Source of the DNA: an uncultured Chloroflexia bacterium
GTDB lineage: Bacteria > Chloroflexota > Chloroflexia > Thermomicrobiales > CFX8
Direction of reading: 5' to 3'
DNA: 64,000 bases
NCBI GenBank assembly: GCA_963729445.1
Contig: CAVSNU010000003.1
Span: forward strand, 995,736 to 1,059,735
Below are positions 1 through 64,000 of the stretch, piece by piece. How positions within the stretch are numbered: position 1 is the first letter of the stretch; every line of letters starts with the position of its first letter. A program made the position numbers and the translations under genes. The notes below the pieces were generated by a model. That model was not told where the DNA came from. It worked only from the letters and a program-made list of their open reading frames with translations, and did not search any database.

Positions 1-161
1 TTCCGCCGGCTTGACGCCCCGGCCGTCAATCGCTTGTTGCCGCCGGTGACTCCCGGGGAACCAGGGGGACAGGAACCCGAATCTCAGATTCCCGCCCCAC
101 ACGGACTGCCACGTGTCTGAATGCTGCGATACCGCCCGAACCAGGCCGAGCGTCCTGCCTC

Positions 162-446
<285 letters not shown>

Positions 447-537
447 CTATAGGACCGGCCCGGCTACACAACGCACGCCTCCCCGAGACGCGATTCGACC
501 CATCGTTACCGTGCGGGGTCTTTGACCTCCACCAAAG

Positions 538-1405
538 TTAATGGCCGTGACTCTCCTCTGGGTTCCCGTGCTCATCAGCCCCGGCGACGGCGAGCGCCAG
601 GTAGATGAGAGTCAAGAGCGCAAACACAAGCGCCTGGACAAATCCGAATAAGACTTCAAGGAAGAGGAAGACCGTTGGCACCGCCAGTGTTGCAATAGCA
701 AACCAGGTCGCGGCGGCGATACCGATCATCACGGCAACGAGTACTTCGCCAGCGAAGACGTTGCCGAAGAGACGGAAGGAGAGTGAAACAATACGAGAGA
801 CTTCTGCAATGAGCTCAAGCGGGAAGATCCACCAGGGATCAGCCATATGCTTGATCCGGCCTCCGATGCCATGCGCCGTGATGCCGGCCACCTGGACAAT
901 AAAGATCGCCAGGATCGCCATTGCAAGCGTCATGTTGAGGTCGGCGCTGGGAGAACGAAAGAGCGGGCACGAGTACTTCGTGTGCCCCGCCTTGCTCTTC
1001 CTCCTGGGCGAAAGCGGGTCCCTGGGTGTTCGGCTGAGCGACGTACGCAATCTGCGCCGTCTCCTCTTCCTCGATGTGCTTCACACCGATGGTACCCACG
1101 CCAGGCAGCAGCCCCGAGTAGTTGGAGAGAATAATAAATACGAAAAGACCGCCAATCAGCGGCCAGATGCGGCGGCCGACTCGTCTGCCGGCCGTATTCT
1201 CAACGATGCCGAGCATGAAGTCGACGAAGGATTCAAAGATGAACTGACCGTAGCCCCTCGGTTGCAAGGTTGCCCGGCGGGCAATCCACGTGCCGAGGAG
1301 GAGGATAACGGCCATGACCATGAGCATGGTCAAAAAGGAGTTCGTGACGTTTAACGGGCCGATTGAAAACAATGTCTCGGCTGCAATTGAGACATGAATA
1401 TCCAT
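538..1405 (-). CDS. atpB: F0F1 ATP synthase subunit a, one frameshift near 965 (probable sequencing error)
   Basis: ORF 839..1405 (TNSFLT, NYSGLLPG) joins ORF 538..1050 (LFRSPSADLN, SLSFRLFGNVFAGE, VQALVF) if one C is removed in gtgcccgctc. Confidence 0.93.
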
Positions 1406-1417
1406 GTACTACCGTTC

Positions 1418-1726
1418 CTACCCCGACGTATTCTCTTCTTCCGGCCCGCGATTCCCCGAATCACGGTCAGTCGATCGCTTCAGCCTGACGAGGCCCTTTT
1501 CAGGCTGCCCGAGCACCGCAAGCTCGTAGAGCGCGTAGCCTGCCGCAATCATACCCGCCACTATGCCGAGAAGCACCATTACCGGTGCGGTGCCTAACCA
1601 ACGGTCGAGTAAAACTCCCCCACCAATACACACCAAAAGACTGACTACGACAGTGCATCCAATGCCGGATGCCGCACCAATCGCTTGCCAGTCCTGTTGA
1701 GAATGCGGTCCGAGCGGGTCCCCCAT
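1418..1726 (-). CDS. AtpZ/AtpI-family small membrane protein (first gene of atp operon)
   Basis: Two TM segments, GGGVLLDRWLGTAP motif, position upstream of atpB; start chosen at ATG 1726. Confidence 0.8.
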   Translation of the reverse strand: MGDPLGPHSQQDWQAIGAASGIGCTVVVSLLVCIGGGVLLDRWLGTAPVMVLLGIVAGMIAAGYALYELAVLGQPEKGLVRLKRSTDRDSGNRGPEEENTSG

Positions 1727-1886
1727 CCCGCACCTCGCTCTCAAACTGCGTGCACTATATCACAATCTCGTGACGCACCCTAGTCACTGATCGCATTGTC
1801 GCACATTCCCGGCAGCCACTTTCTCAAGCGGCAGGGTCGCTCCATCTGAGAGGAAGATCGTACCCAGCACGAGACGCGCCATCAGT

Positions 1887-3567
1887 CTATGGAAGCACTG
1901 GTTGGCGCTGGCCGTCGACTTCCTGGCGCATGGGCAGCGGTCGCTGGTCGCCCTCGCGCAGCACCTGCGTGGCCGCGCCAACGAATTCGCGGAACAACGG
2001 GTGCGGCCGGGTCGGGCGAGACTTGAACTCCGGATGGAACTGCACACCGACGAAGAATGGATGATCGCGCAGCTCCATGATCTCCGCTAGCCGGTTGTCC
2101 GGCGACGCGCCTGAGACGATCAGACCGACCCGCGCAAGCTCGTCGCGGAAGCGATTGTTGACCTCCCAGCGGTGCCGGTGGCGCTCCACGATCAGCTCGT
2201 TCGCCATAGGCCTCGGCGGTCTTCGTGCCCGGCACCAGCTGGCAGGGCCATACTGGCCGAGTCGCATCGTGCCGCCCATGTCGACGCCCTGCTGGTCGGG
2301 CATCAGGTCGATCACCGGGTGGCTCGTGTCGGGGTCGATCTCGGTGCTAGTTGGCATCGGTATAGCCGAGCACATTGCGGGCGACGTCGATCACCGCCAT
2401 ATGCAGGCCGTAACACAGGCCAAGATAGGGGACCTTGTGCTCGCGTGCGTAACGAGACGGCGAGCGATCTTGCCTTCGACGCCGCGCGCCCCGAAGCCAC
2501 CCGGTACCACGATGCCGCTGACGTGCTCCAGCTCGGCCTCGAGCTCTTCGGGCGTCACCAGCTCGGAGTTGATCCAGTTGATATCGACGTCGACATCATG
2601 GGCCAGACCGGCATGCGCCAGCGATTCTGACGACGCTCATGTAGGCATCGTGCAGCTCGACGTATTTGCCGACCAGAGCGATCTCGATCTTCTGCCGGCG
2701 TGGCGTCCTGATGCGCGCAACCAGCTCCCTCCAGTCGTCAAGGTCCGGCTCGCATCGACCAGCCGAAGTGGCGGGCCAGATAGTTGCCGAGCCCCAGCCT
2801 CTTCCAGCATCAACGGCACTTCATAGATGGTGTCGGCTGTCTCCAGCGGGATCACTGCCTCTTCGTCGACATCGCAGAAGAGCGAGATCTTCGGACATGA
2901 CTTCTTCCGGCACCGGCATATCCGAGCGGCAGACGATCACATCCGGCTGGATACCGATCGCGCGCAGCTCTTTGCACCGAGTGCTGGGTCGGCTTCGTCT
3001 TGAGCTCACCAGAAGCGGCGACGTACGGGCAGCAGCGTGACGTGAATGTAGAGGACGTTGCTGCGGCCCTGGTCTTTGCGCATCTGGCGGATCGCTTCGA
3101 GGAACGGCTGGCCCTCGATGTCGCCGACCGTTCCGCCGACCTCAACGATGAGCGACATCCGCGCCGGCTGCTCATCGGCGACTTCGCGGATGCGGTCCTT
3201 GATCTCGTTGGTGATATGCGGAATGACCTGGATCGTGCCGCCCAGATAATCCCCACGGCGCTCCTTGGCAATCACGGAGGAGTAGACCTGGCCGGTCGTG
3301 ACGTTCGAGCCCGCGCGCACGTACTCATCGGTGAAGCGCTCGTAGTGCCCGAGGTCCAGGTCGGTCTCTGCGCCATCCTCGGTGACAAATACTTCGCCGT
3401 GCTGATACGGCGACATCGTGCCCGGGATCGACATTCAGATACGGATCGAGCTTCATCATCGCGACACTCATGCCGCGCGCCTTGATCAGGCGGCCGATCG
3501 ACGCCGTCGTGATCCCTTTGCCGACCGACGAGACGACTCCACCGGTTACGAAAATATACTTGGTCAT
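1887..3567 (-). CDS. pyrG: CTP synthase, broken by multiple frameshifts (probable assembly errors)
   Basis: Motifs across frames: [89 protein letters not shown]. Confidence 0.95.
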
Positions 3568-3623
3568 CGCCTCACCCTTCCCCAACCTGGGCACCCCTAC
3601 CGGTTGGAAATGTTATGTCCCGT

Positions 3624-3670
3624 AAAAAAACCATCTCAAACCAGTCATCCTGGGCCCTCCAGGATGACTG
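3624..3670 (-). terminator. Perfect 12-bp hairpin with nearby T-run, between the MBL hydrolase gene and pyrG
   Basis: cagtcatcctgg-gccct-ccaggatgactg at 3642-3670; A7 run at 3624-3630 reads as T7 on the minus strand, but is offset from the stem. Confidence 0.5.
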
Positions 3671-3694
3671 ACTCCCAACGACCTATCTGATAGG

Positions 3695-4345
3695 CTAGCG
3701 CGCCGTGGCGCCCAGCTCCAGCACGACGACTTCGGTCATTTCGCGCAAATCACTCTGGCGCACCGTCAGCTTGTCCACCGGCGTGACCTCGGGAGCCGCC
3801 ATCTCCTTCAGAAAGCGAGCGAGGTCTGCCCGGTCATGGTCACCGAGGGCGTTGCGATACTGCATCGGGATCACGATCTTCGGTTCAATCTGGCCCACAA
3901 CCTCCGCCGCGGCTTCGGCATCCAGGACTGGACCGCCGCCAATCGGCACGATCAGGATATCGACCGAAGTCAGGGCTTCCACCTGGTCGGCGGAGAGGGA
4001 ATGCCCCAGATCGCCGAGGTGGCAGATCGTTATATTCTCAGTTTCAATGATATAGGCGGTGTTCCGGCCACGCTCTTCACCGCGTTTGCTGTCATGGAAG
4101 GTGCGGATGCCGGTGATAAAGATCTCGTTCATCTCATACTCGCCCGGCGCCCGGACAACCTTGTAGTCGCCAGTGATGATCTCAGTGGCGGTGTGGCCCG
4201 GATGGTCGTGCGAGAGGGTGACGATATCTGCGCGCTGCTTGTCGACTTTGTAGCCCAGTGAGCGCGGAACGGGGTCAGTTATGATTGTCGCTTCACGCGA
4301 CCGCAAACGGAAACATGCGTGGCCAAACCACTTTATCTCAGCCAT
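3695..4345 (-). CDS. MBL-fold metallo-hydrolase
   Basis: WFGHACF, SHDHPGH, HLGDLGH, IPMQY motifs. Confidence 0.9.
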   Translation of the reverse strand: MAEIKWFGHACFRLRSREATIITDPVPRSLGYKVDKQRADIVTLSHDHPGHTATEIITGDYKVVRAPGEYEMNEIFITGIRTFHDSKRGEERGRNTAYIIETENITICHLGDLGHSLSADQVEALTSVDILIVPIGGGPVLDAEAAAEVVGQIEPKIVIPMQYRNALGDHDRADLARFLKEMAAPEVTPVDKLTVRQSDLREMTEVVVLELGATAR

Positions 4346-4527
4346 CGTCCTCGATACCCAGGTGATCGTTGCGACTATTCAAATGCGGTGTGGGCTTGTG
4401 ACGAGAGGAGTTCTCAGCGGCCTAGATCAGGATACCACGAGACCCATACTTTTGGCATGGATTTCGGGTACGTCCGTATGGGTGCTGAGGGCAATTTAAG
4501 GGAGTCTACGATGCTACGCGAGCGGGC

Positions 4528-5148
4528 TCACGTCTCGTAGTCTTCATCTTCGTCGAGCTCTCCGAACACTTCCTTCAACACGGGTTTAATGACGTCCCAG
4601 CCATAGCCGCGGCGGCTCAGGAAGGCAGCCAGACGGCGTTCCTGCGTCTGGCGGTCCAGGCTTGAGAGGGAGCTCAGCCGTTTGCGCGCAAGCTCAAGGG
4701 CGGCGCCAGCCTCATCTACCTCGGCCTCTTCCAGCACATCGCCGACAACCTCGGCTGAGACGCCCCGGCTGCGCAGCTCGCCGGCCAGCAGACGCTTGCC
4801 GCGCGGGCGGTGCTCGGTGCGGTTGCCCACCCACCACTCGGCAAAGGCCTGGTCGTCGAGGTACCCCCAGCCCCGCATCCGCTCGATCGCCTGGTCGATG
4901 GCTTCCTGGCTGAAATCACGCTTGCGCAGCCGGTCGCGCACTTCGCGCTCGGAGCGCGGACGATAGCTGACGAAGGTGATGGCGCCCTGGACGGCACGTT
5001 CGACCTCGTCAACCGCCAGCAGCTCTTCGATGTCAGCCTCGGAGAGCTCGACACCGCTCCGCAGCCCACGCTTGACGGCTTCAATCGCGGGCAGCCCCAG
5101 GGCAAATTCGCCGTCGATGAACACGCTCACCCGCTCCGGGTCACGCAC
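4528..5148 (-). CDS. recX: RecX regulatory protein (true start probably further upstream)
   Basis: RVSVFIDGEF, SYRPRSEREVRDRL, GYLDDQAFA, FLSRRGY; frame stays open upstream (KPGTITKVTTQ) without a start codon. Confidence 0.9.
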   Translation of the reverse strand: MRDPERVSVFIDGEFALGLPAIEAVKRGLRSGVELSEADIEELLAVDEVERAVQGAITFVSYRPRSEREVRDRLRKRDFSQEAIDQAIERMRGWGYLDDQAFAEWWVGNRTEHRPRGKRLLAGELRSRGVSAEVVGDVLEEAEVDEAGAALELARKRLSSLSSLDRQTQERRLAAFLSRRGYGWDVIKPVLKEVFGELDEDEDYET

Positions 5149-5222
5149 CTGGGTCGTTACCTTGGTGATCGTGCCCGGTTTCGGCCTGCGTACCTCACGC
5201 GGCTCGCCGCGCCGGCCTGGGG

Positions 5223-5840
5223 TTAGTCTGCGACGCTCTTTGCCTGCCAGTAGTCATACTCCATCAGTCGTGCCGAGCTCTGGGCAGCCGCTGTGCCGCA
5301 CAAACGCTCGATGACGTGCAATGACATGTCAATACCCGCCGAGACGCCGGCGGACGAAACGATCGCGCCGTCGTCTACAAAGCGCACGTTCTCCTGGACC
5401 TCAATGTCGGGAAACATCTCGCGCATCCGTTGGATGCTGCCCCAGTGCGTGGTCGCCTTGCCATCCTGAAGCAACCCCGCCTTGCCCAGCAGGAAGCTGC
5501 CGGTGCAGACGGACGTCGTGAGCTCGGCGGCGTCAGCCACCTGACGGATCCAGGTAATGAGGGCCGGGTTGTCGATCTCCCGGCGCGTGCCCTGACCGCC
5601 GGGAACGACCAGGATATCGATCTTCGGCGCGTTGTGAAAGCTGTAATCCGGGATAAATCTCAGCCCGGCCTTCGACGCGACCGGTTCTGCGTGCTCGGCC
5701 ACGGTAAAGGTGTGAAAAATCGGGTTTCCATCCCGGCTGGCAGCGGAAAATGCTTCGTAGGGGCCGCAAAAATCCAGGAGCTCAACGTCCGGAAAAATAA
5801 GAATACCAACGTTGCGCAGCATGTCGCTTTGGTCCACCAT
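5223..5840 (-). CDS. DJ-1/PfpI family protein
   Basis: ELLDFCGPYEAF, VVPGG, SVCTGS, ATTHW, SSAGVSAGIDM. Confidence 0.92.
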   Translation of the reverse strand: MVDQSDMLRNVGILIFPDVELLDFCGPYEAFSAASRDGNPIFHTFTVAEHAEPVASKAGLRFIPDYSFHNAPKIDILVVPGGQGTRREIDNPALITWIRQVADAAELTTSVCTGSFLLGKAGLLQDGKATTHWGSIQRMREMFPDIEVQENVRFVDDGAIVSSAGVSAGIDMSLHVIERLCGTAAAQSSARLMEYDYWQAKSVAD

Positions 5841-5853
5841 CTACTTGCTCTCC

Positions 5854-7030
5854 TTACTGCCGCGAGGCCCAACGCCGGACGCCTTCAGGTCGGCGAAACA
5901 GGCCGCCGCCCGCGCCAGCCCCTCGACTGAAGACTTCTGGCGTCTGGCCGACGCCCAGCCGCAGGTGGTGCTCGTAGCCGAACGCCGAGCCGGGCGCGAG
6001 CATCACACTGTATTCCTCGGCCAGGCGGTTCGGCCAGATCCATCGAGGGAATGTCGAGGTCGTAGCTCCAGCAGCGCCAGCAGCCCGCCTCGCGGCGGCG
6101 TCCAGCTGACGACATCGGCGTGCGCTCGGCGATCCAGTCGTTGACGGTCGCGAGGTTCTGCTGCGACGATCGCCTCGCGTTGCGCGCGACGATCTGGTCG
6201 CGGTGCTTCAGGCCAGCACCGCCAGCGCGTCGTTGAGCTTGCCCGGGCTGAGCGAGATGTAGTCGCGCATCGCCCAGCACGCGGCGACGATGTCCGCCGG
6301 CGCGGCGATCCAGCCGATGCGCAGGCCCGGCAGCCCGAACGGCTTGGAGAACGTGCCGACGCTGATGCCGCGCGTCGCCGAGATCGCGCACCGGCGGCGC
6401 GCAAGCGGCTCGCCGCCCGGCAGCTCCAGCCAGCGATACGCCTCGTCGCTCATGCACCCAGCGCGCCGACCGACTCGGCCAGCGCGTAGACGCGCCGCAG
6501 CGTCGTCTGGCGAGAGCATCGCGCCGGTCGGGTTGTGCGGCGTGTTGACGACGATCAGCCGCGTCCGGGCGTGACCAGCCGCTCGAGCGCGTCGAGATCG
6601 TAGCGGAACCCGTCTTCCGGCCGCAGCTTCCAGAGCGAGACGTCGCAGCCGATGGCGCGCGGCACGCTGTAGAGCTGCTGGTAGGCCGGGTAGACCGCGA
6701 CGACGTGGTCGCCCGGCTCGAGCAGCACGTTGAAGAGCAGGAAGTTCGCCTCGATCGCGCCGGTCGTGACGAGGATGTGGTCCGGGCCGGTCTCGGCAGT
6801 AGGTCGCCGCCAGCAGCGTGCGCAGCTCCAGCGAGCCCGGCGCCTCGCTGTATCCGAGGCGCGTGTCAAGCAGGCCGTGCCAGCGTGCGCTCCCGCTCGT
6901 CCTCCGGCATCAAGATCGAGCAAGCTCGTTCACCGTCATCGGATAGGATGCCGCTCTCGGCGATGTCGTAGTCGACGTTGACTTCGTAGGTCGTCATCCA
7001 GCGCTCAAGCGCGAACGTCTCGATCTTCAT
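5854..7030 (-). CDS. PLP-dependent class I/II aminotransferase, heavily frameshifted
   Basis: MKIETFALERWMTTYE start at 7030; fragments TTGAIEANFL, NTPHNPTG, SDEAYRWL, GTFSKPFGLPGLRIGW in shifting frames; 3' end approximate. Confidence 0.85.
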
Positions 7031-7063
7031 TCGGGCTCCTCGTTACAAACCGAACCGGCCGGG

Positions 7064-7906
7064 TTATCCCGGCCGGTTCGCCACCATCAACGGCTCAAGC
7101 TCGTACATCGCCGCGCCGAGTACGGCAATCAGTCCAAAGTACATCGCGCCAACGGCGATGCGCTGCCTCAGCGGGACCACGTAGTAGGTATCACTGCCTT
7201 TCCCGCGTCGAATGGCATGCCAGACTTCCGGCGCACCGATCAACAGGATGATGAACACGATCGGACTCGGGCGCACGAGCATCAGACCGATCAGCGCCGC
7301 ATAGCCCAGCACCCAGAACCAGCGCGAGATAGCGCCCACGGCACGTCCACCATCCAGGGGCATGACCGGCAACAGGTTGAACAGATTCAGCAGCACCCCG
7401 ATGTAGGTCAATGCCAGGAAGATCGTGTGATCGGTCGTCTGGTAGAGCGCCCAGGCCGCCAGCGCACCCAGCGAGCCGATGACGGGTCCGCCAAGCCCAA
7501 CGACCGCCTCCATGACGGCATTCTTCGGCAGCTGCTTCATCGCGATGAAGGCCCCAAGAAACGGGATGAAGACCGGCGCTGAGGCCTTCACTCCATAGCG
7601 ACGCAAGGCGAGGACGTGGCCCATTTCATGAATGAAGATCAGCACTACGAGGCCGACCGCGAACTGCCATCCAAACCACAACGCGTAGGCTCCCACGCTG
7701 AGCAGCGCGGTGAGACCAGTGCTCAAGAATTTGATGCTCTTCAAGAGAGTCAGGATGAACTTCAGCTTGGTCGCGGCGAAGACGAGCGCGGTCGCTACCG
7801 GCCCAAGAAGCTTGCGCCACTTGCTGCGAGGAGGTTTTTCCTCCACCCGCTCGTCGTCCAGTACGCGGAAATCCGCGTCGTAAATATCAGGGTAGTTCGA
7901 TGACAT
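7064..7906 (-). CDS. Site-2 protease (M50 family) membrane metalloprotease
   Basis: HEMGH, GLGGP, NLFNLLPVMPLDGG motifs. Confidence 0.93.
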   Translation of the reverse strand: MSSNYPDIYDADFRVLDDERVEEKPPRSKWRKLLGPVATALVFAATKLKFILTLLKSIKFLSTGLTALLSVGAYALWFGWQFAVGLVVLIFIHEMGHVLALRRYGVKASAPVFIPFLGAFIAMKQLPKNAVMEAVVGLGGPVIGSLGALAAWALYQTTDHTIFLALTYIGVLLNLFNLLPVMPLDGGRAVGAISRWFWVLGYAALIGLMLVRPSPIVFIILLIGAPEVWHAIRRGKGSDTYYVVPLRQRIAVGAMYFGLIAVLGAAMYELEPLMVANRPG

Positions 7907-8055
7907 CGGGTTTCCAGACTATTGATGCAGACGCTGCAAGTGCGTCTTTGAAATAGAGCGCCCGGGCAATGGAAACTATTCCGTTCGACTCCGACAAAGT
8001 TGCGTCAGGTCGACTCAATCTTATCAATGCTATCAAGCGGACGGTGGCGCGCTGC

Positions 8056-8787
8056 CTAGGTGAGCAGCAGCGCACCGGAGACGATCAACAGCGACGCGAC
8101 CGCCACCCGAAACACCTCGTCGGAGACCTTGAAGTGCAAACGGCTCCCGATGAGCGACCCGGCGATTGCGACCGGCACCAGTACGGCACTGCGGTGGAGC
8201 GCAACGTTCGAGATGACACCGAGCTGGAAGTACGAGCCGATGCGCAGAACGTCGAGGATGAAAAACAGCGCTAGCAAGGTCGAACGCATCTGCGCCGGCG
8301 AAGGCAAGACCCGTTGGAGATAGGGCACGATCACCGGCCCGCTCGTCCCGATCAACCCGTGCAGGACGCCAACGCTCAGACCGACAGCCCCGTTCACAAT
8401 GTTTTTCGACCTCCCTGAACGCTGAACGATGACGATTCGCTTCGCCAGCGTAATAACGCCAATGATGATCGTGGTGACCCCGAGAATGCGCGCGATCCAC
8501 TCCACCGGCAGCTTCGCCAGCAGCAGGCTTCCGATCACCAATCCGGCCGAGCTCCACAGCACGATGGGCAGCAGGATTGCCCAGTTCACTGAACGCCGTC
8601 CCATCGTGACCAGCATCATGCCCGTGACAATCTGGACCAGCGCCACAATCACGACAGCCAGCCGGATATCCCACACCAGGCCCAGCAGCGGCACCATCAG
8701 GAGCGCTCCGCCGAACCCGGTGAAGCCGCGCACCACCATCGCCCCGAACACGATGGCAGTCGCTAACGCAAGGTCCAGAGGAATCAT
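8056..8787 (-). CDS. TauE/SafE family sulfite exporter
   Basis: 243 aa polytopic membrane protein; GFTGFGGALLMVP and GLIGTSGP. Confidence 0.88.
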   Translation of the reverse strand: MIPLDLALATAIVFGAMVVRGFTGFGGALLMVPLLGLVWDIRLAVVIVALVQIVTGMMLVTMGRRSVNWAILLPIVLWSSAGLVIGSLLLAKLPVEWIARILGVTTIIIGVITLAKRIVIVQRSGRSKNIVNGAVGLSVGVLHGLIGTSGPVIVPYLQRVLPSPAQMRSTLLALFFILDVLRIGSYFQLGVISNVALHRSAVLVPVAIAGSLIGSRLHFKVSDEVFRVAVASLLIVSGALLLT

Positions 8788-8795
8788 CTACGCGG

Positions 8796-11081
8796 TCAGG
8801 CTGTGGGGCGGTTGAACATGACCAGCATGTCCAGAAGCTTGGAGGTCGTCTCCTTGGCGAAGGGAGTCCGCTCGTCGGAAGGGCCGACGCCAACGCAGGA
8901 GGGGCAGCCGTCCTCGCAGGGGCAGTCGCGCACGTGCTCGCGGGCGGCCCGCAACAGGAGGTCATGCACGTCATACAGCCGCTCGCTGAAGCCGACGCCG
9001 CCGGGCACCTTATCGTAGATGAACACGGTGGCGCGGCTGGTGAAGGGTGATTTCGCCTGGGCATAAACACCGATGTCACGTGGATCACACATCAGGTAGA
9101 TCGGCGCGATGTTGCCCAGCACGTTCGCCAGTCCGGTCACCGCTCCGTTCAGCCGCGCCTCGGAGACGCCCGCGGTTAGCGATGCCGGGATGCTGGTCCA
9201 ATAGGCAGAGGTGTGCATCTGCATCTCCGGTAGATGCACCTTGCCCCAGCCAAGGTTCTCGTGAGTATGCATACGGATCTTCTTGAACTGGGTCACGATA
9301 GACGCGACCAGCACCTCGCCGTGGTGGCGTGCGTCCCCCGGCTCACCCTCGCTGAACTGCTCGATCACCTCGACCCGCACCGCCAGGCTGGCATCGGTGT
9401 AGTGCTCGACCGAGACGGGGTGGATATAGGCCTTCTTTTCCTCCCAATCGAGCTCTTCGACGTGGTACTGCTGGCCGTCGTGAATGTAGATCGCGTCGGT
9501 ATGCACCAGCATCGGCGCCGAGAAGGTGTCCACTTCGCCGATCACCCGCGGCCGGCCCGGCTGGGAGCGGTCGATGATCACCACATTCTCGCGCGCCGCC
9601 GTCCTCAAGCTGATCTCCTCAGCCGGATAGGAGTCGGCCATCCAGTACCAGGTATCGTCCGAGAAATGCAGCATGCCGATCTCGGTCAGATAGTCGAGCG
9701 CGTCGGCCGGCTCGTAGTTCCCGAAGCTGTCGCCGGCCTTGAACGGCAGCTCAAAGGCGGCGCACTTGATGTGCTCGACCAGTACCAGGAGGTTGTCCGG
9801 GTTAATCAGACCGCTCTCGGGCGTGCCTTCGAAGAAATACTCCGGGTGGTTGATGATGAATTGATCCAGTGGCGAGGATGACGCCACCAGAAACGCGACC
9901 GACACGCCCTCTCGCCGGCCCGCTCGCCCAGCCTGCTGCCAGGTGCTGGCGACGGTGCCCGGGTAGCCGGTCATGATCGCGGCGTCGAGCCCGCCGATAT
10001 CGACCCCGAGCTCCAGCGCGTTCGTCGAAACCACGCCCTTGATCCGGCCATCGCGCAAGCCGGCCTCGATCTCGCGCCGTTGTTGCGGGAGATAGCCGCC
10101 CCGGTACCCACGCACCGCTTCCGCGGCCCCCACCCGCTTCGGAAGTGACTCCCGTAAATAGGTCAGCAACACCTCGGCCGTTGTACGGGCGCGCGCAAAC
10201 ACGATGGTGTGCACTCCAGCCCGCAGCAGCTCGCTCGCCAGCCCGCTTGCCTCTAGCACCACCGAGCGCCGGATGCCGAGCGCCCGGTTCACGACCGGCG
10301 GGTTGTAGAAGATGAACTGCCGCTCGCCGCGTGGAGCGCCGTTGCGGGCGATCACCTGCACCGGCGACTCGATCAGCTTCTCGGCGAGCTCAGCCGGGTT
10401 GGCGATCGTGGCCGAGGCCAGGATGAACTGCGGGTCGGAGCCGTAGTGCCGGCAGATGCGCTTCAAGCGCCGGAGCACGTTGGCAACGTGCGAGCCAAAC
10501 ACGCCTCGATACCCGTGCATCTCGTCGATCACCACAAAGCGCAGCTTCTCAAACAGCTCGTGCCACTTGGTGTGGTGCGGCAAGATGCCGGAGTGCAGCA
10601 TGTCCGGGTTCGTGATGACGATATGCCCGGACTGGCGGATCAATCGGCGCTCGGCCGCTGGAGTGTCTCCATCGTACGGATACGTCTTGAGATCGACGTC
10701 GGCCGCCTCGATCAGCGCCTGGAGACCAACGTACTGATCCTGGGCCAGCGCTTTGGTCGGAAAGAGGAACATCGCCCGCGCGTCCGGCTCCGTCAGGAGG
10801 CGGTCGAGCACCGGCAGGTTGTAGCACAGGGTCTTGCCGGAGGCCGTCGGCGTCACGACGACCGTATGGTTGCCCGAGCGCGCCGACGCGTAGGCGTCCG
10901 CCTGGTGACTGTAGAGCTGGTCGATACCCCGATGCCGCAAGGCGGCAACCAGCCGGTGGTCCAGCCCCTCAGGCAGTGGGCGCAAATCGGCATCCATCGC
11001 CGGGATCGTGTGCCAATCGGTGATGCACGAGGACCAGCGCTCTTCGCGCTTGAGACGTTCCAGAAAGGCAGCGAGCGCCAT
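8796..11081 (-). CDS. mrfA: DEAH-box helicase with DUF1998 Zn module (MrfA/YprA/Hrq family)
   Basis: TPTASGKT, PTKALAQDQ, DEMH, SATIANP, TNALELGVDIG, QQAGRAGR, C-terminal CPCEDGCPSC; ATG at 11081 coupled to upstream stop. Confidence 0.92.
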   Translation of the reverse strand: MALAAFLERLKREERWSSCITDWHTIPAMDADLRPLPEGLDHRLVAALRHRGIDQLYSHQADAYASARSGNHTVVVTPTASGKTLCYNLPVLDRLLTEPDARAMFLFPTKALAQDQYVGLQALIEAADVDLKTYPYDGDTPAAERRLIRQSGHIVITNPDMLHSGILPHHTKWHELFEKLRFVVIDEMHGYRGVFGSHVANVLRRLKRICRHYGSDPQFILASATIANPAELAEKLIESPVQVIARNGAPRGERQFIFYNPPVVNRALGIRRSVVLEASGLASELLRAGVHTIVFARARTTAEVLLTYLRESLPKRVGAAEAVRGYRGGYLPQQRREIEAGLRDGRIKGVVSTNALELGVDIGGLDAAIMTGYPGTVASTWQQAGRAGRREGVSVAFLVASSSPLDQFIINHPEYFFEGTPESGLINPDNLLVLVEHIKCAAFELPFKAGDSFGNYEPADALDYLTEIGMLHFSDDTWYWMADSYPAEEISLRTAARENVVIIDRSQPGRPRVIGEVDTFSAPMLVHTDAIYIHDGQQYHVEELDWEEKKAYIHPVSVEHYTDASLAVRVEVIEQFSEGEPGDARHHGEVLVASIVTQFKKIRMHTHENLGWGKVHLPEMQMHTSAYWTSIPASLTAGVSEARLNGAVTGLANVLGNIAPIYLMCDPRDIGVYAQAKSPFTSRATVFIYDKVPGGVGFSERLYDVHDLLLRAAREHVRDCPCEDGCPSCVGVGPSDERTPFAKETTSKLLDMLVMFNRPTA

Positions 11082-11858
11082 CAGGCGAGCATGCCGATCG
11101 TTGTCTCCACGACCAGCGCCGCGCGCAACCCTAACTCTCCGTGTATGTCGTGCAGCGCACCCCAATCGTTGCGCAGGTCGGTGATGCGGTGCAGCTCATT
11201 GTTGGAAATATCCTTCACCGCAAGGAAGGGCACGCCGAAAATCGCCGCCACCTGCCCAACCGCCGCGGCTTCCATCTCCTCGCAGAGCGAGCCATGCAGC
11301 TGGTGCAGGGTCTTGATGCGCGCGCCATGCTGGGTCCAGACGTCGGCCGATCCAACCGCGCCCACATGGACGATCGGCTCGTGGTTGATGCCTGGCCAGG
11401 CAGGCAACGGCGTCCTGCGGGCCGCCATCGACGCCAGCTCGAACAGCTCCGGATCAGGCATGATCGCCTCGGTGAGCATCGTTTCGCCGTTGACGTCGTA
11501 GCGAAAGCCGGTGTAGCGCTCTTGCCCATCTTCCTGCACGATGACCGCCGAGTGATGCACGATCCGGTTCGCCAGCACCACATCACCGCAGTCGATATCG
11601 TCGCGATGCGCTCCGGAGCAACCGTAGTTGATGATCGCCTGGGGACGACGCCCGATACACAGGGCGCTCGTCGTCGCGGCGGCGTTGATCAGGCCGATGC
11701 CGGACACGACCACCTCGACGGCCACCCCACCGATGGTACCGGTCGTGCGTCTCCAGACATTGAGCGGATCCTCTTCAGGATCTCTCCAGCCGTTCGCGCA
11801 GATGCACCGCTTCCGAGTCCATCGCACACACGACGGCCACCGTTCGCCGTTCTCTCAC
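11081..11858 (-). CDS. mtnN: 5'-methylthioadenosine/SAH nucleosidase family, frameshift near 11790
   Basis: N-terminal VAVVCAMDSEA in one frame, then SGIGLINAA, INYGCSG, CEEMEAAAVGQ, VKDISN. Confidence 0.8.
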
Positions 11859-12241
11859 CGAAGCCCCAACCCCACACTCACCATCACGATCGCCAAGAGT
11901 GCACAGCATACGATAACGAACATGTAATCGCGCTGTCGCAGGAAGATAATCATGGAAACCACCACACAGAATGACGGCGTAAAGAGCAGCACCAGAATAC
12001 CGAGATCAATGATGCCCTGCGGCTCAAGCGCCAGCGCGGCCGGCACCACATCGACTAGAGGGGCGACCTCGTCACCGATCGGTTCATCACGCATGAGTGC
12101 CAGTGCGCTCCCGGCCGCAATCAGAGCCATACTGCTCCAGAACCCGACCGTCAGCGTGCGCACGATCCAGCGATAGAGCGCCCGTCGCTGGCGCTCATAG
12201 ATGCGCTCTTGCACCTGTTGAGGCCGCTGCCGGCATGACAT
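11855..12241 (-). CDS. DUF1634-type membrane protein (TauE partner)
   Basis: 128 aa, three TMs, GIIDLGILVLLFTP; adjacent to TauE gene. Confidence 0.75.
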   Translation of the reverse strand: MSCRQRPQQVQERIYERQRRALYRWIVRTLTVGFWSSMALIAAGSALALMRDEPIGDEVAPLVDVVPAALALEPQGIIDLGILVLLFTPSFCVVVSMIIFLRQRDYMFVIVCCALLAIVMVSVGLGLR

Positions 12242-13077
12242 CAGAGCACCCCGAGCGCGTCGAGGTACATCGACAGGGAAAGCACTAGCAGGACAACCAC
12301 GAACAGAACGATGAGCAGATGCTGAGGCAACCTGGAGGCCAGGCGCACACCGATGCGTGCGCCAGCAATGATGCCCACCATCGAGATGATCGTGATCAGT
12401 GGAGCGACATGGCCACGGCTGTAATAGATGAGCGCCGACGCCGACGCCGTCATGCCAACCATGAATGAGCTCGTGGCAGCGGCTGCCTTGACCGGCACAC
12501 GCATCGTCAGGTTCATCACCGGTACGAGGACCGGCCCGCCCCCAATTCCAAAGAGTCCCGACGCGACACCGCCGAGCGAGGCGAGTGGAAAGGCATACCT
12601 CACTCTCCTCGGCACATAGGTCGTCACATCACCGGCGGGACCATCCACGTAGCGGCCACCGATTCGCAACGGATCACGGACCCGCAACCGTCCGGGCGGG
12701 ATCGCGCCCGGATTCCGCCGGCGGACCATAATGTAGGCAATCGCGATGAGCAGCGTTGCGAAGACGATTTTGAGCGCCGCCAATGGCATGGAGGTCGCCA
12801 GCACACCTCCGACCACTGCGCCGGTTGCGGTCGGCACCAGCAGCACGTAGGCGAGCCGCAAGTTGGTATAGCGCGACTGGAGGTAGACGCGCGAGCCGGA
12901 GATTGAGTTCGCGACAACCGAGATGGCACTGGCGGCAATCGCGGCGCGTAGAGGAACGTCAAACACCAGCGAGAGGATGGGCACGAGAAAGATACCGCCA
13001 CCAAGACCAAGCATCGTTCCGAGAGTTCCCGCCCCGGCGGCAACCATGATCAGGGCAATAACTTCGGCTACTCCCAC
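12241..13077 (-). CDS. TauE/SafE family membrane protein
   Basis: GTMLGLGGGIFLVP and SGLFGIGGGPVLVP internal repeats, AATSSFM; GTG at 13077 after ggaaggagg RBS. Confidence 0.9.
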   Translation of the reverse strand: MGVAEVIALIMVAAGAGTLGTMLGLGGGIFLVPILSLVFDVPLRAAIAASAISVVANSISGSRVYLQSRYTNLRLAYVLLVPTATGAVVGGVLATSMPLAALKIVFATLLIAIAYIMVRRRNPGAIPPGRLRVRDPLRIGGRYVDGPAGDVTTYVPRRVRYAFPLASLGGVASGLFGIGGGPVLVPVMNLTMRVPVKAAAATSSFMVGMTASASALIYYSRGHVAPLITIISMVGIIAGARIGVRLASRLPQHLLIVLFVVVLLVLSLSMYLDALGVL

Positions 13078-13170
13078 GTGCCTCCTTCCACCCTGCAACC
13101 ATACTCCCAGACGTACCCATTTTGCAGGGTCAATTCTTGGCACCACTTACGGCCCGGGACGGAATCCAGA

Positions 13171-13762
13171 GTCATCCCATTCGACTCCGCTCAAGAGGTG
13201 TCCCAGCGCGGTCCCCCCCCGCCGGTAAGGGAGCAGCTCGTCTCCTCCCAGATACACGAACGCCAGGGCAGGCTCCTCGCCGCCGCATGTCATGCCGAGC
13301 TTCAATCGTCACCCCGAGCGTCGATCCAGTCATCCCGAGCGCCTTCCTCGGTCGTCCTGCGCATGTTAGTCATCCTGACGTAAGGAACGATCTCTGAGCC
13401 AAACGCCTCGGGAGTCGAACAAGAGATCCCATTCGACTTCGCTCAGGGCAGGCTCTTCGCTGGCACTCAGTACTGGACCACAGGGGCGTTGTCACGCTCC
13501 GGGGTTCCGCCTGTCAGTCGGGGAAGACGGCATCCGGCGCTGATGAGTCATCCTGCGCCTATGAGTCATCCTGAGCGGAAGCGAAGGATCTCTGCGTCAA
13601 ACGCCTCGGCAATCAAGCAAGAGATCCTTCCTTGCGTCAGGATGACGATCAAACGCAGGATGACGATCAAGCTCAGGACTGGCCCACAGGGCAGCTGTCA
13701 CGTTCCGGGGTTCCTCCCCGACCGGGGTGACACCAGCATCGTGGTCGAGTACTCAGGATGAC
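13171..13762. repeat. Cluster of REP-like palindromic elements (GTCATCCTGAGC...CAGGATGAC type)
   Basis: Half-sites at 13289, 13308, 13329, 13351, 13369, 13547, 13565; inverse copies at 13635, 13654, 13751; two related longer units at about 13369-13508 and 13565-13714. Confidence 0.8.
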
Positions 13763-14010
13763 TGATGAACAGTGCACATCAGCCGTTGCGCCGTAGGGTT
13801 AGGGATCCTTCGTTCCGCAGAGCCCGCCCCGTGGGCAGATGAAGGGATGACCGTCAAAGCGGTACGCGCTGGCCGATGACTCCTTGGGTTGACGCGAGTG
13901 GATCGTAGTCCATACAACGCCAAACCGGACGGTGGGGGCGGAAGCGTCGTTCTCCCACCTTGACGTAGCCCGAACCGGATGCCACACTGCAGCCATAACT
14001 GAATCTGAGA

Positions 14011-14134
14011 ACGACGGTGGGTGCCCTCTTGGAATGTATCGAAGGGTTCACCCAGGGGAAACCGGTGAGAATCCGGTGCTGTGCCGCAACTGTAACGCGC
14101 GAGAGCGCGAAGCCAGGTCGCCTGCCACCGTCGT
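14011..14134 (+). ncRNA. Cobalamin riboswitch
   Basis: aggggaaaccggtgagaatccggtgctgtgccgcaactgtaa and agccagg..cctgcc conserved blocks; outer stem acgacggtgg/ccaccgtcgt. Confidence 0.93.
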
Positions 14135-14193
14135 CCCCGGGTCACTTCGAGACAGGGTGACAGGGCAGGATCGTCTCCGATCCCTCCCCGAAC

Positions 14194-14217
14194 ACCCGCT
14201 CGAACGCGGGTTTTTTT
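14194..14217 (+). terminator. Riboswitch-associated intrinsic terminator
   Basis: acccgc-tcgaac-gcgggt followed by a T run. Confidence 0.8.
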
Positions 14218-14262
14218 GTGCCGGTCGGAACCAGCCGGCTCTTCCGGGAGGATCTTTACAGG

Positions 14263-15753
14263 ATGACTGCACCAGGACTGGTCAGACCGTTCAGGCTGCT
14301 GACCCTCGTCGTTTTACTGGCCGCGTTCGCGCTGACCGCAATCGCGCCGGCGGGAGCGGTCGAGACCGACTCCCCTGAGGTAACCCAGGCATTCGATTGG
14401 CTCAAAACTCAGCAACTTGACGACGGCGCCTTCTCTGGGTTCGGCGGCGAGAGCGACCCCGGCACAACGGCCGACGTTGTTTTTGCCTATGCTGCTGCCG
14501 ACATTGACCCAGAGACCATCACTTCCGCAACGGGCGAGAGCCCAGTTGACTATCTGATCGCCAACGCCGGGGAGCTCGATGAGAACCTGGGACTGGCCGG
14601 CAAGGTGACGATGGCGCTGGATGCGTCAGGCGTGGACCCGCGTGACGCGGGAGGCACAGACCTGGTCGCCGTTCTGGAGAACGCCGTCGGCGACGGCGGT
14701 GCTTTCTTTGGCACCGACACGTCCAGCCGCGCCTATGTCGTGCTGGGACTCGCGGCCGCTGATGTCGAGGTCGAGCAAAACGCAGTCGATGTCCTGGTCA
14801 ACGGGCAGATCGAAGACGGCTCGTGGTCATACACCGGAGACACGACGCCGGGCATGGGTGACTCCAACACCACCGCGCTCGTCATCCAGGCGCTAGCGGC
14901 GGTTGACGCCGGTGACGGCGCGATCGCGGAGGGTATCGACTACCTGCGCTCGCTTCAGGACGAGCGCGGCGCGATCGCCTACGACGGCAGTACCGCACCC
15001 GAGCTGGTCGGCGACGCGAATTCAACCGCCGTGGCGATCCAGGCGATGGTCGCCGCCGGCGAAGACCCAACCGAGATGGTCGAAGCGCTCGCCACCTTCC
15101 AGAACGAGAGCGGCGCCTTCTTCTGGCAACCGGAAGTCGCGGACGACTCGCTCCTGGCAACCGTTCAGGCCGTCCCGGCGCTCCTGCTCAAACCGTTGCC
15201 TCTGCAGACGGACGCGAACTCATCTGGTGAAAACACCGCCGGTCTGGTCGTGCGTCACGGTAACGGCACGCTTCTCTACACCCATGTGACGTTCGATGAG
15301 GAGACGATCAGCGGCGAGGACCTGCTCACCCGCTCCGGGCTCGACGTCGCCATGGCCCCCTTCGGCGGGCTCGGCGGCGCGGTCTGCTCGATCGACGGCG
15401 AAGGCTGCTCAAGCGACAACTGCTTCTGTCACTCCTACTCCAGCCCATCCTTCTACTGGCACTACTATGTCCTCGAGAATGGAGAATGGGTTGAGCACCC
15501 ATCCGGACCATCGTCACGCCAGCTCTCAGACGGCGCGGTCGACGGCTGGTCATGGACCGCCGGCGAGCCCGAGTTACCCACGACCAGCATCGAGCAGGTC
15601 GTCAGCGCCAGCGGCACGACGGGTCAGGCCATCAACGACGCGACCGGGGACGACGGAAATGCGTCAACCTATCTCGTGTTCGCGGGGATGGCCACGCTCA
15701 TCCTCATCGTCGGTGGCTTCGCACTCGCGCGGCAGAGGCCGAGAAGGCCGTGA
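14263..15753 (+). CDS. Secreted, C-terminally anchored protein: prenyltransferase/squalene-oxidase-repeat alpha barrel plus DUF4430-like beta domain; putative cobalamin-binding protein
   Basis: Signal peptide; repeats WLKTQQLDDGAF, GQIEDGSW, YLRSLQDERG, FQNESGAF; GAVCSIDG..YWHYY..G..LSDG..W domain; terminal TM plus RQRPRRP. Confidence 0.8.
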   Translation: MTAPGLVRPFRLLTLVVLLAAFALTAIAPAGAVETDSPEVTQAFDWLKTQQLDDGAFSGFGGESDPGTTADVVFAYAAADIDPETITSATGESPVDYLIANAGELDENLGLAGKVTMALDASGVDPRDAGGTDLVAVLENAVGDGGAFFGTDTSSRAYVVLGLAAADVEVEQNAVDVLVNGQIEDGSWSYTGDTTPGMGDSNTTALVIQALAAVDAGDGAIAEGIDYLRSLQDERGAIAYDGSTAPELVGDANSTAVAIQAMVAAGEDPTEMVEALATFQNESGAFFWQPEVADDSLLATVQAVPALLLKPLPLQTDANSSGENTAGLVVRHGNGTLLYTHVTFDEETISGEDLLTRSGLDVAMAPFGGLGGAVCSIDGEGCSSDNCFCHSYSSPSFYWHYYVLENGEWVEHPSGPSSRQLSDGAVDGWSWTAGEPELPTTSIEQVVSASGTTGQAINDATGDDGNASTYLVFAGMATLILIVGGFALARQRPRRP

Positions 15754-16763
15754 CCGGCAAAGTCAACGCCGTCGCCTGGACGCTCTGGTTTGCGGCCGTC
15801 GTCGTTGTGCCGCTGACCAGCCGCAACCCGCTCTATCTGGCGCTTGACCTGCTGGTTGTCCTGGCCGTCTTCTTCTCATTACCCCAACGGAACGGCCAGA
15901 CGAGCGCCTGGCGCCTCTTTGCCTATATCGGCACCGCAGTCGCGACGCTCTCGATCGGTTTCAATGTGTTGACGGTGCATGTCGGTGACCGGGTCTTCGC
16001 CCGGCTACCTGCCGGACTGCCGATCATCGGCGGCCCACTGACGATCAACGCCCTCGTCTACGGCGTGATCTCGGCAACGGCAATTGCAACCGTGCTCTTC
16101 GCCGCGGCGACCTTTAACTCGGCTGTACGGCATGCCGATCTAGTGCGGCTCCTGCCGGGGTCGCTCTCGCGCTTCGGGGTCGCGGCTGGTATCGCGCTGC
16201 TCTTCGTGCCGCAGACCATCGCGGCGGGACGTGACATCTACGATGCGCAACGCGCCCGGGGACACACGTTCCACCGTCCCGGTGACGCCCGGGCCTTTAT
16301 CATCCCGCTGCTCTCAACCGGCCTGGAACGGGCACTCTTGCTGAGCGAGGCACTGGAGACGCGCGGCTTCGGGGCGAGCGCAATCGCGCAACGCCCACCG
16401 AAGCGCTCCACAGTGCTCACCTCGGCAGCTGCCTCCGGCATCCTTCTGGCGCTCGTCGCGCTCGGAACCGGCTCCTATCCACTTGGTATCGCGTCGCTCG
16501 CCGCTGCGGCAACCCTGGCGCTCGCCGGGTCGTCGAACCGAACACAGCGCACGCGTTTGCGGGCGACAGAGTGGTCAACTGGCTCGTTGCTCGTGAGCCT
16601 GTCAGCAGGGCTCGCCTTCCTCGTGCTCCTGTTTGGCAGGGCCGTCAGCGACCTCAAGCTGACCTATGACACCTTTCCGCGCATCGAACAGCCGGAGCTC
16701 GCCGCTGCTGGCGGAGTAGCCATCCTGCTGCTCATCTTGCCCGCCCTGGTGAACCGGCCATGA
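15750..16763 (+). CDS. ecfT: ECF transporter transmembrane (T) component
   Basis: AQRARG and EALETRGF motifs; GTG overlaps the upstream TGA. Confidence 0.88.
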   Translation: MTGKVNAVAWTLWFAAVVVVPLTSRNPLYLALDLLVVLAVFFSLPQRNGQTSAWRLFAYIGTAVATLSIGFNVLTVHVGDRVFARLPAGLPIIGGPLTINALVYGVISATAIATVLFAAATFNSAVRHADLVRLLPGSLSRFGVAAGIALLFVPQTIAAGRDIYDAQRARGHTFHRPGDARAFIIPLLSTGLERALLLSEALETRGFGASAIAQRPPKRSTVLTSAAASGILLALVALGTGSYPLGIASLAAAATLALAGSSNRTQRTRLRATEWSTGSLLVSLSAGLAFLVLLFGRAVSDLKLTYDTFPRIEQPELAAAGGVAILLLILPALVNRP

Positions 16764-18355
16764 TCGCGCTCAAGCTGGACAGCCTCTCCTTCCGCTTCGC
16801 GGCGTCCGAGTACGATGTGCTGCGAGCCGTGAACTGGGACGCGCTCGCGGGCTCGGTCAACCTGGTCGTCGGCCCATCGGGAGCAGGTAAGACGACCCTC
16901 CTGCACTGCCTGAACGGCATCATCCCGCACTTCCACGGCGGGTTCTTTGGCGGCGAGGTGACCGTCCTTGGGCGCAACATCCGCCTGACCGCGCCGCGCG
17001 ATCTGGCGGCCTCGGTCGGCACCGTCTTTCAGGACCCTGAGTCGCAGTTCGTGACTGACTCGGTGGAGGACGAGATCGTCTTTACGATGGAAAACCTGGC
17101 CTACGACCGGCAGACGATGCGCCTGCGGCTGGAAGAGACACTCGACCTGCTCGGCATCCAGCACCTGCGCCATCGTGCGATCTCGGAGCTGAGCGGCGGG
17201 GAGCGCCAACGGGTCGCTCTGGCCGCCTCGCTGGCGTCGCGTCCGGAGCTGATGATCCTTGACGAACCGACCTCCCAGCTCGATCCGCTGGCGGCCCACG
17301 ACATTCTGACGGCCGTCGAACGCTTGAACCTCGATTTCGGCATGACGGTCGTTATCGCCGAGCATCGCCTGGACCGCGTGCTGCCCTTTGCCGAGAACAT
17401 CATTCACGTCCATGACACGGAGCTCATCTCCGGCCCGACGCAGGAAATGCTGCCGGAGCTCGACGACGTTCCACCGCTCGTGCAGTTCGGTCGACACAAG
17501 GGCTGGTATCCCGTTCCGCTGACGATCCGCCACGCCCGCCGGCGTCTCCTCAGCCTGCCCCTGGAACCCCGATCCGCACAGCAGGTTCAGGCCCCCGGTG
17601 AGCGCATCGTCAGGCTGGAGAAGGTCGGTTTCAGTTACGGTAGCAGGCCTGCGCTGAAGGACATCAACATCGATGCTCACGCCGGTGAGGTCATCGCCCT
17701 GGTCGGACGGAATGGCTCCGGCAAGACAACGCTGCTCAAGCACGTGATGGGGCTCCTGCGACCCTCTGAGGGCAAGGTCCTGCTCCATGGAGAGGATACT
17801 GCCAGGCAATCCGTCCAGCAGATCGCCCGCAGCGTCGGTTATGTCCCACAGTTCCCGACTGCCATCCTGCACCAGGAGACCCTGCGCGACGAGCTGGCGT
17901 TCACCGGCAGGGCCCAGGGGAAGCCGATCGATCCCGAGACCACCGCCCGACAACTCGGCATCGCGGATCTTCTGGATCGGCACCCGCTCGACCTCAGCGG
18001 GGGCCAACGCCAGCGGGCAGCCCTTGCCGCCATCTGTGCGGCTGAGCCGGAGGTCTTGCTGCTCGACGAGCCAACCCGCGGTCTGCCGGGGCGCGACAAG
18101 ACAGTCCTGGCAACCTTCATTCGTCGTTATGCTGCCGAAGGCCGGTTGGTCATCGTGGCCACCCACGATGTCGAGTTCCTGGTTCTGTGCTCAACCCGGG
18201 TGCTCACCCTTGCGGGCGGTGAGCTGATTGCCGATGGACGGCCCGCGGACGTACTGGCCGGCTCACTCTCGTTCGGGACCCAGATGAACCGGCTGCTCGG
18301 TGGCGACATCCTCACGCTCGCCGATGCCGGCGTGCCGCCTTCAGACATCGGGTAA
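16760..18355 (+). CDS. ECF transporter fused double ATPase (EcfA-EcfA')
   Basis: Two Walker A motifs (GPSGAGKT, GRNGSGKT), FQDPESQF, LSGGERQR/LSGGQRQR, two DEPT. Confidence 0.93.
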   Translation: MIALKLDSLSFRFAASEYDVLRAVNWDALAGSVNLVVGPSGAGKTTLLHCLNGIIPHFHGGFFGGEVTVLGRNIRLTAPRDLAASVGTVFQDPESQFVTDSVEDEIVFTMENLAYDRQTMRLRLEETLDLLGIQHLRHRAISELSGGERQRVALAASLASRPELMILDEPTSQLDPLAAHDILTAVERLNLDFGMTVVIAEHRLDRVLPFAENIIHVHDTELISGPTQEMLPELDDVPPLVQFGRHKGWYPVPLTIRHARRRLLSLPLEPRSAQQVQAPGERIVRLEKVGFSYGSRPALKDINIDAHAGEVIALVGRNGSGKTTLLKHVMGLLRPSEGKVLLHGEDTARQSVQQIARSVGYVPQFPTAILHQETLRDELAFTGRAQGKPIDPETTARQLGIADLLDRHPLDLSGGQRQRAALAAICAAEPEVLLLDEPTRGLPGRDKTVLATFIRRYAAEGRLVIVATHDVEFLVLCSTRVLTLAGGELIADGRPADVLAGSLSFGTQMNRLLGGDILTLADAGVPPSDIG

Positions 18356-18395
18356 CGGCGTCTCAGCGCCGCGCGCAGCTCGCCGGCAAACGGGC

Positions 18396-19172
18396 CTACA
18401 TGGTCATGCCGTCCATCCCGCCCGAGGTGTCCGCGTGGAAGCCCGGAGCGAGCTCAGGAAAAAACACGACCGCCACAGCCAGCGCGAGCGAGATCACACC
18501 CGCGGCCTTGGCCAGCTTCTCCCCGTGTGACCACTGCTTTTCGAGCGCAACAACCGACGCCAGGCCAACCATTGCAACGAGGTTCATCATTCCGAACGCG
18601 ACCATGAGCAGCATCAGTGACCAGCAGCAGCCCAGGCAGAACATGCCATGATGCGATCCCGCCCGCAGGTTTCGGAACACCCCACGATAGCTACCGTAGT
18701 GCAGAAAGTGGCCGAGCGGCGTGCGGCAATGGTGCAAGCAACGATCTTTGAGCGGCGTCAGCTGGTACAGACCACAGGTTGCGAAGATTGCGACCGCCGC
18801 CCCGGTCGCCCAACCGGGCTGGTCGGCAGCGACGCGGTCTGCTATCCACGCCAGCCCGAAGGCTGGAACGCCCGAGAGCGACCAGACGAGCACATAGCCT
18901 GCAACAAACAGCGCGAGCTGACGGTAGCGTTGGATCTGGAGCGTCCGCATGTAGATACCGACGAGCGGCGACGCGGACGGCAGCATCATCGCGGCCATCA
19001 TAAAGGTCCACATCGCGACGAACGGCACCATCCCCATGCCCATCGTGCCGGGCATGCCTCCCATCTCCCGTGCCCAGGTAATCGTGACGATCCAGGCCCC
19101 AGCGGCGAGCAGAAGAAGCGGGACCACGATACGAGCGCGTCCCTGGCTGGACTGCAAGGAAGAGATCTGCAT
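18396..19172 (-). CDS. DUF2182 family metal-binding integral membrane protein
   Basis: WTFMMAAMMLPS, YQLTPLKDRCLHHCR, CLGCCWSLM, LEK. Confidence 0.9.
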   Translation of the reverse strand: MQISSLQSSQGRARIVVPLLLLAAGAWIVTITWAREMGGMPGTMGMGMVPFVAMWTFMMAAMMLPSASPLVGIYMRTLQIQRYRQLALFVAGYVLVWSLSGVPAFGLAWIADRVAADQPGWATGAAVAIFATCGLYQLTPLKDRCLHHCRTPLGHFLHYGSYRGVFRNLRAGSHHGMFCLGCCWSLMLLMVAFGMMNLVAMVGLASVVALEKQWSHGEKLAKAAGVISLALAVAVVFFPELAPGFHADTSGGMDGMTM

Positions 19173-19213
19173 CCAACGCCTCCATGCTCGATCTGCGACG
19201 CAGCGTCTTGCTG

Positions 19214-19846
19214 CTATGCGTTCGCCCAGGTAAACGGTGCGTAGTGGCCGTTCTTGCCGGAATTGTCCCAGCGCATGCCATAATCTTCCCAGAGGCTCCC
19301 AGCATCGCCATGAGCCATCGCGATCTTCTCCGGGAACAACGGGTGCGCGTTCGTCAACCACACTTCACTATCTGGAGTGACGCCCGGATTCGCGCTGACT
19401 GCCATCCGCATGACCCCGGGAACCTCGACCGAGCGGCGGCGGTCTTCTTGGGAGTAAGTGATCGGGACGACCTTGACTCCAAGCACCTCAGAAACCAGCG
19501 GTGCCAGCGCGCCCATGGGCCCACCCGCACTCCCGGCAAAGATACTGGTGAGCGCATCACGCTGGCGGTCGTCGGCGCGCTCGTCGAGGTAGAGCGCCAC
19601 CTGCGCGTTCCCCTCCGCCATCACGCCCGGTGTGCGCAACACGACCACCGTATTCAGCCCATCCAACGTCACGTCGCCATAGCTTCCCCGGTCAATATGA
19701 AACGCGAACGGAACCTCACACGCGCCTTCGGTGGGACGGTTGGTTAAGGGGCCTTGGGGAGAATGCAGGCAGGGACAGGGAACAGCGCAGTTACAGTTCT
19801 CGAAATAATCCCCGTTGATCTGCCACTGTGTCTGGGTTGCTGTCAT
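19214..19846 (-). CDS. DUF1326 family protein
   Basis: WQINGDYFENCNCAVPCPC, HIDRGSYGDVTLDGL, WDNSGKNG. Confidence 0.9.
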   Translation of the reverse strand: MTATQTQWQINGDYFENCNCAVPCPCLHSPQGPLTNRPTEGACEVPFAFHIDRGSYGDVTLDGLNTVVVLRTPGVMAEGNAQVALYLDERADDRQRDALTSIFAGSAGGPMGALAPLVSEVLGVKVVPITYSQEDRRRSVEVPGVMRMAVSANPGVTPDSEVWLTNAHPLFPEKIAMAHGDAGSLWEDYGMRWDNSGKNGHYAPFTWANA

Positions 19847-20280
19847 GGATCCTCTCCCTTTCCTGCAGGACTGACACTGGAGCGGATGTGCTTGAAATCG
19901 ATCCGTCTGCCGCGCACCTCGATCCGCGATGGGAGGAACGCGCCAGCACCCGCCATCATGCACCGATGCGGCGGCACCAGCGAGGCGCTGGAGCCCGGAC
20001 TTTGACTCGCCGGATGGAGACGTATGTACAGGACTACTCAGGCTTATGTCCACTCTATGGAGTGAACAACGTTTTGTCAATACGGCACAACATCGCACAT
20101 GACCTGCCCGAAGGCACGCGAAAACATTGGGGCCTTGGTACAATTGAAGGTCGTGCCTTTCCGCAGGGAACTACGGCGCGTTTTACTACCTTGTGGCAAT
20201 CATTCATAATTAAAAGACCTTGCAATCGATAAACCCGTTTCGGGAACACTCCCTGCGGCAGAAATAGAGGACAGAACCGT

Positions 20281-22836
20281 ATGAGTCAATCGTCCCCAGA
20301 CGCTTCCAACGTATCCGGTGAAGCGATGGCAGAGCAAGAAGCTCAGGATGAGACGCTCCGGACAACATTCCATTCGACACCGGACATCAACCGCCTGGCG
20401 CCGGTTCTCCTTCCGACCCTGATCGTGCCGCAGACCCTGCTTCTGCCGCACATGTCGCTTCCTTACCCCATCGATGATGGCGAGGAGTCCAAGGCCATCG
20501 AATATGCGATGGCCCACGACCGCATGCTGCTTGTGCTCGCGGTAAACGATCAGGACGACGAAGACCTGGATTACGACGATGAAGAGACCGTCGAGACACT
20601 GGCCGAGATCTCGGAAGAGAAACCGAACTTCAGCTCGCACAGCTACGGGGTCACCGTCACTGACAATGAGCTCAGCACGGTCGGCGTGATCGCCGAGATC
20701 GGGCACAAGATCGCCCGGCCAGGCGTGCCGGCGCACGTCATCCTGCAAGGTGTCGCGCGAGGCGTCGTCTCTGGTTTTGACCAGCGCGAACCCTTCACCC
20801 TCACCCGCACGCTGCGCTCTGAGGACCCGGTTGAGGAGAGCATGGAGGCGCGCGCCGTCATGGCGAACGTCCTCGATCAGGTCGAGTCCTATGTCGGCAT
20901 GCTGCCCAACGTCCCGGAGGAAGTGGTGACGATGGTGCGCAGCGTCGAAGAGCCGGGCTGGCTGGCAGACCTGATCGCCTTCTCGCCCGAGTTTGGGCCT
21001 GCGCTGCGTCAGGAGATTCTGGAAATCCTGAACCCGGTCCAGCGGCTCCAGAAGATCAGCTCGATCCTGCAGGAGCGGTTGGAATTCCTGGCCCTGCGCC
21101 AGCAGATCCAGTCCGAGGCCCAGGCCGGCATGGATCGTCAACAGCGCGAGATCATGCTGCGGGAGCAATTGCGCACCATCCAGCGCGAGCTCGGCGATAT
21201 CTCGTCCGACGAAGCTATGGCTTCCGAGTTCCGCGAGAAGATCGAAGCCTGCGGCATGCCCGAGGAGGTCAAGGCCAAAGCGCTGCTCCAGGTAGGCCGG
21301 CTCGAGCAGCAGCACCCATTCTCGCCTGAGATCGGCATCATCCAGTCGTATCTCGATTGGCTCACCGAGCTGCCCTGGTCAGTTCAGACAGAAGATCAGC
21401 TTGACCTCGTGCGCGCCGCCGAGATCCTTGACGAAGACCATTACGGTCTGACCAAGGTAAAAGAGCGCATCCTGGAGTTCATCGCCGTGCGCAAGCTCGC
21501 CGGCGACAAGATGCGTTCACCGATCCTCTGTTTCGTTGGACCTCCGGGCGTCGGGAAGACCAGCCTCGGGAAATCGATCGCGCGAGCGCTCGGCCGCTCC
21601 TACTCACGCATGTCGCTCGGTGGTGTGCGCGACGAGGCCGAGATCCGGGGCCACCGGCGCACCTACGTCGGCGCGATGCCAGGCCGCGTGATCAAGGCGA
21701 TCCGCGACGCCGGCACGCGCAACCCGGTGATCGTGCTGGACGAGATCGACAAGGTTGGCTCGGACACGTTCCGGGGCGACCCATCGTCTGCGCTGCTCGA
21801 AGTGCTCGATCCGGAGCAGAACAACAGCTTCTCCGATCACTATCTGGAGGTGCCGTTCGACCTGTCGAAGGTCATGTTTATCACCACCGCCAACATGCTC
21901 GACCCGATTCCGCCGGCGTTGCGAGACCGCATGGAGATCATCGAGGTCCCGAGCTACACCGAGGTTGAGAAGCTGGAGATCGCCCGGCACTTCCTGATTC
22001 CCAAGGCGATGGAAGCCCACGGCTTGCAAGCGGAGCAGTTGACAGTTTCCGAAGACGCTGTCTTGCAGCTCATCCGGGAGTACACCTACGAGGCGGGCGT
22101 CCGCAACCTGGACCGCGAGATCGCGTCAGTCTGTCGCAAAGTCGCCCGCAAGATGGCCGAGGACGACGCACTCGAGCACTACGAGGTGGATACCGGCACC
22201 ATCGGCGAGCTGCTCGGCATTCCGCGCTACGAGTACGGACTTGCCGGAGAGACCGACGAAATCGGCATCTCGACCGGCGCGGCCGTGACGGGCGCTGGCG
22301 GCGATCTGCTCTCGATCGAGGTCACGCTCATGAAGGGCAAGGGTGACCTGCTGCTGACCGGTCAGCTGGGTGACGTGATGCAGGAGTCGGCGCGCGCCGC
22401 CATCTCATACGCGCGCTCGCACGCCGACCAGCTCGGCATCCAGCCCGATTTCTTCGACACGCACACCATCCATCTGCACGTCCCGGCCGGTGCCGTGCCG
22501 AAGGACGGACCATCGGCCGGCCTCCCGATCGCAACGGCGCTCGTCTCAGCTTTGACCGGCATCCCCATTCGCAAGGATGTCGCCATGACCGGCGAGATCA
22601 CCCTGCGTGGCAAGGTACTGCCGATCGGCGGGCTGCGTGAGAAGACGCTCGCTGCCCGGCGCGGCGGCATCACCAGTTTCGTAGCGCCGCAGCGCAACGC
22701 CAAGGACCTTGGCGAGCTACCACAGTCCCTCAAGGAGCAGCTGGATATCCGCCTCGTCACCCGCATCGACGAAGCCCTCGAGATCGCCCTGACCCAGCCG
22801 ATTCGCATCCGCGGTGAGTTGACGGCGGCGACCTAA
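20281..22836 (+). CDS. lon: ATP-dependent Lon protease
   Basis: DHYGL, GPPGVGKTS, RGHRRTYVGAMPG, LDEIDK, PKDGPSAG (catalytic Ser), PIGGLREK (Lys). Confidence 0.97.
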   Translation: MSQSSPDASNVSGEAMAEQEAQDETLRTTFHSTPDINRLAPVLLPTLIVPQTLLLPHMSLPYPIDDGEESKAIEYAMAHDRMLLVLAVNDQDDEDLDYDDEETVETLAEISEEKPNFSSHSYGVTVTDNELSTVGVIAEIGHKIARPGVPAHVILQGVARGVVSGFDQREPFTLTRTLRSEDPVEESMEARAVMANVLDQVESYVGMLPNVPEEVVTMVRSVEEPGWLADLIAFSPEFGPALRQEILEILNPVQRLQKISSILQERLEFLALRQQIQSEAQAGMDRQQREIMLREQLRTIQRELGDISSDEAMASEFREKIEACGMPEEVKAKALLQVGRLEQQHPFSPEIGIIQSYLDWLTELPWSVQTEDQLDLVRAAEILDEDHYGLTKVKERILEFIAVRKLAGDKMRSPILCFVGPPGVGKTSLGKSIARALGRSYSRMSLGGVRDEAEIRGHRRTYVGAMPGRVIKAIRDAGTRNPVIVLDEIDKVGSDTFRGDPSSALLEVLDPEQNNSFSDHYLEVPFDLSKVMFITTANMLDPIPPALRDRMEIIEVPSYTEVEKLEIARHFLIPKAMEAHGLQAEQLTVSEDAVLQLIREYTYEAGVRNLDREIASVCRKVARKMAEDDALEHYEVDTGTIGELLGIPRYEYGLAGETDEIGISTGAAVTGAGGDLLSIEVTLMKGKGDLLLTGQLGDVMQESARAAISYARSHADQLGIQPDFFDTHTIHLHVPAGAVPKDGPSAGLPIATALVSALTGIPIRKDVAMTGEITLRGKVLPIGGLREKTLAARRGGITSFVAPQRNAKDLGELPQSLKEQLDIRLVTRIDEALEIALTQPIRIRGELTAAT

Positions 22837-22856
22837 CATCAACGAAACTCGCCTTT

Positions 22857-22901
22857 CGCAGTCCCCGGAAAGAGTGCTCTCTGCGGGGACTGCGTCGTTT
22901 T
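22857..22901 (+). terminator. Intrinsic terminator after lon
   Basis: cgcagtcccc ... ggggactgcg stem followed by tcgtttt. Confidence 0.7.
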
Positions 22902-23021
22902 ACGGCTTTGGTACCTCCCGGCACTGGCGTTACGCTGGATGGCTATCCATAATGCAATACATGCTGCACCACAATGAAGCAGCCAAGATTCTGTGTCGCC
23001 TCCGGGGGAAGGAAATAGGGC

Positions 23022-23495
23022 GTGCTCAATCTGTTACCGGTACCTCTGCCCTGGTATATCGTCGGGCCACTCATGGGCCTGGTCGTGGCCGGCCTCTATG
23101 CCTCGACCAACAAGCACTTCGGCATCAGTGGGGCCTACGTCCAGATGGTGAGCCTGGCTCAGAGGCGGCCCGTCGAGGCGTGGCGGCTGTGGCTGCTCGG
23201 CGGCACTGTCGTTGGGGCGGCGTTCGTGGCGGTGCTAGGCGAGAGTCCGCAGTTCGGTCTCGGCTATGGGGTTCTGGGAGAGCTGTTGCCGCTTGGGGCG
23301 TTGGTGCTGGTGCTTTTCGCCGGGGGATTGCTGATCGGCTACGGCGCGCGTTGGGCCGGAGCCTGCACGTCCGGCCACGGGCTGAGCGGCTGCGCCACCC
23401 GCTCGCCAGGCAGCCTGGTTGCGATCGTGACCTTCATGGTCACAGCCGTCGGAGTTACGCTGCTCCTGCATCTGGCGACGGGAGGCCGGCTGTGA
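23022..23495 (+). CDS. YeeE/YedE family sulfur-compound transporter half
   Basis: FGISG, GARWAGACTSGHG motif. Confidence 0.9.
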   Translation: MLNLLPVPLPWYIVGPLMGLVVAGLYASTNKHFGISGAYVQMVSLAQRRPVEAWRLWLLGGTVVGAAFVAVLGESPQFGLGYGVLGELLPLGALVLVLFAGGLLIGYGARWAGACTSGHGLSGCATRSPGSLVAIVTFMVTAVGVTLLLHLATGGRL

Positions 23496-23950
23496 ATCGC
23501 TTGAATCTCGTCTGCTCGCTCTTCGGTCTTGCGTTCGGTTTTCTGTTCGCGGCAGCCGGATTGAACCAGTACGATGTCATCCACAGCATGTTGCTTCTGG
23601 AGAACTTCGAACCCTTCCTGATCATGGGCTCAGCCATGGGAACAGCTCTGCCGATCCTGTGGATTCTGGAGAAGCGTGGCTGGCACACTCCGCTCGGCGG
23701 CCAGCTGACCCTGACACGCTGGCAGTTCGAGAGCAAGCACATCGGCGGCGGCATTGTGTTCGGAACGGGCTGGGCGATTACCGGCGCATGTCCGGGCACG
23801 ATCTCCACGACGATCGGCGCGGGCAGCCTGCTCGGCGTTGTGCTCATGGCTGGCGCGCTGGCCGGCATCGTGGCGCGGGACACGGTTGCGCGCAAACTCG
23901 CTCCGCCCCAGGCACAACCAAGCGCAGAAGCGTTCACGACTGCCGGCTAG
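23492..23950 (+). CDS. YeeE/YedE family sulfur-compound transporter half
   Basis: GTG overlapping the previous stop; GGIVFGTGWAITGACPG motif. Confidence 0.88.
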   Translation: MNRLNLVCSLFGLAFGFLFAAAGLNQYDVIHSMLLLENFEPFLIMGSAMGTALPILWILEKRGWHTPLGGQLTLTRWQFESKHIGGGIVFGTGWAITGACPGTISTTIGAGSLLGVVLMAGALAGIVARDTVARKLAPPQAQPSAEAFTTAG

Positions 23951-23955
23951 CTGCG

Positions 23956-23989
23956 CATTGTGACCGTCGTCGCAGTGTCATACTCGTGC
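23956..23989. repeat. Direct repeat copy 1
   Basis: cattgtgaccgtcgtcgcagtgtcatactcgtgc; recurs at 24430-24479 with an internal duplication. Confidence 0.9.
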
Positions 23990-24254
23990 ATTCTACCTAG
24001 ACGCTCGGCTTCAGAAACATAGTAGTTAGCAAAGGAATTAAAACAACGTGGCCAAAGTATCCGCTTCCTGATCAAAAAGTACGAAAGTCCCGCGATCTGA
24101 GAGTTTTATGCCCACCAACGTACCTTTACTTCCATTACTGTGGAACCATATAATGCCATGTATGAACGTACATTCCACCGTCAATGCCGCTTAGAGAACG
24201 TTTGGGCAGCGTGATCACAATGGAAGCGTAGATTCTTAAGAGATCCAGCGACAA

Positions 24255-24330
24255 TTGAATAAGGCGGTGATGAAGCACGGGTTGTATTTGGGCACCTAAC
24301 CCGTGTGGAGCCAGTGGTGCAACCGGCCGA
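24255..24330 (+). ncRNA. c-di-GMP-II riboswitch
   Basis: gatgaa kink-turn strand, stem acgggtt/aacccgt with gggcac loop, then gagccagtggtgcaaccggcc (gcac/gtgc pseudoknot); matches the class II consensus as I recall it. Confidence 0.85.
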
Positions 24331-24350
24331 CTCGTCGAGCCGGTTTTTTT
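24321..24350 (+). terminator. Riboswitch-overlapping intrinsic terminator
   Basis: aaccggc-cgactcgtcga-gccggtt plus T run; the 5' arm is the aptamer 3' end. Confidence 0.85.
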
Positions 24351-24429
24351 GTGCCCGCAATTCAGTTCCTTTTAAACCGTATATGTGGTTAAGAACATAT
24401 GAGTGCTACTCAAAATTCCTGTAAAAGGC

Positions 24430-24479
24430 CATTGTGACCGTCGTCGCAGTGGTCTATACTCGCAGTGTCATACTCGTGC
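24430..24479 (+). promoter_or_regulatory. Direct repeat copy 2; forms a sigma70-like promoter for darA
   Basis: TTGTGA-17 nt-TATACT within the repeat. Confidence 0.6.
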
Positions 24480-24540
24480 GTGAGCATGTCTAGGACAGAT
24501 TCAGGTGCGGCCTGGCCGTGCCCAACCGGGGGTAAGCTGC

Positions 24541-24876
24541 ATGAAGCTCATTTTCGCGATCGTCCAGGACGAAGATGTCGAAAACCTATCGGATGCTCTG
24601 GTTGCCGAGGGATTCCGCTCAACCCGCATCGGCAGCACCGGCTCTTTCCTGCGGATGGGCAACAGCAGTCTCATGATCGGCGTGGAGGATCATCAGGTTC
24701 CTCACGTCACATCCATCGTGCGACGCACTTGCCGGCGCAGAAAGCAGATGGCAGTCCCGTATTCACCTGCCCTCGAACCGGGCTTGCTCTACATGCCGGA
24801 GAACTTCGAAGTCGAAGTTGGCGGCGCGGTCCTCATGGTCCACAACGTTGAGCGTTTCGAACGCGTTCTCGTCTAG
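24541..24876 (+). CDS. darA: Cyclic-di-AMP receptor, PII-like (DarA/PstA, DUF970)
   Basis: MKLIFAIVQDED, STRIGSTGSFLRMGN, CRRR, VEVGGA. Confidence 0.9.
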   Translation: MKLIFAIVQDEDVENLSDALVAEGFRSTRIGSTGSFLRMGNSSLMIGVEDHQVPHVTSIVRRTCRRRKQMAVPYSPALEPGLLYMPENFEVEVGGAVLMVHNVERFERVLV

Positions 24877-24896
24877 ATTCACCTTCAACATGGTTC

Positions 24897-25226
24897 CGTA
24901 GCGGCGCAATTCATTGCGTGGCATCTGACCACCAGGGTGTCCGAGAGGACGCGGTGATGGAACTTGACCTCGTAATCCGCTATGCACAAACATTCGTAGC
25001 GGCGCAATAAATTGCGCCCTCTCCGGCGTCCGAGTCGCCAAGCAAGGCGCAATGATGAAGATGTCCTGGTTTATCCGATAATTGAGAGGGCATCGTCTGC
25101 GTAGCGGCGCAATGCATTGCGCCCTCTCCGGCGCCCGAGCGGTCAGGCAAGGCGCAATAAATTGCGCCGCTACGCGTTCCTATTTACCGGATCAATCAGG
25201 ACAACCTCATCATTGCGCCGCTACGC
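24897..25226. repeat. GTAG-type REP cluster
   Basis: cgtagcggcgcaat(aa/gc/tc)attgcg at about 24897, 24995 and 25100; inverse attgcgccgctacg at about 25160 and 25212. Confidence 0.85.
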
Positions 25227-25428
25227 ATTCCTGATGAACAGATGAAGTCGGACACCTCCATCATGGGGCCCGTGCGAACCAAAGTGGCCCTTGCAAATAG
25301 CGGCTTACGTTGGACAATAGCAGCGTCGCGCCGTTTCCAGCGCCCCGGTATCCGCGCGAGGGGTAGTGAGCTGCGCCCGGACGAAGAACGACGTCCTGTT
25401 GTTGGACCCTATATGAAAGGATCGCCTG

Positions 25429-26607
25429 TTGGCTCAAGGTACCTGTACAGCGGTTGACCGCGACAAGCTCATTGAGATCGTACGCGACCTGGTGAGCATC
25501 CCCAGTGTCTCCGGTGACGAGAAGCAGATCATGGAGCACGTGGCCGGCTTCTTTGATGCCGCCGGCATCGACTATGTCGTGAGCGCCAACGATCCCGATC
25601 GCCCCAACGTCATCGCGACCATTGGCAACGGCAACGGTCCCACCATCGCCATGAACGGTCACCTCGATACGGTGCCGATTTCCGACCCTGACCGCTGGCA
25701 GACCGCCCCGTTCCAGGGCGTCGTCTCCGAAGACGGCAAGCGCATCTATGGCCGGGGCTCGTCCGACATGAAGGGCGCGGTCGGTGTCATGCTCTACACC
25801 ATGCTCGCACTCAAAGATGAGCCGCTGAACGGCAAGCTCCAGGTGCACGTCGTTTCCGACGAGGAGCGCGGCGCCGATTTCGGTACCAAGCACGTGATCG
25901 GCGAGATCGAAGCCGGCCGGCTGGACCGCCCTGATTACGTCCTGATCGGTGAGAGCAGCCAGCTCAAGGTGCGCAATGCGGAGCGGGGTATCTTCGGCTT
26001 CAAGGTGCGCTTCATCGGCCGAGCCTCGCACACCGCCGCAGCCCGCGTCACCGGCATCAACGCCATCGCGCTGGCCGCAAAGGGCATCCTGGCGCTCGAA
26101 GGCGATCTTGACAAGCACCACCCAGCCGTCGGCAAGCCCGTCATTAGCGTGAACATCATCGAGGGCGGCGTGGTCTCGAACGTGGTGCCTGGCGAGTGCA
26201 CCATCACCGTCGACCGCCGGACGATCCCCGGTGAGACTGATGAGACGGTTCTCGCTGAGGTACGAGCGCAGCTCGATGCCGTCAAAGCTGAGGACCCGAA
26301 CTTCAACTACGAGATCATCCCCTCGCGCGAAGAAGGCTATACTCCGGCGAACATCACCGAAGAGAACTCTCCCATCGTCCGGGCCGTGCAGGAGAGCGTC
26401 CGCGAGGTTACCGGCGCCGAACCAGAGTTCTTCGCAACCTGGGCTGGTGCGACCGATGGCAGGCTCTACCGCTTCGCCGGGATCGACACGGTTGGCTTCG
26501 GACCGAGCGGCGAGAATGCGCACGGCGCAAACGAGGCCGTCTTCGTTGACGACCTCGTCACCCAGGCGCAGGTGTTTGCCGCCACGGCCCGCCGAATCCT
26601 GAAATAA
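25429..26607 (+). CDS. M20 family metallopeptidase/deacylase (ArgE/DapE-like)
   Basis: NGHLDTVP, GRGSSDMKG, DEE, GES, ATDG, AHGANE. Confidence 0.92.
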   Translation: MAQGTCTAVDRDKLIEIVRDLVSIPSVSGDEKQIMEHVAGFFDAAGIDYVVSANDPDRPNVIATIGNGNGPTIAMNGHLDTVPISDPDRWQTAPFQGVVSEDGKRIYGRGSSDMKGAVGVMLYTMLALKDEPLNGKLQVHVVSDEERGADFGTKHVIGEIEAGRLDRPDYVLIGESSQLKVRNAERGIFGFKVRFIGRASHTAAARVTGINAIALAAKGILALEGDLDKHHPAVGKPVISVNIIEGGVVSNVVPGECTITVDRRTIPGETDETVLAEVRAQLDAVKAEDPNFNYEIIPSREEGYTPANITEENSPIVRAVQESVREVTGAEPEFFATWAGATDGRLYRFAGIDTVGFGPSGENAHGANEAVFVDDLVTQAQVFAATARRILK

Positions 26608-26635
26608 TCCGGCAGCAATATCGTGAAAATACTTG

Positions 26636-26691
26636 TTGTGCTGAGGTACGATTCACGGTAGAATTGCGGTAGAAATAGAACATATTTTCTA
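26636..26691 (+). promoter_or_regulatory. recA promoter with LexA (GAAC-N4-GTTC type) box
   Basis: TTGTGC-17-TAGAAT, followed by tagaacatattttcta (26676-26691), one mismatch from the SOS box. Confidence 0.7.
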
Positions 26692-26731
26692 GTCCATTCG
26701 ACCGTTGAACACGGAAGAGAACGGTAGGCAC

Positions 26732-27784
26732 ATGAGCACTGAACGAGAAAAAGCGGTCGATTCGGCAATTGCAACGATTGAGCGCGCCTTTGGCAAAGGC
26801 TCGATCATGAAGCTGGGCGAAGCGTCGCGGGTTCACGTTGAAGCGATTCCGACGGGGACGATCGCTCTGGATCTTGCCCTCGGCGTTGGCGGCATCCCGC
26901 GTGGCCGTGTCACAGAGATCTACGGCCCAGAGTCCAGCGGCAAGACCACCCTGGCCCAGCACATCATCGCCGAGGCCCAGAAGCTGGGCGGAATCGCTGC
27001 GTACATCGATGCTGAGCACGCATTCGATCCACTCTACGCTGAGAAGTGCGGCGTCAACCTGGATGAGCTCCTCATCTCCCAGCCCGACACCGGCGAGCAA
27101 GCACTCGAGATCGCAGAGACACTGGTGCGCTCCGGGGCGATCGATATCGTCGTTGTTGACTCGGTCGCAGCGCTCGTGCCACGAGCTGAGATCGAGGGTG
27201 ACATGGGCGACTCGCACGTCGGACTCCAGGCCCGTCTGATGAGCCAGGCGCTGCGCAAGCTGACCGGCGCGATCTCCAAGTCACGCACGTCGGTTATCTT
27301 TATCAACCAGCTACGCATGAAGATCGGCGTCATGTTCGGCAGCCCGGAGACGACCTCCGGCGGCCAGGCGCTGAAGTTCTACTGCTCGGTCCGCATGGAC
27401 ATCCGCCGCATCGAGCAGATCAAGCGCGGCACCGACACCGTCGGCAACCGTGTACGTGTCAAGGTGGTCAAGAACAAGGTTGCCCCACCATTCCGCCAGG
27501 CGGAGTTCGACATCATGTACAACGAGGGCATCTCGAAGGCAGGCAGCATCCTCGACGTCGGTGTCGATCTTGGCATCATCAAGAAGAGCGGCGCGTGGTT
27601 CTACCTCGACGAGGAGCGCCTCGGTCAGGGCCGTGAGAACGCCAAGCAGTTCCTGAACGCCAACGTGGACCTCATGACCGGCATCGAAGACCGCATCCGT
27701 GACCTCTCGCCCGAGCTCAACGGTCACAAGCCCGAGGCGGAGATCCCCGCCGATGACGGAGTGCTTGAGGACGAGATCCACTAG
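26732..27784 (+). CDS. recA: Recombinase A
   Basis: [43 protein letters not shown]. Confidence 0.99.
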
Positions 27785-27817
27785 CCTCGCAAGTATCAAA
27801 ACTCGATTTACTCTCTC

Positions 27818-27845
27818 AAGGGCGCGAGCGATTCGCGCCCTTTTC
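27818..27845 (+). terminator. Intrinsic terminator after recA
   Basis: aagggcgcga-gcgat-tcgcgccctt plus tt. Confidence 0.8.
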
Positions 27846-27994
27846 CGTACCCGTTATGGCGTCTGTTGTGGTTATCAACGAGGGTTCCCTGAAGCGCGAA
27901 GACCGTCCAGAAAGAGTCATCTCGGCCGGAGCCCCACGACTCCGCCCAAGACCGGCTCCGCAGGAGCACCCTACAAATGCCCTTCCGCTCGGTG

Positions 27995-28028
27995 AAAAAG
28001 AAAAAAGCCCTGGGATTTCTCCCAGAGC
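27995..28028 (-). terminator. Intrinsic terminator on minus strand
   Basis: Minus strand gctctggga-gaaa-tcccagggc followed by ttttttcttttt. Confidence 0.85.
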
Positions 28029-28137
28029 CATGACCTGCCCCCGAAAACGAGTCCCCCGAGGATGAGAGTCCCCGGGGGTAGAGCGGCAGCGTGCTTTGGT
28101 CATTTCTCTCGCGTCTGAGCAACCACTCAGTTTTGCG

Positions 28138-28614
28138 CTACGCCTGCGCGTAGGCTTGCTCGAGTGTGGGGATGTCGATCTTGGTCATCTGAAGCATCGC
28201 CTGCATGACCCTGTTCGCCCTCTCGGGATCCTCGTCCTGCAACATCTCGATCAGGACAGACGGAATGACCTGCCATGACAGACCGAACTTGTCTTTCAGC
28301 CAGCCGCACTGACTGGTCTCTCCGCCTTCTGACAGCTTCTCCCACAGCTCATCGACTTCTTCCTGCGACTGGCAGTCGATGACGAACGAAATGGCCTCTG
28401 TGAACTTGAAATGTGGGCCGCCATTGAACGCCTCGAACTCCTGCCCGTCGAGCCGGAACGAAGTGGTCATGACCGTTCCCTTCGCCCCTGGCCCGGCGTC
28501 GCCGTAGCGATTGATGCTCAGAACCTCGGAATTCTTGAAGATCGACACGTAGAAATTCGTTGCCTCTTCGGCCTTGTCATCGAACCACAAGAACGGGGTG
28601 ATTTTCGGCGTCAT
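28138..28614 (-). CDS. VOC family (PhnB/3-demethylubiquinone-9 methyltransferase-like) protein
   Basis: KITPFLWFDDKAEEA, NGGP, CGWLKDKFGLSWQV. Confidence 0.93.
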   Translation of the reverse strand: MTPKITPFLWFDDKAEEATNFYVSIFKNSEVLSINRYGDAGPGAKGTVMTTSFRLDGQEFEAFNGGPHFKFTEAISFVIDCQSQEEVDELWEKLSEGGETSQCGWLKDKFGLSWQVIPSVLIEMLQDEDPERANRVMQAMLQMTKIDIPTLEQAYAQA

Positions 28615-28877
28615 GGTGTACTCCTCTTTGCTTGAGTCTACGCGTACGTGGTTACCGCTCAGCAACCTCTACACCTAGTCGATTGGACATGGCTGATATC
28701 GACAACGGATGGCAGACCGATCCAACAACCGAGTGAGACTTACTGAGCCCGAGTGAAACAGAGGGCTGAGTGAGAGCGGAAAGATCGTCGGTTTGGACGG
28801 TGAGATACCTGCGCGATGCTCCATTAGTCATTACGACTCTCGCTTGACGCTAAACGTCCTGCGAACCATTACCGCAC

Positions 28878-29252
28878 TCAATTTCGCGGCAACGTCGTCA
28901 GGTGTAGAACAAGGTTGTCGTGATCGTCGGCACGGTGGATGAGAAGATGATGTTCGACCCGAAGCAGGAGCTCCCCTATTGGCACTCGACGCGCAAGGAT
29001 GACCCCGGCATGCCTCTCACCACGCGCCTGCCACTCTTTCACGAGACGCAAGTAATCACTCACATCATGTGTAAGAATCACGCGCCCTTGTTCCGTTGCG
29101 AAACGCAATTGCCAGTCGTCCGAAAGTGAACGACCAGCATTACCTGCATCCCGACACGATAGGGCGTCAAAGCCGCGTAACGTGAGTTGGGGCGCCACAC
29201 GTGAGTGAACGTCCTCGTCGGTATATAGCCTGATACGCCGATCGACGTTCAT
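28878..29252 (-). CDS. DUF5615 PIN-like toxin (VapC45 type)
   Basis: LYTDEDV, SDDWQL, GRVILTHDVSDY, HAGVI. Confidence 0.85.
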   Translation of the reverse strand: MNVDRRIRLYTDEDVHSRVAPQLTLRGFDALSCRDAGNAGRSLSDDWQLRFATEQGRVILTHDVSDYLRLVKEWQARGERHAGVILARRVPIGELLLRVEHHLLIHRADDHDNLVLHLTTLPRN

Positions 29253-29521
29253 TCAGAGGTGGACAGGAAAGCCTCTAGGGCTGCCTTCTGCCGAGCGATG
29301 TCCTCATCTACCAGATCAGGGTACTCTCGGTAGTACTCAAGAGCAGCTTCGATTTCCTCTTGTGTGAGGTGTTGCAAGGCATCCTGGACCTCGTTCATTT
29401 CGCCTGGATGAAGATGATAATACAACTCGATGATTGCTCGAACTGGGGTCCGAGTACCAGCGATGATCGGGTAGCCACCCTGCACGCCCGGGATCTGAGT
29501 GATGATGTGTGTTCTTTGCAT
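29249..29521 (-). CDS. DUF433 antitoxin (VapB45 type)
   Basis: PGVQGGYPIIAGTRTPV, LTQEEIEAALEYY; overlaps the PIN gene by 4 nt. Confidence 0.88.
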   Translation of the reverse strand: MQRTHIITQIPGVQGGYPIIAGTRTPVRAIIELYYHLHPGEMNEVQDALQHLTQEEIEAALEYYREYPDLVDEDIARQKAALEAFLSTSE

Positions 29522-29586
29522 GACAACCTCTGAGTTCGACGCTCATCATTTTGCCTGGCTCAGCACATCATAACATTCAGATACAG

Positions 29587-29616
29587 AAAAACAGGCGGCC
29601 CAGAAAGGCCGCCTGT
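29587..29616 (-). terminator. Intrinsic terminator after NlpC/P60 gene
   Basis: acaggcggcc-N6-ggccgcctgt with T run on the minus strand. Confidence 0.85.
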
Positions 29617-29638
29617 CTCAATACCGTCTAGCTTGGAT

Positions 29639-31201
29639 CTACCTGACGCGGCGCGCCGTGTAGTAACGCTCGCCCCAGTAGGATTCGTCCATGCCGCTGA
29701 TCAGCACGCCTGTGCGCTCGCTGCCGGCGTGGACAAACTGGTTGCCACCGATGTAGATGCCAACGTGAGAGAGACCCCAGGTGTAGGTGTTCTGGAAGAA
29801 GACCAGATCGCCCGGCTGAAGGTTCCCTCGGTCAACGTAGGTTCCGGACACCGCCTGGACTTCGAGGGAGCGTGACAGGGACGTGTCGAGCACGTTGTTC
29901 ATCACGTACCAGGTGAAGCCCGAGCAGTCGAATCCGGCTGTTGTCGTTCCGCCCCAAACATAGGGCAGACCAACGTAGCGCAGACCTTCATTGACGATGG
30001 CCTGGCCGATGCTGTTCCCGGCCGGTGCGGCCTCTTCGCCTTCCGGCTCAGCCACCACTTCCACCGCGCCTACCGCGGAGCCCTCAGTTGGCTCAGCGTC
30101 GGTGTAGACAAGGTAGCCGCCGTGTACCCAGCCAGTCATGCTGTTGTACTCGACCTGATACCACGGGCTACTTGAGCTGTCATAGATCGGCCCGTCGAGA
30201 ATCGCGACCACAGCGCCCTCGCCGATGACCGTGATCACGCCGGCGCTGTAGCCAGCCTCGTAGCGCATGTTGATGCCGGCACCGCTGGTACCCGTCACGG
30301 CAGCACGAACGCCCGGCGTAAGACTGCCATCGGCGACCGGTGTCTGCTCGACCGGCTCAGCCGCCGGAGCCTCAGCAACCGGCTCTTCGGCAACAGTCTG
30401 GCTGTCACTGAAGTAGCTCGCCATGCTGTAGCCGACGATGCCTTCGAACTCCACGTTGTACCAGGCCGCGCCGTCTGCCCCATAGATGTCGCCCGCGAGG
30501 ATGTTCACCGCGGCGCCTTCTGGGATCACAGCCAACGTCTCGGAGTCGAGAGAGGTAGCGGTGCGGATGCGCAGCCCGGCGCCCTCGGTGCCGGTCACGT
30601 AACCGGTCCAGCTGACGCTGGTGGTGCGGGCGCTCTCCGCGGCGGCGTCCGCGCCGCCGGAGCTTGCTGCGTCAGCGACGAAGTTCGTGTGAACCCAGCC
30701 GTCAACGCCCTCAAAGCTGATCTGCATCCACGAGGCGCCGTCGTCACCGGTCACAGGACCGTCGACGATTTCCACAGTGGTGCCTTCGTGGAGTGTGGTG
30801 ATGACGCCGTCGTTTACCGAAGCGCCTGCTCGTACGTTTACGCCGTCACCGCCGGTGTTGACGATGTAGGCGATGCTCCCGGGCGGGAGCGCCAAGTAGT
30901 CGGAAATGATCCAGCCTTCGGTGCCGGCAGCAGCGACGTAGTACCAGGTCGAGCCGTCTTCGGCTATGACCGGTCCATCCAACACTGTTACGGCGACACC
31001 TTCGTTCAACGTCGTGATTACCGATCCGCCGAAACCGATCGAGTCACGCACGTTCACGCCAGATCCCTGGGTATAAGAAACCTGGGCAGATTCACCAAGT
31101 ATCAAATTCAGATCTGCGGCGGCTGGGATTCCGAGCGCTAGACTCATTATCGCGGCTACAGACAACGCCTGCAGCGTGCGACTGCGTCGAATGCGACTCA
31201 A
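29639..31201 (-). CDS. Secreted cell-wall endopeptidase: 4 bacterial SH3 domains plus NlpC/P60
   Basis: Signal peptide; four GxG(V/L/I)(N/R)xR..W..V..GW-type repeats; PYVWGG, FDCSG, HVGIY; TTG start at 31201 after aagggg. Confidence 0.93.
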   Translation of the reverse strand: MSRIRRSRTLQALSVAAIMSLALGIPAAADLNLILGESAQVSYTQGSGVNVRDSIGFGGSVITTLNEGVAVTVLDGPVIAEDGSTWYYVAAAGTEGWIISDYLALPPGSIAYIVNTGGDGVNVRAGASVNDGVITTLHEGTTVEIVDGPVTGDDGASWMQISFEGVDGWVHTNFVADAASSGGADAAAESARTTSVSWTGYVTGTEGAGLRIRTATSLDSETLAVIPEGAAVNILAGDIYGADGAAWYNVEFEGIVGYSMASYFSDSQTVAEEPVAEAPAAEPVEQTPVADGSLTPGVRAAVTGTSGAGINMRYEAGYSAGVITVIGEGAVVAILDGPIYDSSSSPWYQVEYNSMTGWVHGGYLVYTDAEPTEGSAVGAVEVVAEPEGEEAAPAGNSIGQAIVNEGLRYVGLPYVWGGTTTAGFDCSGFTWYVMNNVLDTSLSRSLEVQAVSGTYVDRGNLQPGDLVFFQNTYTWGLSHVGIYIGGNQFVHAGSERTGVLISGMDESYWGERYYTARRVR

Positions 31202-31565
31202 CCGTATCCCCTTTTCATACACCCGCAGAGGACACCACACACAGACCACAAACACTTGGCACAGGAGCCAAGATCAGTCCGTATACCGTTTGGTGTTCTG
31301 ACGCGCCGTCATGCTGCGACAGCGCTGCCCCTCCTCTGGGTAGCCCTCAACAACCCCGCGCAGTACCGCGCCGCTGCGGCCCCACCTGCTGCGCTTTTCC
31401 CGGGTGCTCCTGTGTGACCACAAGAGTCTTTGCGTTCGACGATCGCGCCCCCACAGGCGAAACGTCGATATGGATCCACGTACTTCCAGTTGTCTGTCAC
31501 CAGTCATTGGCGACAATGGGCGCACGTGCAGAGCATCCAGGACGCCGTTGTCTCAGGACTGCCGG

Positions 31566-31594
31566 ACCTTAACAGGAAAAAACGAGGATGTCAA
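31566..31594 (-). promoter_or_regulatory. sigma70 promoter for the NlpC/P60 gene, implying a ~350-nt leader
   Basis: Minus strand TTGACA-17-TAAGGT with extended TG. Confidence 0.7.
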
Positions 31595-31613
31595 CCTGAA
31601 GGTGACGTTTTGG

Positions 31614-32096
31614 CTACCAGCCAGTATCGTCAACATCCTGAATTTTGCGCGAAAGATAACCACCGCTACGGCCGGCGCCGAGCCCGATCGCGGCCCCCAG
31701 CCAACTGATGACCGCCAGGGTCAACAGCGCGTACAGCGCCCCGGAGAGCAGCACCTGCTCGCTCTCAGCGCCCGACACGGCCGCAAGCGCTACACAGCTC
31801 ACGAGCGCAACCAGGGTTGAGAGCAGCAGTGTTAGCGTCACTCGCCGCTGGCCGATGCCGTGGCGCAGGAAGAACGCGTCGCCGATCCCGATGCCCGCAG
31901 CGACGACAGGCACCAGCAACCAGACGAACACCATGAGGAGCCCGGCAAACGGCTCGACCGCCGCCCAGCTGCTCCCGGCGAGGCCACCGCCCAGGCTCAC
32001 GACCAGGGCAGCCAGCCAGGAACGTCGCCGCAAGCGCACGGGGTCACGGAGCACGCGCGACATCAACGACGGCGGCTCGAAATCAGGTTCCTTCAT
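31614..32096 (-). CDS. Hypothetical membrane protein (about 4 TM)
   Basis: 160 aa ORF directly downstream of hisF with hydrophobic segments. Confidence 0.7.
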   Translation of the reverse strand: MKEPDFEPPSLMSRVLRDPVRLRRRSWLAALVVSLGGGLAGSSWAAVEPFAGLLMVFVWLLVPVVAAGIGIGDAFFLRHGIGQRRVTLTLLLSTLVALVSCVALAAVSGAESEQVLLSGALYALLTLAVISWLGAAIGLGAGRSGGYLSRKIQDVDDTGW

Positions 32097-32104
32097 TAGA
32101 AGGC

Positions 32105-32890
32105 TTACGACGTGTCACGAAGACACGGGGTTGGACGAACCGGCACACCAGCCTGGCGCAAGTACTCCTTCGCCTCAGCGATGCTATGCGTGCCGAAGTG
32201 GAAGATCGACGCTGCCAGGACTGCGTGTGCGCCGCCATCCGTCAGTCCCTGCAACAGGTGCTCTAGCCGGCCCACGCCCCCCGACGCGATTACCGGCACG
32301 CCCACCGTGTTAGCGACGGTCCGTGTTAGCTCTAACTCATACCCCTCCAGCGTGCCGTCAGCGTCGATGCTGTTGAGCAGAATCTCGCCTGCTCCGAGAG
32401 CAACGCCACGCCGCGCCCACTCAACTGCGTCGATCCCGGTCGGCTTGCGGCCGCCGTGGGTATACACCTCCCACGAACCCGGGCCCGAGCTACGTGCATC
32501 TATTGAAAGAACAATGCATTGACTCCCGAAACGGTTAGCGCCTTCTGCGATCAGCTCCGGACGAGCGACAGCTGCCGAATTGACCGCCACCTTGTCGGCG
32601 CCGGCCCGCAAGAGCGTGTACATGTCGTCGGTCGTGCGGATGCCGCCACCGACCGTTAGCGGGATAAATACCTGCCTGGCGGTGGCGCGCACGACGTCAA
32701 CCATGGTCGCTCGCCCGTCGCTCGTTGCGGTGATATCAAGGAACGTGATCTCGTCCGCGCCGGCCCGATCGTAGGCTGCCGCCAGCTCCACCGGGTCGCC
32801 GGCGTCGCGCAGCCCGACGAACTGCACCCCCTTCACCACCCGGCCATTGTCCACGTCCAGGCACGGAATGATTCTCCGGCACAGTGTCAA
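32105..32890 (-). CDS. hisF: Imidazole glycerol phosphate synthase cyclase subunit
   Basis: [41 protein letters not shown]. Confidence 0.97.
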
Positions 32891-34035
32891 CTCATACCCT
32901 CCGTGCGTTCACGCTGGTTGGGGCGAGCCGGCTGCTCGCGTGTCATATCAGCTTCGGCGGCGCGCCGGCCCTCGACGGCGGTCTCCAGCTCTGCCTGAAT
33001 CTGGTCGAATCGCTGGCGAACTCTCAGCTCGTGCAGATGCCAGAGCTCGCGTCGCAGACGCGTATCAGCGTCCAGAAGCTCGTCCAGCCGCATGTCAACC
33101 ATGTTGATCCGGTAGGCCAGCTCGCGGTCCACATCGATCAGGCCATCGATTCGCTCGGTGACGCGCTCGTAGCGCTGCTCGCCATTCTGGCGCAGGTCAC
33201 GAACGCTGATGTCCAGTTGTACCCGCACCTCGTCAATTCGCTCGCCCAGAATTTCGTCGCGCTCACTCGACTGGCCATAATAGCGGGTGATTTCACCCTG
33301 AAGACGCTCATCAACGCGGCCCAGCTCCTCCAGAGCAGGGTCGATGTGGCGGATAGAGTCGCGCAACTCGCTGATCTGGGCATCCAGCTGACCGAAGATC
33401 GGGCGCACCTCGTCATAGCGCACAACGATGTTCTCGATCTCCTGGTTGGTTTCGGCAATCCTCCGCCTGACTTCCTGTTCGACGATGCGAACACTATCCT
33501 CCGATTTGAGGATGTCGCGCTGATTCTGCTCGATGTCGGTCCGCAGCGAGGCAAGCGAGTCGCGAATGAGCTGGACGACATCGTTGTTGCGTTCGGCGAT
33601 CGCCGACACGTGCTCAATCTGGGTCCGCAGCTCTTCATAGCGGCGGATCTCATCCTGGTTGTCGTCGCGGCCCCGGCGAATGACCTCGAGCACTTCGGAG
33701 ACATGCGCCTGGAGCCCCCGTACCGGCTTGATACTCTCGTCGATTCTGGCATCAATGTCCGCGACCTGCTGCCGCATCCGCGCATCGTCCAGTTGCCGTG
33801 CCTGAGCTGCCTGCGCCACCTCGTGCCGGTGCTGCTCAACCGAGCCGCGCAGCTGAGCCAGTCCTACTTCATAATTCTTGAACTGTTCATCAACACGGGC
33901 CTGGCGGCTGACCAGCTCACGGACCAGCGAACGCAGCTCGTCGAACTGCGTCTGGAGCGCGGCCGCCCGGATTTCATCGCGTTTGCGACGGTCTTCGTCT
34001 CGTGAGACATCGCGCAGGTCGTTCCGCGAGCTCAT
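32887..34035 (-). CDS. Hypothetical long coiled-coil protein
   Basis: About 382 aa, E/R/Q/L-rich heptad pattern, no TM; start and stop overlap hisA and hisF. Confidence 0.8.
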
Positions 34036-34781
34036 GGCGCTCCTATCTCGTTCGCTGCCGGTGACTCCGTCATCGTCCACTCACCGTGCGCAAGCACAAC
34101 ATCCCCGGTATACAATGCCCGGCCCACAATCGTGCCCTCAACGCCGGGAATCGTTGCCAGGCGCTCCAGGTCCGCACGACGGCTGACGCCGCCAGACGCG
34201 ATAATGCCAATTCCAAGGGCCGCAGCCTCAGCCACCGCCGTAAAATTGGGAGACGTGAGCATGCCGTCCCGCTCGATGTCGGTGTACACCACATGTTGCA
34301 CGCCTCGGTCACGCATTGTACCGATCAAGTCGAGCGCGCTCACCGAGCTCGTCTCGAGCCAACCCTGCGTCGCGACCTGACCATCCCTGGCGTCAACGCC
34401 AACGATCACGCGCTCCGGCCCGTACGCGTCGATGAGCTCCACAACGAGCCGTGGATCTGTCACGGCAGCCGTGCCCAGGATTACCCGTTCAACACCGGCC
34501 GCAAACAGCTCCTCAGCGTGACGCCGGCTCCGGATGCCACCACCGACCTGCACCGGTATATCGAGCGCCGCAACAATCTCCCCGATCGTGTCGCGCTGCT
34601 GGGGAACGCCGTCGCGCGCGCCGTCGAGGTCAACCACGTGCAGGAGTGGTGCGCCAGCGGCCTGCCACCCCCGGGCAACCGCAACCGGGTCTTCATTGAA
34701 GATGGTCTCGCGGCTGTAGTCACCCTGCACGAGCCGCACGCAGCGTCCAGCGCGCAGGTCAATGGCCGGGATCACAATCAT
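34032..34781 (-). CDS. hisA: ProFAR isomerase
   Basis: VIPAIDL, VRLVQG, HVVDLDGA, QVGGGIR, TDIERDG, IASGGV. Confidence 0.97.
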   Translation of the reverse strand: MIVIPAIDLRAGRCVRLVQGDYSRETIFNEDPVAVARGWQAAGAPLLHVVDLDGARDGVPQQRDTIGEIVAALDIPVQVGGGIRSRRHAEELFAAGVERVILGTAAVTDPRLVVELIDAYGPERVIVGVDARDGQVATQGWLETSSVSALDLIGTMRDRGVQHVVYTDIERDGMLTSPNFTAVAEAAALGIGIIASGGVSRRADLERLATIPGVEGTIVGRALYTGDVVLAHGEWTMTESPAANEIGAP

Positions 34782-35446
34782 TCGGCAGCTCCGGCCCGTA
34801 CACCAACCAGTCTATCGACCCCGCCGGCCTCGACAATACGGATAAAGTTTCGCAGGAGACGCATGCCGTAGGTGCCGCTCTTCTCAGGGTGAAACTGCGT
34901 GCTCATGATGTTGCCGCGACCGATCATGCTGGGGAACGTCGCGCCGTACTCGGTCTCAGTCAGGACCCATTCCGGATCGTGCGGGAAGCAGGCAAAGGAG
35001 TGCACGAAATAGAACTCCGCGCCGACCGGGATTCCATCAAGCAGCGGGTGCCCATTACCATGTTCCGTCGGATTCACGGCATTCCAACCCATGTGTGGCA
35101 CGGCCAGATCGGTCTCAAGCCGGCGCACCACGCCGGGCACGACATCCAGGCAGGTCTGACCGCCATGCTCCTCGCTGAAGGTCATGAGAGCCTGCATGCC
35201 CATGCACACGCCAAGATAGGGCGTGTCAGCGGCCATGACGTCCAGCACGGGCGCGATAAGCCCCCCGCGCTCCAGATTCTGCATGGTGTCTCGCGCCGCG
35301 CCAACTCCCGGCACGATAACGCCCGCCGCAGACCGGATAACCTCCGGGTCTGCGGTCAGCACGGCGTCCGCGCCAACAGCTTCGAGCGCATTTACCACGC
35401 TCTGCACGTTGCCAGCTCCATAGTCCACGACAGCTATCACAGTCAC
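34778..35446 (-). CDS. hisH: Imidazole glycerol phosphate synthase glutaminase subunit
   Basis: DYGAGN, PGVG, GVCMGMQ, PHMGWN, YFVHS, QFHPEKS. Confidence 0.97.
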   Translation of the reverse strand: MTVIAVVDYGAGNVQSVVNALEAVGADAVLTADPEVIRSAAGVIVPGVGAARDTMQNLERGGLIAPVLDVMAADTPYLGVCMGMQALMTFSEEHGGQTCLDVVPGVVRRLETDLAVPHMGWNAVNPTEHGNGHPLLDGIPVGAEFYFVHSFACFPHDPEWVLTETEYGATFPSMIGRGNIMSTQFHPEKSGTYGMRLLRNFIRIVEAGGVDRLVGVRAGAAE

Positions 35447-35507
35447 ATCTCCTATGTGTCCCTATGAAGGAAGATACATGGTCACGACACGAGACGGCTA
35501 GACGTCC

Positions 35508-36470
35508 CTAGCTGTCAACGCTGTTGGACCCGTTGTCACGGTCCAGGGCATCAAGGACAGTTACAACCCCCGCGCCAAGCGCAGTGAGATTGTATCCACC
35601 TTCCAGCACAAGGACTAACCTGCCCTCACCCGACTGTTTCGCAAGGTTGTGAACCGAGCGCGCCATCTCCCCGAATGCCTCTGTCGAGAGCCGCATCTGA
35701 GCCAGAGGGTCATCCCGATGCGCGTCGAACCCCGCCGAGACCATCACCAACTGGGGCTGGAATGTCGCCACCGCTGGTTCTACCTCGTCACGAAATGCGG
35801 CCAGATAGGTGGCGTCCCCGCTCCCCGCCGGCAAAGGCACATTAATGGTGAAACCCTCTCCCGCCCCACCGCCGCGTTCATCGCGAGCACCAGTGCCCGG
35901 GTAAAACGGATACTGGTGCAGCGAGACAACCAGGACCGTGGGATCTTCCCAGAAGATGGCCTGGGTGCCATTGCCATGGTGGACATCCCAGTCAATAATC
36001 GCCACCCGCTCGAGGCCGTACTGTTGCATCGCGTGCCGGGTTGCGATCGCCACATTGTTGAAGAGGCAGAATCCCATCGCTCGGGCCGGTTCAGCGTGAT
36101 GCCCGGGTGGACGCGACAGCGAGAAGACGCGCCGTTCATTCCCCGCCAGCACCAGATCAACCGCCTCCATCGCTCCACCCGCCGCCAACAGCGCTACCTC
36201 GTATGAGTCCGGCGAGACATAGGTGTCAGGGTCCAGCCAGCCCCCGCCCCGCTCGGCAGTGCCCTGCACCAGCTCCACCAGTGCCGGCAGGTGAACCGCA
36301 GTTACCGCATCAACCGGCGCAAGCCGTGGCGCGTAGACGCCGCGATCGTCGAACTTTCCGGCCTGGGACAATGCGCGCTCCAGCGCCGTGATCCGCTCAG
36401 GGCATTCCGGATGCGATCCAGTATCGTGGCGCCGGTATTCTGTCGACCAGATCAGAGAGGTAGCTTTCAT
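35508..36470 (-). CDS. Histone deacetylase family protein
   Basis: HPECPER, RPPGHHA, GFCLFNNVA, DWDVHHGNGTQ, SAGFD, LEGGY. Confidence 0.95.
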   Translation of the reverse strand: MKATSLIWSTEYRRHDTGSHPECPERITALERALSQAGKFDDRGVYAPRLAPVDAVTAVHLPALVELVQGTAERGGGWLDPDTYVSPDSYEVALLAAGGAMEAVDLVLAGNERRVFSLSRPPGHHAEPARAMGFCLFNNVAIATRHAMQQYGLERVAIIDWDVHHGNGTQAIFWEDPTVLVVSLHQYPFYPGTGARDERGGGAGEGFTINVPLPAGSGDATYLAAFRDEVEPAVATFQPQLVMVSAGFDAHRDDPLAQMRLSTEAFGEMARSVHNLAKQSGEGRLVLVLEGGYNLTALGAGVVTVLDALDRDNGSNSVDS

Positions 36471-36518
36471 GGAACCAAGTATACGAAGTATGTCTAAACG
36501 TAATACTGCAGCTGCCGA

Positions 36519-38297
36519 TCACCCCGCGCAGAGCACTTCCCGGGCGACGACAGGATTGGAGTCGATGCGCAGCTGGGTCAACCGCCAGCTGTTCCGGACA
36601 TTACTGGAGAACTGGTGGATTGTCAGGGGAGCCTCAACCGCATCAATCAGCCTTGCCACATCTCCGCACTGCAACACGTCGACCGCGGCGCGCAGCTCTT
36701 CCGTTGGCGCCATCACGCTCACGAGGCCATACCGCGCCTGCGTCCACTCGGCCGGCATCAATTTTTCATGTCCTGGACGTCCGCGTTCTTCAACGCGCAT
36801 GCGGCTTGCAAGCGCGTCCCCCAGCCCCTGAATGTCGACCATGAGCACATCTCCGCCTGCGGCATACCCCCGCACGCCGATGTTGCCGACGGCGACGACC
36901 AGCCCGGCACGCTCATCAACGCCCGGGTCTAACGGACTCGTCCCCACCTGGGTAATCAGGACACGGGGGTATCCATCCGCCCACGCTCGCAGCTCGAAGC
37001 CGTGTTGCGCCCAACCCGCCTCCAAGTCGCGATAGTCCTCGATCGTCACCGGGTGCGCTCGCCCGGACCGCTCGACGTAGAACACGCGCTCGTCATAGAT
37101 CGTGGGCTCAGCTACGAGCGTGTCGGACGACCACCGGAGCGACGCAGCGCACACGAGTGCCCATGTCATCACCGGCAGAATGACCGCCGCGACGGCGATT
37201 GGGCGCCAGCGCTGGACATCAGGAACCCGGAGGGGGACGGCAGCCAGAGGAAGCAGCATCGCAAACAGTGTCGGCAGCAAGAACCGGCCGTGCATGAAGT
37301 CGCCACCCAGCCGGATGACGTAGAGCGCGTGCAACAGCGCAGCAACTACCGGCGCAGCCAGCACGAACGCCGCGCGGCAGCGCCCACGGACCAAACGTCC
37401 AAGCAGCACGAGCCACGGTACCGCGAGCAGTACCAACGGTATCCACAAGGCATACGTACCAACGAAGTCACTGAGGTAGAGCCATCCCTGGTACCAGTTG
37501 GACATGCCGGCCTCTTTTGCGAGCGCCGTGTTCGGGACGATCGCGCCGAAATAACCCATCCGGAATACCTGATACAGCCCCGGCACGAGCCCGAACCCCA
37601 GGATCAACCAGAGACCGTGGGACACGCTCCCCCTTCGTGGCTGCCCGATGAGCTCACACACCAGGAGCGCGGCCAGGAACACGACCGCGAAAATGCCCAG
37701 GTCAGGCCGGACGAGCGGACCCGTCCCGAAGACAAGCGCTGCAAGGAAAGCGTGGCGTCTGGACGGCTGGACAGCGACGGCGCGGCGCACCAGCAGCCAG
37801 AATGAGACCCCGAGCCACGCGAAACTCAGGCTGGTCTCCAGTCCGGAGGTGACGAAATCCCAGACAACCGGTATCGCAACGAAGACGATTGCTCCAAGCG
37901 GGACGACGATCTCCCGGCCATCATCGGGGGTACCCCCCTGGACGTACCTCAACAGACGCAGCGCACCCAGTTGAGCGGTGATCAGCCCAATCGCCGACAG
38001 GAGCAGTCCCAGATACACCGCCCCGTGTTCCAGGCGCAGCCCTGCGGCCCCCCAGGCTGCCAGAATGGCCACCCACAGGGGATGGGTATACACTTCGACC
38101 CGTTCACCAACGTTGAATACCGGACCGTACCCGGAGAGCAGATTGTCCACCGCCCGCAACGAAATGAAAGCGTCTTCAGCAACCCAGCGCCGGCGGTAGC
38201 CCATTGTCAACAAGAAGAGCAACGGCAACGTCAGGAGCACAGCGTTCACGACGTTGAAAGTCGACATCTGTCTACGCAGAGTGTGTATCACCTTCAT
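36519..38297 (-). CDS. GT-C membrane glycosyltransferase, AftB (arabinofuranosyltransferase)-like
   Basis: RRWVAEDAFI..GYGPVFNVGERVE, TSGLET, LVRPD, FRMGYFG..VPNTALAK, GGDFMHGR, RPGHEK. Confidence 0.75.
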   Translation of the reverse strand: MKVIHTLRRQMSTFNVVNAVLLTLPLLFLLTMGYRRRWVAEDAFISLRAVDNLLSGYGPVFNVGERVEVYTHPLWVAILAAWGAAGLRLEHGAVYLGLLLSAIGLITAQLGALRLLRYVQGGTPDDGREIVVPLGAIVFVAIPVVWDFVTSGLETSLSFAWLGVSFWLLVRRAVAVQPSRRHAFLAALVFGTGPLVRPDLGIFAVVFLAALLVCELIGQPRRGSVSHGLWLILGFGLVPGLYQVFRMGYFGAIVPNTALAKEAGMSNWYQGWLYLSDFVGTYALWIPLVLLAVPWLVLLGRLVRGRCRAAFVLAAPVVAALLHALYVIRLGGDFMHGRFLLPTLFAMLLPLAAVPLRVPDVQRWRPIAVAAVILPVMTWALVCAASLRWSSDTLVAEPTIYDERVFYVERSGRAHPVTIEDYRDLEAGWAQHGFELRAWADGYPRVLITQVGTSPLDPGVDERAGLVVAVGNIGVRGYAAGGDVLMVDIQGLGDALASRMRVEERGRPGHEKLMPAEWTQARYGLVSVMAPTEELRAAVDVLQCGDVARLIDAVEAPLTIHQFSSNVRNSWRLTQLRIDSNPVVAREVLCAG

Positions 38298-38582
38298 GCT
38301 GCCCGTGTGGCCAAGTCATCTCTCGTAGGGGAGGATCTCGTGTCCTCCCGGTTTACCATACGGGGACACGTCCCCAGCCTGGGTCCCATAATCGATTCTA
38401 TCGCCATCGCTCACCCCAGCCGTCGTCTCCAGTCCGCACGACGTGGGGTATCGGGCCGACCCGGGCAAAGTCGTGTGTCATCGTGAGCGCGGCCCTAAAG
38501 ATCTCAAGGCAGCGGACCTGGGCGGACACATCGGGTGACTGGCAAGAGATGGAGGGAACCATTGTTGGAGCGCGGGCTCGGA

Positions 38583-39398
38583 CTACGCCCCGCCATCATC
38601 CAGGGCATCCCCGGCAAGGAGCGGGGTGGAATCACTCGATGCGGAAGCGAGGGGGCGGGTGGAAGCACGGGTCGTGATCAGGCCACGGGCAACCAGCGAG
38701 CGAGTCACCTCAACAAGTTGCTCGCTTGTCAGTGACAGCTTCCCCGACAGGTCGCGTAACGGCGCCGGCGCACCCATGACCGCCAGTACGCTCCACTCAT
38801 CGTCAGTGAGATTGATTCGATTCGGGTTCCAGAAGCCACCGGACAGCCCACATTCGACGTCCATATCGATGTGTTGCTGCGCCCGGATCGATGGGTCATA
38901 GGTCAGACGATAGCCGAACCGATCCAGCGTCTCGCCCAGACGGTCAAGCGCGCGCTCAAGGTCGCCCTGGATGCTTCCCGCCAGCTCGATGACGCCGGCG
39001 AAATGGTTCTGGCACACGACGGGGATCCCGAGATAATTGGAAATGGCGATTGGCCGGATGCCGCTGCCGTCTGGTTGGGCGACCCGAGGGCGAGTGACCC
39101 GTATCGGGAAGCGGGAGAGTCCAACCATCCAGGCCATGGCGATCTCGGCCTGGTCGGCCGTGTGCGAGGTGACCATGCCGTGCTGCAGGGTATGCACGGT
39201 CCACGCGCCCCCAACCAGCTGGCGAGTGAAGCGCGCCCGTTCAATGCCAAATGCAGTCGCACACTGGTCAAGGACATCCATAATGATTGACGTCTCGGAG
39301 GTAGAAGCGCTGCGCTGCGGGGAGCCGGAGACACGGGCAGTGAAGCCGGGATCGGTCAGATTATTGGCCGGGTCCGCCGGCAGGCCATGTTCGACCAT
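38583..39398 (-). CDS. Hypothetical protein (GAF-like segment and C-terminal winged-helix-like segment)
   Basis: NYLGIPVV..FAGVIEL; LTDDEWSVL..RSLVARGLI. Confidence 0.65.
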   Translation of the reverse strand: MVEHGLPADPANNLTDPGFTARVSGSPQRSASTSETSIIMDVLDQCATAFGIERARFTRQLVGGAWTVHTLQHGMVTSHTADQAEIAMAWMVGLSRFPIRVTRPRVAQPDGSGIRPIAISNYLGIPVVCQNHFAGVIELAGSIQGDLERALDRLGETLDRFGYRLTYDPSIRAQQHIDMDVECGLSGGFWNPNRINLTDDEWSVLAVMGAPAPLRDLSGKLSLTSEQLVEVTRSLVARGLITTRASTRPLASASSDSTPLLAGDALDDGGA

Positions 39399-39433
39399 CG
39401 ATATCGTCGCCCGATCCCCGCGGTGTTATACCG

Positions 39434-39871
39434 TTACTCTTCCCGCTGCCAGATTGTGCGGGACAATTCACCGCGCACCATCGCCCGCAGGTGCTCTTGC
39501 TCGTGCGTATCGAGGACCTGGATCGCCGCCCGGCACTGCTCGACGATCGCCACCTCGCCAGTTTCAGAGCAACGTTCCAGCATCGCGTCGACGATCCCAG
39601 ATTCGCCCAGCGACGCCATGGATCCGAACCATGCGGCGATCCGCAGCTCGTCCGGCAACGGCAGCAGCGGTCGCAGCTGCTCGAACCGGCCCAGGCGTTC
39701 CTGTGGGCTGGATACCATGTCGTCGACCGTCACCCACGGCGGAATCTCGATGGTATGCCGAAAGTCCAGCATCAGGGTCTTCCCAAAACGCGGAAAAAAG
39801 AGGCTCAGCACCTCAGCGGAACGAATCGCCTCAATGATCCTAGTATGAAAGAGTTGGAATGGGTTGTCCAT
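39434..39871 (-). CDS. Hypothetical protein
   Basis: ATG at 39871 after gggag; co-oriented downstream of suhB. Confidence 0.7.
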   Translation of the reverse strand: MDNPFQLFHTRIIEAIRSAEVLSLFFPRFGKTLMLDFRHTIEIPPWVTVDDMVSSPQERLGRFEQLRPLLPLPDELRIAAWFGSMASLGESGIVDAMLERCSETGEVAIVEQCRAAIQVLDTHEQEHLRAMVRGELSRTIWQREE

Positions 39872-39982
39872 GGCGATTACTCCCAATTTCCGACGGGACG
39901 GTACTCCCAAAAACCGGCACACACGCGAGCGGAAACGGGTCCGCAGAGAAGTCTACATTCCGACGGGTATTTCTGAGAATCG

Positions 39983-40801
39983 TCAGGTCGCCGTTTCGGC
40001 CAGGTTCACGAGCATCGCTGCATGGATCTTACCGTTACTCGCGACAACCTCTCGGGCGTAGATGTCGAGGGGACCGCCCTTATAGTTAGTCACCGTGCCG
40101 CCGGCCTCGGTGACAATCAGCGAGCCCGCCGCAACGTCCCACGGATAGAGCTCCCGCTCCCAGTAGCCATCGTACCGGCCACACGCCACGTAGGCCAAGT
40201 CTAATGCAGCCGCACCATCCCTGCGAACCGCCTGGGCCTCAGCCAGGAACCGCGCCCATGCGGCCAGGTTGTCGGACCGGCTCAGCGGGTCGTAGGCGAA
40301 GCCGGTCGCGACCATTGAGTCGATCAGCTCGTCATTCTTCGAAACCCGCGCGGGCACGCCGTTCAATGTCGCCCCGCCTCCGCGCTGGGCCGCGAACATC
40401 TCGTCAAGCACCGGCACGTAGACGACGCCTACCTGAACCGCGCCGGCCACCTCTAATGCGATTGACACCGCATAGAGCGGGTAGCCATGCGCATAGTTGG
40501 TCGTGCCGTCCAAGGGATCGACGACCCACCGGCGTTGGCCAGTCGCAGCCCTGCCGGCAACCGTGCCTTCTTCGGCAAGGAGCTGATCGTCTGGAAACGC
40601 CTCGGCTAGCCGGCCCGCAATCAAGCGCTCGCTGGCGAGGTCGGCGTCTGTGACCAGATCGACGATCCCCTTATGACGCACGCCGCTGACCTTACCTTGT
40701 TGTTCGCGGAGCAGCGCGCCCGCCTCGCGGGCAGCCCGCACCGCGACATCGAGCTCGGCGGCATACGCGCCGCCGTTATCGAGTGGCACGAGTTCGATCA
40801 A
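39983..40801 (-). CDS. suhB: Inositol monophosphatase family protein
   Basis: DLVTDAD, AEEG, WVVDPLDGTTNY, WDVAAG. Confidence 0.92.
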   Translation of the reverse strand: MIELVPLDNGGAYAAELDVAVRAAREAGALLREQQGKVSGVRHKGIVDLVTDADLASERLIAGRLAEAFPDDQLLAEEGTVAGRAATGQRRWVVDPLDGTTNYAHGYPLYAVSIALEVAGAVQVGVVYVPVLDEMFAAQRGGGATLNGVPARVSKNDELIDSMVATGFAYDPLSRSDNLAAWARFLAEAQAVRRDGAAALDLAYVACGRYDGYWERELYPWDVAAGSLIVTEAGGTVTNYKGGPLDIYAREVVASNGKIHAAMLVNLAETAT

Positions 40802-41909
40802 TCACACGCACTCCTGGGAGGCTATCGAACGGCAGTTGGGGAGAGACGTCCATATCGAGTCCGGCTGAAGCTCCACGACGCACGGCCTGATAGGCAGCCG
40901 CCGCGATCATCGCCGCATTGTCGGTGCAAAATTGAAGTTCCGGCACATACACCGGAACCTTCACCTTCTGCGCCAGGCGATGCCGCAACAAGGCATTGGC
41001 CGACACGCCCCCGGCCACCATTACGCTGGCGACGTGCTGATCCGCCGCGGCACGGGCGGTCTTTTCAACCAACACGTCAACGATCGCCTCCTGGTACGAG
41101 GCTGCCAGCTGGCTCACCGGCATGTTCGGCACATACTCCGGCGGCTGGTGCTCAGGGAAAAGCTCGCGGGGCGCCTGCGGCCGATTTCCGGCCTGCCGTC
41201 GCGCTGGGACTTTCATCTTTCGATATGGCTCGCAGGCGCGTAACAACGCCGTTTTGAGGCCCGAGAACGAGAAGTCGTAGGAGTCACCCAGCCAGGCGCG
41301 GGGGAGATCTCCCAGCGGCCGGGCGCCTTGTGCGGCCTGCTGGATAGCCGGACCTCCGGGATAGCTCAAACCAAGCAGACGGGCACCCTTATCGAACGCC
41401 TCCCCGGCAGCGTCGTCCCGGGTACGGCCCAGGATCTCATAGACGCCGTGCTTCTGCAGCAGTATCAGCTCGGTGTGCCCGCCGGAGACGACCAGGCACA
41501 AGGCGGGCAGCGCTGGAGGCTCACCGGCTTCCGCACCCGGAGCGATCAGCCAGTTGGAATAGATATGGCCCTCGATGTGGTTGACCGGCACCAGCGGCTT
41601 GCGCCAGGTATACGCCAGGGTCTTGGCGAAATTGACACCCACCAGCAGCGCGCCGGCCAGGCCGGGCCCCTCGGTGACAGCAATCGCGTCGATGTCGTCC
41701 TGGGTCATCCCGGCTTGATCGAGTGCCTCCTGCACGACCGGGATGATCGCGGTGATGTGCTGGCGCGATGCCAGCTCCGGCACAACGCCGCCATAGCGCG
41801 CGTGCAGCTCGGTCTGCGAGGCGATCACGTTCGAGCGTACCCAGCGCCCCTCGTGGACCACCGCCGCCGAAGTCTCATCGCAGGATGTTTCGATTGCCAG
41901 GATGTTCAC
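40776..41909 (-). CDS. tsaD: tRNA t6A threonylcarbamoyltransferase
   Basis: LAIETSCDET, GGVVPELASR, HIEGH, VSGGHT, DDAAGEAFDK, CTDNAAMI. Confidence 0.97.
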   Translation of the reverse strand: MNILAIETSCDETSAAVVHEGRWVRSNVIASQTELHARYGGVVPELASRQHITAIIPVVQEALDQAGMTQDDIDAIAVTEGPGLAGALLVGVNFAKTLAYTWRKPLVPVNHIEGHIYSNWLIAPGAEAGEPPALPALCLVVSGGHTELILLQKHGVYEILGRTRDDAAGEAFDKGARLLGLSYPGGPAIQQAAQGARPLGDLPRAWLGDSYDFSFSGLKTALLRACEPYRKMKVPARRQAGNRPQAPRELFPEHQPPEYVPNMPVSQLAASYQEAIVDVLVEKTARAAADQHVASVMVAGGVSANALLRHRLAQKVKVPVYVPELQFCTDNAAMIAAAAYQAVRRGASAGLDMDVSPQLPFDSLPGVRVIDRTRATR

Positions 41910-41918
41910 AGTCGCGCG

Positions 41919-42557
41919 CTACCCTCCGGTGGATTCCATACGGCCGCTGGACGACTTACGCATCCGCTCTGCCAGCGCCGCCTTGAGCCCTGCCAGACGC
42001 GCGACGGACTCGGGGTCGTTGATCGACGGCGACCACATGATGTAGGCATCCTCGCCGTTGTCACTGTAGTAACGACGACGGATGCCCTGCCGGGTGAAGC
42101 CGTATTTCTGGTAGAGCGACTGGGCGGTATCGTTGGAGACGCGCACTTCCAGCGTCAGCCATTCGGCTCCACGCCGCAACGCCTCTTCATGAAGATCGAT
42201 CAGGAGCAGCTCGCCGAGTCCCTGTCCACGAAACTCTGGCGCAACGCCGATCGTCGTAATGTGCGCCTCGTCCAGCATGATCCACATACCAGCGAAACCG
42301 ATGATCGGCGGCGCGGGCGGGTCGTTAGGTGTCCTGCGACGGAACGGTAGCAGGCCACGAGATCCGCGTTGTTCCTGAGCAGCAAGTTCCTCGGCATGCG
42401 TGTCCTGAGGGCGCATGACGATGTAGTAGTTATTGTTGGTGTTGTTGAGCTCGCGCCGGTACGCGGACTGCGGCCAGGCGTTGCTGAAACAGCGCCGCTC
42501 AACCCTTGAGACCTCCGGTACGTCCTCGATTGTCATCAGCTCAATGGAAACGTTCAC
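41919..42557 (-). CDS. rimI: Ribosomal-protein N-acetyltransferase
   Basis: EAHITTIGV, RGQGLG, LEVRVSN, RRRYYSDNGEDA; position between tsaB and tsaD. Confidence 0.92.
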   Translation of the reverse strand: MNVSIELMTIEDVPEVSRVERRCFSNAWPQSAYRRELNNTNNNYYIVMRPQDTHAEELAAQEQRGSRGLLPFRRRTPNDPPAPPIIGFAGMWIMLDEAHITTIGVAPEFRGQGLGELLLIDLHEEALRRGAEWLTLEVRVSNDTAQSLYQKYGFTRQGIRRRYYSDNGEDAYIMWSPSINDPESVARLAGLKAALAERMRKSSSGRMESTGG

Positions 42558-43270
42558 GAGTTCCGCTCCGATTTCACAGCGCCTGTCGGCTGCGAATGAA
42601 TGTACATTGGTTCTAACGCTAACAGATCGTCGGCGTCGCCGTCCCGCCAACGTGGTGCGGCCAGGTCCAGCAGAGCGGACGCGCGGCGGCGCCTGGCCGC
42701 GGCCGGCGGGATGATGACGTTTGGATTACTGGACAGCAGCTGACGGTCCGTCTCGCTCAAATCTCCCGACAGTATCGTCGGCTCTAACAGGCCATCGCCA
42801 AGCTCATCAGGAGTACGGTGGCTCAGCGCACTGCGTAGGTGTAAACGTCCATTCGCTTGCCGGTAATCCCCGACAACAACCCGTCCACGCCCAGCTTCAA
42901 CGAAGGCCCGCACCGGACGATCTCCATACGCAAACATCTGCGCGGCGACGTCCAGCGTACCAACGCCGAAAATGGGGATCCCCATACTGAACGCAAAACC
43001 CTTTGCGACACTCATGCCGACGCGCAGCGCGTTGAAGGCCCCCGGGCCTATTGCGACCGCGACCGCGCCGAGCTCTGATGGGCTGATGCCGACCAGGCGC
43101 ATGAGATGATCGATCTCTACCAGTAGCGTCGTCGTCTGGCTGCGGCCGGCATGCCACATTGTTTCCGCGCCGAGCGCCCCGGTGTCGCCGCCGACTGGCC
43201 CCAGGGCCAGTGAAGCGAGCGTATTGGAGGTATCCAGGGCCAGCATCCAGGGTCGCCATTGATCAGCCAC
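42554..43270 (-). CDS. tsaB: tRNA t6A biosynthesis protein
   Basis: LALDTS, GPGAFNALRVG, LEPMY. Confidence 0.92.
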   Translation of the reverse strand: MADQWRPWMLALDTSNTLASLALGPVGGDTGALGAETMWHAGRSQTTTLLVEIDHLMRLVGISPSELGAVAVAIGPGAFNALRVGMSVAKGFAFSMGIPIFGVGTLDVAAQMFAYGDRPVRAFVEAGRGRVVVGDYRQANGRLHLRSALSHRTPDELGDGLLEPTILSGDLSETDRQLLSSNPNVIIPPAAARRRRASALLDLAAPRWRDGDADDLLALEPMYIHSQPTGAVKSERNS

Positions 43271-43781
43271 GGGCGCCCGCCAGTTCTCGTCGCACTTGCT
43301 CGATCGCCTGCCGATAGCGGTCCCCGCGTGGGTCCATCACGATGCTGCGCTTGGTGTCGGCGATGTCTGTCAACTCAACCATGATGTACTCAATCGGTAA
43401 GAGGTGCCTGGCCCGCTCGGGCCACTCCACGATCGCGATCGCTTCCGGATCGTCCAGATACTCTTCGAAACCAAAGGAGAACAGTTCGTCGCTGTCCTCA
43501 ATGCGGTAGAGATCGATGTGGTACACCCGGACCGGCCGCTCGTTCACATCGATGCCGGCGTGCTCCGTCACCAGCGTGAAGGTCGGGCTGAGCATGTCGG
43601 ACGTCACCCGCAGGCCGCGGGCCAGTCCTTGCGCGAAGGTGGTCTTGCCGGCGCCGATCATACCCCCTAAGAGAATCAGGGTACCTCGCTCTAGCGACCG
43701 GCCAAGTTGCGTTCCGATCCGTCGTGTTTGTTCAGGACTGTGGCTGATCACATCAAGTGCCGGGCGGCGGGGCGCCGTCAA
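43263..43781 (-). CDS. tsaE: tRNA t6A biosynthesis ATPase
   Basis: GAGKT, SPTFTL, HIDLYR, VEWP. Confidence 0.95.
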   Translation of the reverse strand: MTAPRRPALDVISHSPEQTRRIGTQLGRSLERGTLILLGGMIGAGKTTFAQGLARGLRVTSDMLSPTFTLVTEHAGIDVNERPVRVYHIDLYRIEDSDELFSFGFEEYLDDPEAIAIVEWPERARHLLPIEYIMVELTDIADTKRSIVMDPRGDRYRQAIEQVRRELAGARG

Positions 43782-43862
43782 TCATCGCTCCTCTTCGGCA
43801 GTGGTGTTGCGCGTCAATGAGTTGATGATAGCCGAACGGACGCTGCGGCGCACGGCCCGAGC

Positions 43863-45020
43863 CTAGGATCGGGCGGCAGTATCGATCCCATCCAACGTAA
43901 CGGAAGTCCCGAGCGGCAGCCCTCCGAGGCGCGGCGGGGCAGTAAGGGCTACACGTGAGTCAGCGTCATATGCCGCAAGCCGCACGCGGTTGCAACGCAC
44001 TCGCACCCGAGAACCCGGTGAAATCGAGACGTATGAGGGTTGGTTTGACTGCAATTGCACGCCACAGGGTAGCTGAATGACATAGGTCGTCTCTGCACCG
44101 TGGAATGTCCGCGACACGACGACCGCGATACCGTCTGGATCGACTTCGAGCGTCACGTCACGCGGGCGGATCAACAGGTCGACATGCACCTGGGCGCCCT
44201 GCTCTTCAAGCTCGAAGCGGCCAAGGTCGGACTCGGCAATCGCGCCGGCAATCGTGGCCGGCACAAACGTGCCCTGTCCGACGAAGTTCGCCACCGCACG
44301 CGTAGCTGGATAGTGATACACGATCTCGGGGACATCAATCTGTTCGATGCGACCGTTGAGCATGACCGCCATCCGGTCCGCCACGGTCATCGCTTCTTGC
44401 TGGTCATGGGTGACCAGGATCGCGGTAGTGCCCAGCGATTTCAGCAGATCACGAACCTCGATGCGCATCGCCAGCCGCATCTCGGTATCAAGGTTGGAAA
44501 ACGGCTCGTCCAGCAGCAGCACGTGTGGCTTGGGACCAAGGGCCCGCGCCATCGCGACCCGTTGCTGTTGGCCGCCGGAGAGCTGGTGCGGGAAGCGTTC
44601 CGCGAGCGCGCCGAGCCCGGTAAGCTCCAGCAGCTCGTCGATACGCGCGCGCTTCTCCTGGCGCGGCATCCGGCCCAGTCCAAATGCGATATTGTCGGTC
44701 ACTGAGAGGTGTGGGAAGAGCGCGTAGTCCTGGAACACCATGCCGACGCCGCGCTTCTCCGGCGATACAAAGCCGCCTGGTCCTGCAACGGCCGTTCCGG
44801 CGATGATGACGTTGCCCTCGTCGGGCTGTTCAAAGCCGGCGATCAAACGTAGCGTCGTTGTTTTGCCGCAGCCGCTTGGGCCGAGCAACGCCACGATCTC
44901 GCCTGGTTCAACAGATAAATGAACGTCACGTACCGCAGGCTCATCCGCGCCGGCAAAGCGCTTACTGACATTAACCAGAGTTATTCCGTCATGCACGTAT
45001 GCAACCCCTCGCGCCAACAT
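43863..45020 (-). CDS. Fe3+ ABC transporter ATP-binding protein (start may be GTG 44996)
   Basis: GPSGCGKTT, FQDYALFPH, LSGGQQQR, DEPFSNLD, C-terminal TOBE-like region. Confidence 0.9.
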   Translation of the reverse strand: MLARGVAYVHDGITLVNVSKRFAGADEPAVRDVHLSVEPGEIVALLGPSGCGKTTTLRLIAGFEQPDEGNVIIAGTAVAGPGGFVSPEKRGVGMVFQDYALFPHLSVTDNIAFGLGRMPRQEKRARIDELLELTGLGALAERFPHQLSGGQQQRVAMARALGPKPHVLLLDEPFSNLDTEMRLAMRIEVRDLLKSLGTTAILVTHDQQEAMTVADRMAVMLNGRIEQIDVPEIVYHYPATRAVANFVGQGTFVPATIAGAIAESDLGRFELEEQGAQVHVDLLIRPRDVTLEVDPDGIAVVVSRTFHGAETTYVIQLPCGVQLQSNQPSYVSISPGSRVRVRCNRVRLAAYDADSRVALTAPPRLGGLPLGTSVTLDGIDTAARS

Positions 45021-45242
45021 TTGCGGGCGGATCTCCGTCTACCTTTGCCAGTCTATCAGTCACTTACCTTCATGCCTACGGCATGAGGACAATTCCGAGT
45101 CATTTCGTCGCCATTCCTGCGTCAAGACCCGTTCCAGGTCAAGCATCGTCTCAAAAGGCGCGTCCGAAGTCTTCAATCCACAACTCCAGAGGAAAGCGTT
45201 GAGCGAGAGTATTATGTAGACGTCGGCCCAGGCTGGTACAGG

Positions 45243-46901
45243 CTAGCCCCGGCTTGAATCCACCCGCGAGTGACGGAGCGAGAGGATGACCATGGGCACC
45301 GCGGAAATGAGGATCAGAATCAGCGCGGGGGCTGCCGCACGGGCCCAGAAACCCTCCGATGAAGCGCTCCAGATGCGCGTGGCCAGGGTGTTGAAGCCAA
45401 TCGGCCGCAGGAGCAGCGTGGCGGGCAGCTCTTTCATCACCGTGAGGAAGACCAGCAGTCCGCCGCTCAGAAGTCCGTGACGGGCCAGGGGACCGGTGAC
45501 GGAGAGCCAGACCCTGGGTGAGCTATAGCCGAGGCTACGCGCCGCTTCTTCAATATGTGGGCTCACCTGTAGCAACGCCGAGCGCATCGCGCCGACCGCC
45601 TGGGGGATAAAACGCACCACGTAGGCCAGCACAAGCATCGCCGTCGTCTGGTACAGAAAGAGCGCGTAGTTGGCGCCAAAGAAGACGAACGACAGCGCGA
45701 TGACAATGCCAGGCAGCGCATACCCGGCGTACGTGGCACGCTCAATCAAGGCACTGAATGGTCCTGAGTGACGCACAGACAGGACCACCACCGGAATTGA
45801 CAGGATCACGGCGGCAACCGCCGCCAGGACCGAAACGTAGGCCGAATTCAACGCCGCATCCCAAACCAGCCGCAGCGGCTCACCGGCGCGCAAGCCGCGC
45901 ACCAGCCAGTACAGAATCACCCCGATGGGCATGACCAGCGCCAGCCCAACAACCGACGCACAGTAGCCAGCCGCCAGCGCCTTCCACCGGCCAAGCTCAA
46001 TGATCCGCAGCGGACGCACCACCCCGGCAGTGCTGCGATGATAACGAGCGCCACCGCGTGTCATTGCCTCCAACCCAAGGAGTGTCACGGTAATGCCGAT
46101 CAGGACCAGCGCCAACCCCGCCGCCAGCGTCCGGTCAAACGATCCGGTGTATTGCGAGTAGATGGCACTCGTGAACGTCTGGTACTGCAACAGCGACACC
46201 GCGCCAAAATCGCTCAGGACATACAGCGCCACCAGCAGCGAGCCGGAGCCAATAGCCGGGCGCAACATCGGCAGCGTCACCCTGGTGAAGGTGACGATCG
46301 GCCCGTAGCCCATCGACCGTGAGGCTTCTTCCAGCGCACCATCTATAGTCGAAATCGTCGAGTTCAGCGTGAGCAGCACGTATGGATAGGCGAGCAGGGT
46401 CAACGTCAGGCTCGCGCCCAGGAGCCCGTAGAGCTCGGGGAGCCGCTCGACACCGAGAAGCGCCTCGAGCCAGCCCTGGAGGAGTCCGCGCGGGCCAAGC
46501 GCCGCGACAATTGCGTACGCCCCGACATAGCTTGGTATCGCCAGCGGAATCGACATCGCAACCGACCAGAACCGCCTCCAGGGCAAGTCGGTGCGTGAGG
46601 TCAGCCATGCAGCGGGAAGCGAGATGGCCACGGACGCGAAGGTGACGATCCCAGCCAGCAGCACTGTGTTTCGCACCAGCATTAACGTGCGTTCGCGCCA
46701 GATGAGGTGAAAGAGATCTTCGCGGCCCTGCGATGCGCGGATTACCAGATAAAAGATCGGCAACAGCATCAGGACCGCGATGATGAGCGCCGGCAGCCAC
46801 ACGACGACCGGCGCTCGGCGCGTTATCGAAACGCGCCGCCGGGTATGGCCACCACGCCGCGGAGCACGGCGAGGCCGCTCCTCTACCCGGCCACGACTCA
46901 C
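45243..46901 (-). CDS. Fe3+ ABC transporter permease (FbpB-like)
   Basis: Two EAA motifs (LEEASRSMG, IEEAARSLG), PSYVGA, KELPATL. Confidence 0.92.
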   Translation of the reverse strand: MSRGRVEERPRRAPRRGGHTRRRVSITRRAPVVVWLPALIIAVLMLLPIFYLVIRASQGREDLFHLIWRERTLMLVRNTVLLAGIVTFASVAISLPAAWLTSRTDLPWRRFWSVAMSIPLAIPSYVGAYAIVAALGPRGLLQGWLEALLGVERLPELYGLLGASLTLTLLAYPYVLLTLNSTISTIDGALEEASRSMGYGPIVTFTRVTLPMLRPAIGSGSLLVALYVLSDFGAVSLLQYQTFTSAIYSQYTGSFDRTLAAGLALVLIGITVTLLGLEAMTRGGARYHRSTAGVVRPLRIIELGRWKALAAGYCASVVGLALVMPIGVILYWLVRGLRAGEPLRLVWDAALNSAYVSVLAAVAAVILSIPVVVLSVRHSGPFSALIERATYAGYALPGIVIALSFVFFGANYALFLYQTTAMLVLAYVVRFIPQAVGAMRSALLQVSPHIEEAARSLGYSSPRVWLSVTGPLARHGLLSGGLLVFLTVMKELPATLLLRPIGFNTLATRIWSASSEGFWARAAAPALILILISAVPMVILSLRHSRVDSSRG

Positions 46902-46903
46902 GG

Positions 46904-48211
46904 CTAGATCAGCCCAACGTCCGTCAGGAGCTGAAGCGTGCCCTCGAGGTCTTCCAGCTGCGACAGATCGAGGTCAGGGGTCTGGATCTCGTCCAGCGGG
47001 ACCAGCCGCGGGTTGGTCTCGACACCCGGCAGCAGCGGATACTCAAACGTCTCCTCGGCGAAGTAGGTTTGCGCCTCTTCAGTCAACAAGAACCGCACGA
47101 GCACCTCGGCCGCCTCCGGGTTGCGCGCCGTCGTGAGAATACCCACACCCGTGGCATTCACCAGCGCGCCTGGATCGCCGTTGGTGTAGATGTAGTTCTC
47201 GGCCGGCAGGTTCCCGCCCGACTCGGCAAGCATGCGCTCCAGGTAGTAGTGATTCACGAAGCCCGCATCGATCTCACCGTCAATGGCTGCCTGCACGGTC
47301 GCCGTGTTGTTGGCGTAGACATACGGTTCGTTCGCCTGCACACCCTCAAGCCACTCCCGGGCGACATCCTCGCCCTCGACCACCCGGAGGGCCGTAACAA
47401 ACGACTGGAACGATGCATTGCTTGGAACCCAACCCAGCCGGCCGCGCCACTGCGGGTCGGTGAAATCGAGGATGGATTCGGGGATATCATCCGCCGTGAG
47501 GCGCTCGGTGTTGTACACCACAGCCCGCGCGCGTGCCGTCAGGCCGACCCACAACCTATCCCGCGAGCTGAAGCGCGGATCGATCAGCTCAAGGATGTCC
47601 GCCGGAAGCTCTGCCAGCATGTCCTCATTGGCGAGTGCCCCGAGCGCGCCGGGCTCCTGGGAGTAGAAGAGATCGGCCGGGCTGTTTTCGCCCTCTTCTA
47701 ACAGCGTCGCAGCCATTTCGGCGGAGCTTGCGTACTGCACATTGATTTTCGCGCCGGTCAGCTCCTCAAACTGAGCCAGAATCGGCCCCACGAGCTCTTC
47801 CGAACGGCCGGAGTAGACAGTGAGTTCCTGGCCGGCCAGCGAACCTGGCTCAATCGTCGTTGTGCCACCGGACGTCTGCCCGGTTGGTGTGGAGTCATCA
47901 GTCGCAGTGGCATCACCCTCGGACGTCGCGTCGCCGTCGGCGGCTGTTGGACTCGCCCCATCGACGGCTGACGTCGCGGTGCCATCCGCGGTGCCGGATT
48001 CCTGGGTTGGTGTCGTGTCCTGCGTCGCGGTATCAGGGGTAGACCCAGTGCCCGTTGAGGTTGAGGTTGTCGCGGTTGGCTCATCCTCGTCGCCGCCGCA
48101 GGCGGCCAACAGTGGCATCGCGATGGCAACGGTCAGACCGCCGGCCAACCCGCGCAGCACCTTACGACGACTGAGTGTTCTTCTATCGACCAACTGACCA
48201 GAACCTTTCAC
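46904..48211 (-). CDS. Fe3+ ABC transporter binding lipoprotein (FbpA/FutA-like), Tat-type signal
   Basis: SRRKVL, LAAC lipobox, T/D-rich linker, VYSGR, NHYY iron-ligand motif. Confidence 0.92.
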   Translation of the reverse strand: MKGSGQLVDRRTLSRRKVLRGLAGGLTVAIAMPLLAACGGDEDEPTATTSTSTGTGSTPDTATQDTTPTQESGTADGTATSAVDGASPTAADGDATSEGDATATDDSTPTGQTSGGTTTIEPGSLAGQELTVYSGRSEELVGPILAQFEELTGAKINVQYASSAEMAATLLEEGENSPADLFYSQEPGALGALANEDMLAELPADILELIDPRFSSRDRLWVGLTARARAVVYNTERLTADDIPESILDFTDPQWRGRLGWVPSNASFQSFVTALRVVEGEDVAREWLEGVQANEPYVYANNTATVQAAIDGEIDAGFVNHYYLERMLAESGGNLPAENYIYTNGDPGALVNATGVGILTTARNPEAAEVLVRFLLTEEAQTYFAEETFEYPLLPGVETNPRLVPLDEIQTPDLDLSQLEDLEGTLQLLTDVGLI

Positions 48212-48269
48212 TCCTAATTCCGACTAATTCAGTCGGGATTAGGATACGCAGGCTGTGATTGATTGTCAA
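48212..48269 (-). promoter_or_regulatory. Promoter plus palindromic operator (Rrf2/IscR type-1-like) of the iron ABC operon
   Basis: Minus strand TTGACA-17-TATCCT; palindrome tcctaattccgact-aattc-agtcgggattagga at 48212-48244. Confidence 0.7.
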
Positions 48270-48315
48270 CGCCTCGTCTTTGCTGCCCCGCGGCTGGGCA
48301 CAGCGGCAACCTCTA

Positions 48316-49359
48316 CTACCCCGCGGCCTCACTGAAATGATCGAACGCCCCAGGCTCAACGTCCCTGGTGCGCAAATCCAACCCCTTCAACCGGATGGAT
48401 GGACCATCCGCCTTGGCGGCAGCCAGGGTTCCAATCTGAACTGGAGCTGCCAGGCCCCACCTGCGGAAGAGCGTGACGACCCGCTCGAACGTAGCGGCTG
48501 AACAGGTGAACAACAGCTCGAAATCTTCACCGCCCCGGGTCGCGAGGTCAAACCAGTCGGGAAAGTTCCAGCGCACGGTATGGGGAATTGGTAGCTGGTC
48601 CTGACGGATCGTCGCCGTGACATCACTCGCCTGGCAGATCTTGGGCAGGTCGCCGAACAGACCATCCGACAGATCCATCGCCGCTTCAACGCCGGCTCGC
48701 CGCAACAGGATACCCTGCAATATCTTCGGCACCGGCCGGCGATGCGCCTCCAGCATGACCGGCGCGCCCTCAACCTGCAGCGTATTCTCGGTCAAGATAC
48801 GCACACCGCCGGCCGCCAAACCGAGCGGCCCGGTAACAGCCACGATGTCGCCTGGGCGGGCCCGGTCGCGCCGCAATCCCTGTGACCCGGCTGGCAGCTC
48901 GCCATGCACGGTTACCGAGACAATGGTCTTGTCAGGCGACTTCACCACATCGCCGCCTGCGATCGTGAAATGACAGGTATTTCCCAGATTGGTCGCACCG
49001 CGGTAGAAATCGTAGACCCACTTATCGTGCGACTTCTCGCGCAACCCCAGCGACACCACCGCCACTCTTGGCCGAGCACCCATCGCCGCCAGATCGCTGA
49101 CATTCACCGCGAGCGCGCGGTGGCCGACCGACTCGGCGTTGCTCCAATCGTGCCGGAAATGCGTACCCTCCACCAGCATGTCGGTCGAGATCACGACCTG
49201 CCTGCCCGGACGCGGTTTCCAGATGGCGGCGTCATCACCGGGACCGAGCAACAAGCCGGACGACTTGACGCGCGAGGATCTGACGACGTGTCCAATACCC
49301 TTAATAAGGGCGAACTCCCCGACCTTGCGTATCGGTTGACTACCAGCGCTGCCCGTCAT
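48316..49359 (-). CDS. thiL: Thiamine-monophosphate kinase
   Basis: GEFALI, GDDAA, DMLVEGTHF, NVSDLAAMG, GGD, DLSDGL, GGEDFEL. Confidence 0.96.
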   Translation of the reverse strand: MTGSAGSQPIRKVGEFALIKGIGHVVRSSRVKSSGLLLGPGDDAAIWKPRPGRQVVISTDMLVEGTHFRHDWSNAESVGHRALAVNVSDLAAMGARPRVAVVSLGLREKSHDKWVYDFYRGATNLGNTCHFTIAGGDVVKSPDKTIVSVTVHGELPAGSQGLRRDRARPGDIVAVTGPLGLAAGGVRILTENTLQVEGAPVMLEAHRRPVPKILQGILLRRAGVEAAMDLSDGLFGDLPKICQASDVTATIRQDQLPIPHTVRWNFPDWFDLATRGGEDFELLFTCSAATFERVVTLFRRWGLAAPVQIGTLAAAKADGPSIRLKGLDLRTRDVEPGAFDHFSEAAG

Positions 49360-49373
49360 GTCGCGATAACCCC

Positions 49374-50513
49374 TTACCTGCTCCGGCGCAACGCCTGCCT
49401 GTAGACCTCGACGGTTAACTCTGCCGTGCGTGTCCAGCTGAACCCCTGGGCACGCTCGCGGCCACGCCGTCCCAATTGTTGCCGAAGGTCGCTATCCTGG
49501 GCCACTGCGAGCATCGCTGCCGCCAGGCCACGTGTGTCGCGCGGGTCGGCCATCAGCCCCGCGTCGCCCAATACTTCGGGTAGCGACGACGTGTTCGCCG
49601 CGATCACCGGCGTTCCGCAGGCCATCGCCTCCAGGACCGGCAGCCCGAAGCCCTCATAGAGTGAGGGATACACAAACAACGACGCTGCGTTATACCAGAG
49701 AGGGAGCTGCTCACCAGCCACGTAGCCGGCGAAGCGGACGCGCTCCTCCAGCCCAAGTTGCCGCACCAGCGCAAAAATACGGTCAAATTGCCAGCCAGTC
49801 GCGCCGGCGACCACCAGCGGCCAGTCAACCTTGTCGGTAATCGTCGCATATGCCCGCAAGAGCGTTTCGAGATTCTTGCGCGGCTGGAGCGTGCCCAGGA
49901 ACAGCATGAAGTTCTCGGGCAGTCCCTGCTCCCGTCGAAATTGCGCCACCATGTCGGCGGGCAGCACCTGCATCTCGCTCCCGACGCCGTTCGGGACGGT
50001 GACAACCTTCTCCGGTGGACAGCCGTACAACCCGATAATGTCCTGCCTGGTCGACTCGGAGACCGCGATCACCCGCTGTGCACGTCTCACGGACAGGCGC
50101 GTCATGAGCCGCAGGTAGCGCTGCTTGGCGGCTGGGTACTGTTCCGGAAAATGGTGAAACGCCAGGTCGTGCACCGTCACGACCTGCGGCACGCTGGGCG
50201 GTACCGACACGACGTTGACCGGGAAGTGCATCAGGTCGACGCGGCTGCGCCGTGTGGCCAACGGCCCGAGCGTCTGCTCCCAGGCGATCCTCACCAGTGG
50301 GCTCGCGGTCGGCAACCTGCTGTGGTGCCACTCGATCTTGCCGTCGAATTGCTGTTCGTCCTGAGCATTGACCGGCCCAGTGAACACCACGAGCTCGTCG
50401 TCCGGAGCAACCTGAGGCAGCGTTTGGAGCAGTGCCTCGATATACCGGCTCACCCCCGCCTGGCGATACGTTTCCGCAAACGAGAGCAAGTGCCCGTTTA
50501 TCCCGATCCTCAC
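49374..50513 (-). CDS. Glycosyltransferase family 4
   Basis: TVHDL, PRKN, PSLYEGFGLPVLEAMACG, FSW. Confidence 0.93.
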   Translation of the reverse strand: MRIGINGHLLSFAETYRQAGVSRYIEALLQTLPQVAPDDELVVFTGPVNAQDEQQFDGKIEWHHSRLPTASPLVRIAWEQTLGPLATRRSRVDLMHFPVNVVSVPPSVPQVVTVHDLAFHHFPEQYPAAKQRYLRLMTRLSVRRAQRVIAVSESTRQDIIGLYGCPPEKVVTVPNGVGSEMQVLPADMVAQFRREQGLPENFMLFLGTLQPRKNLETLLRAYATITDKVDWPLVVAGATGWQFDRIFALVRQLGLEERVRFAGYVAGEQLPLWYNAASLFVYPSLYEGFGLPVLEAMACGTPVIAANTSSLPEVLGDAGLMADPRDTRGLAAAMLAVAQDSDLRQQLGRRGRERAQGFSWTRTAELTVEVYRQALRRSR

Positions 50514-50889
50514 GGCGCTCCAATACGATGTCGATCCCCGATGTCAACCAGCCTGGATCAAACCACGATCCGGAGCGGGAGCGCAATTGTGACGGGGTAG
50601 TCGTGCTTGCACGCGGCGTGCCTGTCACCCCCGAGGAATGAGGAGCCGGGCACCTTCGTAATGGCGAAGTGATCACAAAGGACCTCGTGAGCCGGCCCTC
50701 GAGACTTCGGTGTCCCTTCGAGAGGCACCATGATATTCACGCGATCCATCGCCGTTGCTCTGCGTTCAAACGAGGAACAGGCCCGGCTCCCTCTATGGGA
50801 CAGGCCCGTTGCGTGTCTCTCGCTGGCACCTGGGGTGTTTCGGCTCCACCTAACGTACCCGCTGGCCGGGGCGATCGCAGCGACGACGG

Positions 50890-52623
50890 TTACCGCAGCG
50901 CGAGTGCTGGGAGTTCTCTCACTGGCGGATCAAACAGGCTCCAGAACTGCGCCGCTTCCTTGGCGGTGCCCCTGCTCAGTGTCACCGCGCCGTCCTCATC
51001 GGCACTGGTCCATGGGATGCGGCCGGTCAGGAGACCGCGCAACGTTGGCTCGATCGTGTGAATGTCGATCGTCGCGTCGGAGGGACCACTTTCGAGAACA
51101 TCTGCGACATCGGAACGGATCGCGAGACCGTAGCTTGTGCCGGTGTCGGTGCAGCGAAAGCTCACCTGGAGCTGGATCCCCTCACTGCGCGCCGGGTCCA
51201 AGCCGGGTCGCGAACGCGCGGAGGAGCAGCGGAATCGGGACGGTCGCGGCAACATCCGGATTCGCAAGGGCACGCATCGTCTCGCGCAGGCGAGTGCAAT
51301 CCAGCGTCCCGTCGAGTTCCTTGGCAGCCATCAGGTAGTTGTTGCGCCACATGGGATTACTCGCCTGATACCCGAGCTGTCGCAGCGCGTCCGCCTTGAG
51401 CTGCCGCGCGCTCTGATCGTCGGGGTCCAGCCGCAGCACGTGGGTCAGGATCTCCGCCGTCCAACGGAAATCGCCGTCCGCGTGCGACTGCGTGGCGATG
51501 GCAACCACCGCGTCGCGTCCGCCCATCGCCGCGACGTAGCGCGCGGACCGCTCCCGGCGCGGTAGAGGATCGATGAAGGTTGGATCTCCTTCGAACCAGC
51601 CAAAGGAGTTGGCGTAGATCTGCCGCACGGTTTGCTTGACGGTGCCGTAGAACTCCCCAGCCACGGATGATCGCGCAGGCGTGGCGGGAGTTCGGCAACC
51701 GCCTCGACCAGTTCGTCAGGCGTGAGTCCGTGCGCCATCAGCCGGACGGTCTGATCGTGGATGAACTGCATCGCGTCCCGATAGGCGGTGAGCAGATCCC
51801 GCACCTCATCTTGGCCGGTGAGCGGGCGGCCGTGTCCGAAGATCAGCGCGTGTGCGTCGAACTCGCGCAGCAGGTCAACCGCCCAGATCCACTGCCAGAT
51901 GTCGCGGACGGCGCCGCGCAAGGCGTACAGATTCGGCAGACATTCGCCCTGGATCACGTCCGCCGCGTGCAAAACGCCATGATCCGGGAACCACAGCACG
52001 ATCTCATCGTCCGATTCGCTCGGTGCCTCGCGCAGGTGGACGCGAATACCGGCTACCTCGATGTCGAGCGACCTCTGAAAGACGGTCGTCGGCGGCAGGA
52101 AGCCGGTCGTGCCAACGCGCAACAGTGGCCCAAGACCGACCTCGACCAAACCCTCAGCACCATGCTCAAGGTCCCAACCAAACGAGTAGGCCAAGCGTAA
52201 GGGGGACATGATCCCAAGACTCGGATTGCCTCGCATCCCGGCGACCAACTTTTTGTGCGCGTAAATCTCGACCTGTCCTGATTTGATAACGGATGGATCG
52301 AGCAGGCCGCGTGAGCCTGAACTATGGTCGGGATGGCTGTGGGTATAGATCAACGCCTTGATCGGCTTGTCGCTGAACCTCCGCAGGTCGGCCAGCGCCT
52401 CGCGTGCGGCCTCCTCGTTCTCCAGCGAATCGATGAGCAACACGCCATCGGTTCCGACCACCATCGTCATGTTGGCGTTACCGTAGCCAACCGCGACGTA
52501 GAAGTCCTCCGCGACCTGATAGACGCCTTGCTCCATCGTCCGCGCATGATCGGTAAGTCGGGTGGAAACGGTCTCGCTGGCCTCGTCAAACGCGAGGTTG
52601 TGGCCGGCGCCGGCCGACGACAT
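50890..52623 (-). CDS. Alkyl/aryl sulfatase (SdsA1/BDS1-like; MBL, dimerisation and SCP2 domains), two frameshifts near 51657 and 51200
   Basis: YTHSHPDH, PNLYALRG, GHG, EFYGTV, GWFEGDP, WRNNYL across three ORFs; first break lies in a G homopolymer. Confidence 0.85.
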
Positions 52624-53266
52624 CGTGTTCTACCTGCAGTTTCCGGAGGGTATCCGGCCAGCAACTGATGATGAAGAATTCTAGCTCTACTCCGGATTCG
52701 AGTACGAACCAGCGCCGCCGCGGCTTCCACAACAGACACGGTCACTGCTGGAGCCGCCGACCGTAGGCCCGATCCTCGACGAACCGAACAGCCACGAAGT
52801 GTCACCTATCGTGTCCGTCGGCTAGTCCAAGGTGTCACCGAACGCGGGATTAAGCCGCTTCCCGTTTGGCTCGGCGACATTTTCGAGGATCTCTCGTTCG
52901 TGATCGCGGTGCAGACATATTCATCCTCGTTCCTCAGCTCCGAGCCGGTGATGAGCGCTATCATCGTCAACTGCCAAATTTTTGAGTAGCCGGAAACGAT
53001 GTCCCGGGACAGGCCGATCACGTTGCGGTGCCCTGACCGGTGACTACCATCCTAGCTATCCAGAGCGATGTATGTATCGGGGAAACGGGGTATCGGTACT
53101 GACTCATGATCGAACGATTGAAGGGCGCGCCACTACGCCGTGGCTTCGGTCATGCCGCTACCCAACACCAGCGGACAACCGAAGGCATATGCATTTGACA
53201 CATGCCCAATCCCATGCTAGTATGTCGTGCATACGCAATAATTTTATTCAGGAAGACTTGGGCTCC

Positions 53267-54001
53267 ATGCGTCGGGTTACCTTGTCTGTTGTGCTGGTTG
53301 TTGTCGTGTTGTCATCATCTATTACATCTCTCGGAGCCCAATCAGCAGAAAGAGAGCCAACTTATTCTCCGCTCATGCTTACCGAGGAGGGCCTAGTACC
53401 GGCGTACGAAGGAGCTGTAATCGGCGCAGGAAACAAGTCGACTGTCGGCGTTGATGGAAATCGGCGCACTGTCTGTGACATACCAGAAACGGCAATTGGC
53501 GGAAAAGGATCTCCCGACAGCGTTGATGTCGTCGAGATTACGGTAAGCATTTCCGATGACTGTGAGTTGGTTATCGACAGCATTGCCATATCGGACGCAG
53601 AGTCCCAATCCAATCAACCTGCCAATCGAATGGCCTCAGGCACTGCTTTTCGAGAGGCAGCATCCGTCTATGAAGATTGCTGCTTGGTTCCGTTGACCAC
53701 AGTTTGGGCTCACATGAGATGGTACTGTGATGGTTCTGTCGTAAACAGTATGTCCACCTATGACGGTGGACATATAGAATTTCCAGATGGCTGGGGGAAC
53801 AACTGGTTTGACTGGGACTCTGGTCTTTCCGTTGCGGCCAATGTATGGGCGGAGGGGAACTTTGACTTTCTCTTCGGCTCCTATAACCATACACACTATG
53901 CAACACTTTGGGGGTACGGTGACGGCTCATACTTCCATTGGTGCTCCACCTCAGGGGGCACTGTCCCCCTTGGGAAATGGAAATGCAAAACCGCCCCGTG
54001 A
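53267..54001 (+). CDS. Secreted hypothetical protein, Cys/Trp-rich C-terminal half
   Basis: Signal peptide MRRVTLSVVLVVVVLSSSITSLGA; composition visibly AT-richer than the host. Confidence 0.75.
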   Translation: MRRVTLSVVLVVVVLSSSITSLGAQSAEREPTYSPLMLTEEGLVPAYEGAVIGAGNKSTVGVDGNRRTVCDIPETAIGGKGSPDSVDVVEITVSISDDCELVIDSIAISDAESQSNQPANRMASGTAFREAASVYEDCCLVPLTTVWAHMRWYCDGSVVNSMSTYDGGHIEFPDGWGNNWFDWDSGLSVAANVWAEGNFDFLFGSYNHTHYATLWGYGDGSYFHWCSTSGGTVPLGKWKCKTAP

Positions 54002-54390
54002 TGGTAATGAAGGGGCAGACACTGGAATCCAATATGCGGCGTATTGAGTGCGCACTCGGAAAAATTAGTGTCACGCTCGGCTTGACAGGAACTATCTTAA
54101 TTGCTGGGTTGCTCATAGGCGCGTCAATACTCTCTATGGTTGTGAACGTAGCTGGAGCGGTGGTAGTCGCCACCGCTCTTGCATCTTGCCTCGGTATCTT
54201 GTTTTTTTCGAAGAGGCATTGTGAGGAACCGAGCAAAGGTGACCTCTTTGGATTGATCTCGATGACAGCATTACAGGTTTGTGTGACAATCCTCACAATC
54301 ACGAGCATAGGCCTTTTCTTATTGCCCGGAGCTTTAGCTTCGGTTGGCATCATTGGAGTCGCCTTAATACGACACGCTAGGCTGCCTTAG
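54001..54390 (+). CDS. Hypothetical membrane protein (about 4 TM)
   Basis: ATG overlaps the previous TGA; hydrophobic; AT-richer. Confidence 0.65.
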   Translation: MVMKGQTLESNMRRIECALGKISVTLGLTGTILIAGLLIGASILSMVVNVAGAVVVATALASCLGILFFSKRHCEEPSKGDLFGLISMTALQVCVTILTITSIGLFLLPGALASVGIIGVALIRHARLP

Positions 54391-54572
54391 AAGTGCTCCA
54401 GTAGGTCGATCATGGCGTTCACCGCCGCGTCATTGTTGTTACCGAGTGGATTAAGCACCATACGAATGTCTCTAGGGAGATTCGCGAGTGCGGCACCCGG
54501 ATAACCAGTTCAACGATCCGGATGGCGCGTCGCCGGTCGCACACCCGGCGTCGATCTAACTAGAATTGCCTC

Positions 54573-55181
54573 ATGCATGAACGCGCCGGTACGACGATCG
54601 CTGGGCTTAGTGCCGTTGACGTAGCGGCCGCCGTGGCCTACCGACTGAGCCATGGTCTCGAGGAGGTCATATGGCGCTCGTCATGGTCAGAGTCGGCGCT
54701 TGCCTACCGCCGCCGCGTCGGAGTGGACGGGCCGGTCCGCATGGGCGTCGTCATCCAGGGACTCGTGGCCGCCGACGTCGCTGGCGTACTTTTCACCCGC
54801 AATCCGATCAGCGGCTCCGACGAGCTGGTCATCGAAGCGAGCTGGGGCCTGGGGGAGGTAGTCGTGCAGGGTCTGGTCGTCCCGGACTTCTATCGGGTCA
54901 CGCGAACCGGCGAGGTGGTCGAGCGTAGATCGGGAGCTAAGAGGGTGGCCTTGCGCCGTCTGGCCGGCGGAGGCACCCGCGCCGAGCCGGTCGAACCGGC
55001 GCTGGTGGAGCAACTGTGCCTTGCCGACTCACAGTTACAAGCTTTGGCTCAGATTGCGCTCCGCTGTTCAGAGGTCTTCGGCGAGGGTCCGCACGACATA
55101 GACTGGGCCTTCGATGCAGGCGCGCTATACCTGTTGCAGCGACGGCCAATCTCAGCGACGAAGACGCCGCCAGGAAGATAA
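54573..55181 (+). pseudogene. PEP/pyruvate-binding (PEP synthase N-terminal) domain fragment
   Basis: MGVVIQ, AGVLFTRNP, EASWGLGE.VV.G..PD, DIDWAF, LLQRRPI; N-terminal part missing. Confidence 0.7.
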
Positions 55182-55307
55182 TTGCCAGTACCTTGCCAGT
55201 CGAACTCCGCAGGAAGCGACGGGCTTCCGGCACGCGTGATCAAACTCGGTGGACCCATTCCCATCGGTTATTTGCGTCGTGTTGAGGAGCACTACTGCGA
55301 ATCAAAA

Positions 55308-55508
55308 ATGATTGTTTCGTTCAGCCTATGGCCCGAGGTTCGTCAGCGCTATGCTCGAGGCAAAAGCTTCCGCACTCTTGCGCAAGACTACGGTGTGTCG
55401 CATGAGACCATTCGAGGGATCGTCCAACGTTTTCGATACAGGGTGTGGCCTAACCGTTGCGCTCCGACGAACCTCGACAGCGAGAGATGGAGAGGACGAT
55501 CCCGCTAG
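55308..55508 (+). other. Small helix-turn-helix ORF or fragment
   Basis: RYARGKSFRTLAQDYGVSHETIRGIV is a clear HTH. Confidence 0.5.
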
Positions 55509-55960
55509 TCACCGCTCGTCCGGGGCGGTCCGGTGGGGGCAGAAAGGGACTCCGAAGAGCCATTCCCCAGCCATGCTGTCGAAACGCCGGCTGAACCTAG
55601 GCCGGACACGTTACAGATCGAGCAGTAGAAGCGCTGCTCATCCGTATCGATCTATCGACCTGTTTGATCCGACATTACCGATCGTATCTAACCATCGCCA
55701 TGAGGGTCAGAGCATCATCCGTGTAGAGAGTAATCCAGGTCGTTTGACCTTTGATCGAATGTAGAGGCGAGCGGCCTCATGACCAGCGGCGATCAACCTT
55801 GAACGGTCATGGTGACGAAGAATCCACAGTCGCTACGCAACCGCGAATCTTCCTGGTGCTATAGCGTGTCTTGCAAAGCCATCCGCGAGATCGTCCAACG
55901 CTCGACTCGCAGAGCTACACCGGCGCCGCCCAGGTGCTGAATCTCCTGACGCCTGCCTGA

Positions 55961-56371
55961 CTACCCAGGACCCATGCGCATCGCGGTTCCCGGCAAGCGC
56001 ACCTCCTCGTACCGTTGCATTTGTCCGCGCCTGCCGCGCCCCTCGAGGTGCGTGGTCCAGATGGCAAGCGTCTCAACTTCAGTACCCGCGTCCTCCTGGT
56101 CCTCGTTGAGGTAGACGGCTGGCACCAGCAGGGTCAGCGTGCGCCGGTGAGCGTCAGGCGTCCAGTCGAGCGTGACGGTGATCAACCGGCCGAAAATACT
56201 ATCGGTGCTCTCAAGCTGGTCACCGACGTATGTTCCGCCCCCCGTCTGGTCCGTTTCATTGTGGTAGGTAAGCGACGGTCCCACGACCCCGTATGATGAG
56301 TAGGTGATGCTGACCCTATTATCGAGGGTCCCAAACACGAAATTATTTGGTGTGACGACGCTTGTGGACAT
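55961..56371 (-). CDS. Hypothetical protein
   Basis: 136 aa with aggaggag RBS; beta-rich composition. Confidence 0.75.
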   Translation of the reverse strand: MSTSVVTPNNFVFGTLDNRVSITYSSYGVVGPSLTYHNETDQTGGGTYVGDQLESTDSIFGRLITVTLDWTPDAHRRTLTLLVPAVYLNEDQEDAGTEVETLAIWTTHLEGRGRRGQMQRYEEVRLPGTAMRMGPG

Positions 56372-56504
56372 GGTGCGCTCCTCCTGTTAAACGGGTGTCC
56401 AACGGCACTCCTCCAGCAATTGAGCGGGAGCAGGAAGCGGACAATTGGGCTGAATGCAGGTTCCTCGTTCAATAATAGGCAATTAGTCACTACAGTCAAG
56501 TGTT

Positions 56505-57677
56505 TGTACTCGTTCGCTACCTTCCTGACACCTGTCTCCTTTCTGCACTGCTCCGTGTAGACTGGTGTCGGGTGCTCATACTTCACCCACCGGGCTGAGC
56601 TGGCGTTGCTGGTTCAGCCCGGGTTTGTGCTCTGCGAACCCTTCCAGGAACTGTGCCGGCGTCTGGTAACCCAACGACTGGTGTGGTCGCACGGTGTTGT
56701 AGACCGTCTCCCAGGCACGCAGCTCCGGTTGCAGCTCAGCGACCGTCCAGCCCACCCCGGTCACCTCCCAGAACTCCTCGGTATGGGTGCGTTGCGCCCG
56801 TTCGACATGCCCGTTGAGCTTTGGGCTACGGGGTGGCAGGACGAAGAGCTGGATCCCACGCTGCTGACAGCTTTCCTCAAACTCGGCCATAAACTCGCTC
56901 CCACCATCGAGCTGAATGGCCCGCACCGTGAACGGCATACGCTCTAGCAAGCGACCCAGGAAGCGGCTGGCTGTCGTGGCCGTAGCACGGCTGAAGACCT
57001 CGACCACATCCCAGCGACAGACCATGTCGCGTGCGGTGAACTGCTTGAGGATCGTCCCAGGAATGGGACGTACATCCAGCGTGTCGACCTGGACGATATC
57101 GCCAGGCTGCTGGGGCGTGTATTCCTTCGGTTTGCGTCTGGCATGCTGGCGGCGTTTGCGAACCTTGACCGCCTGAACCACCGGCTCGATCAATTGTCGC
57201 GTGTGCTTGAGGTGTGCCAGAATGCGTCCGACCATCGAGACCGAACAGGCGATCCCTTCCCGCCAAAGCAACACCGCCAGCTTGTCCTTGCCCCAGCGTG
57301 GATACTGCGCGCGCAACGCCTTCACCCGTGCGATCAGGTCCAGCCTCCAGGTGCGTTGCCGGACCCGCCGGGGACGGCAGGAGCGATCCTCCAACCCGCG
57401 TGGTCCCTGACGCTCATAGCGCGGCTTCCAATAGTAAAACGTCTGCCGGCTGATCCCGAAGTAACGGCAGGTCAGGCTCACGTTGTGGTTATGCGTTTCC
57501 CAATACTGAAACCACTTGTGTCGTGTCCTGGCTGTTTTCGACAGCACCGGAACCTTCGCCAGGTACTCAGCTCCCGGAATGACGCTGCCATAGGTGCTCA
57601 TACTGGCGCCATGATAGCGCCCTCGGCTACGTTTGCTCATCCTTCGTCAGTGTCAGGGACCTGTCCGGACGAACACA
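56505..57677 (-). mobile_element. IS481-family insertion sequence, copy 1 (1173 bp)
   Basis: TGT...ACA ends, imperfect IRs sharing CCTGACAC, 5-bp target duplication GTGTT (56500-56504 and 57678-57682). Confidence 0.92.
56576..57640 (-). CDS. IS481-family DDE transposase
   Basis: HTH CRYFGISRQTFYYW, PGDIVQVD, DGGSEF, PKLNGHVER, YNTVRPHQSL. Confidence 0.95.
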   Translation of the reverse strand: MSKRSRGRYHGASMSTYGSVIPGAEYLAKVPVLSKTARTRHKWFQYWETHNHNVSLTCRYFGISRQTFYYWKPRYERQGPRGLEDRSCRPRRVRQRTWRLDLIARVKALRAQYPRWGKDKLAVLLWREGIACSVSMVGRILAHLKHTRQLIEPVVQAVKVRKRRQHARRKPKEYTPQQPGDIVQVDTLDVRPIPGTILKQFTARDMVCRWDVVEVFSRATATTASRFLGRLLERMPFTVRAIQLDGGSEFMAEFEESCQQRGIQLFVLPPRSPKLNGHVERAQRTHTEEFWEVTGVGWTVAELQPELRAWETVYNTVRPHQSLGYQTPAQFLEGFAEHKPGLNQQRQLSPVGEV

Positions 57678-57749
57678 GTGTTAAGCTCTGGTCTTCACAA
57701 AGAGACCAGGGTTTCGTATGTGCCCAATCTGGCATGGATTCGAGGAAAT

Positions 57750-58355
57750 CTATACCGAACTCACGGGGATATCCGGCCCCGGCCTCGGCGCGCGTGCCTT
57801 CAACCAGGAGACGAACTCCTCCAGTGCGGAGTTCTCATGCGGTCCACCACCATCATAGGTCCGAACCTTATGGTTCCGCCGGCCATGCATCACGGAGACG
57901 GTGTAGTTGTACATGTCGACAATCGGGTGCCCGTTGCCCACCTCTTCCGGCAGGTGAAAGAAGTCCGTCTGGTCTATGAACTGGCGAATCTGCGCTACGT
58001 CGACCGGCGAGAGTGATGAGTCGTCAGCATGATATTCAGACGACCAGCCCCCAAGACCGCCGACTTGTCGAAAATGCACCTCCAGCGCCTGATCGACTGT
58101 CTCCCCCTCGCGACGAACGTTTCCCTGGGTATCGGTCCGGTAGCTGAATCCATCTCCGATAACGACTAAGTACCCCGGAGTGATGACATCCGCACAGATT
58201 TCGTCCGGATTCGGCAGCCCGAGACAGGAAGTCGGCCACTCTTTGGATTCGAGATACTCAACGACGATCTCCTCAACCGGTACCCGCAAGAGATTGGCCG
58301 CGTCCTCGATCACTGCTGAAAGTGCCACAACTGCGGGATGTGCAACGTTGTTCAT
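57750..58355 (-). CDS. Two-domain protein: Cys-pair WPxxCLG domain plus emfourin (protealysin inhibitor)-like domain
   Basis: EWPTSCLGL..CADVITPGY; FRQVGGLGG..FFHLP..DMYNYTVSV..HKV. Confidence 0.65.
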   Translation of the reverse strand: MNNVAHPAVVALSAVIEDAANLLRVPVEEIVVEYLESKEWPTSCLGLPNPDEICADVITPGYLVVIGDGFSYRTDTQGNVRREGETVDQALEVHFRQVGGLGGWSSEYHADDSSLSPVDVAQIRQFIDQTDFFHLPEEVGNGHPIVDMYNYTVSVMHGRRNHKVRTYDGGGPHENSALEEFVSWLKARAPRPGPDIPVSSV

Positions 58356-59063
58356 ACGGTACCCCCATCTGTGGAATGATCCCGGTATTAGGTGGTAAAG
58401 CCGTTCGGTATTGCGTCGCGCTCCGTGCCGGCTCCGGAGGGCGAGCCTATTGGGGCCGACCCGGCCAGAGAGTAGATCGCCTCGACTCGGGAGCAACTCG
58501 CCCTCCGTTCCGAGGGGCGGAGCGCCTGATCCGTGCTGATTCTCGCACAGTGATATTGGCTATGTGGATATCTCCGGGCCGTGGATTTTTGGATCGGCCA
58601 AGACCGACTCGAGCCTTGCTGCGGACCTCTTCAAGGTTGTCGAGCACCGTGCAGCCGCCGTCACCTCGTCACGATGTCGTACTCAATCCCGGTGCCCTCC
58701 CGACAGGTCATCTGGGCGTCGGTCATCACGTCGGCTCCGCCTTCGACGCGTGAATCACCAGCGTCGTGAGCAGGTCCGAGGGGTTGCTGCCCTGTGATCA
58801 AGAGGTTGAAGTTCGGCTGAGAAACCATCTCTTAGGAAGTCGCAGACCCTCCAATGGTGAGCGTCTCTGGTCCTGGGAGCATGTGGTCATGCACAGGGTT
58901 CCACAACCTCGACAGTAGTCCATTCCCGTTCACCTGCACTGCGTCGGGAGGGACCCGCTCGGACGGCGGCAAAGACTACCGTTGATCCCCTCCTCTCTAC
59001 TGGACAAATGCGCCTGCGAGCGTCGGCGTTCCAGGGATCATCGGAAACGCGTCACTGCTACGA

Positions 59064-59330
59064 TCACGTTCGATCCAGTCCAGGACCTCCCGCACGCTTT
59101 ACTGTGACCAGGAGATCGTTGAAGCCTGCAATCCCACCGAGGCGAGCTCCAATCTCCACCACCGTGTAGGTATCGAGCCAATCGGGGATATTCGGCGCCG
59201 CTGACCCGAGTTGCGCGATTGCGTCGTTGAACGCCTCTTCGAAGGACCAGCCCGTTGGACCTCCCTTAGAAACGCCAGTTGCGACCGCATCCTTACCGTT
59301 TGCCTCGGTGGTCTGCGCACTGCTGGACAT
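59064..59330 (-). CDS. Small hypothetical protein, possibly dodecin-like fold
   Basis: ggagggga RBS; GVS...SFEEAFNDAI resembles the dodecin N-terminal strand-helix. Confidence 0.6.
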   Translation of the reverse strand: MSSSAQTTEANGKDAVATGVSKGGPTGWSFEEAFNDAIAQLGSAAPNIPDWLDTYTVVEIGARLGGIAGFNDLLVTVKRAGGPGLDRT

Positions 59331-59786
59331 GAGAATCCCCTCCGTCCGTGTACTGTAATTTTGTCTTTAGCATACCATGGTGGTTGCAGCGAGCCCGCCA
59401 GCTCGCCGCACAGGAACCTCGCAAGCTCAGCGCCCCACTCGAGGGGGTCTCTCATCGCTCTTGTCCGGAGCACCGGGTTAACCAACGTGGGGTCCTGGGG
59501 CTGCCTCCCCTATGGAAGTACAGCACCTCTTTCCTTCCCCGCGCGGAGGTACCGTTCGCAGAACGTGGTCTGGATCCACCTTCAGTTCATATCTGAGATG
59601 CCCGAGCGATGACCCAGACCAGCAAGCGACGCCGGCCAATGACCTGCGCCCGGCTGGTCGCCATGCAATTGACGGTCAGTGGGTGCACCATGGCGCTTCT
59701 GGGACAACAATTGAAGCATCCCGGACCAGGCGACCGTGAGTTGGTGGAGCAGGTGAACCGGCACCTCAGGTTGACCGCGTCAATAC

Positions 59787-61006
59787 CTATTCGTCGGCCA
59801 TGGCTGGCACCCGTTCCAGTGCCTTGTGTCGATCGTGAATCCTTCGTGGTCGGCGACGATCGATCTCTTGCATGATCGGCCCGGCCGTGATGCCGTGAAC
59901 GACAATCGACAGGAGCACCACGAACGACGCGATCGCCCAGGTGAGGTCCATGCTCTCGAACTCCGCGTGATAGGTGGCATACGCCAGATAATAGAACGTC
60001 CCTACGCCACGTATGCCGAAGAATCCAATTGCCGCACGTTCCCGCCGTTTGATGCCGGTGCGCCCTCCCACGTGAGCGGACCGAGCAAACCGCCGACAAG
60101 TGCGCCGCCAAAGACCATCAGCAATGCGGCGCTCATCAGTCGCTCGAATTCTTCAGAGAAGCGATGCAACACCGTGTGGTACTCGTGCGATTGTTCCTGT
60201 CGACGCAGCGTGTAGGCCGCCACGAACACCGAGAGAAACCCGTAGCCACCGACGAGCTCCGTCAATCCGTAGATCAGGAAGGTCGCACCCAACGCGACGA
60301 AGCCATCTGCACTGCGCGTCAGCAGCGACTCTCTCATCCAACGGAACATGACGATCGCAAGAAAGCGGCCGATGATAAAACCAGCCAGGGTCCCGACAAC
60401 AATTTTGTAGGCAACATCCGCTGCCAACCACTCACCGATTCAGTGTGAGGGATTGCTCCCGGCGACCGCCATTGCGATCGCCATGTTGGTGAACGGGAAC
60501 GCCAATCCGTCGTTGAGGCCCGCCTCGGCGGTGAGCGTGAAGCGCGTCTCATCCTCGGTACCTTCCCCTGGTGGACCAACTTGCACATCCGAGGCCAGCA
60601 CCGGGTCGGTGGGAGCAAGCGCAGCTCCCAGCAGCACAGCCGTCGCGGGTGCGAGACCGACTGCCCACCAGCCGAGCAGCGCCGCCAGGGCAATCGTGAG
60701 CGGCATCGTGATTACCATGAGTCGAATCGTGGAGCGCCACTCTTTGCGTCCAAGATTGCGATCGAGCTTGAGACCGGCACCCATCAGGGAGACGATTACA
60801 ACGAATTCCGTGAGCCGCTTCGTAATTTCAATATGCTCAAACGGATCCGGCAGATCCAGCCCCAGTGGAAAAAGAAAGACGACGAATCCGATGAACACGT
60901 AGATCATCGGAAACGAGAGCGGCTTGTCTGAAATCATGCGCGGAAGAACTGCAGCGCCGATGCTCGCGAATCCGATCATCGTCAGCACTATGATGTATGG
61001 GTCCAT
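59787..61006 (-). pseudogene. CPA1/NhaP-type cation:proton antiporter pseudogene
   Basis: PTDPVLAS, EAGLNDG, GFLSVF, FFGIRGVG; in-frame TGA at 60440-60442 and frame-shifting deletion near 60060. Confidence 0.85.
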
Positions 61007-61339
61007 TTACCTTCAAACGTTCCTGCAGGTCGGCCTGGACCCAACTGATGAAAGTCATGGCCTGATACATGGAAATCCCGGATCGGAACTGCTCATCGCG
61101 CGACGGGGCGGAGGCGGTCCTGTATTGACCGTCACAAGTCCCCTCCCATCATCGATCATACATGGAATGTCGTGGGCAAATACATCCGCAGAATGGATGA
61201 CAGGAGACGTGTCGCACATGGACGAGCGAGAAGGGTGAGACGATCGCCGCGGTTCGCGAACGTGGCGCAGTGTTCTGTCCCCTAACCCCTGTTCCTGCGG
61301 AGGAGCGCGATGCTCCTCAGTCCTCGATATTGTGGCCGT

Positions 61340-61640
61340 TGAGCGCGTGGGCGATGGCCTGATCCAGTGTCATCGCGCGCCCTGCCGCCGGCCGAGCGCA
61401 TACTCCTCAGGATCCAGGCTGTCCTGAATGGCGGCGACAGTACGTTCGTAGGCGGCACGATCGATCGGTGGCACGGCCTGATTCATTGCCTCGCTTAGCA
61501 CGTCGCTGGCTCCGAGTAGCCGAACCGCTCGCTCGGCGAGCCTAGCGTCTTCCGCGATGAGGGCGAGTCCAAGAGGGCAGTCTACGAGCCCCTCGTTGAT
61601 CCCCATCTGATGCTGCATCGCGAGTGTGTTCTTGTACAAC
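61340..61640 (-). pseudogene. C-terminal fragment of an ATPase/TPR (LuxR-type) regulator
   Basis: ERAVRLLGA, PPIDRAAYER, then frameshifted MTLDQAIAHAL; boundaries approximate. Confidence 0.6.
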
Positions 61641-62041
61641 AGCACCCGGTACGTATTCTTGACGAGATCAACGAAGCGCTCTCGCGACAAATTGGCGACG
61701 CTATCGTGCGACACACGCGGATCTCCAACCAACGCATCGGGTTCGGGATCGAAGCGCAAGTGGTGTCCAAATACGATTCCGGGATAGTCGTACACAACCC
61801 CCTGCGCAGCAGTAGATACAGCCGACCTGCTCAATCCCACGTGGGTCCGACACAGCATTGCTGAGGGGGGTGATCCGGCATGTCCAGGTAGGGTTAGGTT
61901 GCGTCTCAGCCGGTCGGTGGTGAACGTCGACGACTGAAGAGGGTGGCCGATGTGCTCTCCTCGCGCGCTGCGGATCGCAGGAACCGCCGGCCTCCGGTCC
62001 TGTAAACCACCCTCCACGCCATGAAGCACTGCATCGACCCC

Positions 62042-63214
62042 TGTGTTCGTCCGGACAGGTCCCTGACACTGACGAAGGATGAGCAAACGTAGCCGAGGGC
62101 GCTATCATGGCGCCAGTATGAGCACCTATGGCAGCGTCATTCCGGGAGCTGAGTACCTGGCGAAGGTTCCGGTGCTGTCGAAAACAGCCAGGACACGACA
62201 CAAGTGGTTTCAGTATTGGGAAACGCATAACCACAACGTGAGCCTGACCTGCCGTTACTTCGGGATCAGCCGGCAGACGTTTTACTATTGGAAGCCGCGC
62301 TATGAGCGTCAGGGACCACGCGGGTTGGAGGATCGCTCCTGCCGTCCCCGGCGGGTCCGGCAACGCACCTGGAGGCTGGACCTGATCGCACGGGTGAAGG
62401 CGTTGCGCGCGCAGTATCCACGCTGGGGCAAGGACAAGCTGGCGGTGTTGCTTTGGCGGGAAGGGATCGCCTGTTCGGTCTCGATGGTCGGACGCATTCT
62501 GGCACACCTCAAGCACACGCGACAATTGATCGAGCCGGTGGTTCAGGCGGTCAAGGTTCGCAAACGCCGCCAGCATGCCAGACGCAAACCGAAGGAATAC
62601 ACGCCCCAGCAGCCTGGCGATATCGTCCAGGTCGACACGCTGGATGTACGTCCCATTCCTGGGACGATCCTCAAGCAGTTCACCGCACGCGACATGGTCT
62701 GTCGCTGGGATGTGGTCGAGGTCTTCAGCCGTGCTACGGCCACGACAGCCAGCCGCTTCCTGGGTCGCTTGCTAGAGCGTATGCCGTTCACGGTGCGGGC
62801 CATTCAGCTCGATGGTGGGAGCGAGTTTATGGCCGAGTTTGAGGAAAGCTGTCAGCAGCGTGGGATCCAGCTCTTCGTCCTGCCACCCCGTAGCCCAAAG
62901 CTCAACGGGCATGTCGAACGGGCGCAACGCACCCATACCGAGGAGTTCTGGGAGGTGACCGGGGTGGGCTGGACGGTCGCTGAGCTGCAACCGGAGCTGC
63001 GTGCCTGGGAGACGGTCTACAACACCGTGCGACCACACCAGTCGTTGGGTTACCAGACGCCGGCACAGTTCCTGGAAGGGTTCGCAGAGCACAAACCCGG
63101 GCTGAACCAGCAACGCCAGCTCAGCCCGGTGGGTGAAGTATGAGCACCCGACACCAGTCTACACGGAGCAGTGCAGAAAGGAGACAGGTGTCAGGAAGGT
63201 AGCGAACGAGTACA
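62042..63214 (+). mobile_element. IS481-family insertion sequence, copy 2 (1173 bp)
   Basis: Reverse complement of copy 1; flanks acccc / ccccc consistent with its own target duplication. Confidence 0.92.
62079..63143 (+). CDS. IS481-family DDE transposase
   Basis: Translation identical to 56576..57640. Confidence 0.95.
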   Translation: MSKRSRGRYHGASMSTYGSVIPGAEYLAKVPVLSKTARTRHKWFQYWETHNHNVSLTCRYFGISRQTFYYWKPRYERQGPRGLEDRSCRPRRVRQRTWRLDLIARVKALRAQYPRWGKDKLAVLLWREGIACSVSMVGRILAHLKHTRQLIEPVVQAVKVRKRRQHARRKPKEYTPQQPGDIVQVDTLDVRPIPGTILKQFTARDMVCRWDVVEVFSRATATTASRFLGRLLERMPFTVRAIQLDGGSEFMAEFEESCQQRGIQLFVLPPRSPKLNGHVERAQRTHTEEFWEVTGVGWTVAELQPELRAWETVYNTVRPHQSLGYQTPAQFLEGFAEHKPGLNQQRQLSPVGEV

Positions 63215-63219
63215 CCCCC

Positions 63220-63275
63220 TTGACATTTGCTGTCGCCTCCGTTAGTCTGCCAATCAATCATTGATAGTTGATCAA
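63220..63275 (+). promoter_or_regulatory. Promoter and putative autoregulatory operator of the GntR gene
   Basis: TTGACA-17-TAGTCT, then palindromes atcaat-c-attgat (63253-63265) and ttgatcaa (63268-63275). Confidence 0.6.
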
Positions 63276-63296
63276 ATATCATATTGCGAGTCCAAG

Positions 63297-63992
63297 ATGC
63301 CAGTGCTCGAGCCGCCTAACGGAGCCCGTAGCGATGACGGACGCTACAAGACGGCCGCCGATTATGCGTACGCACAACTGCGCTCTCGCATCGTCCGTGG
63401 TGAATTGGCCCCGGGAGAACGCATCGATCAAGACGCCGAAGCCGCGAGGCTGAGCGTCAGCCGCATGCCGATCCGCGAAGCCCTGCGGCGGCTCGCCTCC
63501 GAGAGTCTCGTTGACATCGCCCCTCATCGAGGCGCCTCCGTACGGCCGGTGAGCATCGATGATCTTGAGGATCTCTACGTTCTGCGTCTGGCACTCGAGG
63601 GTCTGGCCGGTCTACTCGGGACGTTGGCCGTTGATGAGATTCAGTTGACCCAAATGCGCGCGCTCATTCCCAAAATGGAAAACGTCGTCGAGCGCCATGA
63701 TCCAGACGCGTGGCTGGAGTTGGATTGGACGTTTCACTCTTTGCTCTACACCGCCGCCGGACGACCCCGCCTGGTGCGCTACATCCAGATGCTCCGTGAA
63801 GAAGCAAGTCGATACCGACGAATGAGCTTTATGTACACCGACGAACTGCACGCAGGTCTGGAATCCCACCACGCGATACTGACCGCATGTGACACACGTG
63901 ACGGAAAGGAGGTTGAGAGGATCATCGTCAGGTCTCTTGAGATGTCTCGCGAAAAGCTACGTAGTCTATTGCGCGATCGCTTTGACCATTGA
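63297..63992 (+). CDS. GntR-family (FCD) transcriptional regulator
   Basis: LAPGERI, VSRMPIREAL, LRLALE, DWTFH, HHAIL. Confidence 0.93.
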   Translation: MPVLEPPNGARSDDGRYKTAADYAYAQLRSRIVRGELAPGERIDQDAEAARLSVSRMPIREALRRLASESLVDIAPHRGASVRPVSIDDLEDLYVLRLALEGLAGLLGTLAVDEIQLTQMRALIPKMENVVERHDPDAWLELDWTFHSLLYTAAGRPRLVRYIQMLREEASRYRRMSFMYTDELHAGLESHHAILTACDTRDGKEVERIIVRSLEMSREKLRSLLRDRFDH

Positions 63993-64000
63993 GTCGCCAA

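Follow-up and report, generated by a model that had tools for sequence, protein, structure and literature searches.

Which compound does the operon between positions 14001 and 18355 serve, and what part would its secreted, transcobalamin-like product play in uptake? We examined these questions within the window, the whole 64,000-nucleotide stretch of DNA that was analysed, and by comparison with related loci. The reading that we favour, and consider likely, is that of a B12-repressed corrinoid salvage operon, combining a surface binder with ECF import, in a soil-type, Thermomicrobiales-like Chloroflexota bacterium that uses cobamides, apparently without synthesis of its own.

The riboswitch leader

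The original prediction, made from the DNA letters, placed a cobalamin riboswitch and a terminator ahead of the first gene, and both were confirmed:

14001..14143, + strand: Cobalamin riboswitch aptamer (RF00174), a covariance-model match
14146..14218, + strand: expression platform (terminator hairpin and T7 run), from the terminator scan, the sequence and the RNA fold

The aptamer matched the full Rfam model RF00174 (1-189), whose gathering score is 31.5, at 51.4 bits and an E of 6.9e-10. It starts 10 nt earlier than had been predicted, and no second Cobalamin riboswitch turned up in the 4.06-Mb genome. The terminator scan and the sequence gave a stem at 14194-14211 (ACCCGC/GCGGGT), followed by seven T. 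In the minimum-free-energy fold (z -1.69), which alone does not establish a switching mechanism, an upstream hairpin (about 14146-14205) takes the 5' arm of the terminator; the leader would probably behave as an OFF switch, low intracellular cobalamin permitting transcription through the terminator.

A cobalamin-class riboswitch also lies directly upstream in 9/9 loci of other genomes with a gene 1 homologue (Chloroflexota and one Actinomycetota MAG), and upstream in 12 of the 13 loci of relatives, L028 being without one; two of these 13 apparently duplicate two of the nine. Because riboswitch and gene arrangement recur together in this way, the arrangement is not due to chance.

Gene 1 encodes an anchored protein with two carrier-like domains

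The first gene and its parts are as follows:

14263..15753, + strand: gene 1, encoding P0002 (496 aa), a membrane-anchored, transcobalamin-like putative corrinoid binder formed by fusion of alpha and beta genes
14263..14358, + strand: signal peptide, residues 1 to about 32, probably ending APAGA/VE, with a hydrophobic segment at 12-30
14359..15207, + strand: alpha/alpha toroid domain, residues about 33-315
15232..15585, + strand: SCO2322-type beta-grasp (SLBB) domain resembling that of transcobalamin, residues about 324-441
15385-15429, + strand: four-cysteine loop in the beta domain (Cys375/382/387/389)
15661..15732, + strand: C-terminal transmembrane anchor, residues 467-490, then an Arg-rich tail

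The open reading frame opens at 14218, and ATG 14263, downstream of GGGAGGA at about 14247, is the likely start. P0002 carries both of the motifs that had been singled out, LLATVQAVPALLL and GGAVCSIDGEGCSSDNCFCHSYSSPSFYWHYYVLENGEW...DGAVDGWSW. Its only two hydrophobic segments, at 12-30 (signal peptide) and 471-489 (anchor, then RQRPRRP), are matched by the AF2 helices 9-25 and 467-490, in agreement with the expected secreted, C-terminally anchored protein. An LPXTG motif is absent from the C-terminal region, and the GPS-CTERM model reached an E of only 0.028, under its cut-off. The ectodomain is very acidic.

In animals, transcobalamin, intrinsic factor and haptocorrin clamp cobalamin between an alpha6/alpha6 toroid and a beta domain. 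The predicted structure of P0002 has an N-terminal alpha6/alpha6 toroid as in these carriers, with three Q-x3-G-x-[WF] repeats, succeeded in the same chain by a beta-grasp domain of the transcobalamin clade. The proposed architecture is therefore upheld by the model, but its expected DUF4430 signature is not: Pfam PF14478 gave no match to P0002 at E<=10, nor to any of 67 beta-family members at E<=0.1, and the single DUF4430 lead was an Atlas cluster (score 0.83). Pfam PF01122 (Cobalamin_bind) also gave no match to P0002 at E<=10, and is cleared by the alpha-only relative P0024 (27.1 bits against a threshold of 25); single-sequence and profile searches of PDB sequences linked neither P0002 domain to transcobalamin.

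The best curated sequence matches of the two halves were NCBIfam SCO2321 (4.2e-27) and SCO2322 (2.2e-4), with scores of 95 and 21.6 bits against NCBI cut-offs of 300 and 85 bits. Judged by sequence, P0002 is related to these families and is not a member of either by the NCBI thresholds. SCO2322_fam is matched by 36 of the 67 beta-family members, the nearest Atlas clusters bear Pfam PF28005 (SCO2322; score 0.93), and the relative P0110 is annotated with the same entry. In the named SCO2321/SCO2322 family, to which no function is attached, the two parts are separate proteins, whereas in P0002 they are fused. The best structural match is 3u7z. The four cysteines of the Cx6Cx4CxC loop in the beta domain are invariant, and a cut-off of E<=1e-3 gathers 1,921 representative clusters for the beta domain alone.

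As had been stated for related operons, most relatives encode alpha and beta in two neighbouring genes. The fusion in gene 1 is thus derived, the single chain having arisen when two such neighbours were joined, and by the Rosetta-stone argument it speaks for the favoured reading. Compared with the near relative L003, gene 1 is without the C-terminal module of the alpha gene and without the signal peptide of the beta gene. The fusion is real, because fused homologues (P0004-P0007) were found in other data sets and a 151-nt metagenome contig (run X1) spans 15153-15303 gap-free, with 11 differences. Equal open-frame values had also hinted at fusions in G007, G009 and G025; the ORFs called in L020 and L026 proved to be separate alpha and beta genes with a stop codon between them, and G025 stands as a mere candidate.

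The ECF motor and a distant S component

Two further genes complete the operon:

15750..16763, + strand: gene 2, encoding P0001 (337 aa), a divergent EcfT
16760..18355, + strand: gene 3, encoding P0003 (531 aa), a fused EcfA-EcfA' ATPase

The GTG at 15750 with which gene 2 begins shares bases with the gene 1 stop codon (GTGA), and the ATG at 16760 that opens gene 3 does so with the gene 2 stop codon (ATGA), which bears out the predicted translational coupling of the binder to ecfT and ecfAA'. P0001 on its own had no Pfam or NCBIfam match, the Pfam CbiQ HMM missing it, and its phmmer match in the PDB was the EcfT chain 5d3m_D (E 5.3e-4). Its homologues in L002, L007, L008 and L009 match Pfam CbiQ, and a profile of seven P0001 homologues matched only EcfT chains in the PDB, with 5d3m_D/6fnp best (2.4e-15); on these grounds we assign P0001 to EcfT despite the missed HMM. 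It contains the motifs AQRARG and ETRGFG, in which R170-G171 and R205-G206 are invariant and which we take to be the two Arg-containing coupling-helix motifs of EcfT. At its C-terminus the protein is extended by about 120 aa, a stretch with three hydrophobic segments. P0003 has two ABC_tran domains (1.5e-61) and matches both ECF_ATPase_1 and ECF_ATPase_2 (TIGR04520 and TIGR04521, each with E about 1e-92) at 307.5 and 307.9 bits, slightly under the equivalog cut-offs of 315 and 330; for the cbiO subfamily model TIGR01166, it scores 278.9 bits, over the cut-off of 211.8.

No S gene lies between 14263 and 18355, and the organisation is thus not that of group I. The relative loci L002, L007 and L009 have S components (PF12822) within the operon, and their orthologue in the present genome lies about 333 kb away (G000:C3:1342566-1343429), with identities of 46%, 39% and 35%, respectively (E 2.5e-57 to 5e-45). 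It scores 43.2 bits on PF12822, over the cut-off, and had no match among PDB sequences at E<=10.

The genome (90% complete) contains seven ORFs with a B12-binding domain and encodes methylmalonyl-CoA mutase and a PduO-type adenosyltransferase; CbiC, CobS and CbiB/CobD each had zero matches in it. From this gene content, the host apparently uses cobamides and is unable to make them.

A model for corrinoid capture and its alternatives

In the mechanism that we propose, the gene 1 ectodomain would be held on the cytoplasmic membrane by its single C-terminal helix, and the toroid and the beta-grasp domain would clamp a corrinoid between them in the manner of the animal carriers. The captured corrinoid would then be passed to the distantly encoded membrane S component, which may dock onto the EcfT and fused EcfA-A' ATPase of the operon for powered import.

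A cysteine serves as the cobalt ligand in BtuM. The Cx6Cx4CxC loop of P0002 lies in the stretch that separates the clade-specific hairpin of the beta domain from its strand 3, both of which are described as B12-contacting elements in the available text of Burroughs et al. (PMC1796856), and it is a candidate for the residues left unaligned by the 96-residue 3u7z chain. The SCO2322-type beta domain might thus do more than passively mirror that of transcobalamin: the loop might supply a thiolate ligand to cobalt, or act as a redox-sensitive disulfide switch that frees the corrinoid to S, with the binder and its private ECF motor being switched while S is expressed independently; we regard this elaboration as rather unlikely.

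Complete cobamides might not be what the same machinery imports; its cargo might instead be another tetrapyrrole, such as heme, or else a corrinoid that is still incomplete, namely cobinamide or cobyric acid. Heme uptake was proposed for the Lactobacillus sakei operon lsa1836-1840, which encodes an S component, T, a fused AA' and secreted proteins of both a beta-like and an alpha-like kind (10.1101/864751, available part), and cobinamide is also accepted by animal carriers and by CbrT (PMC5997447, available text). The retention of the cobalamin riboswitch across the two sets of loci speaks against both possibilities; no feature of the context suggests heme, and an incomplete corrinoid could not be completed, given that CobS and CbiB were not found. 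We therefore judge this explanation improbable.

Next in order, and distinctly improbable, is that the surface protein keeps corrinoids at the cell surface, by sequestration or storage, for competition or retention, with no direct feed to the ECF module, uptake proceeding via the S component alone. ECF transporters characterised so far work without an extracytoplasmic binder, and ECF-CbrT needs CbrT only (PMC5997447, available text). In L005, moreover, the alpha/beta pair adjoins a FecCD-type permease, so the binder module is not bound to one type of importer. Against storage stand the tight translational coupling of gene 1 to the motor genes and the binder-T-AA' gene order, which is common to L001, L003, L007 and L008 and is kept in L002 and L009 apart from an additional S gene ahead of T.

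Import of cobalt or another metal ion is highly improbable. Cobalt ECF transporters are also found under B12 riboswitches, the four invariant cysteines could form a metal site and the depositors of 3u7z labelled it a 'putative metal binding protein'; however, there is no CbiM/CbiN-type partner, the S orthologue belongs to PF12822 and corrinoid carriers are the proteins that share this two-domain build. With the searched corrin pathway markers missing from the genome, the host would have no use for cobalt in making B12. Least probable of all is that the toroid is an enzyme (terpene cyclase or prenyltransferase-like) acting on an envelope lipid, with an indirect link to B12: squalene-hopene and drimenyl-diphosphate cyclases head its matches both by sequence and by Z, but a regex search of P0002 found no DxDD (D.DD), the catalytic motif that defines class II terpene cyclases/squalene-hopene cyclases, and the toroid is extracytoplasmic, hence without access to prenyl-diphosphate substrates, and shares its chain with a transcobalamin-type beta domain in a conserved riboswitch and ECF context.

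Returning to corrinoid salvage, a B12 riboswitch precedes the beta domain almost without exception in Chloroflexota, and this near-constancy, together with the size of the beta family, makes the system likely to be a major cobamide scavenging route in soil and rhizosphere bacteria. In the literature covered, we found no bench demonstration of corrinoid binding by any bacterial relative of the animal B12 carriers, in line with the earlier statement that no biochemical characterisation of the fused form was known; the only experimentally studied operon of this kind, that of L. sakei, was assigned to heme (10.1101/864751, available part). The finding leaves the existing expectations of specialists unchanged. 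A natural single-chain version such as P0002 is a handy object for binding and structural work, and it is relevant to the proposal that transcobalamin came from bacteria.

Comparison with known systems

P0002 shares only 10-18% sequence identity with the animal carriers (PDB 2bb5, 2bb6, 4zrp, 2pmv, 3kq4 and 4kki), and differs from these soluble proteins in its membrane anchor and in the extra four-cysteine loop of the beta domain. The model, built without ligand, does not by itself show their clamp geometry, whole-chain alignments giving an rmsd of 23-24 Å. The fold of the BtuG-type lipoproteins of Bacteroides is presumably unrelated to that of P0002. These lipoproteins embody the same idea as that proposed here, surface corrinoid capture for a riboswitch-controlled importer, although the available text describes them as feeding an outer-membrane TonB-dependent transporter rather than an ECF transporter (PMC6143338). 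ECF-CbrT of Lactobacillus delbrueckii is an ECF-type cobalamin importer whose EcfT is the best PDB match of our T profile; unlike the present operon, it uses a shared group II module and, in the available text, has no extracytoplasmic binder (PMC5997447).

In the L. sakei operon (Lsa1836-1840), alpha and beta are two distinct proteins, S lies within the operon and heme is the proposed substrate (10.1101/864751, available part), whereas here the domains are fused, S is unlinked and control is by a B12 riboswitch. The closest precedent is the in silico description of proteins joining a toroid to an SLBB domain in CbiO/CbiQ operons, for which B12 scavenging was predicted (Burroughs, Balaji, Iyer, Aravind 2007, PMC1796856). 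As far as the available text of that paper goes, those proteins and P0002 have in common a signal peptide, a C-terminal anchor and a toroid N-terminal to the beta-grasp domain, and the systems share CbiQ-like and CbiO-like genes in a host without B12 synthesis. That study was purely computational and focused on Gram-positive bacteria, whereas the present host belongs to the Chloroflexota; the beta domain here is of the SCO2322 type, has the Cx6Cx4CxC loop and is unseen by the DUF4430 HMM, and it may be in their alignment. Both the architecture and the operon type were thus already described in silico in 2007, and the operon reported here is a further member.

Organization of the operon

The original prediction placed a cobalamin riboswitch and terminator ahead of an operon in which gene 1 is translationally coupled to ecfT and ecfAA', and this layout was borne out, every sequence feature quoted in it being found in the window:

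14001-14143, + strand: Cobalamin riboswitch aptamer (Rfam, 51.4 bits against a gathering score of 31.5)
14194-14211, + strand: terminator, a GC-rich hairpin followed by seven T, 50 nt 3' of the riboswitch
14263-15753, + strand: gene 1, surface protein P0002, 496 aa; the ATG at 14263, after GGGAGGA, is the likeliest start
15750-16763, + strand: gene 2, EcfT protein P0001, 337 aa; GTG start overlapping the gene 1 stop codon (GTGA)
16760-18355, + strand: gene 3, fused EcfA-A' protein P0003, 531 aa; ATG start, overlapping gene 2 (ATGA)

In the minimum-free-energy fold of the leader, the 5' arm of the terminator is taken up by an upstream hairpin (approximately 14146-14205), which is compatible with a terminator/antiterminator switch without proving it. 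The riboswitch is the sole one of the Cobalamin class found in the 4.06-Mb source genome.

The downstream neighbours lie on the opposite strand and are unrelated: overlapping genes for a PpoB2 copper-chaperone-like protein (4e-52) and a DUF1326 protein (5.3e-53) sit directly 3' of the operon (18396-20143, - strand). Divergent from the operon is a pair of genes for a TauE/SafE permease (1e-47) and a DUF1634 protein (9.1e-19; 11855-13146, - strand), and two homologous loci from other genomes (L001 and L003) have that position occupied by a similar-sized gene with 6-7 TM segments; probably this reflects synteny and nothing more. Elsewhere in the window, a c-di-GMP-II riboswitch (24256-24337, + strand; RF01786, 67.3 bits) precedes by approximately 170 nt an ORF (24505-24876, + strand) matching Pfam CdAMP_rec, a cyclic-di-AMP receptor family, at 5.7e-35, an arrangement that would place a c-di-AMP receptor under c-di-GMP control.

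The gene 1 product

P0002 is hydrophobic over only two stretches, residues 12-30 and 471-489, as expected of the secreted, C-terminally anchored protein that had been proposed, and among the 418 residues of its very acidic ectodomain 68 Asp and Glu stand against 10 Lys and Arg. Sequence models recognized only an alpha/alpha toroid: SQHop_cyclase_C (Pfam) matched at 1.8e-6 and Prenyltrans (Pfam) fell under its cut-off, while SCO2321_fam (NCBIfam) gave 4.2e-27, yet at 95 bits stayed below its 300-bit cut-off. SCO2322_fam (NCBIfam) gave a short match to residues 398-435, and neither Cobalamin_bind nor DUF4430 matched P0002 even at E ≤ 10 in the Pfam/NCBIfam scan.

The AF2 model of P0002, built on a 45-sequence alignment, had a pLDDT of approximately 96 for residues 33-315; the C-terminal domain was weaker, with a pLDDT below 50 in the Cys-rich stretch 366-397. 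Submitted to Foldseek, as had been suggested, it returned transcobalamin and haptocorrin as its nine best PDB matches (E 3.4e-8 to 6.9e-7), and intrinsic factor at 3-5e-5. These alignments ran to 450-490 columns and therefore cover both domains, in line with the proposed transcobalamin-type architecture of toroid plus beta domain; their rmsd of approximately 24 Å means that the two domains are positioned differently in the model and in the ligand-bound crystal structures. Terpene cyclases also matched, over the toroid only, so that the toroid fold alone cannot tell carriers from cyclases; P0002 has no DxDD motif.

The beta domain (residues 318-450) was compared with 1.84 billion representative proteins, yielding 1921 relatives at E ≤ 1e-3 and 1172 at E ≤ 1e-10. 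Nearly all of the 150 matches listed have the domain at the N-terminus, after a signal peptide, and in three of them (P0006, P0007 and P0148) it begins past residue 300. In an alignment of 67 members of the family, Cys58, Cys65 and Cys70 are invariant and Cys72 nearly so (Cys375, 382, 387 and 389 of P0002); Trp82 is also invariant, and several other positions are nearly so, all Trp or Gly, with the tryptophans of GWSW among them.

Modelled with this alignment, the beta domain reached a pLDDT of 94.7, and the 18 best Foldseek rows listed (ranks 1-19) contained nothing but transcobalamin, intrinsic factor, haptocorrin and 3u7z, a structural-genomics protein from Ruminococcus gnavus. The strongest single result is the gap in a second structure search, independent of Foldseek, of 48 161 representative chains. 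Within the beta-grasp fold, the modelled domain is assigned specifically to the transcobalamin clade.

In sequence comparisons this link is invisible. The DUF4430 search proposed with the original prediction failed for the family as it had for P0002 (none of the 67 members matched at E ≤ 0.1), and the family profile found neither transcobalamin nor 3u7z among PDB sequences at E ≤ 10. SCO2322_fam was matched by 36 of the 67 (best E 3.2e-11), and a protein atlas sets the domain beside clusters annotated with PF28005 'SCO2322', a recent Pfam family (score 0.93).

The ECF module and its probable S component

The assignment of genes 2 and 3 as ecfT and ecfAA' held. In P0003, an ABC ATPase of the ECF/CbiO type is duplicated. 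P0001 alone matched no Pfam or NCBIfam model, and matched EcfT chains in the PDB weakly (5.3e-4); it carries AQRARG and ETRGFG, Pfam CbiQ recognizes its homologues in L002, L007, L008 and L009, and the PDB chains matched by a profile of seven homologues were exclusively EcfTs (2.4e-15). The protein is longer than the crystallized EcfTs (337 aa versus 265-280): beyond the second Arg motif comes a C-terminal extension of approximately 120 aa (residues ~215-337) containing three further hydrophobic segments. This extension is kept in the homologues of L001, L002, L003, L008 and L009 and has no counterpart in the crystallized EcfTs.

An ECF transporter requires a membrane S component, and there is none in the operon of the window. 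More distant relatives have a PF12822 S gene within the riboswitch-controlled operon, in the following orders:

L002: fused binder, S, T, AA'
L007: alpha, beta, T, AA', S
L009: alpha, beta, S, T, AA'

These S genes have one clear orthologue in the source genome, at 1342566-1343429 of contig C3 (287 aa; 46%, 39% and 35% identity to those of L002, L007 and L009, respectively; E 2.5e-57 to 5e-45). It stands alone, approximately 333 kb from the operon, in a locus where no riboswitch was found, and is strongly conserved among Thermomicrobiales and Chloroflexota. As canonical CbiQ is also encoded twice in the genome, and a different contig carries a further S-like gene, it is from orthology that we infer its pairing with the module of the operon.

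Split and fused forms in related genomes

The system is present in 25 of 30 relatives searched, including all 18 within the same family, and the named homologues are annotated Thermomicrobiales, Nitrolancea or Chloroflexota. A Cobalamin riboswitch lies directly upstream in all nine loci from other species' genomes (L001-L009), and a cobalamin-class riboswitch was found in 12 of 13 loci fetched from relatives, L028 having none at the gathering score; two of the 13, L016 and L020, appear from their identical ORF lengths and BLAST figures to duplicate L003 and L001.

That the two domains often occupy separate genes had been stated for actinomycetes, and it proved true of these mostly Chloroflexota loci: seven of the first nine are split, L006 shows a beta gene only, and L002 alone has both domains in one ORF. 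No ORF with both domains was found in the 13 relatives' loci, where alpha and beta ORFs are adjacent in eight and the other five have a separate beta match nearby. Even G001, from the same genus as the source genome, has the split form. Fused proteins like that of the window occur in other data sets (P0004-P0007, 46-72% identical; P0036, 34%), and a 151-nt metagenome contig from a related strain spans the fusion junction (15153-15303) with 11 differences and no gaps. Given the fused proteins elsewhere, the junction-spanning contig and the split relatives, the fusion is both real and derived. Compared with L003, gene 1 lacks a Cys-containing module of approximately 85-100 aa that ends the alpha protein, and also the signal peptide of the beta protein.

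This extra alpha module of the split relatives reads CxYFExTxHNxC...QYFERxxFExHP (L003:6341-7858, residues ~400-505; P0008; P0030, which carries it twice) and has no precomputed Pfam match. Fusions in the reverse order, beta domain then toroid, are found in P0142, P0193, P0207 and P0264. In L005, a FecCD-type permease (6e-47) follows the alpha/beta pair in place of the ECF module, so the binder module combines with either importer type. In two Chloroflexaceae MAGs (L005:1385-7726 and L004:6864-11539), the riboswitch controls much larger proteins, an alpha of 822 aa with two toroid matches and a beta of 630-636 aa.

Probable cobamide use by the host and likely function

The source genome (4.06 Mb in five contigs, 90% complete) encodes seven ORFs with a B12-binding domain, methylmalonyl-CoA mutase, a PduO-type adenosyltransferase and FecCD-type permeases; CbiC, CobS, CbiB/CobD and NrdJ were not found in the 90% recovered. 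This gene content suggests a cobamide user that relies on uptake. The methylmalonyl-CoA mutase match on contig C3 (959104-960629), approximately 35 kb upstream of the window, consists of two adjoining pieces in different frames (profile positions 1-66 and 64-512), which could be a frameshift or two ORFs.

Both the original observation and the structure proposed for gene 1, at the level of its two predicted domain folds, were upheld. With considerable confidence, we regard riboswitch-repressed capture of corrinoids, feeding an ECF importer, as the likeliest function of the operon. Burroughs et al. (2007; PMC1796856) defined the SLBB superfamily, to which the transcobalamin-like beta-grasp domain belongs, and described its fusion to a toroid on either side as common in eukaryotes and bacteria, with signal peptides and Gram-positive anchors in the bacterial proteins and operons containing CbiO-like and CbiQ-like genes in hosts usually lacking B12 synthesis; from all this, scavenging of B12 or of its precursors was predicted. 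In the bioRxiv paper 10.1101/864751, an ECF operon of L. sakei with secreted alpha-like and beta-like transcobalamin proteins is assigned to heme, and ECF-CbrT, the characterized ECF B12 importer, has no extracytoplasmic binder (PMC5997447). Among the main texts of freely accessible journals, no biochemical test was found of whether a bacterial protein of this kind binds corrinoids.

The type of operon has been known in silico since 2007, and that of the window adds a member that is locally peculiar in four ways: its alpha and beta genes have recently fused; its beta domain is of the SCO2322 type, has an invariant loop of four cysteines and goes unrecognized by the DUF4430 model; its EcfT is divergent and extended; and its S component is unlinked. 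It brings no new principle; its value is that, as a tractable single chain, it would allow an old prediction to be put to its first biochemical test.

Follow-up and report, generated by a model that had tools for sequence, protein, structure and literature searches.

A c-di-GMP-II riboswitch module, probably a young insertion, upstream of the native promoter of a DarA-like gene in an uncultured Thermomicrobiales bacterium

ON switches of the c-di-GMP-II type have been described in Clostridia, for example, before the type IV pilin gene of Clostridioides difficile. The closest described counterparts of the riboswitch analyzed here are Rfam family RF01786 and structure 3Q3Z, for which excerpts of PMC13715770 give A69, A70, and G73 as ligand contacts. 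Its downstream gene is best compared to those of the PstA/DarA receptors, namely, Bacillus subtilis YaaQ (4RLE), Staphylococcus aureus PstA (4D3H and 4WK1), and Listeria monocytogenes PstA (4RWW); the c-di-AMP contacts of PstA/DarA, as given in excerpts of PMC4475381, include Arg26, Thr28, Gly34, Gly35, Phe36, Leu37, Asn41, Gly47, Gly94, Thr97, Phe99, and His108. A further point of reference is DarB-Rel, which, according to excerpts of PMC7900238, links c-di-AMP to (p)ppGpp. We analyzed a 64-kb stretch of DNA (here called the window) from genome G000, which comprises 4.06 Mb in 5 contigs with about 61% GC. The features of the locus are listed in Table 1. Like RF01786/3Q3Z as excerpted in PMC13715770, the locus has the helices, the pseudoknot, the AACCGG ligand block, and a terminator overlapping the 3' end of the aptamer. 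However, its host is an uncultured Thermomicrobiales bacterium (Chloroflexota), its outer P1 stem is very short, and it stands before a gene resembling a c-di-AMP receptor and not before a surface, polysaccharide, or two-component gene (the usual targets in this bacterial family are given below). Moreover, the gene is separated from the switch by a second promoter that does not depend on the riboswitch.

Table 1. Positions of the features at the yeeE-darA locus, numbered within the window
Feature	Position	Strand	Evidence
Upstream 34-nt copy of the repeat derived from the darA promoter region	23956..23989	+	Repeat search; aligned to the single copy in G001
Putative inserted low-GC leader module (promoter, leader, aptamer, terminator, part of a foreign leader)	23990..24429	+	GC content; absence from L008
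Promoter-like TTTACT-18-TATAAT, presumed start of the riboswitch transcript	24125..24154	+	Consensus match alone
c-di-GMP-II aptamer	24256..24337	+	Rfam score; conserved columns; family covariation
Intrinsic terminator (hairpin 24321-24345 plus U7)	24321..24351	+	Fold; 5' arm formed by the AACCGGCC end of the aptamer
Remnant of a sugar-transferase leader after the terminator	24361..24423	+	Similarity to L038 1602-1664; blast to G001:C231
Downstream full repeat copy, native darA promoter region	24430..24479	+	Promoter scan; repeat; G001 alignment
Gene for a DarA/PstA-like PII-type protein, 111 aa	24541..24876	+	PF06153; structure matches

At Rfam gathering thresholds, cmscan of the 64-kb window returned an RF01786 match of 67.3 bits against a cut-off of 53.5 (E = 6.7e-13), which covers model positions 1 to 84 of 84 and is one of two Rfam matches in the whole window. 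A second cmscan of 23900-25300 gave the identical match (E = 1.5e-14), and among the six RF01786 matches in the G000 genome, four of which are above the cut-off, the window copy is the top scoring. We then considered an alignment of 20 aptamers, made up of the window copy and 19 others from G000 and its family. The window copy agrees with the other 19 in 25 of the 25 columns that are invariant among them and in 30 of the 30 that are at least 90% conserved. Across the alignment, 94.8% of the cells of P1, P2, P3, and the pseudoknot are standard pairs, and compensatory changes on both sides were found at 11 of the 21 pairs; none of 500 shuffles reached any of the five pairing measures, and control structures slid by 1 to 3 columns were just 29 to 45% paired. 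Read from the same alignment, all 21 pairs of the window copy itself are standard. All 20 aptamers have the AACCGG block (24321-24326 in the window copy) unchanged, and by our mapping it would hold the A69, A70, and G73 contacts of 3Q3Z. As for weak points, most of the outer P1 stem in the Rfam model fails to pair in this copy, with five nonstandard pairs, and the fold of aptamer plus terminator is no more stable than those of shuffled sequences (z = −0.99). Altogether, these comparisons indicate that the window holds a canonical, full-length, and intact class II c-di-GMP aptamer. Far upstream, a cobalamin riboswitch was found at 14001-14143 (+), with 51.4 bits against a cut-off of 31.5.

Folding of 24318-24352 yielded a hairpin of −14.4 kcal/mol and then U7 at 24344-24350, that is, a GC-rich hairpin directly followed by a U tract. 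The aptamer's 3' end supplies the 5' arm of this hairpin (24321-24330), which is made up of the AACCGG block and two C residues of P1; the ligand-stabilized aptamer and the terminator would therefore be mutually exclusive, which is an ON design. A simple terminator pattern scan gave no site in 23800-25400, the riboswitch hairpin being included among those missed, and we attribute this miss to the bulged stem, which fails the stem/loop rule of the scan. The hairpin and U tract are also kept in the paralogous leaders L002, L038, L039, and L040; L002, L039, and L040 precede genes for sugar transferases of the Bac_transf family, and L038 ends just inside one. Upstream of the aptamer, the promoter-like TTTACT-18-TATAAT matches the consensus at 10 of 12 positions, and the region has two promoter-like sites compared to 0.5 ± 0.7 in shuffles; the site at 24125-24154 is presumably active. 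A class II c-di-GMP aptamer, a strong terminator overlapped by it, and a TATAAT candidate at 24149-24154 had all been named in the initial annotation of this DNA, and each was recovered at its place by the searches above. The initial annotation had also proposed an ON switch. The overlap between the terminator 5' arm and the aptamer 3' end makes ON the natural reading; the ON behavior itself we infer from the sequence.

The open reading frame downstream of the terminator matches PF06153 (CdAMP_rec) with 120.8 bits against a cut-off of 27 (E = 3.9e-35), residues 1 to 108 lying on profile positions 1 to 108 of 109. Like the receptors of B. subtilis, S. aureus, and L. monocytogenes, the protein belongs to this Pfam family, and it aligns full length and free of gaps with the PstA/DarA structures 4D3G/4D3H, 4WK1, 4RWW, and 4RLE (E = 1.7e-24 to 3.4e-21). 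In alignment with the contacts excerpted from PMC4475381, eight are kept (R26, T28, G34, F36, L37, N41, G47, and G94). On the other hand, unlike the DarA/PstA receptors, the window protein differs at four contact residues (G35S, T97V, F99M, and H108R) and scores 115 bits with the NCBIfam DarA equivalog (NF058593), below the cut-off of 140, and it is therefore named DarA-like and not DarA (the gene is called darA below for brevity). Binding of c-di-AMP by the DarA-like protein is plausible. PF06153 is found in three full-length and two truncated genes of G000, the window darA being one of the full-length three. The two fragments are N-terminal, have 70 residues each and identical scores, and lie at G000:C2:243773-243982 and G000:C4:4269-4478; one of them is on a 5.5-kb contig, and they may represent a duplicated or separately assembled segment. 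The genome also encodes 1 DAC-domain gene (146.7 bits) and 10 GGDEF-domain genes, and the presence of both messengers, c-di-GMP and c-di-AMP, in the organism is plausible.

The start codon of darA lies 189 nt past the last U of the terminator, in line with the distance of about 190 nt given in the initial annotation. That annotation had taken darA to be the first downstream gene, and the pattern scan indeed flagged no further terminator-like site between 24352 and 24541. Its caveat that darA appears to have its own promoter after the terminator was likewise borne out. A TTGTGA-17-TATACT promoter-like site was identified at 24432-24460, beyond the riboswitch terminator, and the distance from its TATACT box to the downstream ATG is 86 nt in G000 as well as in the same-genus genome G001. 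Furthermore, 15 of 16 family loci have such a box 45 to 91 nt upstream of the start codon, and it is rare outside the family (7 of 80 loci). Since TATACT is conserved in G001 and in the family loci, the downstream copy of the repeat described below is taken to be the native darA promoter. On the other side of darA, the gap between darA and an M20 peptidase gene (24884-25262) is filled by a cluster of REP-like palindromic repeats, whose 13-nt core has 62 copies in the genome and whose reverse complement has 58.

The riboswitch lies within a segment of 440 nt that has 45.7% GC compared to about 61% for the genome. A 34-nt stretch immediately before this segment is repeated immediately after it, the latter copy with 16 extra nt, and the 22-nt core of the repeat occurs at just two sites in the 4.06-Mb genome, both flanking the segment. 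In G001, the same yeeE-darA locus (L008) was found on one contig without the segment. The yeeE and darA blocks are 107 nt apart in G001 and 576 nt apart in G000, and G001 holds one copy of the repeat, in the long form, with the TATACT box inside. The DNA of the two genomes is 79% identical over the yeeE-like gene and 87% identical over darA, and the two DarA proteins are 98% identical. These data point to a young insertion of the riboswitch module upstream of the native darA promoter, seen in one species only, and by this comparison the insertion has duplicated 34 nt of the darA promoter region. In the upstream repeat copy, the lost 16 nt sat between two 8-nt direct repeats; this loss removes the TATACT box, so the upstream copy is probably a crippled promoter. 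A mobile element was considered and rejected, as the insert has no open reading frame of at least 60 aa and no terminal inverted repeats. With respect to the wider neighborhood, 12 of the 29 loci from relatives (L011, L012, and L014 to L023) have the C terminus of a Lon protease as the immediate upstream neighbor of darA, and a yeeE-like sulfur-transport pair lies between lon and darA (window 20281-24541) only in G000 and G001; the lon-darA spot has therefore apparently taken up DNA more than once.

Within G000, only the aptamer-plus-terminator part of the insert has relatives, at 87% identity to L002. In blast searches, this part is 87 to 89% identical to L002, G012:C182, and G007:C20. The best family match was the leader G001:C231, with 79% identity over query positions 273 to 423 (24262-24412), which spans the aptamer, the terminator, and then about 60 nt further; the gene behind the G001:C231 leader starts like the L002 sugar transferase. 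Moreover, the stretch after the terminator, aligned ungapped to L038 1602-1664, scored 42, compared to 18.0 ± 3.4 for shuffles, 0 of 500 of which scored as high. In view of the match to the G001:C231 leader and the significant score of the post-terminator part, the insert is read as a truncated paralogue of a polysaccharide-operon leader. Compared to the Bac_transf leaders (G000 L002, G001:C231, G012:C182, and G007:C20), it has the terminator design in common and 63 nt past the terminator that can be aligned to G001:C231, but it is truncated before the sugar-transferase start and faces darA instead. By these alignments, the gene whose leader is paralogous to the module encodes an exopolysaccharide sugar transferase. 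The first 270 nt of the insert had no significant match in the genome or the family; compared to the leaders, this upstream part shares just an 11-nt word around the −35 box, and 21 of 200 shuffles scored as high, which is not significant. We also surveyed the family for RF01786 targets, taken as the longest open reading frame starting within 700 nt downstream, at 17 loci (two further loci ran off their contigs). The targets were OmpR-type response regulators (6 of 17), Bac_transf sugar transferases (3 of 17), family-2 glycosyltransferases (2 of 17), histidine kinases (2 of 17), proteins with no Pfam family (3 of 17), and an S24 peptidase that is distant, 598 nt away (1 of 17). As judged from this survey, a sugar-transferase gene is an ordinary target of the c-di-GMP-II class in the family.

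The initial annotation had suggested that darA leaders in relatives be checked, and this check lent no support to a shared regulatory theme: the aptamer is present in none of the other Thermomicrobiales darA loci examined. Rfam searches at E ≤ 0.01 gave 0 matches in the orthologous darA loci of 29 relatives, one locus from each. A regular expression for the aptamer core motif had 0 hits in 109 other darA loci, comprising these 29 and 80 further named Thermomicrobiales loci. Our own covariance model, R1, returned from 99 other darA loci only a wrong-strand match of 12.3 bits (E = 0.92); R1 was built on an RNAalifold consensus in which only 8 pseudoknot pairs were kept, works mostly by sequence, and scored 87.7 bits on its positive control, L007. 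These sets of darA loci overlap, some contigs being in twice, and all of the loci are from Thermomicrobiales. In the survey of relatives, 122 aptamer matches were found in 45 of 61 genomes, and among the 150 listed of 217 PF06153 matches, the window's aptamer is the only one that sits in a PF06153 leader; these tallies include the unpublished genomes G031 and G047, and the result is the same without them. Among the listed matches, seven contigs carry both an aptamer and a PF06153 gene (G006:C5, G024:C55, G036:C72, G041:C15, G045:C1, G048:C2, and G051:C1). Comparison of the tables by eye found no aptamer in a darA leader on any of the seven; the pair on G024:C55 is 9.4 kb apart. The nearest other case is on G036:C72, where a PF06153 paralogue is followed, 2.4 kb downstream, by a tandem aptamer. 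Finally, a search of metagenomes for the aptamer core, a gap of 88 to 118 nt, and then the promoter word yielded 21 loci, none with darA or any resemblance to the insert, so we regard them as chance co-occurrences. Thus, the wiring of the aptamer to darA appears to be lineage specific and not conserved. The survey of relatives also turned up tandem c-di-GMP-II aptamers on the same strand, 75 to 235 nt from start to start, in many genomes: at G051:C2:1154769/1154935, G006:C5:745669/745835, and G036:C72:17999/18159, as well as on G056:C10, G059:C361, G027:C20, G043:C293, G053:C11, G050:C313, G035:C52, and G023:C288, and on G031:C3 of an unpublished genome.

We lean toward a young riboswitch capture, in which a c-di-GMP-gated ON input has been placed atop riboswitch-independent darA transcription. 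According to this reading, the lineage of this species acquired the module by insertion into the stretch that separates the yeeE-like gene from the native darA promoter, and darA would now be fed by two tandem inputs. The first would be transcription from the upstream promoter, together with any read-through from yeeE, halted at the terminator unless c-di-GMP keeps the AACCGGCC segment inside the aptamer, in which case the terminator would be bypassed. The second would be the native promoter, transcribing darA regardless of the riboswitch. With two inputs in tandem, high c-di-GMP would add read-through transcripts and would not be required for darA expression. We hold more tentatively, at a little short of an even chance, the stronger claim that the leader of a polysaccharide operon was the source from which the whole promoter-aptamer-terminator module was copied, and that the copy gives a working c-di-GMP-to-c-di-AMP link in one species, through which biofilm-type signaling would lift a PII-like c-di-AMP sensor above its basal expression. 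Cross-talk between c-di-GMP and c-di-AMP at darA is thus a possibility suggested by the arrangement. The proposal of the initial annotation that c-di-GMP raises the expression of a c-di-AMP sensor stands insofar as the parts of a switch are intact before darA; on the other hand, the arrangement is an insertion in one genome, and the native promoter has been retained.

Contigs from four sequencing runs were compared to 23700-24900. X1 has contigs identical to darA. In the metagenome DNA of X2, the left edge of the insert is spanned by a 261-nt contig at 23882-24140, which differs from the window at 7 letters and has 2 gaps; this edge therefore exists in another data set. A second X2 contig (record 6) is 98.8% identical to the window over 24429-24592 (2 differences) and has 50 unlike letters before 24429, exactly where the insert ends on the right; this contig may represent an insert-free allele in a close strain. 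In the RNA runs X5 and X6, a 257-nt contig each covers 24478-24734 and ends at 24478 without a loose end, and a DNA contig continues past this point to 24429. These ends are a weak hint that the darA mRNA starts at the native promoter; the X5 and X6 records come from two studies but are identical and may not be independent. Contig coverage leaves out 24141-24288 and 24332-24428, and the RNA contigs leave out the insert, which we treat as holes and not as evidence.

Several of these observations would also suit a neutral passenger, a segment brought in by illegitimate recombination that is intact because it is young, has a weak or silent promoter, and leaves darA to its native promoter alone, with no meaningful cross-talk. 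We consider this unlikely, but it is the alternative to which we give the most weight. It would account for the confinement of the arrangement to a single species and for a native darA promoter that is both kept and conserved, and it is weakly favored by RNA contigs that begin at 24478. The possible insert-free allele of X2 would also fit, as would the fact that the lon-darA region has taken up other DNA, yeeE being there only in G000 and G001. However, the conserved aptamer positions, the 21 pairs, the terminator, and the near-consensus −10 box are all intact, and an insert with about 3% differences in a metagenome contig is not private to one assembly. Moreover, should the promoter fire at all, an intact ON switch that is followed by no further terminator could hardly prevent all read-through into darA.

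That the module works by itself, either as a transcript of about 190 nt (about 24161-24350) serving as a small RNA or c-di-GMP sink or through a terminator that insulates darA from yeeE read-through, seems improbable to us. The module does have its own promoter-like site and a strong terminator, and the pattern scan flagged no terminator-like site from the yeeE stop (23950) to the insert, so that transcripts coming from upstream would run into this one. Nevertheless, the unit is not conserved outside G000, the homologues of the module in relatives act in cis as ordinary leaders, and Rfam gave no small RNA above chance in 23900-25300, the best other match being Hrs13 with 20.3 bits against a cut-off of 52. 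An assembly artefact, in which a low-GC segment was misjoined in a metagenome-derived genome, is very improbable. The segment is atypical in GC and flanked by repeats, and the genome is apparently a metagenome-assembled one, as are those of the relatives; however, the locus lies inside a 1.41-Mb contig, and the X2 contig bridges its left edge. As the right edge is bridged by no contig, this support against an artefact is partial. Least credible of all is a shift to another ligand, such as a cGAMP-type dinucleotide in place of c-di-GMP: a one-nucleotide deletion sufficed for cGAMP binding by an engineered variant of the Bacillus halodurans c-di-GMP-II aptamer (PMC13715770, in excerpts), but the window copy matches all of the invariant and near-invariant columns and keeps AACCGG with the mapped A69, A70, and G73, so that nothing in it suggests a changed input.

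The riboswitch class and the receptor family were both known; what is new at this locus is their pairing and the visible route by which it seems to have arisen. The wiring was not known to be described when the DNA was first annotated, and our literature searches likewise found no description of a c-di-GMP riboswitch paired with a c-di-AMP receptor, the gene lists of the original description of the class (Science 2010) lying outside their reach. As in DarB-Rel (PMC7900238, in excerpts), the pathway of one messenger would enter the signaling protein of another. The known link, however, is protein-protein and was shown experimentally, whereas the one proposed here would be an RNA switch acting on receptor transcription and is read from sequence. 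If the switch does not work, a local rearrangement has left an ordinary copy of the riboswitch stranded at this locus. If it does work, the young riboswitch capture that we favor would amount to a direct RNA-level link from a c-di-GMP input to a c-di-AMP receptor output. It would then also show, in a clean and datable case, how a gene is added to a riboswitch regulon, with a whole leader moved and the old promoter left in place, and G001, which lacks the insert, gives the before-and-after states for comparison.
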